56,159 nt of DNA from Prorocentrum cordatum (lineage: Eukaryota). A program made the position numbers and the translations under genes. Positions 1 to 56,159 of the stretch are shown here, in pieces. Where the stretch lies: positions 62,001-118,159 of the forward strand of contig CAUYUJ010000108.1 of the NCBI GenBank assembly GCA_963575745.1. The letters are read 5' to 3'. The notes below the pieces were generated by a model. It was given only the letters and a program-made list of their open reading frames with translations. It did not search any database and was not told the origin of the DNA. How positions within the stretch are numbered: position 1 is the first letter of the stretch; each line of letters opens with the position of its first letter.

Positions 1-246
1 TACCAAAACATTGTTCTCGGGATTCCAACGCCACAGGTCAACCTGAGTCGTGCGTTTTGACGATCCTGAATCGCGCCAGAACGCCATTCCTGGGATTTCA
101 ACACCGCGGGAAAAAAGTATCTGCTGCGCCCGCAAAATCATGAATCCTTCCAAAACACCATCTCTGGCACGCTGATCACTGGAATCCGTGAGACTTGTTT
201 TTGTTATTTTGCTTCTTTTTTTTATTATATATACATATATATATAC

Positions 247-277
<31 letters not shown>

Positions 278-800
278 GATAAACGAATGTGCGTGGCGCG
301 GCGCCAAGGCGAGAGCCACATTTTGAAAAGGAGCCGCTTTGAATCCGTGAACCATTGGGAAATGTGTTAAAACAATGTACGCGGCGCTGAGGCGAGAACC
401 ACACTTTGAAAACGGCCCGCCCTCAATCCGTGAAACAGTTGCAATTGTTTAAACAAGTTGCTCGCGGGGCTAAGGCAAAAACCACATTTTCAAAAAAGGC
501 CCACCTTCAGTTCGTGAAATTGTTTTGCAAAGTTGTCAAGCAAATGCGCGCGGTGTTTAGGCGAGAGACACGTTTTGAAAACAGCCCGCCCTCAATCCGC
601 GAGCTTCTTGCTTTTTTCAAAACGAATGTGCGCGGCGCTGAGGCGAAACCCGCATTTTGAAAACGATCCGCCCTCCGTTTGTGAACGTGCTGCCAATGTT
701 TAAGCTTCAGGGTCACAAGTGGCTGGGAAGTTTCAGACAAAACGCCCGGCCCGCCCTAAAAAGTGGATTCGCGGTGCGGCAGGGAGAAAATACTTATAAG
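1..800 (+). repeat. Dispersed repeat family R1, copy A (cut by the window start; internal ~83-bp tandem units; (TA)n insert at ~223-280)
   Basis: Shares units such as AAACGAATGTGCGCGGCGCTAAGGCGAGAGCCACATTTTGAAAAC..CCCTCAATCCGTGAA and the terminus CGCCCGGCCCGC..GGTGCG(G/A)CAGGGAGAA..TTATAAG with 4342-5106 and 29553-30490. Confidence 0.85.
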
Positions 801-815
801 GAAAACGAGAGGGGG

Positions 816-1652
816 AAGAGGAGGAGGAGGAGGAGGAGGAGGAGGAGGAGGAGGAGCAGGAGCAGGCGCAGGAGGAGGAGAGGGAGGAGGAGGAGGAGGA
901 GGAGGAGGAGGAGGAGGGAGGGCATGAGCGAGAGAAGGCATGGGAGGAGGAAAAGGAGGAGGAGGAGAGGAGTGAGGAGGAGGAGTAGGAGGAGCGAGGA
1001 AGAGGGAGGGAGGAGTGAGGAGGGACGGAGGAGGAGGAGGGAGGAGGGAAGGAGAGAGGAGGGTGGAGGGAGACTCAGGAGGGAGGAGGAGGAGGAGGAG
1101 GAGGGAGGAGGGAGGAGGACGGTAGGAGGGAGGAGGAAGGCGGAGGAGGAGGAGGAGGAGGAGGAGGGAGGAGGAGGAGGAGGAGGAGGAGGAGGAGTAG
1201 GAGGAGGAGGAGGAGGAGGAGGAGGAGGAGGGAGGAGGGAGGAGCAGGATGTCGAAGCTCGAGGCCGAGAAGCCTCCCGCCCTCCAGGACCCCCGGGCCT
1301 GCGCGGGGGGCGCCTGGCGCCTGGCCGCCGGCCAGGGCGGCCCGCAGCAGCCCGCGCCCCCGCCAGCGGCGAGCGTGCTCGTTTCCCGCGAGCCTCCGCC
1401 CGAGGCGCGGCTCGGCGAGGACCCGAGGATGAGGGAGGAAGGAGGAGAAAGGAAGGAGGAGAAAGGAGGAGGGGAGGGAGGGAGGGAGGGAGGGAGGGAG
1501 GGAGGAGGGGAGGGAGGGAGGGAGGAGGAGGAGGAGGAGGAGGGGAGGAGGAGGAGGAGGAGCAGGAGGAGGAGGAGGAGGAGGAGCAGGAGGAGGAGGA
1601 GGAGGAGAGGGAGGAGGAAGAAGAAGAAGAGGAGGAGGAGGAGGAGGAGGAG

Positions 1653-1684
<32 letters not shown>

Positions 1685-1815
1685 ACAATAATAAGAAGAA
1701 CAATAATAATCAGAATAAGAAAAATAATAATATGAAGAAGAAGAGTAATAATACTAATAAGAAGAAGACGAAGAAGAATAAAAATAATAATAAGAAGAAA
1801 AAGAGGAGGAGGAGT
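816..1815. repeat. (GAG)n/(GGA)n and (AAG/AAT)n microsatellite block with a short unique island at ~1246-1430
   Basis: Directly visible; it generates the poly-R/E/G and poly-L/P/S pseudo-ORFs. Confidence 0.95.
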
Positions 1816-3312
1816 CGCAAGATGGTTCTCTCCCCCCTCTCCTCCCTCCGACGCCTCCCCTCCTCCCCTTCTCCCCCCCTCCACCCTCGGGCTCGGCGAG
1901 GACCGCGCCTGCCGCGAGACGCTGCTGCCCACGGAGCTGGCGCTCGGGGCTGGAGAGAAGAGCCCAGATTTCCGACGACATGTCGGACGGGGCTGGGACC
2001 AGGATGAATCCGTTCTGGAGCCCTCCAGAACTCTTTCAGAGCGTTCTGGAACGCTCTGAGACGGCCGCGGCGCCCGATACATCCTCCAGAGCCGCCAGAT
2101 CTCAGAGATTCTCGGTTTATCCTCACCCGAATTTGTCCTCGTCCTGGTTTCGTCTGAACATCATTTTTTCGATCGGGGCGTTTCTCCTCGATTTGGGCCT
2201 GCGGGGCCCGGGACCATGAGAAATGGAGTCTGGGGCGAAACACTGACTTTTGGGGGCAGTGGTCGGGCTCTCAGGGCCACCGGGCGACGCAGTTTTCTCG
2301 CGCTCGGCGATGTCGCCCAGTCTCCGGGCCCCGGGACCACCACAGACCGATCCGGCTCGTGATTTCCTGTTGGTCCGCGGGCGCACGAAACGAGTCGGAC
2401 GCCGAGCAAGCAGGGGCAGGCCGTGCCACCTGCAAGGGCCCAAACAGGGCGAGGGCAAAGCCCTGCGCGGGGCGAAGCGCTCCGAGCGGCACGCAGGCGA
2501 GGAGCACGGCGGGCGGAGGAGGGAGTACAGAAGTACCGCCCAGCCCGCGAAGTTGCCGCCTGCGGAGAGCGTGACGAGGGCCTGTCCCCCTACAGGGGGC
2601 TTTTCGACGAAAAAAAAACACCCAAAATAACATAAAAAAATACCCTCCAAAATACCCCCCAAAGGTCAAAACAATGTTCGGGAGCAAGAGCCAATCTTGC
2701 CGAACTGGCAGAACTTCCGTCGTGATTTTCGCGACTTTTCTCGGAGCCTCGGGATCTCGGGGGGCGCCCTCCCCCGAGAGCCGATGTCTTGACTTTTTTT
2801 TGCAGCGCGGGGCCCCTGGAGATCTCGGCCCCTTTCCCAGGACCGGCTTCCCATCCCGAGTCGTTCTTTGTCTTTCCCAGGGCCAACGAAGGCTTCCAGA
2901 AGCCGAAAGCGGCGAAAAGCCTCCTTCTTGATTGTGAAGGCCTGACGGCTGGTGCCGCCGACCCTGAAAGACATCGACGACGACAACGAGAAGGAGGAGG
3001 AGAAGGAGGAGGTGAAGGAGGAGGAGGAGGCGGAGATAAAGAGGAGGAGGAGAAGGAGGAGGGAAAGGCCAGGACTCCCCCCTGGCCCCCCCCCTGGGGA
3101 GGAGGACCGGCGAAAAGCCTCCTCCTTCTTGATTTCTTAAATCTGGATCGCTGGGTTCCTCTGGCCCTCGTCGCCATGGCTAGATCCGCCTCGGAGTCCT
3201 GTCGCCAGGGCTCGCCCTGGGCGAGGCCCGGGGCGCGCGGCAGCGGCGTGCCCTGACTTCGGCTCCGCCGTATTTCTCGGCGGGTTCGATGCGACCTCCT
3301 TTGATGCCGATG

Positions 3313-3959
3313 TTCGCCCTCGAAGGGTTTTCGGGTTCGAAGTTCGAGGTTTTCGGATGTGTTCGTCGGTCCTCAGCGGTTTCCCGCCCTCGGGATGCTT
3401 TTCAGCGGCTGCGCCTCGCCGAGAGCTTTCTGGGGGTGCCTGAATCGCCCCGAACGGCCAACGGAGAGCCGAGCCATGACCCGAAAACGAACTAGCATGA
3501 TGTAGATCCGGACTCCAGACACGCTGTACTTTGAGCGATTTCGCAAGTAGGACGGAAAGTTCTGCCCTAGTTTTCGAGCTCCTTTGATGTCGACTCGCGC
3601 CCTGCTGTTCCGTTGCTGTTTCCGCCATGCCTCGGCGGAGATGTCCGCCCTACTTGTTTCTGCGGCGGATCTGTCCGCCCTACTTTTTCGCATCGTTTGG
3701 TGCGCATCTCCAGCACGATGTTAAGTCAGAATGTCGACCAAAGTTCGGCGGATTTGGCGTCAGGGCCTGAATTCAGCTATTTCGTTTTCAGGTCATAACT
3801 CGGCTCTCGGGTGGCCGTTCGGGGCGATCCAGACACCCCCAGGACGCTCTCGGCAAGGCGCAGCCGCTGAAAAGCATTCCGAGGGCGGGAAACCGCCGAG
3901 GACCGACGAACACATCCGAAAACCTCGAACTTCGAACCCGAAAACCCTTCGAGGGCGAA
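3313..3959. mobile_element. Long-inverted-repeat (foldback/MITE-like) element, ~185-bp arms
   Basis: 3313-~3497 (TTCGCCCTCGAAGGGTTTTCGGGTTCGAAG...) is the reverse complement of ~3776-3959 (...CTTCGAACCCGAAAACCCTTCGAGGGCGAA); spacer ~280 bp; no clear TSD. Confidence 0.75.
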
Positions 3960-4120
3960 ATCCGAACCCTGCCCTCGCTCTCAACGATTCAGGCAACTCG
4001 ATGGGCGGCGGGGTAGGGTTCAGAATTCGTCGAACACGTGGCGAAATCCGAACCCTACCCCCGCCTCTTATCAATTCAGGAGAATCGTTGGTTGGTGGGG
4101 GTAGGAATCGGATGTCGCCA
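3952..4120. repeat. Four alternating-orientation ~26-bp units forming hairpins
   Basis: GGCGAAATCCGAACCCT(G/A)CCC at ~3953 and ~4040, with reverse-complement variants at ~4004-4031 and ~4093-4119. Confidence 0.7.
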
Positions 4121-4341
4121 CCTGAACCCTCGAACCGTCGAACAACCTCGAACCGCCGAAAAACATACAACTGCGAAAAGCCTCGAACCCGAAGAGCCTC
4201 GAACCTCAAACCCGAGAAACCCGCGCCTGGACAGAGAGGAGGAGGAGGAAGAGGAGGAGAAGGAGGAGGAGGACGAGGAGGAAGAGGAGCGAGGAGGAGG
4301 AAGAGCGAGGAGCGAGGAGCGAGGAGGAGGAGGAGGAGGAG

Positions 4342-5106
4342 GACCAGTGCAAACCCAAGAGTCATCAACGATGTTGGAATAAACCCTCCCTCCAAGCTGC
4401 CTCTTCGTAGGCCCCGACAACGGTTCATTTCCACAGAGGGAACTGCCTCGTTGGAAGACAACCGTTGGAAAGACCCTGAAGTATGCCAAAACATTGTTCT
4501 CGGGATTCCAACGCCACGGATCAACCTGATTGTTGCGTCTTGACAATCCGGAACCGTTTCAGAACGCCATTATTGGGACTTCAGCGCCGTGCATCAACGT
4601 AGCTGTTGCACCCTCATGGTCCTGAATCCTTCCAAAACGCTATGTTTGGTACGTTGATCATGGGAAGCCGTGAAACTCTTGCACATTGTTAAAACGAATG
4701 CGCGCGGCGCCAAGGCGAGAGCCACATTTTGAAAACGGGTCGCCCTCAATCCGTGAAGCTCTTGTGAATTGTTAAACCGGTTGTGCGCGACGCTAAGGCG
4801 AGAGCCACATTTTGAAAACGGGTCGCCCTCGACCCGTGAAACTATTGCAAATAAAAAGCACGTGTGCGCAGAGGAAAGGTGAGAGCCACATTTTGAAAAC
4901 GGGTCGCCCTCAATTTGCATTAAGAAAACGAATGTGCGCGGCGCTAAGGCGAGAGCCACATGTTGAAAACGACCCGCCCTCCATCTGTGGAGCTGCTGTT
5001 CAGTGTTAAACTTCGGTGCCATAAATGATGAAGAAGTCTCAGGCGAAACGCCCGGCCCGCACTAAAAACTGGCCTCGGGGTGCGACAGGGAGAAGTTATT
5101 TCTAAG
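4342..5106 (+). repeat. Dispersed repeat family R1, copy B (full length)
   Basis: Starts GACCAGTGCAAACCCAAG directly after a (GAG)n tract; ~83-bp internal tandem units; ends GGGGTGCGACAGGGAGAAGTTATTTCTAAG. Confidence 0.85.
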
Positions 5107-6094
5107 GAAAAGGCATGGACGAGGAGGAGGAGGAGGTGGAGGAGGAGGAGGAGGAGGAGCGAGGAGCGAGGAGCGAGGAGCGAGCAGCGAGGAGCGAGGA
5201 GGGAGGAGCGAAGAGGGAGGAGCGAGGAGGAGGAGAAGGAGGAGGAGGAGGAGGCGGAGGTGGCGGAGGAGGAGAAGAAAGAGGAGAAGAAAGAGGAGGA
5301 GAAAGAGGAGGAGGAGCGAGGAGGAGCGAAGGGAGGAGGAGGAGGAGGGGGAGAAGGAAGATGATGATGATGATGATGATGAGGAGGAGGAGGAGGAGGA
5401 GGAGGAGGAGGAGGAGGAGGAGGAGGAGGAGGGAGGAGGAGGAGGAGGAGGAGACTGACTGACTGACTAGCTCATGGAATCCCTCGTCAGCTTAGCCTCG
5501 ACGCGACAAAAAATTCAGCAAAGCTTGGATTCTGAAGGGCGAAGCCTTAATCCCGCCGTTTTTAAAAGTGAGAGCCGTGCACACGTCGTGGCACTGGCAC
5601 CCACATCCAGGGGTAAAGGAACCAACGCGGTGGAGCCACCAGGGCCAGAACCACCTTGCTGGCCCCCCCGTCCCCCTCGATCAGGCACCACTGCCTGGCG
5701 CGCCGCCCCATGAGGAGGCACCCCCCCGCCCAGAGGCATTCGGCCTCGATGGGGGGCCTCCGAGGGGGCTGAGACCTACCTTTCCCACTGAAGCCCCTAC
5801 CGCGCCCACGAGGCGCCTGTCGAGGGATAGTTAACGTCGGGATAGAAAGAGGACGGGGAGGGGGTCTCGGCGGGAGATGGCCTGCAGCCTGTAAGGCCCT
5901 AAATCTCTCGCGCCGACGCCAATCGAATCCCGTCGGACCCGCCAAAAAAATCTGGGCCGCGGGCGTCACCAACTCGGAACCCGGGTTCCTCACTGAAAAG
6001 ATGCACTGGCCAGGCCCACGATACCCAACCTCTTCGCCGTTATCGGCCTGACTCCCCGATGTAGATAGACGTGGGCCAGCCGTCGGCGAAGCGC

Positions 6095-6831
6095 TCAGAT
6101 CTCGTTGATCATCCTCGAGAGCTGGCGGTGCAGCGGGCCTGGAGGGGCTGCACCTGGCTTGTGGATCGCCTTCATGTCTGCCATGGCTTCGGCCAGCAGC
6201 ATTGACAGCTTCGGGCCGTTCGCGTGAGAAAGCTCCACTGCGTGCGTGATCATCCCCTTGTCGGTGCCCTTCGCGTCCTCCTGCATGTCGTCGCTGCTGC
6301 TCTTGCCCTTGCCCTTGCTCGGCTTGCCCCTGCGTGGCTTCCAACGGAAGCATGGTGCCAGGGCCGCCGCCTGCTGGGGAGTGAAGCGCATGATCACGTC
6401 CTTCCACAGGCTCGCAAAGCCATCGGTCAGCTCCTGCTTGGTAAGGTTGCCCTGCGTGCCCCACCACTTCACCGACGCTGCGAAGACCGCCACGTGCGGC
6501 GGCCCCTGCTCTCGTAGTCGACCTGCTCCCCGTTTTTGGCCTTCTCGCGCAGGGCGGTGGACTGCGCGTCGTGCGCCTTGCCCGTCGCCTCTTGCTGCTC
6601 GGACAGGCCGCCCTTCTTCGCCTCGAACTTTTTGAACACGACGGCGGCCAACTCTTGGATCTCGCGGGAATCCGCTCATACGAGGCGCCCCATCGTCTTC
6701 ACTGTCTCCTTCAAGCTCTTGGTGCCGCCGTTGCCCCTGTCGTCGTCGCTGCGCCCTTTCTTGTGTGGGGGAGCGCCATTCGTCTCTGCCGTCGGGAGCG
6801 CCAGCCAAGGCGGGGTGCCCTCCAGGGTCAT
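6095..6831 (-). pseudogene. Second (3') ORF of the LINE, ~245 aa, unknown function, overlapping the pol frame
   Basis: ATG at 6831 reads MTLEGTPPW...KTMGRLV*ADSREIQELAAVVFKKFEAK...DYESRG, then a 1-nt frameshift at ~6503-6506, then PPHVAVFAASVKWW...GAAPPGPLHRQLSRMINEI*. This composite looks globular/helical, whereas the pol frame over 6831-6505 is low-complexity. Confidence 0.65.
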
Positions 6832-9800
6832 ACTGCCGCTGACGCCGACGATCCGACAGAGGGCGAGGTCGCTGAGGAAGCACCGTGCGTGGCAGATGCT
6901 GAACCAGATGGCTACAGAGATGATCCAGATCGGCGTGTTCGACCCCACAAAGTCTGCAAGCGAGGCTATCAGGAGGAACCGGAGTGTGGAACTTCCGAGC
7001 CCCATCAGGTCGACAAAATCCCCGAACCAGCGAGCGAGCAAGATGACGTCCAGCCACCACTCGAGAGCTGAGAACCGTACGGCAAACCACACACACGTTA
7101 GTAGGTGACATAACGTGTCCAGCATTACGGACATGATGTTTAGCACGAAGATGGTTAAGTAGATCCCGTTTCGTACGAAAGACCATCTCGCACCTACTGC
7201 CGTCCTCCACCACCCACTCACACTGCCATTCACGTGGGACCTCAGGGACTGGTGGAGGAACCTCTCGTGGGGGCTGGTAGCCTGGCGGAGGAACTTGCGC
7301 TCGGACCTGGGCCGACCGAATCACTGAGAAATCTATCTTGACGAAGTCTAGGGCAACCTCAGGGTCCACGAACCTGCAGGGGAACTCGGAGAGCTCTTCC
7401 ATCACCATGGCCTCCCCGCCCAAGATCTTCCAGGCCTCCCGAAAGTCCTCCTGGAGACGACGAGCCCACGGAGACGCGTGCTTTGTCAGTCGATCAGCGA
7501 CCGCAGGCCTGTAACGGTCAAACTCCAGTGTCGGCAAACGACCGAACAGTGCGCGCAGGAGCTGCTGGTGACTATCAGGAAAACGTGCCATCTGCTGGTG
7601 CCAGCTCAGGCGCCGCACGAGCAGCTCTCTTGCACTCGGCGCCAATTTCCAATACTGAAGCACTTGGGCATTCGACCAGGTCGTCGTATGTGCGCCCTCA
7701 TGCGAAGTACCCCGTCCCTGCAAGGGCACCCGACACAATCGGGCAAGATGAGCGTCCAGGTCCTTATAATGTTGGGGGGTCACCATCATCGCCTACAGCC
7801 CACTTAATAACGCATTCTGGACCAGCCCAATAAGAATAATACGAGTCCATCTCCAGGGGCACTTGAGGGGCCAGAAACCTCCCATGGAGTAGAACCCTGA
7901 CGACGCCGCCTCTTTACGACGAACAACTTCTGGCCCAGTAGTCCCCGAGAGAGAGACGTAAGGCCCAAGGTGCCGCGTAGATTCATGCAATTCACCTCCA
8001 AGAATGCGAACGGCGTGATGGCGAAGCCAACGTTTGACCTGAATGCCTCCTACTCCCGAGACGTGAAACAGCGAAACCTGTTTGCTGCGGTTGGCCCCGA
8101 ATCCCACCTCCTCCAACTCCTCCTCCAGAGTCTCATCCGACATGCGCATCCACTTCAGGAACTCCGAGATCCTCTGGAAACGAGCAGCAACCATGAAATT
8201 CCAAATGCCATCAGCATATTTAAAGAGGCTCAAGTTGGCACGCATTTCCTTCCATTCTGCTATAAACGCACGTGACGTACTGTGGGCCTCTCGATACTTC
8301 CAGGAGAAAGCCGGCCTGCTAAACGTGCCCCTTGAACAGCGTGACCACGAAGGGGTCCCCCATGGTGCCTCCCTCACCAGGTTGGATCCACAAGGGGGGT
8401 CCTTCAGATGTGGGCAGGCTGATGCATGACTCATGATATCTTTGCTGCGCGAGCGGCACGTCCAGCTCATTGGCGACGTGCATGTCTACCGTAGCATCCA
8501 GCTCCTCATGAGAACCTGACGCGAACGCGTTGCTCATGTCCTTCAGACTGGCCGAGAACGTGTGGTACGAATGCCGCAGGCGCCACGCCACCACCTGAGC
8601 CGCCATAATCGCTCCCTCCCGTCGCCGATGTTTGATGAAGCCGTAGTCACCCACGTCCGCTGGCACCTTCAGCATATCTGCGTAGAAACACTTCCCGATG
8701 GGGTCGAGGACATGCACCACCCGCTTGCCCTTGACGCCTGGCGCGCCACTCTTCCGCAATCCGACCGCCGTGCTGTGATGCCAGTGGCTGGGGGTCCGTG
8801 AGGCTCGGCGTATCATACGAAAACCCCCCAGCATCGCCTCCGTAAAGCTCGCCATGTCAGGAATGCCTGCATCAGCCCCCGCACCCCAGCGTCCCCGTAC
8901 GTATCGCTTCTCGGGGTGGAATCAGAACTGCCACAGCTCCACTGGAGGGGAACGATCAGGTACTGCCCGACGTCGTCCTGCACGTTGTACCGCCCGCGAG
9001 GCCCGCCTGATGTCCGCTCGAGCCCGTTCCATCTCAACGGTCAGGTCAGGCAGCGCATCCGTCGACTCGATCAGCACTGGAGTTGCCGCCTCCGTAGCCG
9101 ACATGCCACCCTCCTTGCCTGCCTGACGCCATGCCGTAAGCCACTCCTCCCGCGTAGGTTGAGCCACCCGTGCCGCGCGTCCGTCCCGCTTCTTCGGTCC
9201 AAACCGACACCTTCCTGCTTCTCGAGAAAGACGCATGGCCAGCGCCAGTTTGCGGGGTCTCCAGGCTGTCTCGATCTCTTCTTCCATGTATCGCTTCCTC
9301 GCTGCTCGTTCTTGTCGTCGATGATGATGTAGGCGGTGAGCCACCGCCCGCAGCTGCTCCTGAATCTCCTCTAGCCTCGCCGTCGTCTCTGGTGTAGACG
9401 TTGAGCCATCCTCCGCCGCCGTCATCCTCCGATGCGTTGCCCCCGTCGGTCGGTACCCTCTGCCCCCCGATGGCCCGACGGGCAGGGGGGGTGAGCAGTG
9501 CGTGCCGACGGGGGCCGTCGTGCCTGTCGCCACCCCAGCCAGTGCCTCCCGAAGTGCCGCCCGCCGACGGAGAAGGTCGCGTCGGAGTTCTGCATTTCCT
9601 CGCTGCTGAGGCGGCCGTCCTGGTCGAAACATCTGTTGTCCCGCCTCAATGAGCACCCGATTCATGTAATCAAAGAAGGAGTCGGGTACACCGCACCGAA
9701 GCATATCCGTCCACTGCGGGTCCTCCTGAGACAGTCGGTCCTCGACCAGCCGTAGGAAATCGCGCTTCAAGTCGCCCTCGCCACGCAGCGCGTCCATGAT

Positions 9801-10778
9801 TTTGTCCCTGTCCCACTCCAGCTTCGGGGCCCGCTGGATCTGCTCCGAGAAACGTGGGAGGTGGACCTGCAGCATGATCGGAATATGATCCTGCGGCGGC
9901 GGGCCCCTAAAAGCCTGTAGTTGCGCCCCCAGTCCTCTGAGAGTGTGACACTTCTGAATTGCGTCCGCCATCCCGAAGGGGAAGAACACGTAGTCGATCA
10001 TCGAGCTCCCGCCCTTCGTGCCGAAGTACGTGGGGCAGACTCCATATCTCGCATTCGCCGCCAGCAAGTGGTGCTTTGCCGCCTATATCCGAAGGGTTTC
10101 ACCTGCTCCGTACCGTCGTGCTTCTCGTGTCGCTGCCTCCTTTGCCACCACCCCATCGTCGACGTACTGCCACTTCGTGGACTGACGGCTGAGACCGATG
10201 CCGTCATTCGCGTCCGTGAACACGATGGGGCAGCAGCGCACAGGCAGGCTGTTCAGCACCTCATCCAGCCACTTGCCGAGAATACGCGTCGTCTCCAGGT
10301 AGTGGGGGACCTCAGCTGACCACCTCGGCTGGGGCGGGAAGTAGAGCACCACTAGACAGAAGTCTTGGCAACTGCGCTTCACTCTTACTGCTAATGCACG
10401 TCCTCCCGCCCCTGTCGGACTCGCCCACACCCGAACCAGATCGCCAAGCCGATAGGCCCGATGAAAAATCACTGCACAACCAGTACTACTATTAGTGTAA
10501 TATCCAGGACTGAATTCGCTTTCGATGACCAACTGCCCTTGAACTCGGCGCTGCAGGGGTTCCTCCGCTTTGCGGTCACATGCCTGCGTCCCCCCCAGCA
10601 GGACAAAGTCGAACGACCTGCACGCCAAGACAATCTCCTCGAGCCGATCCCCGCGGGCGCTCTGAGGGTTCCAGCCGAGCACTTTCGTACTGCCCAGCCA
10701 CGGCTCGCATGCGCAGAGGCAGAAAGCGAGGAAGCCCCCAGCTGTGGTTGCTGCGAAAAAAGTGTGGCCTGCTGCCAT
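6832..10778 (-). pseudogene. LINE pol: APE endonuclease, reverse transcriptase and three C-terminal zinc fingers (disrupted)
   Basis: APE motifs: GWNPQS, LLGGTQ, YFPP, VFTDAND, MIDYVFF, QDHIPI. RT motifs: PSHWHHSTAVGLRK, YGFIKHRRREGAI, DMSNAFAS, GGTMGDP, YADG (YADD variant), RHLGPYV. Zinc fingers: CEW..CEM..HLRAKH, CVVC..H..C, CRLC..HLVQH. In-frame stops at 10083-85 (TAG), 8922-24 (TGA) and 7793-95 (TAG); +1 frameshift in a G-run at ~8328-8331. The frame stays open past 6832, so the true 3' end is uncertain. Confidence 0.9.
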
Positions 10779-10807
10779 GTGAATCGCTCGAGCAACCGTG
10801 GCAGCTC

Positions 10808-11035
10808 GGAGGAGGAGGAGGAGGAGGAGGAGGAGGAGGAGGAGGAGGAGGAGGAGGAGGAGGAGGAGGAGGAGGAGGAGGAGGAGGAGCAGGAGGAGGA
10901 GGAGGGAGGTGGAGGGAGGAGGAGGAGAAGGAGGAGAGAGGAGGAGGGAGGAGGAGGAGGAGGAGGAGGAGGAGGAGGAGGAGGAGGAGGAGGAGGAGGA
11001 GGAGGAGGAGGAGGAGGAGGAGGAGGAGGAGGGGC
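10808..11035. repeat. (GAG)n microsatellite, 5' flank of the LINE
   Basis: Directly visible. Confidence 0.95.
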
Positions 11036-12492
11036 AGGAAGAACCGCAGGGAACACACGATCCACCGTGCGGTGCTCCCGAGCTCTAGCCAGGCCGATCG
11101 CACGCAACCTCCCCCTCCGTCCGCCGGGCCCGAGGCAAAAACACGACCCCAGACCCGGGCAGAGAGGCAGGGCTGGACCGGACCCAAACGCCGCAGATGC
11201 GGGCAAGCGTGAGGGGGCGGGCGCGGGGCGGCTCCCGGGGTGGGTCGCGGGGTGGGTCGCGGGGTGGGTCGCGGGTGGGTCGCGGGTGGGTCGCGTGGGG
11301 GACGACAATGTACATCTGCAGGAGGAGGAGGAGGAGGAGGAGGAGGAGGAGGAGGAGGAGGAGGAGGGAGGAGGAGGAGGGAGGAGGAGGCGCGAGCCAC
11401 CGCATCTCTCCACAACTCCGGCCGCGGAGCGCACGCGGCCTCCAGGCAACCCGCCGGGCCCGACGCAGCCAAGCCGAACACCTGGGCAGCTTTGCTGGAC
11501 TTCGGCCCTGTTCTGTTCTGCCTTTTGGGGGGGAGGTGCAGGAAAGCAGGCACGGCAAAACGAACAACAAAACGAAGACAAGACGGAAAACAACGTTCAG
11601 GTCCAGCCCTGCAGAGAGGCACGTGCGCGCGTCACCTGAACGGCATTTTCGGAGTTTTTCGTTTTCGTTCTGTTTTCGTTTTCCCTCGTTTCGTCTTCAA
11701 CCCGCCCGCTGCCGCAAAACGAAGTCGAAACGAAAACGGCCCACGAAATCGCTAAAACACCGTTTGGGTCCAGCCCTGGAGAGGCACGTGCACGCGTCAC
11801 AAAAAAAATCGGTGCGGGAACCGGATCACGGCGTCGGTGGCGGAGACCGTGAAATCCTGGCGACTGCATTTTTTCGAGCCGGACGTCTTCGCCCCGTTTC
11901 GGGCCCCAGGACCCTCCCAGATCGATCCGGCTCGAAAGCTGGCGCAGAACGAGGGGGTCTGGGGCTCTGGGCGTGGTCTTTTGCGATGTTGCATTTTTTC
12001 GCGCCGTCGGATCTCAAGGAACCTATCATGTGCAACCGGCCCACTTCGAGCACCGCGTGCTTCTCCCTGCGTGGTCCCCGCGTTCGCGCACTGGTGAGCA
12101 CCTCGCGTGGCAGGCGCTCATCCCCCTGCCCCCTCAATCTGGGCATGCCCGGGTCCTCGTGGGTCAGGGAGGTGTTGACCGATGAAGCCGAGGCAGCACG
12201 CGCGACCCCACCAATGCGATCGCACGCTGTCGGGTGTAGGATGAGCGTGAGACGACGTTTCTTGACGAGGTGCGCGTGCGCCCGCGCCGTGTGCATCCGC
12301 CCTTTCGCCTCTACTACCAGCCAATTCACGCCGCTAGCGTCTTCGCGACCAAATGCGCCCCTGTCGATACCCTTTTGGCCCATCAATGCCATCATCGCCG
12401 TCACCCGGCATCATCGCGCCGTCCACCGTCACAGCTGCCCGCCACCCGCCATCTGGCCGACTCCGGGAATAGAAAAAAACGGCATACACATG

Positions 12493-12634
12493 ACTTTCGG
12501 CGCTCCGCGCGGATTTCTTGGATCTGCGCTGGACCCCCCCTCCCTGGCGCGCGGAGCGCGCCAGAGGCGGCGCTGGAGGCGCAGCCGGGTGGGCCCAGCG
12601 CGGATCCAAGCAACCCGCGCGGAGCGCCAAAAGT
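12493..12634. mobile_element. ~140-bp MITE-like hairpin element (family M1)
   Basis: 40-bp TIRs ACTTTCGGCGCTCCGCGCGGATTTCTTGGATCTGCGCTGG and CCAGCGCGGATCCAAGCAACCCGCGCGGAGCGCCAAAAGT (4 mismatches); core CTCCCTGGCGCGCGGAGCG. Confidence 0.75.
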
Positions 12635-12879
12635 TTCTGCTCGTGGCGTTCCCCCTTCTTCGCAAGAACGCCGAATCCCAGAATGCTGACGCCTCGTCTG
12701 AGCTTCCGCGAGGCCTTCCGCCAGCCCTCGCTGGCAGACCCGCCGCCGCTGCACTCCCGCCGGCCTCCTGTCCGCCCTCCCGCCGGAGGCGAGGTGGCGC
12801 CGAAGGCGTGGCCCCGTCTGGAGGGCGCCGCCTGCCTCTGCCACCATCCACGGCCGCCGCGTCCACCATCCCCAGCCAG

Positions 12880-13037
12880 CCACCACCAGCCAACCACCAC
12901 CACCAGCCAAGCACCACCACCACCAGCCAAGCACCACCACCACCACCACCACCACCACCAACAGCACCACCACCACCAACAGCACCACCACCACAACCAG
13001 CCAACCACCACCACCAGCCAACCACCAGCACCACCAG

Positions 13038-13075
<38 letters not shown>

Positions 13076-13088
13076 CCAGCACCGCCGC
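12880..13088. repeat. (CAC)n/(CAG)n microsatellite
   Basis: Directly visible. Confidence 0.9.
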
Positions 13089-13678
13089 ATAACGACCGCC
13101 ATCAACGTGGCCGCTACGGCATCGCCATCACGAGTGCGCCGCAGCACGGCCAGTGCCAGCAGATTTCCCCTTCATCTCCTCCTCCTCCTCCTCCTCCTCC
13201 TCCTCCTCCTCGTGCCCAATACCACACCTTCTCCGCATCCTCCTGCTTCCCCGACTCCGGTCAGGGCCCCCTATAGGTAGAACCTTGCCCCAAAACTATA
13301 TCAGTTTTGTCTTGTTTTTTTCACTTTGTCCCTTTTAAGATCTTTCACGAAGCGCGGAGGCGGGTCTCCCCATCGTCACCTCTTCCTCCTTCTGAAATTC
13401 CTCCTCCACTGCACGATCCACCAGCGCGCAAACACTGAAGGCACAACTGCCCGACCAAGCTCCGTCGCAAGCCTGGTGCGCATCCTTCCTTGCAAACATT
13501 GAGCATCCTTTGCACGAGACGAGTTCCTCCTCTTCCTGTTGCTGTAGCTCCTGCTCCTCCTCCTCCTCCGCTCCTCGCAACGCACCTCGGATCAATTCGC
13601 ATGTCCTCTTGGTGTTGCTGCGGGTAAATCAAAGCTTTGGCCAGCGGTGCCATTGACTATCCTCGACCTCCTCCTCGT

Positions 13679-13721
<43 letters not shown>

Positions 13722-13984
13722 CTCCTCCTTCCCCTCCCCCTGTTGGACGTTCGGGACACCCTCCTCCCGCCTCCCTCTTCCCTCATCGCTCCGCCCCCCC
13801 GAAGGGCGCACGGGGAGGAAACCGGAGGAGGGCCCGTTGAGACAACGGCGGCTCTCCCGCCCTCCTCGCCCAGTTTGGCGAGGTGTAGCCAGCCGTGGCG
13901 GCGAGGAGCCTCCCGGAGACCCAGGGAGAGAAGCACGGACAGCACGAGGGCCGCCGCGGGCTCGACTGGCCCTCCTCAGAGCAA

Positions 13985-14065
13985 ACTTTCTGAGGTCCGC
14001 GTGGGTTTCTCGGTTTGGTGCCCGGCCACCCTCCCTGGCGCGCGGAGCGCGCCAGAGTGGCCCAA
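13985..14065. mobile_element. M1 partial copy
   Basis: ACTTTCTGAGGTCCGCGTGG...CTCCCTGGCGCGCGGAGCGCGCCAGAG matches the left arm and core of 12493-12634. Confidence 0.55.
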
Positions 14066-14461
14066 CGGTACTGCACCGAGGACCTGCAATAGTGATATGA
14101 GTAATAAGCATGATATCACTCATAATGTGACGAATCATGCGGAACAGAAAAGTATGCCACAATAGCAAAAGGGGGGGCGTGACATCCGCGGAGACTCCAT
14201 GGCCCTGGCCATGATACGGTCGGGAACTTTTGCTTAGCGTGTCGCGGCGGCCCTGGCGGCGCGTTATGCCGAACAAGCGTATAGCGTGTCGCTCCGCTCC
14301 GCGGGGCGGGAAACTGGGAAAGGCTCGAGACGTTGACGCCTGGGGACTGGGACGTGGTAAGCGTGTCGCGCCGAGGCGTGGTGGGCCAGAACCCGAGGAG
14401 CGACACGCTAAATGAGCGTTCCTGACCGCATCTCGAGGAGCAGCAAGCGGCATAGACAGAC

Positions 14462-14601
14462 ACTTTCGGAGCTCCGCACGGATCTCTTAGATCGGCGCTG
14501 TATATCCCTCCCTGGCGCGCGGAGCGAGCCAGGGGCGGCGCCGGAGGCGCCGCCACGGGGCTCAGCGCCGATTCGAGAAACGCGCGCGGAGCTCCGACAG
14601 C
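14462..14601. mobile_element. M1 copy
   Basis: ACTTTCGGAGCTCCGCACGGATCTC...CGCGCGGAGCTCCGACAG with the same core. Confidence 0.7.
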
Positions 14602-16407
14602 TTGTGCTTATGCTACTTGTTCTTTCTTCGAGGACAGGAGGGGCCAGCCCACAAGGAACCTCCCACAAGAAAGCCATCCCTGAGACCCCAGGACGCCCCT
14701 CGGCTTCTGGTGCGGGAGCGCCACGCCTTCCACAGGCAGAACCCTCGAGACCCAAGAGAAAATGCTTCGTGGCACAGTGCCTCCCCTGCATGCCAGCACG
14801 GTGGGCGTTTCCCCTATTCCTTGTTCAGCCGAGCGGCGTCGGCCCTCGCGCCTCCTCCTCCTCCTCCTCCTCCTCCTCCTCCTCCTCCTCCTCCTCCTCC
14901 TCCTCCTCCTCTTCCTCCTCCTCCTCCTCCTCCTCCTCCTCCTCCTCCTCCTCCTTCGAGTACCCCCCGCCCCGTGGCTTCCGGGCCGTCGCCCCGTGGT
15001 CTCCGGCGGCCGTGCGGGGCGCTCCGCCCTTCCCCCCCCCCTCCCCCCCGGAGCGCTCTCGGCGAGGCGCAGCTGGTGGAGCAGATCGCCGAGGGCCGGC
15101 GAAGACGTCGTGAGGCCTCGAGCCTCGAAGGCCGAGGCCTTCTCTCTGGAACGCGGCATGCGCGCCCAGCTCTCCCGCGTCGTCACCGCCTCCCCTCGGA
15201 CGTCCCCGAGGGAGAGGGGAAACAAACAACTTTCTTGGGGCGCGGGTGCGAGGTGGCCAGTGGGCACGAGGCTGGTGTAGAGGCCGGTCGGCGACGGGGG
15301 GGGCGCTCCAAAGACGTATTGAGGCGCGAGAGGCAGAAGCGCGGGTGGGAGGAGGAGGAGGAGGAGGAGGAGGAGGAAGAGGAGGAGGAGGAGGAGGAGG
15401 AGGAGGAGGAGGAGGAGGAGGGAGGCGAGGAGGAGTTCGCTCCTTCCTAATGTAATTTCCAAGGTTAAGGGTCAACCATAAAACCCTGGCCCACAGATAG
15501 GGCACGATTTTTATACTTCATAGGCCAGCCTAAACAGGCCAGCCTTGCGACACGTTATCACACGAATGGACAGGCTGGACAATAAGGGAGGGTTCGTGCA
15601 AAACCCGAGAAGAACAGCACAAAAAAAGCACGAGGGTCCTAATACCGAGGTGATTCGGGGTAAATCCAAAAAACACTGCGCTGCAACCCTGCAACTGCCA
15701 CACTATGCTGTGTCTTTCTTTTGATGCTGCACTCGGCAGCTCACGTGACCCACTCCTCTACTTTTCCTCGCAACGGCACCACCCCATCCCCTCCATGTTA
15801 CACGTACTCACAGTAGTACTCTTCGGGAGTGTTGGAATGCGCAATGCTTCCTCTATCTGTTGCCTCGTCTGCACTTTGGCAGATCAACGCCACTTTTTTG
15901 TAGCTATTCCCGGCCATGAGAGGCTCCAAGCCACAAGGCCAACCATCATTGCCTGAGCCAGCCTTGCAACGTATGACCTGCCTACTCTGACTGGTGGGTT
16001 GGTGGCGGATTGCGGTGGTCACTAGAGGACGATGGTTGTGGTGGAGGGCACTCACATACGGTTTGGAGTCAACCAAAACCCTGGGCAGCAACCCTAGAAC
16101 TGCACAGTCACTGCGGCGCCCTCTGCACTCTTGCACTGATTGCAGCAATTACCTAATGAACATTGCCATTCTCAATGTATTCCAGGGTTTACTCTTGCTC
16201 TGGGCTTCACCACTAAGGTACATGCTGCTTTACCTGGCGGGCGGCTACTATTCTACCTATGCTTTTCACTCTCTCTATTTACGGCCTTAGCCGCGGCGCC
16301 TGCCAGGTACCCTTTGCGCCGAGTCGTTTGCACTTTACTTTCTTTGCCGCACTTCAAGAACGCCACGTGCGAAAGCGTAAGGTCTGGCCCCCCCAGAAAA
16401 ACAAAAA

Positions 16408-16617
16408 GGAGGAGGAGGAGGCTGAGGAGGAGGAGGAGGCGGAGGAGGAGGAGGAGGAGGAGGGGGAGGGCGCAGATGATGATGATGATGCTGATGCTGC
16501 TGATGATGATGATGATGATATGATGATGATGATGATGACGATGATGATTGTGATGATGATGATGGTGATGCTGATGATGATGCTGCTGATGATGATGGTG
16601 ATGATGATGATGCTATT

Positions 16618-16649
<32 letters not shown>

Positions 16650-16745
16650 GGAGGAGGCTGAGGCTGAGGATGATGATGATGAGGAGGAGGAGGAGGAGGA
16701 GGAGGAGGAGGAGGAGGAGAAGGAGGAGGAGGAGGAGGAGGAGGA
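16408..16745. repeat. (GAG)n and (GAT)n microsatellites
   Basis: Directly visible. Confidence 0.95.
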
Positions 16746-16977
16746 CTGGAAGGGCGGACGGCGGAGGGGCCGAACAAGACAGAGACAAATACGCGTCCTG
16801 CCGGGCTCCGCCGCGGGCTCGGCGGGGGGTTGGGCGCTGGACGCGGCCGCCGGGGTGCGGGGCGCGAAACGCCCGCCCGCTCTCGCCTCCGGGGGTGGGC
16901 GCCGCCACGGCCGACGGGCAGCACTTCCTCGTGTCCCGCCCCCCCCACCTCCGCTGCCAGTCTACTTCGTCTCTTCC

Positions 16978-16981
<4 letters not shown>

Positions 16982-17022
<41 letters not shown>

Positions 17023-17049
17023 GCATGTTCTTTAGTTATTTTTTATTTT

Positions 17050-17108
<59 letters not shown>

Positions 17109-17180
17109 GCACATATAGCTATCTCTATATCTTTCTCTTTCTCTTTCTCTTTCTCTCTCTGCATCTCTGTCCCTCTCTCT
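16982..17180. repeat. (CT)n microsatellite flanking the YR element
   Basis: Directly visible; another (CT)n tract lies at 19163-19220 on the other side. Confidence 0.95.
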
Positions 17181-17188
17181 CCGCACTG

Positions 17189-19153
17189 TTAGCTCCTGCT
17201 CCTAATCCTCCTCCTACGCGTTCTTTTCTCCATTGGCCAAGCACACGAGGTCACACCCCGGCCTCATGGCGCAGCGGCGCCAGAGGGAGAAAGAGGGTGG
17301 GAAGGCGGGACAAGCGGCCCCTCCTGTGACACAGAAAGGCTGCGGAGAAGACAAGGGAGCAGAGGGGGAAGTGAGACGGATGCATGCAAGTGTGGAGGCA
17401 GGGGGCGGAGAGACTAACTGCGCTTCGCATTTCTGAATCCGCATTAGCTCCTGCTCCTAATCCTCCTCCTGCGCGTTCTTTTCTCCATTGGCGAAGTCGC
17501 GCGCACGAGGTCACATCCCAACCCCAGTGCCAATGGAACCGAAAAAGGGGGGTGGCCACGGTGCAGCGGGCAAACGCGCCCACGTGGCCGCGCTCATTTC
17601 TCGGGCCCCGAATCATCGATGACCCCTTGCACGAGCAAGCCAGCTGCAACCTCGTCGCCCGACGCGTACGGTCGCGCGGACGTGACAGAACGCCAACCGC
17701 CACGGGAAAGCATGGCTTCGACTCCAGAGGCCGCAAAGACGTCGCTCGCAGCTCCGCGCCAGACATCGTGCCCAAACCGCACTTCGGGGCTGGCGACCCC
17801 GATGGCTTGCAAGTGGCGTCGGAATTCGGCCGTCCACGTCGCAGGCGTATGCCCGCCGAACGGAGGGCCCCCAGCTGCGATCGCATGGTCCCACACAGGA
17901 AGCCAAGTGTGCAAGCAGATGCCCCCATCTGTGTCGCACAAGCAAAAGGCATCAAAGGTGCACAGATCCACGCGCTGCTTTCGCCGGATGGGGCCATACA
18001 TGAATAGCCCCCCAGCGACCTGTACAAGATCACGATGGCACTGCGCGAACAACTCAGAGGGCATCCGCAAAAAGAAAATTGTATGCCAAGACGGCGATGA
18101 TGCACCACCACTGTCGCTGGTGCGCCATCGAATGGCGGAGCAAACGCCGCAAAAACCGGCGATCAACCTTTTGCCTCGGCAGTGCGGGCGTCCGGCACTT
18201 TGCGGTGCCGAGCCTTATGCCTTTCAAAATGACATCTTGGTCACCCTGCCACGGCACGCCAGCTACCTGGTGAGCCAGGGCCCACGCGCTCAACCAACCA
18301 CGCTGCGTTGACGCGCGCGCACACACCACCGCGACGCGGCGAGTGTGCTGCACACTGCACCCCAGCGGGGGCTCACCCAGGAGCTCGCAAGCCCATGCAA
18401 CCATACGGAGATGCGACGCGTATGTAATCAATGTAGACGGTACCGCTTTGCACAGAAACCGGCTCTCAACCACCGTGTCGGCCAGCCGGGGCAGGTCCGC
18501 ACCTCGAGCACGAGCTTCGCTCATGGCCTGCAGCACCTCGCGGGGCGGGCCGCCATCTGGGTGCCCGAAGGAGCACCGCCTGTCCCGGCTCAGCGCCGTC
18601 ATCATGTCGACGTTCCGTCTGGCGGCAGCACTGCGCAAACTGCCCACCACGGCCCAGTACGTCGACCAGGCCTCAGCGGGGCCAGGCTCGCGCGGAGCAC
18701 CACAAGCAGTGGCCTGGACCCCGCGGGGGTCTGCATCAGCACGCAGGCAGCCGAGCGCGCTGCCGCTGCCCGTGGGCACAGCGGTGCAAGACTGCCCGGC
18801 GCCCTCCGGCGCAGCCAGGGGCCTCGGAAGGCCCTTGGGCGACCGGCAACACAACCCGCGCGGTTGCAGGAGCGGGGCCCGACGGGGCCTGGAGTGCTGC
18901 CGCAGCGGCGGCGGCACGGGGCGCGGGCACCTGACGGGCCGGCTCCCGGCGGCCCTGGGTCTTGAGCCTGCCGTGAAGGACCCGCGGCGGGGAGCGCACC
19001 GGCGCGCACCTATGCAAGCGCGGGGCCATGCGCCCGGCAGGGCGCGCGGGCCGAGAGCCGGACTCATGTGGGCACGCCGAGCTTGAGCCTGGTAGCGCTG
19101 GGTGTCGTCGTCTGCCCGGTCGTCCCTCTCCCCGCATTTGTGAATCCGCGTTA
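17189..19153 (-). mobile_element. Tyrosine-recombinase element with split direct repeats (A1-YR-B1-A2-B2); no RT or RNase H detected
   Basis: A1 19133-19153 matches A2 17426-17446 at 19/21; B1 17444-17492 matches B2 17189-17237 at 48/49; both termini carry TTA, and A2 and B1 overlap at TTA. Confidence 0.8.
17594..19067 (-). pseudogene. Tyrosine recombinase (DIRS/Ngaro/Crypton-type) with one homopolymer frameshift
   Basis: N-terminal binding-like region STLITYASHLRMVAWACELLG; AYNFL|LRMPSE (catalytic R; extra T in the T-run at 18069-18073); RRK; CLC..C; GHDVWRGAA (HxxR); GGWRS; ARPY (catalytic Y). Confidence 0.85.
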
Positions 19154-19163
19154 TTTTTTTGTT

Positions 19164-19194
<31 letters not shown>

Positions 19195-20239
19195 GTTTGT
19201 CTCTATCCCTCTCTCTCTCTTTCCTTCTAAAGTTGCGTGTTCTGTTTGCATGTTTTCCCCATTTCGGCTTGACCTAGAACATTCTTCCGTGTTTGTGGCG
19301 AAACTGGTGGGTGCCGCACGTAGTCACGCCAGGGTTCCCCTGGGTTGCTTGGTCTTGTTTCCTTACCATGGGGTTCCTCGGGGTTCTCTGCTCTTGATTG
19401 TCACAAGGCTTTGCCTGAGTTTCTTGGTCTTTCTTTACGCCTTGCCTTGGCTCCTTGATTTTTTTCATTGGTTCCTTGGTCTTGGTTCCTTGGGGTTGCT
19501 TGGTCTTCTTTCCTTACTGTGGCCTTCCCTGGGGTTGCTTGGTTTTGCTTCCTTGATGTGGTGTTGCCCAGGGTTGCTTGTTTTTGGTTACATTACTGCA
19601 TTTCTTGCTTCCTTAGCGCGTTCCCCAGGTTGCTTGGCCTTATTTCGAAGCAGCCCCAAGCAACGCCAAACAACGCCGAGCAACGCCAAGCAATGTCAAC
19701 CAATGCGCGTATGCAATATAGGCCATTCATCTAATTGGGGTGGCGCTGGGTTATGTTTTGTGTTTCGGTTTGTTTTTGCGTATATATACATGCACACCTT
19801 GCTTTTTGTGTAAACGCATATGTGTACCATAACCATCGGACGCGGTTCGTGCGCGCTCAAGCTCTAGCCCATGCGGGGGGGTCCACAAGCGTCGGCGGCC
19901 GCTGCATCGAAGGGCACGAGGAATCATAATTGTCATCACTGTCAAAGTCCTGATCGTCACCATTATCGTCACTGGCGCCACTAAGAACATCGTAATCCTC
20001 ATGAGCACCATCACCATCACCATCATCATCTCCATCACCATCACTGGCATCACCATCATCGTCGTCGTAATCAGCGTCATCACCACCATCGTTATCAGCA
20101 CCAGGATCATCATTACCCCCATCACCATAACCATCAGAAGTATCATCGTGGTCATCGTCACGCGAGCGCTCTCTCGCGTGACTTAACTCGCGCTGCTGTA
20201 GGAGCCCGCTGGGCGCTCTCCTTGGCCGCGCGGGCCCTC

Positions 20240-20770
20240 GTGGGAGTGCTCTTGAAGGCATCTTGGGTCGTCTTGTACGCCTCTGTCAGCGGTTCGGAGC
20301 GTTCTTGGAGTGTGTCGGGGACCCTATGGGGCTCTCTTGGCCCGTCTGGGGGCCGTCTGGGACGCCTCGGAGGTGCCTCGGGAGCCGTCTTCGGAATCCC
20401 AGGGGCTGCATCGGCACGCACCCGCTGGGGGGCGTCTGAGGCGGTCCTGGCTGGGGCGATCTCGGATGCCTCTTGCGCCGTCTGAGAATGGAGAAACCAG
20501 AAAAGGTCAAACCGTTAGAGAACATCAGCGATGTGTTTTGTTCTTGGGACTCTTGCGGGAGTGCTCTTGGAGGCATCCTGGGGCGTCCTGGAGGCCTGTT
20601 GGGCCTTCAGGAGGCCATCTGGTGCTTGTTGAGCGCCTCCGTCAGCGATTTGAGTCGTTCTTCGATCGTCTTGGGGGCCCCTGTGGGCTCTCTTAGCCCG
20701 CCTCGGGGCCGTCTGGCACGCCTCTGGGGCCGTTGGGGAGAGGCCTCAGAGGCACGGGGCCCCCATGGAA
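20240..20770. repeat. Degenerate ~10-11-bp minisatellite family (CCTCTTGGGCC / GGCCCAAGAGG)
   Basis: The same family recurs at ~22870-23520, 24995-25530, 28930-29435, 33100-33740 and 42490-43620. Confidence 0.75.
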
Positions 20771-20812
20771 AGTCGAGGCACCTGGCTGGAGCAGCCGACC
20801 CTGTATCCCGCT

Positions 20813-21008
20813 ATATGCATGTATGCATGCATGCATGTAACTATGCACGCAACTATGCATGTTTATATGTATGTATGTATGCACGTACGTTTGATGTATG
20901 CATGCATGCATGTATGCATGCATGCAGATATGCATGTATGCATGCATGTGTGTGTGTATGTATGTATGTATGTATGTATGTATGTATGTATATTTGTATG
21001 TATATATG

Positions 21009-21044
<36 letters not shown>

Positions 21045-21522
21045 TGTATGTATGTGCTTACATGCGTACGTACGTACGTATGTATGCATGCATGTATCTA
21101 TGTGTGTATGTGTGTATGCATACATGCATGCATGTATGTCTGGGTATGTATGTATAATTATGTATGTATGCATATATATATACATATATGCATGCATGTA
21201 TGCATGTATATATGCATACATGTACATATGTATCTATGCATGTTTGTATGTAACTATGTATGTATGTTTGAATGTAGGTATGATTGCATGTATGTGCATT
21301 TATGTATGTATGCATGCATATATATATATATATATATGCATGTATGTATGCACGCATGCATACATGTATGTATGTATGTATCTATGTATGTATGCATGTA
21401 TGCATGTTTGCATGTATGCATGCATGCATGTATGCATGTGTGTATGTATGTATATATCTATGTATGTATGTATGTATGTATGCCTGTAGGTATGTATGTA
21501 TGTATGTATGTATGTATGTATG
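20813..21522. repeat. (TATG/CATG)n satellite
   Basis: Directly visible. Confidence 0.95.
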
Positions 21523-21719
21523 GGCGCGGTTCGCGCGCACTCACAATCTACACACATTCAGAAGAATGCTTGCCGCGATAACCCAATATCAATCCTTGAC
21601 GATCTTCTCGCCCTCCTCCGGTTCCTCCGCTCTGCAATCTGGCAACCATCTTGGGCGCTCTTGGAACGCTCACGAGCTGTCTGTGACCCTCTGGAGCTGC
21701 TGAAGGAGGCTCTTACGCC

Positions 21720-22672
21720 CGCGCCAGGCGCCAGAGTGAATGGAGAGCGGGGGCAATTTGAAAAAGCAATGATTGCTGGAAAGTATTATTTTCTTCAAGT
21801 GGGGGCCGCATTCCATTTAGTCAGGCGGGAAGCGAGGCGAGGGAGGAAGGAGGAGAGATATGTGGAACGGGGGAAGGAGGAAGCCCAAGAAGAGGAGAGA
21901 AATGAAGACGGGGTAACGAAGAGCGAGAGCGGGAGGAGGAGGATGCGCATTGTGGGACTCGCTCGCGCCAGCCGAATGAATAGAGACGGGGGGCAACTTG
22001 AAACACATATGAATTTGTCTTTTTGTGGTTGTTCTCCAAATAGGAGTTCTAACTCAAACCCTACTAATTGGTCCGTTGCCCCCCCCCCCCTTAACCCCTA
22101 TGATCCCCCAATTCCTTTGGCTATGGCTATGGCTATGCAGATGCCTATGCCTCCCCCCTAACGCCTATGTTTTCAATGCTTGCTTGCTTGTGTGCTTGCT
22201 CACTTGCGCGCTTGCTTGCTTGCTTGCTTGCGCGCTTGCTTGCACGCTTGCTTGCTTGCTGAGTTACGGATTCCAAGAATGCTTGATTCCTCTGATTCCT
22301 TGAGCTGAACCGTCTAATCTATTTGGAGTCAACGCTGGCTGGTATTCTTCCTTTTAGTTGGTCGGGAAGTGGGGCGTGGGAGGAACGAGTGAAGGAGAGA
22401 TATGTGGAACGGGAGAAGGAGGAAGCTCAAGAAGTGAAGATAATCAGAGAAGGTGTAACGAAGAGCGAGGGCGGGAGGAGAAGGAGGCGCATTGTGGAAC
22501 ACGCTTGCGACAGCCGAGTGAATGGAGGGAAGGGCCAACTTGAAACAAGTATGGAATTGTGGGAACTCCTTTTTGTTCAAGTGGGGGAGCTTTGTTTTTA
22601 ATTGGTCGGGAAGCGGGGCGTGGGAGGAAGGAATGAAGGAGAGAGATGTGGAATGGGAGAAGGAGGAACTTG
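21720..22672 (+). repeat. Locally duplicated purine-rich unit (GGAGAGATATGTGGAACGGG..AAGGAGGAAG..GTAACGAAGAGCGAG..GCGCATTGTGG..CAACTTGAAACA)
   Basis: Copies at ~21852-22007 and ~22394-22547, partial at ~22600-22670. Confidence 0.7.
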
Positions 22673-23584
22673 GAGCCATGCCGGGCTCTCTGGCACGATC
22701 TTGTTAACCATCTTGCCATCTTTGCAAGTCGGGGCATGTTGGGCGATCTGGCGGCTTTCTTGGACCGGGTTTGGGCAAACCTGAGGAAACAAGAAATCAA
22801 CACTTGTTCTTCTTTTGCTCAAGTTGCCGCCCAGCCCATCTTGCGACCATCCCTGGGTTGTGGGTCAGAGGCTTCTTGGATACCTGTATGGGCCTCTTGG
22901 GATGCCTCTTGGAGGGCTCTTGGAATTAGTGTTGAAGCCCTCGAGACTTCTTGAGGGCCTCTTCTCCTCTTTTTTGAACCTCCTGGGAGCCTCTTGCCGC
23001 CTCGTAGGGGCCTCTTAGGAGCATCTTGGGGGCCTCTTGGCGGCCTCGGGGCTCACCTTGTGGCGGAGGGCTCGAACTGCATGCAGCTCGGAGTCCCCCC
23101 TCTGTAGGCCCCTCTTGGACTGTCATCGGGGCTTCTTAGCCGTCTCGGGGCCATCTTGAGCCTTCTGGAGGCCCTCCAGGGCCGTCAGGACGTTCTCTTG
23201 GGGGTCTCGGGGAGGCGTCTGGGGTTGTCTTGGGTCGCCGGAAGCTATTGAAGGCGACAGCGGTCAAATCCTTCCAAGACCAAAGGGAAATCTGTTTTTT
23301 GGGTATCCTGAGGGCCTCTTGACGCGCTGGGAGCTCTCTTGGGGCGTCTTGAAGGCCTCTTGGGCCGTGCTGAGGCCATCCTGAGCGCTCTTGGAGCGCT
23401 CTTGGATCGTCTTTGGGTCCTCTTGGGCCCCTCTTAGGCCGTCTTGGGGGTATCTTAGGCTGTCTGGGAGGGCTCTTGGGTCTTCTTGAGGCCTCCTGGA
23501 GGCCCCTTGGAGGGGGTATGAAAAAATGCCAAGAGATGGTTGCGAGGTGTCGAACCCCCGGTCGGTGTGTGTGGTGCTCATGAT

Positions 23585-23623
23585 ATACGTGGATATATAC
23601 GCACATATGCACGTATGTATGTG

Positions 23624-23655
<32 letters not shown>

Positions 23656-24400
23656 TGTATGTATGTATGTATGTATGTATGCATGCATGCATGCATGTAT
23701 GTATGTATGTATGTATGTATGTAGGTATATATGTACGTATATGAGTGTGCATGTTTGTGCACATTTATATAATCACTTGTATGTACGTTTGTATGCATTC
23801 ATGTATGTATGTATGTATGCACATACGTATGTATGTGTCCATCTATGTATGCATGTATGCGTGGCTGTATGCATGCATGTCTGCGTACATGTGTGCATGC
23901 ATGTGTATGCATGCATGCACGACTGCATGCACGTATATTTGTATGCCTGCGTGTATGTACGCATGCATGCAGGTGTACATGCATGCATGCCTTTACGTAT
24001 ACATTGTTGTACATGTGTGTATGTCTATAATTACATGCACGCGCATCTGTGCATGTATGTACGTATACATGCGTGTATGTATGTATGTGGGTCGGTAGGC
24101 ATGCATGCATACCTACATGTATGCATGTGTATGTATGTATGTATGTATGCATGCATGCATGTATGCATGTAGATATGTATGTCTGTGTATACATATGTAT
24201 ATTTGCGCGCATGCTTGTTTGTTTGATTGGTTGTTTGTATATTTGTATGTATGTGTGCAAACATGAAGGTATGAAGGTAGGCCAATATAATGTACGTATA
24301 CACGTGCATCCGTACGTACGTACGTAATTATGTATTTGTAGGTATGTATTATATGCATATGTCATTACATATATAAATATATGTTTATGCATATAAACAT
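23585..24400. repeat. (TATG/CATG)n satellite
   Basis: Directly visible. Confidence 0.95.
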
Positions 24401-25617
24401 ATTCCGCAAACGATGCTTGCAATTTTGGGCTTCCTTCTTGTCTGAAGAACTGACCCTGCGGGCTGGTTGGGTTGCTACTTTGTCGCCGTCACCGCCCCGT
24501 CGCCGCCTCGTCGCCGCCCGTCGCCAGGGCCTGTGCGTGAGTGAGGGATGAGGTGAGAGAATGCGTCAAGGTCTGTGCGTGCCAACCTCCTGGTGTCTTC
24601 AGCACCCAAATGGGGCAGAAGAAAGAGAACGACGTGAAACGGGAAACAGGAGAGAGATCAATGGGACCGGGCAGCGAGGGATGGGGGAGACGCAAACGCA
24701 TTCTGGGGGGGGGGGTCGGACTCAAAGAAACATACATTTTGTAGTTTTTCTCCTCATGGTAAGGCTCCTACCACTTCGTGAGGCAGGAAGCCGGGTGAGG
24801 GAGGCGGACGGAGGAACGAGTGAAGGAGAGATAAGGTGGAGGGAGGAGGAGAAGAGACACAACGGCGAAAAAGGAGCAGGATAGATGGATCAGGGAGAAA
24901 GGAAGGATGAGGAGAGAGGCCGTCCTGTGGCAGTCCTCCCTACTCCCTCCTCCCTCTTCCCTCCCTCCTCCCTCCTCCCTCCTCCTTCGGGGGCGGCTCT
25001 AGGGTGTCTTCAATACCTTCCTGGGGCCTGTTGCGGGCGTCTCGTGGGGCCTGTTGGGGGCCTCCCGGGGGTTTCTTGGGCGTCCTTTGGGCGCTCTTTG
25101 GGCTTCTGGGAGCCCGTGGGGGACTCTTGGGCGGATCCTTGGGGCTTTTCGGAGCCTTTTATTGGAGCCTCTTTGGGGCCTCGTGGGTGCCTCTTCGAGC
25201 GTCTTGGTGGCCTCTTGGGGCGTCTCTTGGAGGCACCTTGGAACTCTCGTGGGGATCATGCGCAAGCCTCGGAAGCGCATCGGAGGCGAAAGTGCGAGAA
25301 GGCAGAGGCCAGACATTTGTCCTTCGGTGTTTCAATGATTTTGGCTTCTCGAGGGCTTCCTTGGAGGTCTCTTGGGCGGTGTTGAGGGCCTCTTGGAGGC
25401 CTCTTGGCACTGCCTTGGGCGCTCGTGGGGGTCTCGTGGCCGTCGGGAAAATGTCCTGGGCGGTCTGACAGCTCTTGTGAGGTGTCTCGGAGCCGTCCTG
25501 GGCCGTCTCGAGGCCCTCCTGGGGTTCCCTGTGAGAGGATTTGCCCAGCATGTCATCGAGGTGGGGGGTGCCCTGGGGTGGGCGGGCGTACTTGTATAGA
25601 ATTTCTTTATTTCTTTA

Positions 25618-25691
<74 letters not shown>

Positions 25692-25879
25692 CCTCTCTCT
25701 TTCACACTTTTTTCCCCCCCCTCTCTCTCTCTTTTATCTCGGCGCCGCCCTCGACCGACCGAAATGTTTCGCCTACCTGGTGATCGATGTCCACCCCAAC
25801 CTCGCCCTCCACGCCGGTTGCCCTCCTGACATCATGGCGGTGCGATGCGAAATCTACGCCAGCCACCGCAGGTGCATCC

Positions 25880-26371
25880 GCATGGGTGGAGCCACTTCCC
25901 CCCCCCCACCTGGTGCGCACCAACGGCCGCCTCGAGGGGAGCTTCTGCTGTATCGGCGACATCATACTCTTCATGTGCATCTGGACCAACCGCCAGCATC
26001 GGTACGTCCCGCGTTCACAAAGCACGACGTACGTCGATGACGGCAACTCTACGGCCCCCACGGATGCAGAGCTAGGCAGGTCTCTCCATGAGACCGTGCT
26101 GTTTGACCGCCTCTGGAGTCAAGCACCGCCCTGTCAAGGTGGTGGCATGAGCGTTGGACCAGAGCTCCATGCTCAGGTGGTCGCCCTCACGCTTCACAGC
26201 GCACAGCTCAAAGTCCAACCCGAGCTCGAGACGATCGGAAGCTACATCCACGTTGCCAGCGACCCGTTGCGCGACGAGCTCAACCCGGCCGCCACCGCCC
26301 GACGAACGCGTGCACCGGGCCATGTCCCGCCTCCAACGCCTCACGCGGCTGCTGGCCGGCACCGAGGACAC
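25880..26371 (+). pseudogene. Degenerate non-LTR reverse-transcriptase fragment (second LINE family)
   Basis: TNGRLEGSFCCIGDIILFMCIW (decayed QG..S motif), then STTYVDD at RT-like spacing, then LETIGSYI. Confidence 0.6.
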
Positions 26372-26568
26372 TCGGGAGCGGCCAAGAGGGGGGCGTCCAA
26401 GAGGGGGGGGCTGGAAATCATGGCCGGCGGCATGTGCTCGGCCCAAGGGAGGGGGCCAGGGACGTAATGAAACAAGAAGAGGCGCCACGAAATCTGGGGA
26501 AATATCACGGCCCCCGCCGTGATATATTGCTCCCCCCTAGTCATCAACCCCCTCTTTCCCGCCCCCGA
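26372..26568. mobile_element. 197-bp MITE (family M2) with ~21-bp TIRs and CAC on both sides
   Basis: TCGGGAGCGGCCAAGAGGGGG versus CCCCCTCTTTCCCGCCCCCGA (18/21); flanked CAC|...|CAC. Confidence 0.7.
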
Positions 26569-27605
26569 CACCGCCGACGAACGCGTGCACCGGGCCGTGT
26601 CCCGCCTCCGACGCCTCACGCGGCTGCTGGCCGGCACCGAGGACACGGCCAAGGTCTCTGAAGCTGCACCCTGCGCGCCGTCCCCGCGGCGCCCCACGCC
26701 GGGCACGCCACCGTGGGCGTGCCCTTCGCCGGGCGGGGCGTCGCGCACGGGCCGCCGCTGCGCACAGCAGCGGCAAGCGCCGCCCGCCTGCCACGCCGAC
26801 GCCGCCCGCCCGCCGAGGCCGCGCCTGGCGCGCAGGCGGCCTGCGCTGCCATCGTCTGCCAGCCCAAAGTCCCCTCGGGCCAGGCGCACGCAGCAGCAGG
26901 CCCGGAGGGGTGCTTCCCCTCCGCCCTCTCCCTTCTCCTCGGCCTCTTCTTCCGCCTCCTCCTCCTCCCGTCAGATGTTCCTCCCCCTCCTCCTCTCCCT
27001 CCTCCTCCTCCTCCTCCTCCTCCTCCTCCTCCTCCTCCTCCTCCTCCTCCTCTTTCTCTAGGCACCTCCTCATTCTTGTTTTCCTTCCCCCCTCCTTGCG
27101 AAACCTGAACCGATGGAAAGGTGGACTGCTGCTGGTCCTCCTCCCCCCCTTCCTCCTCCTTGCTCCGTTCCTGCCAAATCCTCTCTTCTCTTTCCTTCCT
27201 CGCCCCCCCCCCCCTCCTTCCGCTCCTTCGCCTCCTGCTCCTCCTGCTCCTCCTTTTCCTTTTCTTCTTCGCTCCTTGCCTCTCCTGCTGCTGCTGCTGC
27301 TGCTGCTCCTCCTCCTCCTCGCTCGACGCCCGCCGCTCTCCACTGGCCGCGCTCCAGGCCTTGGGGATCGTGGCGCAGAACGCCGGCGCACCTGCGGGGG
27401 GGGGGGAGAGTGGGAAGAGCGAGGCAGGGAGGGAGGCATCTGTGAGTGAAGGGTAGGAGGGAGAGATGATAGGGAGGGCTGAGGAGGATGGAGGATGATG
27501 ATGTGGGAGGGGGGAGAACGAGGATGAGGAGGAGGAGGAGGAGGAGAACGACGCAGGAGGATGAGGATCAGGCAGGAGGAGGAGGAGGAAGAAGAGGAGG
27601 AGAAG

Positions 27606-27930
27606 GACCAGTGTAAACCCAAGATGCATAATGATGTTGCAATACCACCTCCCTCCAAATTTCCTCGTCATAGGTCCGTACAATTCACTGCGGGGACTGC
27701 CCTGTTGGAAAACAACCGTCTGAGAATCATCATCCGTGGCATAACGCCATTCCTGGGACTTTAGCGCCGCGGATCAACGTGACTGCTATGTCCTGACAAT
27801 CCTAGTGCCAGAACGCAGCCCCTAGGTCTTCTGCACCGCGGATCTACGTGACCGGTGCGTCCTGGTAGTCTTTAATCGTGCCCTAACATGACTCCTGGGA
27901 CTTTCACCGTACGAATCCTTGGAATTGTCG
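27606..27930 (+). repeat. R1 partial copy D
   Basis: Begins GACCAGTGTAAACCCAAG after a GAG tract; lacks the 83-bp array and the terminus. Confidence 0.75.
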
Positions 27931-28337
27931 CAAACTAAAGAGGGGCACGAGGGGGAGGAGCAGGAGGAGGAGAAGGGGGAGGAGGAGGAGGAGGAGGAGG
28001 AGGAGGAGGAGGAGGAGGAGAGGAGGAGGAGGAGGAGGAGAGAGGAGGAGGAGGAGGAGGAGAGGAGGAGGAGAGAGCATGAAGAGGACGAGGAGGTGGA
28101 GGACGAGGAGGTGGAGGAGGAGGAGGAGGAGGAGAAGGAGGAGAAGGAGAACTACACAGAAGGATGAGGATCAGGGAGGGGAGGAGGATCAGGGAGGGGA
28201 GAAGGAGGAGGATGATGATGAGGAGGAGAACGACGCAGGAGGATGAGGATCAGGGAGGAGGAGGAGGTGGAGGAGGAGGATGAGGAGGAGGGCGACGCAG
28301 AAGGATGAGGATCAGGCAGGAGGAAAAAGAGGAGGAG

Positions 28338-28605
28338 GACCGTTGCAAATCTAAGATGCATCATGATGCTGCAATGCCCCCTCCCTCCAAGTTTCCTCGT
28401 CATAGTTCCGTACAAGATCTTTCACTGCGGGGACTGCCCTGTTGGAAAACAACCGCCCGATAATCATCAGCCGTGGCATAACGCCATTCCTGGACCGCAT
28501 GTTGAAAACGGCCCGCCCTCCATCCGTGAAGCTGCTCCGTACTCTTAAAACTTCAGTGCCATGGAGTGTGAGGGGGGTCTCCGGCGAAACGCGTGGCCCG
28601 TCCTG
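28338..28605 (+). repeat. R1 internally deleted copy E
   Basis: GACCGTTGCAAATCTAAG...CCCTCCCTCCAAG...CATGTTGAAAACGGCCCGCCCTCCATCCGTGAAGCTGC. Confidence 0.7.
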
Positions 28606-29552
28606 CCGACACGCCTCGGGGCGAGACGGGGAGGAAGTTGTTCATCCGCCACCGTGCCTCTGGCCATGGAGTGGTCCCTTTACTTGAGAGGAGGAGGAGG
28701 AGGAGGAGGAGGAGGAGGAGGAGGAGGAGGAGGAGGAGGAGGAGGAGGAGGAGGAGGAGGAGGAGGAGGAGGAGGAGGAGGAGGAGGAGGAGGAGGAGGA
28801 GGAGGAGGAGGAGGACCCTTGGAGCCTCAGCCCCGCCCCGAGCCCAGGCCCCGACTTCTCGAGTCTCCCCAAGCTCGGCGCGTGCCCCCTGGGCCCTGGG
28901 CTCCCGCGTGCCTCCCCGGCGTGCCTCCTTGGGGCCCACGGGGGCCTCAAGGCGGGCCACGAGGGCCCCGCGCGACCTCCAAGGACGGAAAAGGGCCCCG
29001 AGACGCCCAAAGGTCGGCCCAGGACGCCCACGATGGCCTCAGCACGGCCCAGAAGGCCTCCGAGGCGCCTAAGAGGTCTCCAGGAGGCCTTCCGAGAGGG
29101 CCCCAAGAGGAACGCATCACTGACTGACGCAAGGTTTTCGTGAGATTTTGGCGTTCTGGCCTTTTCGGCTTTCCTACGCTCCAAAACGGCCCAAGAGGCC
29201 CCCAGGACAATCCCGAAATGGCCCAAGAGGCCTCCAAGAGGGCCCCAAGACGGCCTAAGAGGGCCCCAAGATGGCCCCCAAAGGGGCTCAAGAGAGGAAC
29301 ACGAACAGAAAATCCGAGCCCCCGGCCCCAAGAGGCACCCAGGAGGCCTCAAGAGGCCCCCTAAGAGGCCTCCAAGAGGCCGAAAGAGGCCCCGGGACTG
29401 CCCCGAAGAGGCTCCTGAGAGGCCTCCCACGAGATCCGAACGAACATCCAATAAGCTTCACACCCACAACCCAGTGGCAGGATGGGCCGAAGGCCAGTAG
29501 AGAAGGGAAATGCAGGGAGGAAGACGAGGAGGAGAAGAAGAAAGAGGAGGAG

Positions 29553-30490
29553 GACCAGTGTAAACCGAAGACTCATTAACGATATTGAAATATACCCTCC
29601 CTCCAAGATCCCTCTTCATAAATTCCAGCAAGGGGTCATTTCCACTGAAAGAATTGCCCCATTGGGGGACGACCGTTTGAACACCTTCAATCGTGCCGAA
29701 ACACCGTTCTCAGGATCTCAACGCCACGAGTTAACCTGGCTGTTACGCCTTGGCGATCCTGAATCGCGCCAGAACGCCGTTCCTGGGACCTCGACACCAT
29801 GACTCAATGTAACTTTTGCGCCCTGACAAGCTTGAATCGTTCCAGAACGCAATTCCTGGTACTTCAACCATGGGAGCCAATGCAACTCTTAGAAATATGT
29901 GTAACGAATCTGCGCGGCGCTAAAGCGAGAACCACACTTTGAAAAGGAGCCGCCCTCAATCCGTGAAGCTCTTGCAAATGTTTGAAAAAGAATGTGCGCG
30001 GCGCTAAAGCGAGAACCACACTTTGACAAGGAGCCAACCTCAATTCGTAAAGCAATTGCAACTTTTCAAATCGAATGTGCGCGGCGCTAAGGCGAACACC
30101 ACACTTTGAAAACCACCCACCCTCAATCCGCAAAACTCTTGCAACTTGTTAAAGCGAATGTGCGCGGCGCGAAAGCGGTAACTACGTTTGGAAAACACCC
30201 CCCTCAATCCGTGAAGCTCTTGCAAGTTGAAAGACGAATGTACGCGGCGATAAGGTCAGAACCACACTTTGAAAACCACCCCCTCAATCCGTGCAACTCT
30301 TGCAAATATTCAAAACGAATGTGCGCGGCGCGAAGGCGACAACAACATGTTGAACACGACCCGCCCTCCATCTGTAAAGCTGCTGCCAATTTTTAGTATA
30401 GGGTCATAAGTGGTGCAGAACTCTCTAGCGAAGCGCCCGGCCCGCCCTTTCGACCGGCCTCGGGGTGCGACAGGGAGAAGTTACTTATAA
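29553..30490 (+). repeat. R1 copy C (full length; six ~80-84-bp internal units)
   Basis: AATGTGCGCGGCG-type unit starts at ~29907, 29991, 30074, 30157, 30237 and 30318; same termini as copy B. Confidence 0.85.
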
Positions 30491-31774
30491 ACACATGCGA
30501 AAACTGTTGAAAGGAGGTGGTGGTAGTGGTAGAGGAGGATCAGGGAGAAGGAGGGTGTTGAGAAAGGAGGAGGAGGAAAACCTGAAGGAGAAGGATCCGA
30601 CAGGAAGGAAAAGGGTGTGGATGAAGGAGGAGGAGAGGAGGAGGAGGAGGAGAGGAGGAGAGGAGGAGGAGGAGGAGGAGGAGGAGAGGAGGAGGAGGAG
30701 GAGGAGGAGAGGAGGAGGAGGAGGAAGGAGAGGAGGAAGAGGAAGAGGAGAGGATGAGGATGAGGATGAGGATGAGGAGGAGGAGGAGGAGGAGGAGGAG
30801 GAGGGGGAGGAGGAGGAGGAAGAGGAGGAGGAGGAGGTGTGAAAATGGCACGCTCGTTTTGCTTCGTTACTGCCGCCGGTGCCATCTGACACCGCACGCG
30901 CGCGCACGCCTGTGTTTGAGCGACATGTTGACTCAAGGGTCTTGAACAGGTGCTTGACAGAGCCGTTGTGCCCTATGCTGAATTACTCTTCCTCGCGTGA
31001 AGGAGTAGAAGCGGTAATTCTAGTAAGTTGTGTCCCGTCAGTCCCAGTGCCATCAAGAAATATACGATGCAAATAGAGTCGGAGAAGGATGGCAGAATGT
31101 GTCGTCCGATCTTGAGGCAGCAGGAACCGATAGAACAACGGCCGCGGGGTTAGCAGCAAGAGCCGGAGCCCAGTCGACAGGCTGCGCTAGGCAGTCCGGG
31201 TGCGTGGGATCTTTGTTAAGCGTCTGATTTGCCGCGCAAAGCGGGAGGGCCTCGGAGCAGACCGGCGCCAGGAGTTAGTCAAGGGTGAAGCTGGCCTAGC
31301 CCTGCTTGCCTCTTAGCTCTTCAAGGAACTATCCAGGAAGAGAACGGCTAGCAGGGCGGCTCCGCGCATGGCCGCATCATTGCGCGCACTACGCGCCTGT
31401 GGGTCGCCCTTGCCAACCGACGGTCGCCGGTGGGACGGCTGGGGTGCGCAGGGAAGTCGCCACCAGCAGAACCCTGACGACTGACGCCAGAATGGCTCTG
31501 CGGCAAGAGCTCTTGAGGCAGATGTTTGAGGGACAGCGGGCACAGCAGAACGAACCACTCCAGATGATCAGTCAAGCTCTGATCGCGGTGGCCCACCGCC
31601 GTCGCCGAGGCAGTACTCCACAATCAAAGGTGAGCCCAGAGTCCAACGGCCGACACCAGGAGATAAACAAGGCCAGAAAATGGCAGAAACTACGCACTTA
31701 TCGGAACAACTCACAGGCATCTGCGAAGTGGCTACGCAGCATACAGTACGGAACACTCACAGCATGAAGCTAAG

Positions 31775-31914
31775 CTTGCGTAACTTCGCGCGGACTTCTT
31801 GGACCGGCGCTGGATCTCCCTTCCTGGCGCGCGTAGCGCACGGGGGGCGACGCCAGAGGCAACGCCAAGGGGGCCCAACGCCGATCCAAGACATCCGCGC
31901 GGCGCTCCGACAAC
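31775..31914. mobile_element. M1 diverged copy
   Basis: CGCGCGGACTTCTTGGACCGGCGCTGG...CCTGGCGCGCG...CGCCGATCCAAGACATCCGCGCGGCGCTCCG. Confidence 0.65.
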
Positions 31915-32353
31915 GTATGCTTATGCCGCTGCTTTTCTCAGATATAATGTTCTGCCACAGCGAAACGCTACCTCAGAGCAACTTCTCGCGCATCCGCCAG
32001 CACTGCGAAACCAATCGCACTGCCACTAACATCGTGCATCAGCACCGGCATCAATCAGGAAGGAAGGGGCGAGGGAGGAACACAAAGGAAGGACGGAAAG
32101 GCTGACGGCACTATGCCATATGCCCAAATTTACCACCGATTGTGCCTGCAACTTGTTCTTTGATATTGATGGCCTAGGTATGGCTGCTGTCCTTCAAGCT
32201 GTGATAGCCCCGGGAAGCTGCCTGCGAGGGGGCCGCAGAGACGGGCGTCGCGGTCCCTGCGCGAGCGTGGTCGCTGTGGGCGCTCCGCCAGGGCGCCAGA
32301 GGGGCGTCGGGGCCCCACGACGTCTCAGAGCCTCGATCCTCGAGTCGTTCCCG

Positions 32354-32955
32354 TCCTCCTCCTCCTCCTCCTCCTCCTCCTCCTCATTCTCCTCCTCCTC
32401 CTCCTCCTCCTCCTCCCTCCTCCTCCTCTCCTCCTCCCTCCTCCTCCTCCTCCTCCTCCTCCTCCTCCTCCTCCTCCTCCTCCTCCTCCTCCTCCTCCTC
32501 CTCCTCCTCCCTCCTCCTCCTCCTCCTCCTCCCCCTCCTCCTCCTCCTCCTCCTCCTCCTCCTCCCTCCTCACTCCTCCTCCTCCTCCTCCTCCTCCTCC
32601 TCCTCCTCCTCCTCCGCCCCCTACTCCTCCTCCTCCTCCTCCTCCTCTCCTCCTCCCCTCCTCCTCCTCCTTCTCCTCCTCCTCCTCCTCCTCATCCTCC
32701 TCCTCCTCCTCCTCCTCCTCCTCCTCCTCCTCCTCCTCCTCTCCTCCTCCTCCTCCTCCTCCTCCTCCTCCTCCTCCTCCCCCTCCCCTCCCCCTCCCCT
32801 CTCCCCCTCCCCCTCCCCCTCCCCTCCCCCTCCCCCTCCTCCTCCTCCTCCTCCTCCTCCTCCTCCTCCTCCTTCTCTCCTCCTCCTCCTCCTCCTCCTC
32901 CTCCTCCTCCTCCTCCTCCTCCTCCCAGTCCTACTCCTACTCCCACTCCTCCTCC
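32354..32955. repeat. (CCT)n microsatellite
   Basis: Directly visible. Confidence 0.95.
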
Positions 32956-34121
32956 ATCTCTTCTCCGTATAAATCCCACCAGCCCTCTGGGCGTGGGTGG
33001 TCTAGAGCGCTTCCTCTTCCAACCCCCTTTTTCCCCTTCGGGGGTTCAACCCTCCCCCTTACCCCATCCCCTGGACTTGGACGGGGGGTTTCGCGAGGGG
33101 TCGGAGCGTCCAAGATGGCCCAAGATGGGTCCCAAAGCGATAGAGCCCAAGATGAGCTCCAAGATGGTTCAAGATAGCCCAGGGTGCCTCAAGATGGCTC
33201 CCGAGATGCTCCGAGAGGTCCCATAAATGCTCCATGACGGCTCCACGTGGTCACAGAGCCCCCGCAGGAGGCTGCCAAGAGGCCAAACGCCTTCCAAAAC
33301 CTGAGGACAATCCATGCTTTTACTTTCTCGACTTTTCGCTTCCGATGGCCTTCCGAGGTCTCAGGATGGCTCCACGAGCGCCCAAGAGCGCCCAAAAGCG
33401 CCCCAAGAGGCGGTTTTAGGCACTCTAGAACGGCAAGGCTAATTGAAGCTCCCCTCTTTTTTGATCGATGTCTTCCACGATGGCTCCAAGAGCGCCCATA
33501 AAGCTCCCAAGAGCGCCCACAGAGGGCCCCAAGAGGCGCCCAGACGGCCACAAGAGGCGCCCAAGGGGCCTCCAAGAGGCTCCCAAGAGATCCCCAAGGG
33601 GCCTCAAGAGGATCCCGGAGGCACCCAATGCTCAAATACTGCCCTGGGCCCGCCAAGATGCCTCCCCCCAGACGCCCCAAGAGGCCTCCAAAAAGCTTCC
33701 AAGCGACATCCGAGGAGACTTCGTGAGGCATTCAAGAGGCTTCTGGCTCTTCTGTTCGCCCTTTCCTCCTCCTTCTCCTCCTCCTCCTCCTCCTCCTCCT
33801 CCTCCTCCTCCCTCTCTCTCCTCCTCCTTCTTCTCCTCCTCATCCGCCTACTCTTCCTCCTCCCTCCTGCCTCCTCGCCCTCCCCCACCTCCTCCTCCTC
33901 CTCCTCGTTATTTTCCACGTTCTCTTCCTCCTTCCTTCTCCTCGCCCTCCTCCTCCTCCTCCTGCTCCTACTCCAATTCCTCTTCCATCCTCTCCCCCTT
34001 GGGGTACGACGACTTGCCCAACCCTTTATTCCACTGCATTCTACTCCACATCCCTGATCAGGGCAACTCGTCTGGGCATCGTCTCTGGATGGGCTGGTGG
34101 GGTTACGCGAAGCGTCCAGAG

Positions 34122-34580
34122 TACCTCCTCCCTATCGCACCCCAAGGCGTGTCGGTAGGGCGGGCTGGGCGTTCCGCCCGAGACTTCCTCAACGTTGATG
34201 ATCCTGAGCCTGAGAGGCTGCTAGCAATTTTACGGACGGGAGGCGGGCGAATTTCAAAATGTGGCTCTCGCCGTAGCTCCGCGCACGTCCGTCCTGAAAG
34301 TTTGCCGGAGTTCCGCGCATGGAGGGTGGGCCGTTTGAGGTTTCACGGATGGGTGGCGGTTCCTTTTCAGAATGTTGGTCTCGCCTTAGCGCCGTGCGCA
34401 TTCGTCTTAAGCGCTCACAGCAGTTTCAAGGATTCTTATGGTAACGTCCCAGAAATTGTGTTTTGGCACGGTGTACGACTGTCAGGGCACAGCCATTACG
34501 TTGATTCGCAGCGTTGAAATCAAGAATAGCGTTCTGGCGCGATCTGGTATCGTCTTGACGCACGCACTTCAGAACGGCCC
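34122..34580 (-). repeat. R1 inverted partial copy F
   Basis: CTCCCTATCGCACCCC...GGGCGGGCTGGGCGTT..CGAGACTTC and TTTCAAAATGTGGCTCTCGCC are reverse complements of R1 segments. Confidence 0.75.
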
Positions 34581-34668
34581 GTGTCTGCGAGCCATGGAAG
34601 AGTTTAGCCTGGCGGCCAGATGGGCGTGTTCACGGGGGTGCCGATAATTAGCGGCCTTCCGCGCGCAG

Positions 34669-34830
34669 GGCGCCGTCCTCGAGATCCGCTCGTTCGTGCT
34701 GGACGCGCTGCTGATGGAGGAGGTCGTCAGGGGCAGCCTCGCAGCAGCGAGCCACTTCATCGGTGACACGTTCGAGGAGCAGCTGGAACCGAGCGGCGTC
34801 AGCCTCGCCTCCAGCGTGCCGCGTGACAAG
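34669..34830 (+). CDS. Candidate internal exon of an unidentified gene (GAVLEIRSFVLDALLMEEVVRG...VPRDK)
   Basis: CAG|G acceptor, AAG|GC donor, 162 nt in frame, GC3-rich protein-like codons. Confidence 0.4.
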
Positions 34831-35746
34831 GCCGGGCCGGAGACGCCGCAGTTCACGGGGGATTGTGGGGGCAGCGACGCGGAGGCCAACATCCATGTGG
34901 AGGAGCCCAATGTGTTCGCCGCGATCCTCGCCTTCCCCGAACTGGCGGACAGTCTCGTGGTGAAGGTCGTGACGCTCAAGATGAGGGGCGGGCTTGGCGC
35001 ACCGCTGGGCAGGCTGGGCAGCGCGCCGCTGCCGAGCAGAAGAAGGTCGCCGAGGTCCAGGAGGCCAGGTTCCTGCAGCCGCTTGGGGCCAATACCAGGG
35101 CCGATCAACGTGATGACGATGGCGCTGGTGAAGCCTGCATCCCTGAGGACGAGGGCTTGGATAACAAGATCGACAAGCTCGTGGAGGTGCCGACGCAGGA
35201 CGTCGACTCCGTCAGGGGGCTCGGTGTGCAGGCCGCCGCCGCGGACGCGCCGACGCGGAGCGGGAGGGCCACAGTCGAGGCCATCCAAGCGGCGGCGCAT
35301 GGCGCATGCCAGGGAGGCCGCTGCTCCAGACTGCCGCTGTGCCGTGTGGCGCCCCGAGCACGACAAGCTGGACGTGAGCAGGCAGAGTGCCGGGGCCCCC
35401 GCCGGCGCCGCCGCCGCCGCCCTGCTGGCTTGGGGCGTCTCTGGGAGCGCCGCGGGAGCCATGGGTGCCGGCGAAAGCCTTGGCGCGCACGGGCGCGGCC
35501 CCCCCCGCGGAGGCCTCTGGGCGCCTCGCCGAGGCCGCGGGGGCCGTTGGTGCCGGTGAAGGCCTTGGCGCGCATGGGCCCGGCCCGCCCGCCGAAGCCG
35601 CTGGGCGCCTCGCCGAGGCCGCCAGCGCTGCCGCAGCGGCCCGGCCGGCCCAGGGTCCCCCTGGGAGCGCCGGGCGCGCTGCCGCTGCCGAGCCCGGAAG
35701 TGCTGTGGGCCGCGTCGAGGTGCCGACCGTCGTCGCTGACGCGTAG

Positions 35747-35907
35747 GGCCGCCGCACCGATCGGGCCCGGCAGGCCGTCAATGGCTCGAGCATGGCTCCC
35801 CGAGGGGTGCGACGAGCACGAGGCCGCGCTGGCGGAGGCGACGGAGCGCTTCGGGTTCTCCATGGAGGACTTCCTCTCCGCCTTCGACGGGCAGACGAGG
35901 ATCGAGG
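35747..35907 (+). CDS. Candidate exon (...WLPEGCDEHEAALAEATERFGFSMEDFLSAFDGQTRIE)
   Basis: GC3-rich, protein-like island immediately before an (ACT)n tract; boundaries uncertain. Confidence 0.35.
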
Positions 35908-35944
35908 GGAAGAAGTACAGGAATAATACGGCTAATATTAAGAA

Positions 35945-36042
35945 AACTACTACTACTAATAAAAGCAATGCTACTTTCAACAATAAAAGTGCTACTATGG
36001 TTGCCATTACTACTACTACTACTACTTCTTCTACTACTACTG

Positions 36043-36082
<40 letters not shown>

Positions 36083-36096
36083 GACTACTACTACTA

Positions 36097-36166
<70 letters not shown>

Positions 36167-36215
36167 AACTACTACTACTACGGAACATAATGGCTACTAC
36201 TACAACTACTACTAC
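35945..36215. repeat. (ACT)n/(GCT)n microsatellite
   Basis: Directly visible. Confidence 0.95.
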
Positions 36216-37641
36216 GAAGAATAATAACATTCATACTGATAAGAAGAATATCATCAACATTATGATTGTTAGTACTATTGTTGATACCAAATCTACTAAA
36301 CATAATCATACTACTGATCGTAATACTAAGAAGTCGAACAATGCTATATGATGACACGAAGAACCGTCACACTAATACTGATCATACTACTAATCTTACT
36401 CATAAGAAGGGCAGGGCCGAACAGTGAAGTTCGCGCTGGAGTCCTTCCTGAGCCCGACGGCTAGCGCCAGCCGCCGAGGGCGAGCAGCTGTACGTAATTG
36501 CGCTCGGCTCGAAATGCTGGAGTCTTCATGGGGGTGGCCTGGGGGCTGCTCCGTTCGGGTCCGCGGGGTTCCTGGGGGCAGCCTTGGCGGCTGCGTTCGG
36601 TTGCCCGCTGGTCTCCGTCCCCGGGGGTGGCGGGGCGCCACGGCCTTCCCCTCCTGGGAGGGCCGTTGCTGGGCTGCGCATGTTGGGACCCCCGGGCTCC
36701 TCGTCGCCGCCCCTGCCTCTGGCGATTGTTTTCGGCCCGTTACTCTGGCCAGCCGCGTCGCGGCGAGGCATCTTGCCCATGCACCTCTCAGCCATTCAGC
36801 CTCCTCGTCCTCCTCCCTCCTCCTCCTCCTCCTTCCTCCTCCCTCCTCCCACCTTGTCATCATTTTCGTCCACACACCTCCGCGAAAGCAGAATCCCAGC
36901 CCCACCCCCCTCCCCCGCGAGAGAGAAGGCGGCGAGCTGCCGGCCGGCGCGGCCCGTCGCGGCGGCGGGCGAGCGAGGCGAGGCGGCGAGGCGGCCGGGC
37001 GGGCACCTCCGCGGCCGCAAGGCCTGCGCGCGCGCGCTGTTGCGAGCGGCCCCGTGCAAATCCGGCGAGGCCGAGAAAGTCGTAAGCGAAGAAGCGAGCC
37101 CCAGACCGGGACGCCCACGGAGATCGCCCTCGGGGCCTGCCGGCTGCCTGTCTCGACGTTCCTGCGCTTTTCCTGCAAAGTGATAACCTGTGACGTGTTC
37201 TGCCGCATCGTGCTGGCGATGCTAACGATGATGGAATTAACGTTGATTATGACGATGATGTCGCTGATGCTGGTGAAAACCATAATGACAACGATGGCGA
37301 TGACGATTGTAACGATGACGGTAGCGGTATAATCCGAACGCCTCTCTCTCTTTCTATCTTTCCCCACATCCAAAGAGGGGTTGTTGTTTTCTCTGGACAC
37401 CCTCCGCGCAGAAACCTCCCTCCCACTCTCTGCCTCACTCACGCATTCACCCCGTCATCGGTCATCATCACCATCGGTCAGCATCCCCACCACCACCATC
37501 ATCATCATATTCGTTCAATCACCATCGACCACCATCACCATCGGCCATCGATCATCATCATCAGCATCACCACCACCGCCATCATCATCATACCCAGTCG
37601 CACATCACACACACTCTCGCTCATCACTCAACATCATTTAC

Positions 37642-40600
37642 TTGAGGCCTGAATATGGGGGAAGTATCAGGCGGGAGGCTCGTGTGTGAGTGAATTGCGG
37701 AGAAATATCAGGCAGGAACCCTCTCCCTATGGGGCCCACACTTCATGTTTCTAATCCGAACGGGTCATCCTCGAACCTGTAACTGTCGTCTCTTTTGGGC
37801 TCCTGGGGTCTGAAAAATGTGGGAAATATCAGGCGGGAGGCTTGCCTGTGAGTGAATTGCGAGGAAATCTCAAGCGGGAGCCCTCTCCCTATGGGGCCCG
37901 CACTTCATGTTTCTAATCCGAGCGGGTCATCCTAGAACCTGTAACTGTCGTCTCCGTCGGGCTCCTGAGGTTTGAATATGGGGGAAGTATCAGGCGGGAA
38001 ACTCGTTTGTGAGTGAATTGCGCGGAAATCTCAAACGGGTGCACTCTCCCTATGGGGCTCGCACTTCATGTTTGTAATCAAGCGGGTCATCCTCGAATCT
38101 GTAACTGTCGTCACTTTTGGGCTCCTGAGGCTTGCAACTGGGGGAAGTATCAGGCGGGAGGCTCGTTTGTGAGTGACTTGCGAGGGAGTTTCAAGTGGGA
38201 GCCCTCTCCCCATGGGGCCCGCACTTCATGATTCTAATCTGTAGCTGTCGTGACTTTTGGGCTCCTGAGGTCTGAATATGGAGGGAGTATCAGGCGGGAT
38301 GCTTGTCTGTCAGTGAAGTGCGAGGAAGTCTCAGGCGGGAGCCCTTTCCCTATGGGGCCCGCACTTCGTATTTTTGATCGAAGCGGGTCACCCTCGAACC
38401 TGTAACTTTCCTCACTGTTGGGCTCCTGAAGCTTGACTATGGGGGAAGTATCACGCGGGAGGCTCGTCTGTGAGTGAATTTCGAAGAGATCTCAAGTGGG
38501 AGCCCTCTCCGTATGGGGCCAGCGCTTCATTTTTGTAGCCAGAGCGAATGATCCTCGAACCTGTATCTGCCGTCACTTTTGGGCTCCTGAAGCTTGAATA
38601 TGGGGGAAGTATCGCGCGGGAAGCTCGTCTATGAGTGAATTGCGAGGGAGTCTCAAGCGGAAACCCTCTCCCTATGGGGCTAGCATTCTATGTTTTGAAT
38701 ATGAGCGGGTCGTCCCCTTCGAATCTGCAACTGTCGTCGCTATTGGGCTCCTGAAGCCTGACCATGTTGGAAATATCATGCGGGATCCTCGTATGTGAAC
38801 GAATTGCGAGGCAGTCGCAGGCGGGAGCCCCCCCCCCCTTATGGTGCCCGCTGCTTATGTTTTGAATCTGAGCGGGTCATCCTCGAATTTTTATTCGTCG
38901 TCACTTTTGGGCCCCTGAAGGCTGAAGATTGGGGAAGTATCGGGCGGGAGGCTCGTCTATGAGTGTTTGCGAGGGAGTCTCAAGCGGGAGCCCTCTCCCT
39001 ATAGGGCCCGCAATTCATGCTTCTAGTCCGAGCGGACCATGATCGAATCTGTAACTGTCGTCACATTTGGGCCCCTGAGGTCTGAATATGGGGGAGGTAT
39101 CAAGCGGGATCCTCGCATGTGAATAAATTGCAACGAAATCTCAGGCGGGAACCCCCTACCTCTGGTGCCCGGATTTTATGTCTTGAATATGAACGGGCCG
39201 CCCTCGAATGTGGAACAGTTGTCACTATTGGGCTCCTGAAGCCTGACTACGGGGGAAGTATCACGCGGGATCCTCGTATGTGAATGAATTGCGAGGAAGT
39301 CTCAGGCGGAACCCCCCCAAATGGTGCCAGCATTTTATTCTCTTGCACAGGGCGTCTAGAGCTCCGACCACTTTACTTCGGCACGGCACACCGCCTCCAC
39401 ACCCCCTCCGCATCCCCGCCACCCACCATCCAGCGCGCCCCTCCGCACCGACACTTTTTATTTCGGCACGGCACACCCCTCCGCCCCGACCAATTTATGT
39501 TGGCACGGCACACCCCTCCGCATCCCTCCCACCCACCATCCAGCGCGCCCCTCCGCCCCGACCACTTTATTTCGGCAAGGCACACCCCTCCGCCCCGACC
39601 CTTTAATTTCGGCACGGCGTACCCCTTCCGCATCCCCCCACCCACCAGCCAGCGCGCCCCTCCGCCCCGACCCTTTTATTTCGGCACGGCACGCCCCATC
39701 CACATCCCCCCACATACCAGCCAACGCGCCTTCCGCCCCGATACCTTGATTTCGGCACGGCACACCTCTCTACCCCGACTTCTTCATTTCAGCACGGCAC
39801 ACCCCCTCCGCATCCCCCCACCCACCATCCAGCGCGCCCTCCGCCCCGACACCTTTTTGTCGGCACGGCACACCCCTCCGCCCCGACCCCTTTCATTTTG
39901 GCACGGCACACCGCCTCCGCACCCCCCCACCCACCCCACCGCACCCCTCCGCCACGACACCTTTTTTTATCCGCCCCGACCCCTTTCATTTCGGCACGGT
40001 GCACCCCCTCCGCATCTCCCCACCCACCAGCCAGCGCGCCCCTCCGCCCCCCCCGCGACCCCGTTACTTCGGCACGCCCCCACTCCCTCCCCGCGCGCCC
40101 CGCGCGCCCCCTCCGCACCCCCCCCACCCACCAGCCAACGCGCCCCTCCGCCCCGACCTCTTTTATTAGCCCCCCCCGCACCCACCCACTCACAAGCCAG
40201 CGCGCCCCTCCACCCCGATCCCTGCATTTCGGCACGGCACACCCCTCCGCCCCGCCCCCTGCCTTTTTGTGCAAGAGCCATGGCACACGTGCCACTTGTA
40301 TTTTGAATCGGAGCGGGCCATGCTCCCCAGTACCTGTCGCCAGTTTGGGCTCCTGAGGTCTGAATATGGGGGAAGTATCAGGCGGGAGGCTCGTCTGTGA
40401 GTGAACTGCGAGGGAGTCCCAGGCGGGAGCCCTATCCCTATGGGGCTCGAGCTGATGTTTTTAATCTGAGCGGGTCATCCTCGAACCTGTAACTGGCGTC
40501 ACTTTTGGGCTCCCGAGGCCTGGGTATGGGGGAAGTATCAGGCAGGAAGCTCGTCTGTGAGTGCATTGCGAAGAAGTCCCAGTCGGGAGCACCCTCCCTA

Positions 40601-40768
40601 TGGGGCTAGCACTTTATGTTTTTAATCTGAGCGGGTCATCCTCGAACCTCTGTCGTCACTTTTGCGCTCCCGAGGCCTGAAAATGGGGGAAGTATCAGGC
40701 GGGAGGCTCGTCTATGAATGAATTGCGAGGAAGTCTCAGGCTGGAGCCCCTTCTCTATGGGGCCCGCA
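37642..40768 (+). repeat. ~160-bp tandem satellite (about 14 units), interrupted at 39340-40300
   Basis: GGGGAAGTATCAGGCGGGAGGCTCGTCTGTGAGTGAATTGCGA recurs at ~160-bp spacing (one unit ~140 bp) and resumes in register after the insert. Confidence 0.92.
39340..40300 (+). mobile_element. Helentron/DINE-1-like non-autonomous rolling-circle element (candidate)
   Basis: 5' CTCTTGCACA (39340-49) with subterminal reverse complement TGTGCAAGAG (40268-77); then hairpin TGGCAC-AC-GTGCCA (40281-94) and CTTGTA; internal C-rich tandem repeats; inserted at T|T with no TSD. Confidence 0.6.
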
Positions 40769-42115
40769 CGGTATTGAAGGACATTTCCGGATTCGCCGAA
40801 CAAATTTTCATGTGGGGTCTTTCCGTCGGGGTAATGTTCCATCTCTCTCTCTTTTGCTCATCCCTCGCTGTGCCGATCTCTCGCCCGACGATCGCTCATG
40901 ATGTAATTCGTTTGACATGTAACAATGTTGTGTTCTGCGTCATTCATTTCCTCAGCCTGCTCCTCCTCGTCCCGTCTATTTCACAGAGAAGCGTGAGGGG
41001 TTAGCGGTTGCTCTGTCTTTTTTCTCTCTGTCCCTGTCTCCCTCTGTCTCTATCTCACTCCCACTCTCACTTTACACACAACACAGAATGGGAATTGGGA
41101 GGGAGCACTGGTGCCCCTCACACCTCCACGCGCAATGCAGAAGAGCAAATAGGTTATTGTTTGTTTCCTCTCTCTTTCTCGCCCTTTCCCCGCGCAAGCA
41201 GCACCGAGAGCGAACTGGGAAGGGGGAAGTGGCTAGTATCTGATGGACTTGAGGAGCGACTGCTCTCTTACTCTTGCGCTCCCACGCACACACGCAACAC
41301 AGTGTGGGTAATGGGGGGAGCAGCTGCTACCCTCGCACCCTCCACGCACACGCGCGGGGGGGGGGAATTGGCAGGGGGGGAGTGGCTGCTCTCTCTCTCT
41401 CTGTCCTCACCCTTCTCTCTTGCTCTCTCTCTCTCTCTCTCTCTCCCCCCCTCTCTCTCTCTCTCCCCCCCCTCTCTCTCTCCTTCTCTCTCTTTGTATG
41501 CCCACTCCTGTATATATACATATGGTTATATAGATATATAGGTATATGCATGTAATGTATGTATGTATGTATGTATGCATGCATGTATGTATGTATGTGT
41601 GTATGTGTGTATGTATGTATGTATGTATGTATGACTGTATGTATATATATACATATATATATATATCGACGAGCCACTCGATCGAACTAGATGTGCATGA
41701 ATATGTTTGTGTGTACATTTTGATACTCACCTATATAAATGTCCCTGCGACTACCAGGCAAGCAATGTTTCCATACGTTTCATATACACGGGCATATGTT
41801 ACCGACATTTCCATCTCTATGTTTGTATGTACACGTGCCATTTTACCAAACTGCACCTATATACAAATCCATCCATCTACCTAGTTGTCCACCCATTTAC
41901 CCCTCCATCTACACAAGCGTCCAACTATACATGTCTACAAAGCTATGTAGTTCTGTACCTGTCGGTCCGTACACCTCTCGATTTATCGTCACATCAATAT
42001 ACGTCTATCCGTCTGGCCGTCATTTTCCTACCCACAAATGTTTCGTATATAGAGATGTCGTTATGCATATACATATATACATGCCAAGTGATATGTGAAG
42101 TGTTCAACGCATCTG

Positions 42116-42151
<36 letters not shown>

Positions 42152-43707
42152 CACACCCAGCTGCATATAGCTGTATCATGTGTACACATACGCGTGGGTA
42201 TGCACACATCTATCCACATATCGACTATATAGACACACCATCCATTTATGCATCTATACATCAAGACGCATGAACATTTAGATTTATGATATCTACCCAT
42301 CTATCGATCCATCCGTCTGTCTATCCATGTGCTGCCGGACTCGGAGTGGGCGTGCCCTAAGGTCCTGTGCCTAATCCCCTCAGTCCTCACTCCTGAAGAG
42401 TCTTTCAGGGGCCCGGTTTTAAACTCTAACTTCTCCTGGGGCTTCCCGCGGTTCCCCTGGGCTCTGGCGCATCTTCTCGCGTGACTTTTTCGGGCCCAAG
42501 TGGGCCCCAAGACTGGCCAAGAGGGCCCCGAGACGCCCCAAGATCGCAACAATACACCCAAAATGGCCCCAAGACGGCCCAAGAGGCCTCCGAGACGCGC
42601 CAAGAGAGCCCCTGGAGCCTTCCTAAGAAGGCCTTGAGAGGCCAAAAATCATTGTTTCACATTCGTTTTTCAATGTTTTTTTGGTCGTCGGCTTTGCGCG
42701 CTCCCGACGCTCCAAGACGGCCCAAGAGGCTCCCATACCCGCCCCAAGACGGCCCAAAAGGGCCCCAGGAGGGCCACAACACGCCCCAAGAGGGCCCAAA
42801 GACAGCCCCAAGAAGGGTCCACGAGGGGGAACACGAACCGAAGATCCGAGTCTTTCGCCCCATGAGGCCCCCAGGAGCCTCCCCAAAACCCCAAGAGGCC
42901 CCCAAGAGGCCCCAAGAGGCCCCTAAGGAGCCCCAAAGACGCCCCAAGGAACCCTGTGCTTAACCTTACGTTTTTGGTTTTCGTTCTTTTCCAGCGAGAA
43001 CTCCCCCTGGGGCTTCGGCGCATGCCGCCAACCACCCAGAAGGCTAAGCCAGAGCAGAGGTTGTCACAAACGTTTTCCCAGCTCCAGCGTGGCCCAAGAT
43101 GGCCTCCAAGACGGCCCAAGAGCGTCCAAGATGTCTCCAAGTTTGTCCGAGAAGCCTCCAAGACGGCCCAAGATGGCTTCAAGATGACGGAAGACGGCCC
43201 AAGAGGCCCCCAAGAGGCTTCAAAGACGACCCAAGAGGCCTTCAAGAGGTTTTCCAGGAAATCCCGAAGATGCCAAAATCATTGTTTTTTCCTCTGGTTT
43301 TGGAAGAATTGTGGCATTTGCTTCTTTACAGCCTTCGGACGGCCCAGAACGGCCTAGGATGCCCCCGATATCGCCTCAAGGTGATCCTTGCAGCCTCCAA
43401 GTTGGCTCCATAACGGCCCAGGAACCCCCGAGACGGCCCCAAGAGGGCCCCAAGACGGCCCAAGAGGCCTCCAAGATGCCCAAAATGGCCTCCAAGACGG
43501 CCATGAAACATCCCAAGAGGACCCCAAGTTGGTTCAGAGAGGCTCCCAAGACGGCCTCCGACGGCGTCAGACGGACCAAGAATGCTCCAAGACTGGTCAT
43601 GCTGCTCCAAGCGTTCCCTACAAGATTCCCCAATCAGAGCTTGCCTCTGTAGGGGTCCTGGCGGATTCATATGGTTAGGTTAGGTTTGCCGCCGATTTTC
43701 GCCGCAC

Positions 43708-44035
43708 GCCCGGGTGCCCGGGTGCCTGGGTGCCCGGGTGCCCGGGTGCCCGGGCGCCCGAGTGCCCGTGTGCCCGGGTGCCTGGGCGCCCAGGTGCCCG
43801 GGTGCCCAGGTGCCCAGTAGCTCTTTATAGCCCTATAGCCCTATAGCCCTGTAGCCCTATAGCCCTAATAGCCCTAATAGCCCTATAGCCTTATAGCCGT
43901 ATAGCCCTATAGCCCTATAGCCCTACAGCCCCATAACCCTATAGCCCAATAGACCTATAGCCCTGTGGGCCTGTAGCCCTATAGCCCCATAACCTTCTAG
44001 CCCTATAGCCTTATAGCCCCATAGCCCTAAAGCCC
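43708..44035. repeat. Adjacent 9-bp minisatellites (CCCGGGTGC)n and (CTATAGCCC)n
   Basis: Directly visible. Confidence 0.9.
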
Positions 44036-44484
44036 GAAAAGACTATGATTGGGTTTTTCTCGGGTATCATTTTCATAGCGGCTCGAGGAACACCTGCTCC
44101 GATAACTTATCCAAGCTCTGACCAAAACTTTTGGCCGCAGAGGCGCTTTTCAAAAAGGCAGGGAGGGCCCCAATAATGGTAAGTGAACCCAATTCGAACT
44201 CTTCTTTGTATTCATTCTCGCCCACGTGCTCCCCGAAGGCTTTCCAAACCAACTCGGGGAACACATGGTCCGATAGCCTGGCCTAGCTCTAAATCAACTG
44301 CCGACCACATAGGCGGCGGTGCTTCGCCGTAGGCGTCTTCTATATGTATATACAATTCAATCCATTTGTTTTCCATATTCATCCATATGTGTACATGTGT
44401 ACACGTACCTATCTGCCTGTCAATCAATCTACCAGTACATCCATATATTTAACTGTACATCGACCTATGAATACATGTGTTTAT

Positions 44485-45015
44485 GCATGCGTGTGTGTGC
44501 ATGTTCGTATATATGCGTGCACGCAGATGTCTCTATAGATGTATGTATGCATGTATGCATATATGAAGAAATTCAGGTAGGTAGGTCAGTAGGTCGGTAG
44601 GTAGGCAGGTCGGGATCTAATGTATGTATGCATGCATGTACGTATGCATGTACGTACTTGTGAATGTCTGGGTGTGCGCATGTATGTATGCGTGCATGCA
44701 TGTGTGTATATGTGTATATGCATGTGTATGTGCTTGTGTATGTTTATGCATACGTATATTTATATGTGTATGCATTTTGATATAGGTACAGGTATATCTA
44801 TATGTCTATGTGTATGTATATGTATATGTATATGTGTACGTATGCGTGCGTGTATGCGTGTACTTATGTACGTATGTATGTGTTTGTATATGTATGTATA
44901 CAAACACGCATGCATACATGCATGCGTGCATGTATGTATGTATGCATGTCTGTATATGTGTATGTGTGTAGGTATACATGTCTGTCTGTCTGCCTGCATG
45001 CATGCATGTCTGTCT
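44485..45015. repeat. (TATG/CATG)n satellite
   Basis: Directly visible; a similar tract lies at 41545-41666. Confidence 0.9.
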
Positions 45016-46099
45016 GCCAAATCCTTCCTAGTATCATCGTTAATCGTCTTCTTATCATCATCTTTACTAGAACCATGGCGGGCGCTTCGCGCGCGCTGAG
45101 GTTCTCCAGAATTCCAGTTCGCAGAGAGATTCCGACGGTGGCGATACAGCTTCGGATATGACTTAGCCCGAAGACTTCCCCGTAGCCTGGCCGCAATTTG
45201 CCCCTCGCCCTGCCCCGATGACGATGATAAGGGTATGAATGGTGAGGGCTATCGGGGATGATGGCGTGGATGGTTGCTATCGTGTTAGTGAATCTGGGTG
45301 AGTGCTGTCGATGTTGAGGGTGATGATGCGGATGAGGACGAGCATGAACGCGAGACATAAGCTGGCGATGACCATGATGCTCGTAAGGGCGGTGATGACT
45401 GACAACAGCAATGAGGCTGATGATGACGACGGAGATGAGAACAAGGTTGGCGATACTATCGAAAATGCGGACGATGATGATGCTGAGGACATATACGCGG
45501 AATTGGGGGGGTAACGGCGATCATGATAATAGCGACGGCGATGATCGCAATCATGATCGCAACGTGGACGATTGTGGCGATGCGTATGAAGACTACAATG
45601 GCGAGCGCGGGCGCGCAACGGGCTAGAACCCAACTAAAGCCGACGAGGAGCGCCGATTGCGCGACTGGAGCGGCCGCCTCGCGCCAACAGGCGGATGAAG
45701 GGGAGAGGGTGAGGCTGACCTGGCAAGGCGTACCAGGAAGCTGAAAGAACAATCGCCGCCAGCAGGCCGATCCTGAATGGGCGGGGTGGCGATGCAATAC
45801 AAGCCCCCGTGGGCACGCCCCTGCCAGGGCAAAGCGCGTACAGCTTGCACCAAGGAAAAGGCACATCTCGCCGAGGGGGAAACTTGCGCGCGTGTCTCTG
45901 AATTGCGGCTGAATGGCGTCGACACGCGCCCACTTGGTCGACCAGCGCACCTCTGTCAACACCAAACGCTTACAGCTTGAAGCCCGTGCGCCAGGGGGGA
46001 GGGAGGAGGGATGAAGCAAATGTGCGTGGTGCAATCGGCGTGATGCAACCGTTGTCTTAAATTCTATGTGATGCAGTTGATCTTTTAAAGTGAACCGGC

Positions 46100-49000
46100 A
46101 AATTCCATGCCTTTGCAAACATCCCACCCACCCACCCGCAACTTAATTTGCAAAACGCACGCGTCGGCAATTGCGATGAGTGCTTGGCGTTGGCTGGTGC
46201 ATCTTTGCTGGCCCGCGCATGCTCGCGCGCACACCGGCCAACTAGTTTTGCGCGACTGGCGCGGCCGCTGTGGCGCTGACCGCTGGGCACTTCCCAGCGG
46301 GCACTTCAACGCGAATCGGTGACTTGGGCAGGCGCGGTATCATGGCGACGCCGAGAACGGTAGACATGATTATGAGAGTAGCGATGATACTGACGATGGT
46401 GGCGATGACGGCATCAAGGGCAATGACGGCGCCGATGTTGATCACGCCCGCCGATGACGATGACGATGTCCTCGCGTCGGCGATGAAGGTTTTTGGAACA
46501 GTTCGACATGCGCGCGCGGCCGACACGCGCGAGTGGCCCGCGTGGTAGTATTTGATGTGGATCGTGCCCCCCCCCCAGCACGTGCGCAAAGGCGTTCGAA
46601 TGAGTTCGACATGCAGCGCGAGAAGCCCGTTTGGCAGAATGTGATGAACATGTTGGGGGACCTACTGTTTTCTTAAGAACCCACACGACCGCGAGCGCAT
46701 GACTTTTGTTGAAAACTGATGTTGCGAAACAATGTGTTTGGATATGTGTTCGGGACGCTCGCTCTTAACATCCGTACGCAACCCATGGTTTTTGACAGTC
46801 TGCGGTATGCGCGCGCGACGACGCGCGCGTTTGCACTTCGTCCCATTTGTTGCAAGGGATTCTTGCGACATCACGCGCTCAAGGGCGCTCGGGCGATTTT
46901 GACATGCCCGCGCGGGAGGCCCGTTTGGTAGCATCTTATGAACATTTTGGACAACCTATGGTTTTCCTACGAATGCGCAAGAGCGCGGGCGCAGCCTTTT
47001 TCCCCAACCATCCTGTGGTGTTGGGTCCTCGTTTTGAAGAGACGGTCCCCACGTTCCTCCTTCCTTCCTACTCTCCCTCCTCCTCCTCCTCCATCTTCAT
47101 CGTCATCACCCGTTTCAGCACAACCCTCATACGTTTCGTGGCCCTCTAGGAGCTCCACCGAAGGTCCACATGCCAACGTTCGCATGCGCCCGCCGCACTC
47201 ATTTCGGCACACCCCTCACACGGTTCGTGACCCCATAGGGAGCTCCATCGAAGGCCCCAGAGGCTGCGTGCGCATGCGCGCGCCGCACCGATTTCGGCAC
47301 ACCCCTCACACGTTTCGTGGCCCCGTAGGGGGCTCCACTGAAGGCCCCAATGGCTGCGTTCGCATGCGCCCGCCACACCCATTTCGGCACGCCCCATTTC
47401 GCCACTCCCCTCCACTGAAGGCCCCAGTGGCTGCGTGCGCATGCGCCCGCCGCACCGATTTCGCGACACCCCGCACACGCTTCGAGGCCCCATATGGAGT
47501 TTCACTGAAGGCCCCACTGGCTTCGTCCGCATGCGCCCGCCGCACACGCCCCTCACACGTTTCGTGGCCCCGCAACGGTCTCCACTGAAGGCGCCAATGG
47601 CTGCGTTCGCATGCGCCCGCCGCACCCATGTCGGCACACCCCTCATGCGTTTCGGGGACCCAAAGGGAGCTCTACTGAAGGCCCCAGTGGCTGCGTGCGC
47701 ATGCGCCCGCCGCGCACTTTTCGGAACGCCCTGCACACGTTTCGTGGCCCCGTAGGGAACTCCACTGAAGGCCCCAGTGGCTACGTTCGCACGCGCCCGC
47801 CGAACCCTTTTCAGCGCTTCCTCACGCGTCTCGTGGCCCCGTAGGGAGCTCCACCGAAGGCCCCAGTGGCTACGTTCGCGTGCGCCCGCCGCGCATTTTT
47901 CTGCACATCCTCACACGCTTCGTGGCCCCATATGGAGCTCCACCGAAGGTCCACATGCCAGCGTTCGCATGCGCCCGCCGCGCCTTTTTCGGCACACCCC
48001 TCGCGCGTTTCGTGGCCCCGCAGGGGTCTCCACTGAAGGCGCCAGTGGCTGCGTTCGCATGCGCCCGCCGCACCCATGTCGGCACACCTCTCACACGTTT
48101 CGTGGCCCCGGAGGGAGCTCCCCCAGCTGCCCCAGTGGCTACGTTCGCACGCGCCCGCCGCATCAATTTCGGCACATACTCACGCGTTTCGTGGCCCCAC
48201 AAGGAGCTCCACCGAATGCCCCCGTGGCTACGTTGGCATGGGCCCGCCGCGCCGTTTTCGGCATACCCCGCACACGGTTCGTGGCCCCGTAGGGGGGGTC
48301 CACTGAAAGCCCCAGTGGCTGCGTGCGCATGCGCCCGCCGCACCGATGTCGGCACGCCCCTCACGCGTTTCGGGGACCCAAAGGGAGCTCCACCGAAGGC
48401 CCCAATGGCTGCGTTCGCATACGCCCGCCGCACCCACTTTGGCACGCCCCTCACGTGCTTCCCGGCCCAGGGAGGACTCGCAAGTGCATGTGGTTGGGTC
48501 CTTCGCCAAGCTAATTTGAAAACCTTTGTTGCGAAGCCATGTGTTTCTGTATGTTTTCGTGACTCTCGATTCCGAATTCCTGCCGACACCCGCGGCTTTT
48601 TGACAGATTGCGGCATGTTCGCGACGACACGCACGTGTGCATGTCGTTCCAATTGTTGCAAAGTGTTTTCGGTAACTTAACATTTTTGATACATGAATGT
48701 GCGCGCATAAAATTTCTTGCCGCGGATGACGGGGGGATGCGACATGCGGCCTGCCTGGGTTGGTATGAATTTAATTTTGGGATGGACGATGGGGCATAAC
48801 TATATGTATGTTGTTCATCGCCAAGGGGTAATGGTAAGTCCGGCTTCGGGAGGGTGGTGGATCCTAGTTCTTTCTCAGAGAGAAGGATTGATGCTTACAT
48901 ATGAACTGACACATTCCACGCGCTTCGTCCCGTTTTCGCGAGGGGTTCTTGAAAACTGATGTTTGTTTGATCAACAAGCGTGCGCGCATCGTACTTTCTA

Positions 49001-50579
49001 CAAAGGATGAGGGGGTGGCCGATGCCGGCCTGTCTGGGGTGATATGAGTTCATATTTCGGATGGGCGATGGGGCAAAAACACCTGTGCATTGCGATGCGA
49101 AAAGGGGGCGTGTTAAGTCCCGGGGGGATATATCCTAATTCATTTAAGCGGAATAATCAAAGGGCGTTCGAGCCATTTCGACATGTGCGTGCTAGAGGCA
49201 AGTTTGGTACCGATGGTTTGCGTAAGAGTTCGCACGTGCCCGAGCGCAAGCTCTTTCTTGAAAACCCTCCTTGCGAAGACATGTGTTTCATGCATGTTCG
49301 GGACAGTCGATTTTGCGATCCTCACGAAGCCGAGCGTTTTTGAAGGATTTCGGCTTGCGCGCGTGCCGACGCGCGCGTGTGCGCCTCGTCCAGTTTTTTT
49401 TTTGCATGGGGTTTTGATAAACGAATGTGCGCGCGTCTTTTTCTTTGCAGAGGATGAAGGGGCGGGGGCCGGCCTGGCTGGGGTGGCGTGAGTTCAGTTA
49501 TCGTGTGGGCGATGGGGCAGAATCGCATAAAAATTGCAACGCGGAAAGGCGGGCGATTAATTCGGGGGGGGGTTGTAGATCCTACTACCCCATTACAGAA
49601 AGAGAACTCGCACTGCCGAAGTTGAATGCGTCAACTCCGCGGCTCGCGCAGCCGCCCCACCCGCCCACCCGCAATTTAGTTTGCAAGACACATGCGGCTG
49701 CGACTGTGATGAATGCTTGGTCTTGGCTGGTGCGTCTCTGCGGCCGCGCTGGCCCGCTCGTGCTCGCGCGCGCAGCGGCCAGCTGGCTCGGCTCGACCCG
49801 ACGCGGCCCCCCGTGGCGCTGGCCGCCGGGCACCTCCCACGGGACACCACAGTGCGAGTCGGCGACTTTGGCGGGGGCGGTATCATGGCAGCGTCGACAG
49901 CGGTGGGCGCGACGATGGTTGTCGCGATTCTGATGACGATGATGACAACGGCGGCGGCGAGGCAACCCGCGGCGCCGATGCTGATCGCGCCGACGACGAT
50001 GACGGCGCCCTCGCGTCGCTGATGAAGGTTTAGCAGCGGGTTCGACATGGGCGCGCGGCCGATGCGCGAGTGGCCGGCATGGTTTTATTAGGCGCGGATC
50101 GTGCCCCCCCCCAGCGCGCGCGCAAGGGCGTTTGAATGATTTCGATATGCGGTGCGAAAAGCCCGCTTGGGTGAATTCTACGAACATGTTGAACAACTAA
50201 ATGGTTCCCTCAAGAATTCGCAGGGGCACGAGCGCAAGCATTTTTGCAAACTGATGCTGCAAAAACATCTGTTTTCGTATGCTCCATCGGGGCGCTCGAC
50301 TTGGCAGCCCCTACGACGTCGACATTCTTCTGAGGAAGGCCGCGTGCGCGTGCGACGACGCGCGCGGGCGCACATCGTCCCGTTGTTCGCAAGGGAGTGC
50401 TTACGGCAGCGCACGCGCAAGGCCGCTCGAGCGATTTAGACGACATGCGCGCGCAAGGGGCCCGTTGGGTGGCATGCAACCAACATGTTGAACAACCAAT
50501 GGTTTGTTTAGATATCCACCGTAAGAGCCCGAACGTTTTTGTTTCTTTGTTTTTTGTTTCGTTGCTTGTTGTTTTTTGT

Positions 50580-50624
<45 letters not shown>

Positions 50625-52290
50625 TTATATATAAAGAAAACAATCATTTGTTTGGGAAGCCCGTCTTGTGAAACCGTGTTTTTTTATGTATTTTCGGGGC
50701 GCGCGATTTTGAAATCCTTGCGAGGCCTATCGAATGTCGAAGATTTCGGCATGCGCGCGCGACGACGCGCGCGTGTGCACTTTGTCTAGTTTGTCGCGGG
50801 GGATTTTTGAAAGCTGGTGATTTTGGATGAACAAATGCGCGCGCATATAGTATTTGTCTGCAGAGGATGAGGCGGGGGGGCGATATTGGCCTGCCTGGGA
50901 TTGTATGAACTCACAATTAGGATGGACGATGAAGCAGAGTCATTTGTAAATGGCAGTGCGAAGAAAGGAACCGTCAAGTCTGGGGGGGTCGATCCTAGTA
51001 TTAGAAAGAAGAAATAATTGCTGTTCGCAATGAGTTGTCAACGCCACTGCTCGCGCAACCATCCCGCCACCCCACCCGCGACTTGGTTTGCAAAACGCAT
51101 GCGGCGGCGATTGGCGATTGTGATGAATGCTTGGTGTTGGCTAGTGCATCTCTGCGGCCGCGCTGCCCTCGCATGCTCGCGCGCGAAACGGCCAGCTGGT
51201 TTGGCGCGACCGACGCGGCCCCAATGGCGCTGACAGCTGGGCACTTCGAAACGGGCACTTCAGTGCAAGTCGGCGACTTGGGCGAGGGCGGTCGCATGGC
51301 AACGTCGACAACGGTAGACACGATGATGGTAGTAGCGATGCTGGTGACGATGATGACAACGGCGGCGGCGAGGCCACTAACAGCTCAGATGCTGATCGCG
51401 CCGACGACGATGACGGCGCCTTCGCGTCGGTGAAGGTCTTGGATGGAATTCGGAATGCACGCGCAGCCGACGCGCGAATGGCCCGCATGATTTTCTTTGA
51501 CACGGATTGTGCTCCCCCAGCGCGCTCGCAAGGACTTTCGAATGACTTCGACATCGGGCGCGAAAGGTCCGTTCGGCCGAAGTGCATGAACATGTTGCAA
51601 AGTCTCAAGCATCTTAAGAATCCGCAGGAGCGCGAGCGCCGGCAATTTTAACAACTGATGCCGCACAATATTTTGGTTGTTATACTATAAATATGTCTTC
51701 GGGGCACCCGGGTTTGAAATCCTTACGGAACCGCCGGTTTTAGAAGGAATTCGGCATGCGCGCGCGACGACGCGCGCGTGTACACTTCGCCCGATTTGTT
51801 GCAAGGGATTCTTACGACAACACGCGCGCAAAGGCGTTTTTGCGATTCCGACATGCGCTCGCGAAAGGCCCGTTTGGTAGCATATTGCGAACACGTTGAA
51901 AACTGGTTGTTTCGTAAGAATTCGCAGGAACCCTTGCGCAGGCCTTTTTGTGCACATTTCTTTCGTAAGTATTAAAACTGCGGGACACTCGATTACAACA
52001 TCCCGACGCAACTTGTGTTTTTTGTTTGAAGGATTTCGGCATGCGCTCGCGACGGCGCGCGCGTGTGCACTTCGTATCGTTTCTTGCAAAGAAGGTTTTG
52101 TAACCTGATGAATTTGGATAAACGGGTGTGCGCGCATACTGTTTTTTCAAGAGCATGAGGGGGGGGAGGATACGGCTTTAGCTGGGATGCTACGAGGTCA
52201 TACTTAGGATGGACGATGGGACATACTCGCATGCAAAGTGCAATGCGAAACAAAGGGTCCGTTAACTCCGGGGGGGGGGGTAGATCCTAA
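46100..52290 (+). repeat. Complex repeat region with three diverged ~550-600-bp modules (~46130-46720, 49660-50265, 51070-51660) and five copies of a ~140-bp module
   Basis: Shared CACCCGCAA..TTTGCAAAACGCA..GATGA(G/A)TGCTTGG.TTGGCTGGTGC; the module GGATGA(G)GGGG..GGATGGACGATGGGGC..CGGGGGGG..ATCCTA recurs at ~48725, 49004, 49452, 50863 and 52155. Confidence 0.7.
47112..48460 (+). repeat. ~90-bp tandem minisatellite, about 15 units
   Basis: CACGTTTCGTGGCCCCGTAGGGAGCTCCACTGAAGGCCCCAGTGGCTGCGTTCGCATGCGCCCGCCGCAC..TTTCGGCACACCCCT repeats at ~90-bp spacing. Confidence 0.92.
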
Positions 52291-53307
52291 TGCTCTTTTA
52301 GAAAGGAAGCTCTATGCGGTGCAATATGAATTCTGTTTCTGGCAAGATAGTTGCTTCCACAGTTTGGCACAAACGGGGGAGACGGGTTTGCAGCAACGGC
52401 TCCGCAGCCGTTTGCCTCAGAGGCCCCACAGAGGGCCGCGCTGGCAGCACACTCCGCACTGCACGACAGCGCTGAATCCAGGGGAGAAGTCATCGCCTGC
52501 CGCCCAGAGGGGAGGCCCTGAGGGAGGCCCCTGGCCTGCCCGCCGCGCGCGCGCTGGGCGCCGCTTCGGAAGGGCGAGCGGCCAAGAGCGCCCCGCCGCC
52601 TCACGGGGTGGCGCCAAGAGGCGGGGTCGAGGAACTGGCTTCTGGCCCGATCGGGGGGACCTTCTCCCCAGGAGGAGGCGGAGGAGGAGGAGGAGGAGGA
52701 GGAGGAGGAGGAGACCGAATGCCAGCAGAGGCTGTGCATCATTCCTCCGATGCCCAGCGAGGGACGCCGGACCCCCCGCAGTCGGTGGCCCGTCGTGCGG
52801 GTGCCCCGCCGTGGCCCCCCCCACATCGTGGCCCCTCATCGTGCACGTGCGTGTAGCCCCTCGGGGTTCTCGGCCGCAAGGGCGTCGTATATCGCGAGAG
52901 GTGAGCCTGATCGCCTCTGCCCCTTTGGAGGGCCCCCCGAGGGCCTTCAAGGGCCCCTGGGCGCCCATGTGCAGTAACCTCCGGGGACCCCGGATCGAGT
53001 GCCGAGGAACCACTCTCACAGGAAGTAAGCACCTCCAGGAACAGCGCCCTTTGGCAAACGCACCTTGAGCAGGAATCGAACCGGGCAGACCTGTTTAGTG
53101 AACGCCCAACGCCAATTGTGGGGGTCCGGGTGGCTTTTCCTCCTTTGGCTGAAGACCTCCGGAGCAAGGAGAAGGGAGGATGATGGTGAAGACAAGGAAG
53201 GCAGACAGCAAAACGCCACATACAACTTCTTGCCTTCTCATCCCAAACTCCGCAAGTAGAGGCCTCCAAAATGGGGTGCGAGCAGATGGGGTCGGAGGAT
53301 CGCGCCG

Positions 53308-53440
53308 CATCGCCGATACATCGGCGATGTATCGGCGATGCATCGGCGATGCACCGGCGATATATCGTCGACGTGGGTGCTGCATCGGCGACGTCGGCGT
53401 GGAGAAAATCGGACTCCACATCGAGCCGCATCGGCGATGC
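53308..53440. repeat. 11-bp quasi-palindromic tandem repeat (CATCGGCGATG)n
   Basis: Directly visible; related motif at ~55862-55894. Confidence 0.8.
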
Positions 53441-53629
53441 GGCGCGCGTTCCCGACCCCATCCACTCGGACTCCATCGAGGAGGCCCAGAGCAGGGGGGA
53501 AGCGGCAATCCCAAATCCACCCAGATACGGAGCAGCCCGGCACCAGAGGCCTGGCCATCCTCTGCTGACAGCGTGGCGTCGTCCCGCCGCCGCGCGCCGC
53601 GCGCCGCGCACAGAGGGCCCCACACTTTT

Positions 53630-54113
53630 TGGTCCGCGGGTCGAGAGCGGGCCTCTTCCGGTCAAGAGCCAGGCGGGGGCGCGCCAAGCACGAATTGGGG
53701 AGACAGGGCGCGGGCGGGCGGGGCCTCAGGCGGCCAGAGAACGCGGGGTGCAGAGGGCCACGCACACGGGCAGCTGGTGGGGCCGGAAGCCCCGGGCAGC
53801 CTCTGCAGGCGGCGCCGCCCCGCCTGGCGACAGGGGGCCCCGCGGCGCGCACGGGGCGCGGCAGGCCACGCGCGCGAGCAGCTGGCGAGGCCGGCGCGCG
53901 TGCCCCGAGCAAAGGGGGCCCCGGGCACGGGCTGGAGCAGTCGAGGAAAGAACAGGATGCGCACCACGCAGCAGCAGCAACAGTTACAATGCCTCACGCA
54001 GACGCGCACAATTGCTTTTTTCTGGTCTGCGGGCCGAGAGCGGGCCTCTTCCGGTTAAGAGCTAGGCGGGGCGCGCAAAGCACTAATTGGGGAGACAGGG
54101 CGCGGGCGGGCGG
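53630..54113. repeat. ~92-bp direct repeats bracketing ~300 bp
   Basis: TGGTC(C/T)GCGGG(T/C)CGAGAGCGGGCCTCTTCCGGT(C/T)AAGAGC...AATTGGGGAGACAGGGCGCGGGCGGGCGGG at ~53630-53722 and ~54023-54113. Confidence 0.8.
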
Positions 54114-54273
54114 GTCAGACGCACACACGCACACAACAGCTGCGCCTGGACCGTGCACCGGCAGAGGCATCGACAGATCAGGACACACGCGCGGATCCGA
54201 CATGCAATGAACGTGCGTGGAAAACGTTGCAGAACTGCCGTGGCCAAACTCCGTTTGTTCGATGTTTTGCCAC

Positions 54274-56159
54274 CTAGACCGCGGTAAGCAATACCTGAGG
54301 ATCTGCCCAACCACCCACGACGCTTGGCAACTCTGATGGACGGGCGTGAGCTGGGGGCTGGGCAGGCAACTTGCCTGGGACGTGCGCGCCTCGGCTCGCA
54401 CCCGCTTCCCGGCTCCGCGGCGGAGACGCGCTGCTTCCAAGAACGGCAACGGCAATGGGGAGAGAGGCACGCTGCGGCGACCATGACAACGACGACGACG
54501 GAAATCGACGCTGGAGGACCGCGACGCGACAGCGGCCAGAACCACAACCAAGGAAGGCGGAAGGCATCTGGCGATGGCCGCGATCGCTGCAACCGCCATC
54601 GGCGACGGTGACGACGGCGATGCCGAAGGACTCTCTTTGGGGCGCCGCGGGGCAGCCTGGAGTGTGCGCCACCACCCACCGCCACGTGAGATTCAGCCGT
54701 ACGCCCGCCGCGTCGGCTCTCCCGCACTCCTTCAGGGCGGCGTGCTTGTAGTGACGCTGGGTCATCCCCTCCATAGTGCAAAGGTCGCCCCCCGCCAGCT
54801 GAAGGTGCGTCTCGCACCACCCACCCGCCCACTTGCGCAGGCTGAAACACCGGGCCTGTCCCAGAGACAGCGAGATGATCGTGCAGTCCGTGTACCAACC
54901 CTGGAACAAATCCTCGTCGTCGGCGTGCCACCCGACAGAGTCCCACTCGCTGTCGTACCGGTTGAGGTTGCAACTATTGGGCCACGAGTCCTGGAGAGGG
55001 AAGCCGCACAGGGGCATGACCTCAGAAGATCAAATAACGAGAAGACGAACATACACTTTCTGAGGTCCGACCAGGTTTCTTGGGTCGGCGCTGGACCTCC
55101 TCTCGCGCACGGGGCGGCGGCGGAGGCGCCGCTGGGGGTGGCCCTAAGCATTGTTTCACCGATTGCAGTGTTCACTGCCATGGCCTTGGCCCCACTGGCC
55201 GTCTTCCCCACCTAAGTGGGGATGCATGCTGCTTCCCTCCGGTTTCGCGGGAAATCTCCCCACTTTTGGGGTCGGCTGGTGGGGCTGAGATCATAACCAT
55301 ACCCCAGCGAGGACAGGGATCGGTCAAACGATGCTGAGGTCCAGCGCCGACCCAAGAGCCCCGCGCGGGCCTCTGAAGGTTTGTGTTCCCAGACCCTCGA
55401 CGTCATGCTTTTTTCGCAACGTGGACCCCTCTGGAGGTCTCGACCCATTTCCCAGGACAAGCTTCTCATCCCGAGCCGTTTGGCCTGGCAGGGGCCCATC
55501 GAGGCCGAAAATAGCGAAGCACCTCCCGCCGTGTTTTTTTTTTTTTTGCGCGAGCATGTCTGGGTTTATGCAACCTCTCGTTCTCCGAGGCCTCGGCCAT
55601 AATCTCCAGCATCCACTCCGGGAACGGCACAGGCCTCATGGTGAGGCCGCCGTAGCCGTAGGCGCAAGTACACGGCGGCGCCACCATCCAGGCGGTCCAC
55701 CTCGGGCCCGTCCTGTCCCAAGGCACGCCTCCGTCCACCACGTTGAAGAACCGGCTGGCCACTGGGCCTGGGAGGGCCCCAGGGAGGTGCCCGACGTAGC
55801 ACCTTGCGAGGGGGACTGATAGGGGGGCCTTGCTCAGGGGGTAGGAAACATTGGTTTGGAGTCGGCGATGTATCGTCGATGGATCGGCGATCGGCCCCCG
55901 GCAGCGAATTTTCACGCTCTTGGGCGGGCGGGCTATCAGGTCCCTATCGGCGGCCAATGGGCGGTTGGGGAGTCGATGCGTCCCCCCGAGCCTTTCCTCC
56001 CCGGCCGACGTTGCCCCCGACTCTGGCGTAAGGGGAGGGCTCCTGGTGGAGACGTGTCCTGGGCCCCAGAGATTTCCCAGGTCAAAGGGTACACCCCGCC
56101 ACTCCGTGACAGGAGGCGGCAAAGCTGATCTTCGGCTGAGTGCCAGAATCACTCCAGTC
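54274..56159 (-). CDS. AlkB-family (ALKBH2/3-like) 2OG-Fe(II) dioxygenase, spliced, 5'-partial; exons >=56159-55992, 55802-55592 and 55020-(~54640 or stop at 54274)
   Basis: RWTAW..YGYGG..PFPEW, PNSCNLNRY, GWHADDE (HxD), IISLSLG, GDLCTMEG, YKHA (distal H), RLNLTWR (2OG-binding R). GC-AG introns 55991-55803 (phase 2) and 55591-55021 (phase 0) join in frame (EER|CYV; IMAE|VMPLCG). The C-terminus beyond ~54640 is uncertain. Confidence 0.85.

What the first reader, a model, noticed from the sequence alone, without database searches (positions are those of the whole stretch)
5453..10807. LINE with inverted gene order: pol first, then an unknown ORF downstream
Seen: the pol ATG lies only ~30 nt from the 5' junction, with no ORF1 ahead of it. 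After APE-RT-three zinc fingers, a second ORF starts at 6831 (~245 aa once one TGA and one frameshift are repaired). It looks helical, with motifs REIQELAAVVF, PPHVAVF and a C-terminal GAAPPGPLHRQL. Known: canonical APE-type LINEs place the RNA-chaperone ORF1 5' of pol. Inference: the 3' ORF could be a displaced ORF1 analogue or a lineage-specific accessory protein. I see no DNA methyltransferase motifs, so it is not the DNMT cargo described for some Symbiodiniaceae retrotransposons.
Basis: partly seen in the sequence, partly recalled or inferred. Interest (0 to 1): 0.8.

Follow-up and report, generated by a model that had tools for sequence, protein, structure and literature searches.

The report
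Dinoflagellate LINE with a downstream gene
A dead copy of a dinoflagellate jumping gene encodes its copying enzyme first and then a second, conserved protein of unknown fold, the reverse of the usual order in such elements.

Summary
Window 5454-10807 (minus strand, 5354 bp) is one decayed non-LTR retrotransposon sitting inside a (GGA)n microsatellite. Its pol ATG (10778) lies 29 nt from the 5' junction. Pol reads APE endonuclease, RT, then three C2H2 fingers.

A 245-codon ORF follows (6831-6098). It is broken only by one TGA (6676-6678) and a copy-specific 1-nt deletion near 6502. It is a real gene:
- Nine related proteins were found, seven named Prorocentrum cordatum. They read straight through both breaks and share its start and stop.
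- GC3 is 0.85-0.87 against 0.59-0.72 in pol.
- Neutral decay to the observed divergence would give about 4.5 stops.
- Five paralogues carry pol zinc-finger sequence directly upstream.

A distant relative on a metagenome contig (L001) has a 232-codon ORF in the same +1 frame. Its ATG lies exactly 67 nt after the last finger histidine, as in the window. No sequence similarity between the two ORFs is detectable.

Pfam, PDB profiles, AlphaFold and the ESM Atlas give the protein no name. I read it as an element-encoded accessory protein, most likely an ORF1p-like RNP partner; that part is inference. Whether longer copies carry a 5' ORF1 could not be tested. Six literature searches found no description of this layout.

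The parts
10808..11032 (.). (GGA)n/(TCC)n microsatellite, 5' flank of the insertion
   Evidence: TRF: period 3, 73.7 copies; sequence
10779..10807 (-). 29-nt 5' leader between the junction and the pol ATG; no ORF1
9873..10778 (-). Pol N-terminus with the APE-type endonuclease domain, from ATG 10778. Motifs: WNP 10682-10659, DAN 10226-10200, IDY 10004-9981, DH 9896-9873. In-frame TAG at 10085-10083.
   Evidence: AF2 model of 10086-10778, pLDDT 74.9. Foldseek top hits ExoIII Mth0212, TRAS1 EN and L1 EN, E 1.6e-5 to 6e-5. Motif coordinates.
8724..9872 (-). Linker between APE and RT. Holds in-frame TGA 8924-8922 and a ~70-nt high-copy segment at 9439-9512.
7796..8723 (-). Reverse transcriptase core. 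Motifs: RRRE 8639-8610, DMSNAFAS 8546-8517, YADG 8224-8204. A 1-nt insertion near 8332 shifts frame 1 to frame 2. TAG at 7795-7793.
   Evidence: Family profile A5 hits the R2 RT at E=5.1e-5. Pfam RVT_1 matches 2 of 19 relatives at E<=0.01. Indel.
6896..7792 (-). RT C-terminal (thumb-like) region and three C2H2 zinc fingers at 7222-7133, 7093-7013 and 6958-6896
   Evidence: 750 relatives at E<=1e-3. C2H2 PDB hit at E=1.8e-5. Coordinates.
6098..6831 (-). Downstream ORF, 245 codons, in the +1 frame of pol. Its ATG at 6831 lies 67 nt after the first base of the last finger His codon (6898). Broken by TGA 6678-6676 and a 1-nt deletion near 6502. Stop at TGA 6097-6095.
5469..6094 (-). 3' UTR. No codon periodicity. 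Shared with other copies.
   Evidence: GC by codon position 0.62-0.64 in all three phases. X1 depth 2.7-14.9 over 5430-6153. No Rfam match. Last 167 nt fold no better than shuffles, z=-0.05.
5454..5468 (-). 3' tail of (AGTC) repeats, about 4 units, running into the microsatellite; no poly(A)
   Evidence: sequence
5117..5453 (.). (GGA)n/(TCC)n microsatellite, 3' flank of the insertion
   Evidence: TRF: period 3, 108 copies

Best explanation
This is a dead, apparently full-length copy of a multi-copy APE-type LINE of a dinoflagellate; the relatives are named Prorocentrum cordatum. It inserted into a (GGA)n microsatellite.

The family is bicistronic in an unusual order. A ~1300-codon pol (APE, RT, three C2H2 fingers) starts 29 nt from the 5' end. 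A ~245-codon ORF follows in the +1 frame, starting 67 nt after the last finger histidine.

Shown:
- The downstream ORF is a protein-coding part of the element.
- It was kept by selection while the family diversified.
- An ORF of the same size, frame and start position exists in a distantly related element.

Inferred (about 35-40% for this particular role): the protein is the element's non-enzymatic partner. It would be a mildly basic, mainly helical protein that binds the element's RNA or RNP, doing the job of ORF1p in other LINEs. It would be made from its own conserved AUG. That could happen by re-initiation or coupling after pol on the full-length RNA, or from a shorter 3'-coterminal mRNA, for example one made by spliced-leader trans-splicing.

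The confidence given (0.55) is for the statement as a whole. The shown parts alone I would put near 0.85-0.9.
For: LINE identity.
- APE fold of the window's N-terminus: model pLDDT 74.9; Foldseek top hits ExoIII, TRAS1 EN and L1 EN.
- Family profile against the PDB: R2 RT E=5.1e-5, L1 EN E=0.09 over nearly the whole domain, C2H2 E=1.8e-5.
- The tail is a simple repeat, not poly(A).
- The family is multi-copy: 210 contigs of run X1 were laid, split 22/39/47/102 across the identity bands 99+/95-99/90-95/under 90.

Pol starts at the 5' end.
- The ATG is 29 nt from the junction.
- In the five full-length relatives I read that begin with Met (P0016, P0034, P0086, P0115, P0128), the APE begins within about 10-45 residues of the start.
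- The distance from ATG 10778 to the finger end, about 1300 codons, matches the ~1250-aa relatives.

The downstream ORF is real.
- There are 9 related proteins.
- Leu stands at the window's TGA in 8 of 8 relatives covering that position.
- The Met is conserved in 5 of 5 sequences (the window and 4 relatives) read there in that frame.
- The stop falls in the same column in 7 of 7 sequences (the window and 6 relatives) that reach the C-terminus.
- GC3 is 0.85-0.87 with GC2 0.46-0.48.
- Neutral mutation of the window's own codons to 54% identity gives a mean of 4.55 stops in 239 codons, with P(0)=0.0025. Observed replacements are more conservative than simulated: mean BLOSUM62 -0.09 to -0.15 (+0.07 for the 95-aa P0002; -0.21 for P0001, whose alignment includes its out-of-frame N-terminus) against -0.56, sd 0.14.

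Linkage to pol.
- The N-termini of P0003, P0152, P0153 and P0155 are the frame-0 reading of the window's finger region, and that of P0001 is its frame-1 reading.
- P0155 also holds upstream pol segments.
- An X1 contig with 21 differences bridges 6702-7185.

The layout is shared across the clade.
- L001 has a 331-codon stop-to-stop ORF in the +1 frame. Its ATG is 67 nt after the last His codon, the same distance as in the window. It runs 232 codons from that ATG, with GC3 0.63 against 0.50-0.54 in pol.
- Of 83 relatives that reach the last finger, 32 have predicted tails of 60-570 aa. Many of those tails are poor in residues whose codons start with A or T. The window's pol frame gives the same composition when read through its downstream ORF.

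Charge. The pI is 9.3-10.1 in P0001, P0003 and the L001 ORF.
Against: - Nothing links the protein to RNA binding or to any ORF1 type. Pfam has no hit at E<0.03. The PDB profile's best hit is E=0.23. The AF2 model has pLDDT 39. The ESM Atlas returned nothing usable.
- P0011 has pI 6.5.
- The two downstream ORFs, window and L001, show no significant similarity: hhalign E=0.5, probability 0.1; BLASTP and phmmer found nothing. The slot may be shared while the gene is not.
- In both the window and L001 the pol frame has no stop near the ORF's AUG. That argues against simple termination-reinitiation in these copies.
- The absence of stops in predicted proteins is partly an ascertainment effect. Gene models skip defects, and 5 of the 9 relatives have internal gaps.
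- No paralogue DNA could be obtained, so no dN/dS was computed.
- The 5' ends of other copies were not seen.
- The window's own RT pieces match no Pfam family.
Confidence: 0.55

Rival explanations
1. The downstream ORF is not a separate protein. It is a C-terminal extension of pol, reached by a +1 ribosomal frameshift, or it was in frame with pol in the active master copies.
For: - The pol frame has no stop before the ORF in the window or in L001.
- The ORF is in the +1 frame of pol in both.
- The +1 frame is already open 163 codons upstream of the ATG in the window (P of no stop 0.014 by resampling, 0.06 by permutation). In L001 it is open for 100 codons (P 0.04-0.06).
Against: - An ATG sits at the identical position in both elements, and the Met is kept in 5 of 5 sequences (the window and 4 relatives) read there.
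- Of 83 relatives that reach the last finger, 51 end within 51 aa of the last finger His. Pol therefore normally stops about where the ORF begins.
- The pol frame stays open across the ORF for a trivial reason. Its first codon position coincides with the ORF's third position, which is 87% G+C.
- No slippery or shift site was identified.
Confidence: 0.13
2. The ORF is cargo: a host gene, or a fragment of one, picked up at the 3' end by one Prorocentrum LINE family. It is carried along without a role in retrotransposition, or with a role aimed at the host.
For: - Its GC3 (0.85-0.87) is well above that of pol (0.59-0.72), which suggests a different origin or expression level.
- Detectable relatives are limited to P. 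cordatum, plus one 95-aa protein filed under Pyramimonas sp. that is 88% identical to a P. cordatum copy.
- Cargo genes are known in dinoflagellate LINEs. SymbioLINE-Dnmt is an example (PMC5890265, passages read).
Against: - No stand-alone host homologue turned up. Of the 9 relatives, 5 demonstrably follow pol fingers; 3 are partial, starting at or inside the ORF; one, P0011, is a complete model with no pol sequence upstream in it.
- The substitution pattern looks selected.
- L001, a distant family, has an ORF with the same start position, frame and size. That fits an old part of the element better than a recent capture.
- Cargo under selection would still have a role for the element.
Confidence: 0.15
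3. The order is not really 'pol first'. Full-length family members have an ordinary 5' ORF1 and three ORFs in all, and this copy was truncated at its 5' end just upstream of the pol ATG.
For: - 5' truncation is the rule for LINE insertions (established knowledge).
- Depth from other copies falls to 0.7 in the 5'-most bin, 10679-10830.
- Symbiodinium LINEs do have an upstream ORF1 (PMC5890265).
Against: - Truncation would have to fall in the short gap between a hypothetical ORF1 and the pol ATG, leaving 29 nt. That is roughly 1-2% of positions in a 6-7 kb element (my estimate, not a computed figure).
- No ORF1-like sequence is fused ahead of the APE in the five full-length relatives I read that begin with Met.
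- This rival does not touch the reality of the downstream ORF.
Confidence: 0.15
4. The 'ORF' is a chance open frame in G+C-rich DNA, stitched together by repairing two breaks.
For: - Long open frames are common here. Frame 1 is open for 378 codons over the same region, and the pol frame for 565.
Against: - Relatives at 54-90% identity read through both breaks and keep the start and stop.
- Strong three-base periodicity appears only in this frame and is absent from the 3' UTR.
- The neutral simulation gives P(0 stops)=0.0025 at 54% identity.
Confidence: 0.02

Closest known systems
APE-type non-LTR retrotransposons (LINEs) such as L1, TRAS1/R1 and CR1
   Same: - N-terminal APE-fold endonuclease, then RT, then a C-terminal zinc-binding region.
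- No LTRs.
- A simple-repeat 3' tail.
- Many diverged and broken copies.
   Different: - There is no ORF1 ahead of pol in this copy. A conserved ~245-codon ORF lies after pol instead.
- The C-terminal zinc region is three C2H2 fingers. I recall L1 having a single CCHC motif there; no call checked this.
- Pfam's RVT_1 and Exo_endo_phos models stay below their gathering scores.
SymbioLINE-Dnmt of Symbiodiniaceae (de Mendoza et al. 2018, PMC5890265; passages read, supplements not seen)
   Same: - Dinoflagellate LINEs with an extra, selected gene besides pol.
- No poly(A) tail.
- Conserved UTRs.
   Different: - There the extra gene is a DNMT in ORF1, upstream of the RT ORF.
- Here the extra gene is downstream, has no DNMT or other Pfam domain, and no upstream ORF exists in this copy.
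LINE ORF1 proteins (L1 ORF1p with coiled coil, RRM and CTD; CCHC-knuckle types; esterase/PHD types of CR1/L2)
   Same: - A second, non-enzymatic, element-encoded protein of a few hundred residues.
- Mildly basic: pI 9.3-10.1 in 3 of 4 sequences computed.
- Under selection together with pol.
   Different: - It lies at the opposite end of the element.
- It shows no RRM, CCHC, esterase or PHD signal.
- No confident fold was obtained.
ORF3 or env-like extra ORFs after pol in LTR retrotransposons and Penelope-like Athena elements of bdelloid rotifers (PMC5408684; abstract and passages read)
   Same: Retroelements can carry varied accessory ORFs downstream of pol.
   Different: Those are LTR or Penelope-like elements, not LINEs. 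Their ORF3s are env-like proteins, GDSL esterases or DEDDy exonucleases.

Membership tests
APE-type non-LTR retrotransposon (LINE) | N-terminal endonuclease of the APE/EEP fold | tested here: met
   AF2 model of window 10086-10778, built with 10 relatives: pLDDT 74.9, pTM 0.75. Foldseek against the PDB gave 118 matches at E<=0.001. The top ones are Mth0212 ExoIII (1.6e-5), TRAS1 EN (1.9e-5) and L1 EN (3.8e-5), with TM about 0.4-0.5; the domain is cut short by the in-frame stop. The sequence profile matches L1 EN only at E=0.09. Pfam Exo_endo_phos matches 1 of 19 relatives at E<=0.01.
APE-type non-LTR retrotransposon (LINE) | Reverse transcriptase of the non-LTR type downstream of the endonuclease | tested here: met
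   The profile of 19 relatives hits the R2 retrotransposon RT at E=5.1e-5. Pfam RVT_1 matches 2 of 19 at E<=0.01, below the gathering score. The window's own RT pieces gave no Pfam hit, but they carry the family motifs RRRE, DMSNAFAS and YADG.
APE-type non-LTR retrotransposon (LINE) | No terminal repeats; 3' end with a simple-repeat or A-rich tail; target-site duplication | tested here: inconclusive
   The (AGTC)~4 tail at 5454-5468 is read directly from the sequence. A duplication cannot be delimited, because both flanks are the same (GGA)n array. No dedicated search for terminal repeats was run.
APE-type non-LTR retrotransposon (LINE) | Dispersed multi-copy family with diverged copies | tested here: met
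   210 contigs of run X1 were laid at 80% identity or more, spread over all identity bands and all 30 bins. There is no second copy in the window.
Canonical two-ORF LINE layout (ORF1 upstream of pol) | An ORF1 upstream of pol | tested here: not met
   Only 29 nt separate the microsatellite junction from the pol ATG in this copy. Other copies' 5' ends could not be examined.
Known LINE ORF1 protein types | RRM, CCHC knuckle, coiled coil with CTD, esterase or PHD domain | tested here: not met
   Pfam on P0001, P0003, P0011 and P0021: best E-value 0.038, to an unrelated family. The PDB profile search's best hit is E=0.23. The AF2 model has pLDDT 39.
SymbioLINE-Dnmt | C5-DNMT encoded in an ORF upstream of the RT ORF | tested here: not met
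   There is no DNMT hit in any piece and no upstream ORF. The definition is taken from PMC5890265.

The most novel reading that the evidence does not exclude
A whole clade of dinoflagellate LINEs has given up the 5' ORF1. Its gag-like partner is instead encoded after pol, in the +1 frame, from an AUG fixed 67 nt behind the last zinc finger. In some families a further ORF follows.

In organisms that resolve transcripts by spliced-leader trans-splicing, the partner could be made from a short 3'-coterminal mRNA. That mRNA would still carry the RT's 3' recognition site. This would tie the layout to the heavy retroposition of spliced-leader-bearing mRNAs seen in dinoflagellate genomes.
Probability: 0.2. 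Interest if true: 0.8.

Novelty: new variant of a known kind. Interest (0 to 1): 0.62.

Why it matters
LINE biology assumes that the RNA-binding partner is translated first and in excess, and pol second and rarely. An element that encodes pol first and a conserved partner last needs another way to set that ratio and to achieve cis-preference.

Dinoflagellates are a natural place to look. They have trans-splicing, huge genomes and rampant retroposition.

The downstream protein is also a new, selected, fold-unknown family. It could be expressed and tested for RNA binding. Separately, the analysis explains the odd arginine/glycine-rich 'tails' on many predicted dinoflagellate RT proteins: they are out-of-frame read-through of a G+C3-rich downstream ORF.

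Tried and rejected
- Whole genome: none is held. No family consensus, 5'-end survey or dN/dS could be made.
The organisms of the unnamed relatives remain unknown.
- Metagenome scan with P0001: 94 pattern matches, none confirmed.
- Viral-contig scans with P0156, A6 and the window's pol C-terminus: none confirmed.
- Alignments A4 and A1 were too variable for the search for related loci.
- Sequencing runs: no RNA holder was listed, so nothing can be said on expression. All laid runs were short contigs. Neither junction could be examined, and run X4 laid nothing.
- Fold of the downstream ORF: AF2 with 8 sequences gave pLDDT 39, unusable, so no fold search was made on it. The ESM Atlas gave no usable hit for P0001 or for the L001 ORF.
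- Homology between the window ORF and the L001 ORF: hhalign E=0.5; BLASTP, tblastn and phmmer found nothing.
- Rfam over 5000-11300: nothing at E<=1. The last 167 nt of the 3' end fold no better than shuffles, z=-0.05.
- Earlier findings of this scan: three look-ups, all empty.
- Literature: six searches and passages of seven papers found no LINE described with a conserved ORF after pol. 'Third ORF' hits concerned L1 ORF0 reviews, env of LTR elements, or DIRS. Subscription journals and Repbase are not covered.
Full report
WHAT IS THERE

The feature is on the minus strand. Tandem Repeats Finder places two (GGA)n arrays at 5117-5453 and 10808-11032. The unique sequence between them, 5454-10807 (5354 bp), is the element, so it inserted into one long triplet microsatellite.

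Read 5' to 3', the element has these parts:
- A 29-nt leader.
- The pol ATG at 10778.
- Pol in frame 1 down to about 8335, then in frame 2.
- At the 3' end, a 626-nt stretch without codon periodicity and about four AGTC units that run into the microsatellite.

The copy is dead. Pol has in-frame TAG 10085-10083, TGA 8924-8922 and TAG 7795-7793. It also has a 1-nt insertion near 8332, which three contigs of other copies lack. There is no second copy in the window.

IS IT A LINE?

The window's own pieces hit no Pfam model apart from weak C2H2 matches. Even full-length relatives reach RVT_1 and Exo_endo_phos only below the curated cut-offs. At E<=0.01, 2 of 19 relatives match RVT_1 and 1 of 19 matches Exo_endo_phos.

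Three further tests settle it.
1. A profile of 19 relatives matches the R2 retrotransposon RT at E=5.1e-5. It matches C2H2 fingers at 1.8e-5. It matches the L1 endonuclease at E=0.09, collinear over nearly the whole domain.
2. An AlphaFold model of the window's first 231 residues, built with 10 relatives, has pLDDT 74.9. Its best PDB neighbours are ExoIII Mth0212, the TRAS1 endonuclease and the L1 endonuclease, at E 1.6e-5 to 6e-5.
3. The family is multi-copy and diverged. In run X1, 210 contigs lay on the element across all identity bands.

The 565-residue frame holding the RT C-terminus and fingers has 750 relatives at E<=1e-3 in the representative library. So this is a large, very divergent LINE clade.

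THE DOWNSTREAM ORF IS REAL

- P0001 (named Prorocentrum cordatum, 90% identical) runs uninterrupted through the TGA and the frameshift.
- In all, nine related proteins were found. Seven are named P. cordatum. One 95-aa protein is filed under Pyramimonas sp. in EukProt; it is 88% identical to the P. cordatum copy P0153, so I suspect a stray transcript. One comes from a 589-bp ENA contig.
- Leu stands at the window's TGA in 8 of 8 relatives covering that position.
- The start Met is kept in 5 of 5 sequences (the window and 4 relatives) read there in that frame.
- The 7 sequences that reach the C-terminus, the window included, stop at the same column.
- Other copies carry an extra C behind 6502, so the frameshift is private to this copy or to a subset of copies.

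Composition gives independent support. GC at codon positions 1, 2 and 3 is 0.62/0.46/0.87 and 0.60/0.48/0.85 in the two halves of the ORF. Correctly framed pol segments have GC3 of 0.59-0.72. The 3' UTR is flat.

I could not compute dN/dS, because no paralogue DNA is available. As a substitute I mutated the window's own codons neutrally.
- At 54% amino-acid identity, the level seen against P0011, the simulation gives a mean of 4.55 stops in 239 codons, with P(0)=0.0025.
- The simulated mean BLOSUM62 score for replacements is -0.56 (sd 0.14).
- Observed values are -0.09 to -0.15 for P0011, P0003 and P0021. They are +0.07 for the 95-aa P0002 and -0.21 for P0001, whose alignment includes its out-of-frame N-terminus.
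- The stop count is biased, because gene models skip defects. Five of the nine relatives have internal gaps. The replacement score is not biased in that way.

THE ORF BELONGS TO THE ELEMENT

The N-terminal extensions of P0003, P0152, P0153 and P0155 are the frame-0 translation of the window's zinc-finger region. That of P0001 is its frame-1 translation. These loci therefore have pol fingers immediately upstream. P0155 also contains upstream pol segments. An X1 contig from a different copy, with 21 differences, bridges 6702-7185.

WHY THE POL FRAME NEVER STOPS

The pol frame runs open for 565 codons, right through the ORF. This is a by-product. The pol frame's first codon position coincides with the ORF's third position, which is 87% G+C, so T-initial stop codons are rare. 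Read that way the region gives an R/G/Q/E-rich string with 9-12% of residues whose codons start with A or T.

The same composition appears abruptly after the third finger in many long relatives, for 200-350 residues. Of 83 relatives that reach the last finger, 51 end within 51 residues of it and 32 run on for 60-570 residues. I read those tails as out-of-frame read-through of similar downstream ORFs. This is an inference from composition only.

A SECOND, DISTANT CASE

The one metagenome contig recovered, L001 (3943 bp), encodes the RT-to-finger part of a pol whose representative (P0005) is 29% identical to the window's. It has a 331-codon stop-to-stop frame in the +1 frame of pol.

One of its ATGs, at 2011, begins 67 nt after the first base of the last finger His codon (1944). 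In the window the corresponding distance, from 6898 to 6831, is also 67 nt. From that ATG the ORF runs 232 codons. Its GC3 is 0.63 against 0.50-0.54 for pol, and its pI is 9.3.

Sequence similarity to the window's ORF is not detectable. hhalign finds the collinear alignment but at E=0.5, and BLASTP and phmmer find nothing. So the slot, frame, start point and size are conserved across the clade. Whether the gene itself is homologous remains open.

WHAT THE PROTEIN IS

It is unknown by every library available here.
- Pfam: nothing.
- PDB profile: best hit E=0.23.
- AlphaFold: pLDDT 39.
- ESM Atlas: nothing usable.

It is hydrophilic and mostly predicted helical. It has an N-terminal KKGR/acidic patch and a variable K/G-rich linker. 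The pI is 9.3-10.1 in three of the four sequences computed.

I commit to an element-encoded partner protein that works with the RNA/RNP, an ORF1p analogue by role, at about 35-40%. The rivals are:
- a +1-frameshift fusion to pol;
- host-derived cargo, as the GC3 contrast might suggest;
- a 5'-truncated three-ORF element.
A chance ORF is excluded.

COMPARISON WITH WHAT IS KNOWN

Canonical LINEs place ORF1 before pol. The dinoflagellate SymbioLINE-Dnmt elements do too, with the DNMT in ORF1 (PMC5890265, passages; supplements not seen). Extra ORFs after pol are described for LTR and Penelope-like elements of rotifers (PMC5408684), not for LINEs.

Six full-text searches found no description of a LINE with a conserved post-pol ORF. 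Repbase and subscription journals were not searchable.

VERDICT

I rate this a new variant of a known kind. The main gap is the 5' end of other copies; the second gap is any evidence on how the second protein is expressed and what it does.

Noticed in passing
window 9439-9512: A ~70-nt G+C-rich stretch with short hairpins sits inside the APE-RT linker. It has far higher depth than the rest of the element: 130 against about 20 in run X1. It also occurs in two metagenome runs with unlike sequence on both sides (loose ends at 9439-9450 and 9504-9512). It looks like a separate small repeat, either inserted in this copy's lineage or shared with other elements. Rfam has no match.
   Followed up: partly
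window 6832-7320 (minus strand, frame 0); L001 1714-2010: The +1 frame of pol is already free of stops well before the downstream ORF's ATG: 163 codons in the window and 100 codons in L001. Synonymous resampling gives P of 0.014-0.06 for the window and 0.04-0.06 for L001. This could be chance, an upstream start, or room for a frameshift. It remains unexplained.
   Followed up: partly
L001 2839-3762: A third open frame of 307 codons follows the downstream ORF in the metagenome relative. It is acidic (pI 4.6) and purine-rich at codon position 1. It shares only a 22-residue motif (GSLPxTRA...SKY.K, E=7e-4) with the C-terminus of relative P0016. The window's 3' UTR has no counterpart.
   Followed up: partly
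window 10584-10604 (minus strand): The endonuclease motif reads VLLGGTQ, and Gly-Thr is invariant in all 11 aligned sequences (A7). As I recall, APE and L1 endonucleases have a metal-binding Glu in a QET-like motif at this place. That is a recalled motif. The residue mapping onto a solved structure was not checked.
   Followed up: no
window 5117-5453 and 10808-11032; L001 3790-3860: The element sits inside a (GGA)n array. The metagenome relative is followed by AGC/AGT-rich triplet repeats. Microsatellite targeting is possible but rests on one clear case.
   Followed up: no
window 6098-6831 versus 7796-10778: GC3 of the downstream ORF (0.85-0.87) is far above that of pol (0.59-0.72). The same direction is seen in L001 (0.63 against 0.50-0.54). 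This could reflect higher expression or a different origin.
   Followed up: partly
protein P0155 (relative, 1147 aa): This gene model chains pol fragments, the out-of-frame finger region and the downstream ORF. It then continues into about 520 residues of unrelated, partly proline/alanine-rich sequence. It is probably a LINE copy merged with a neighbouring host gene by the annotator.
   Followed up: no
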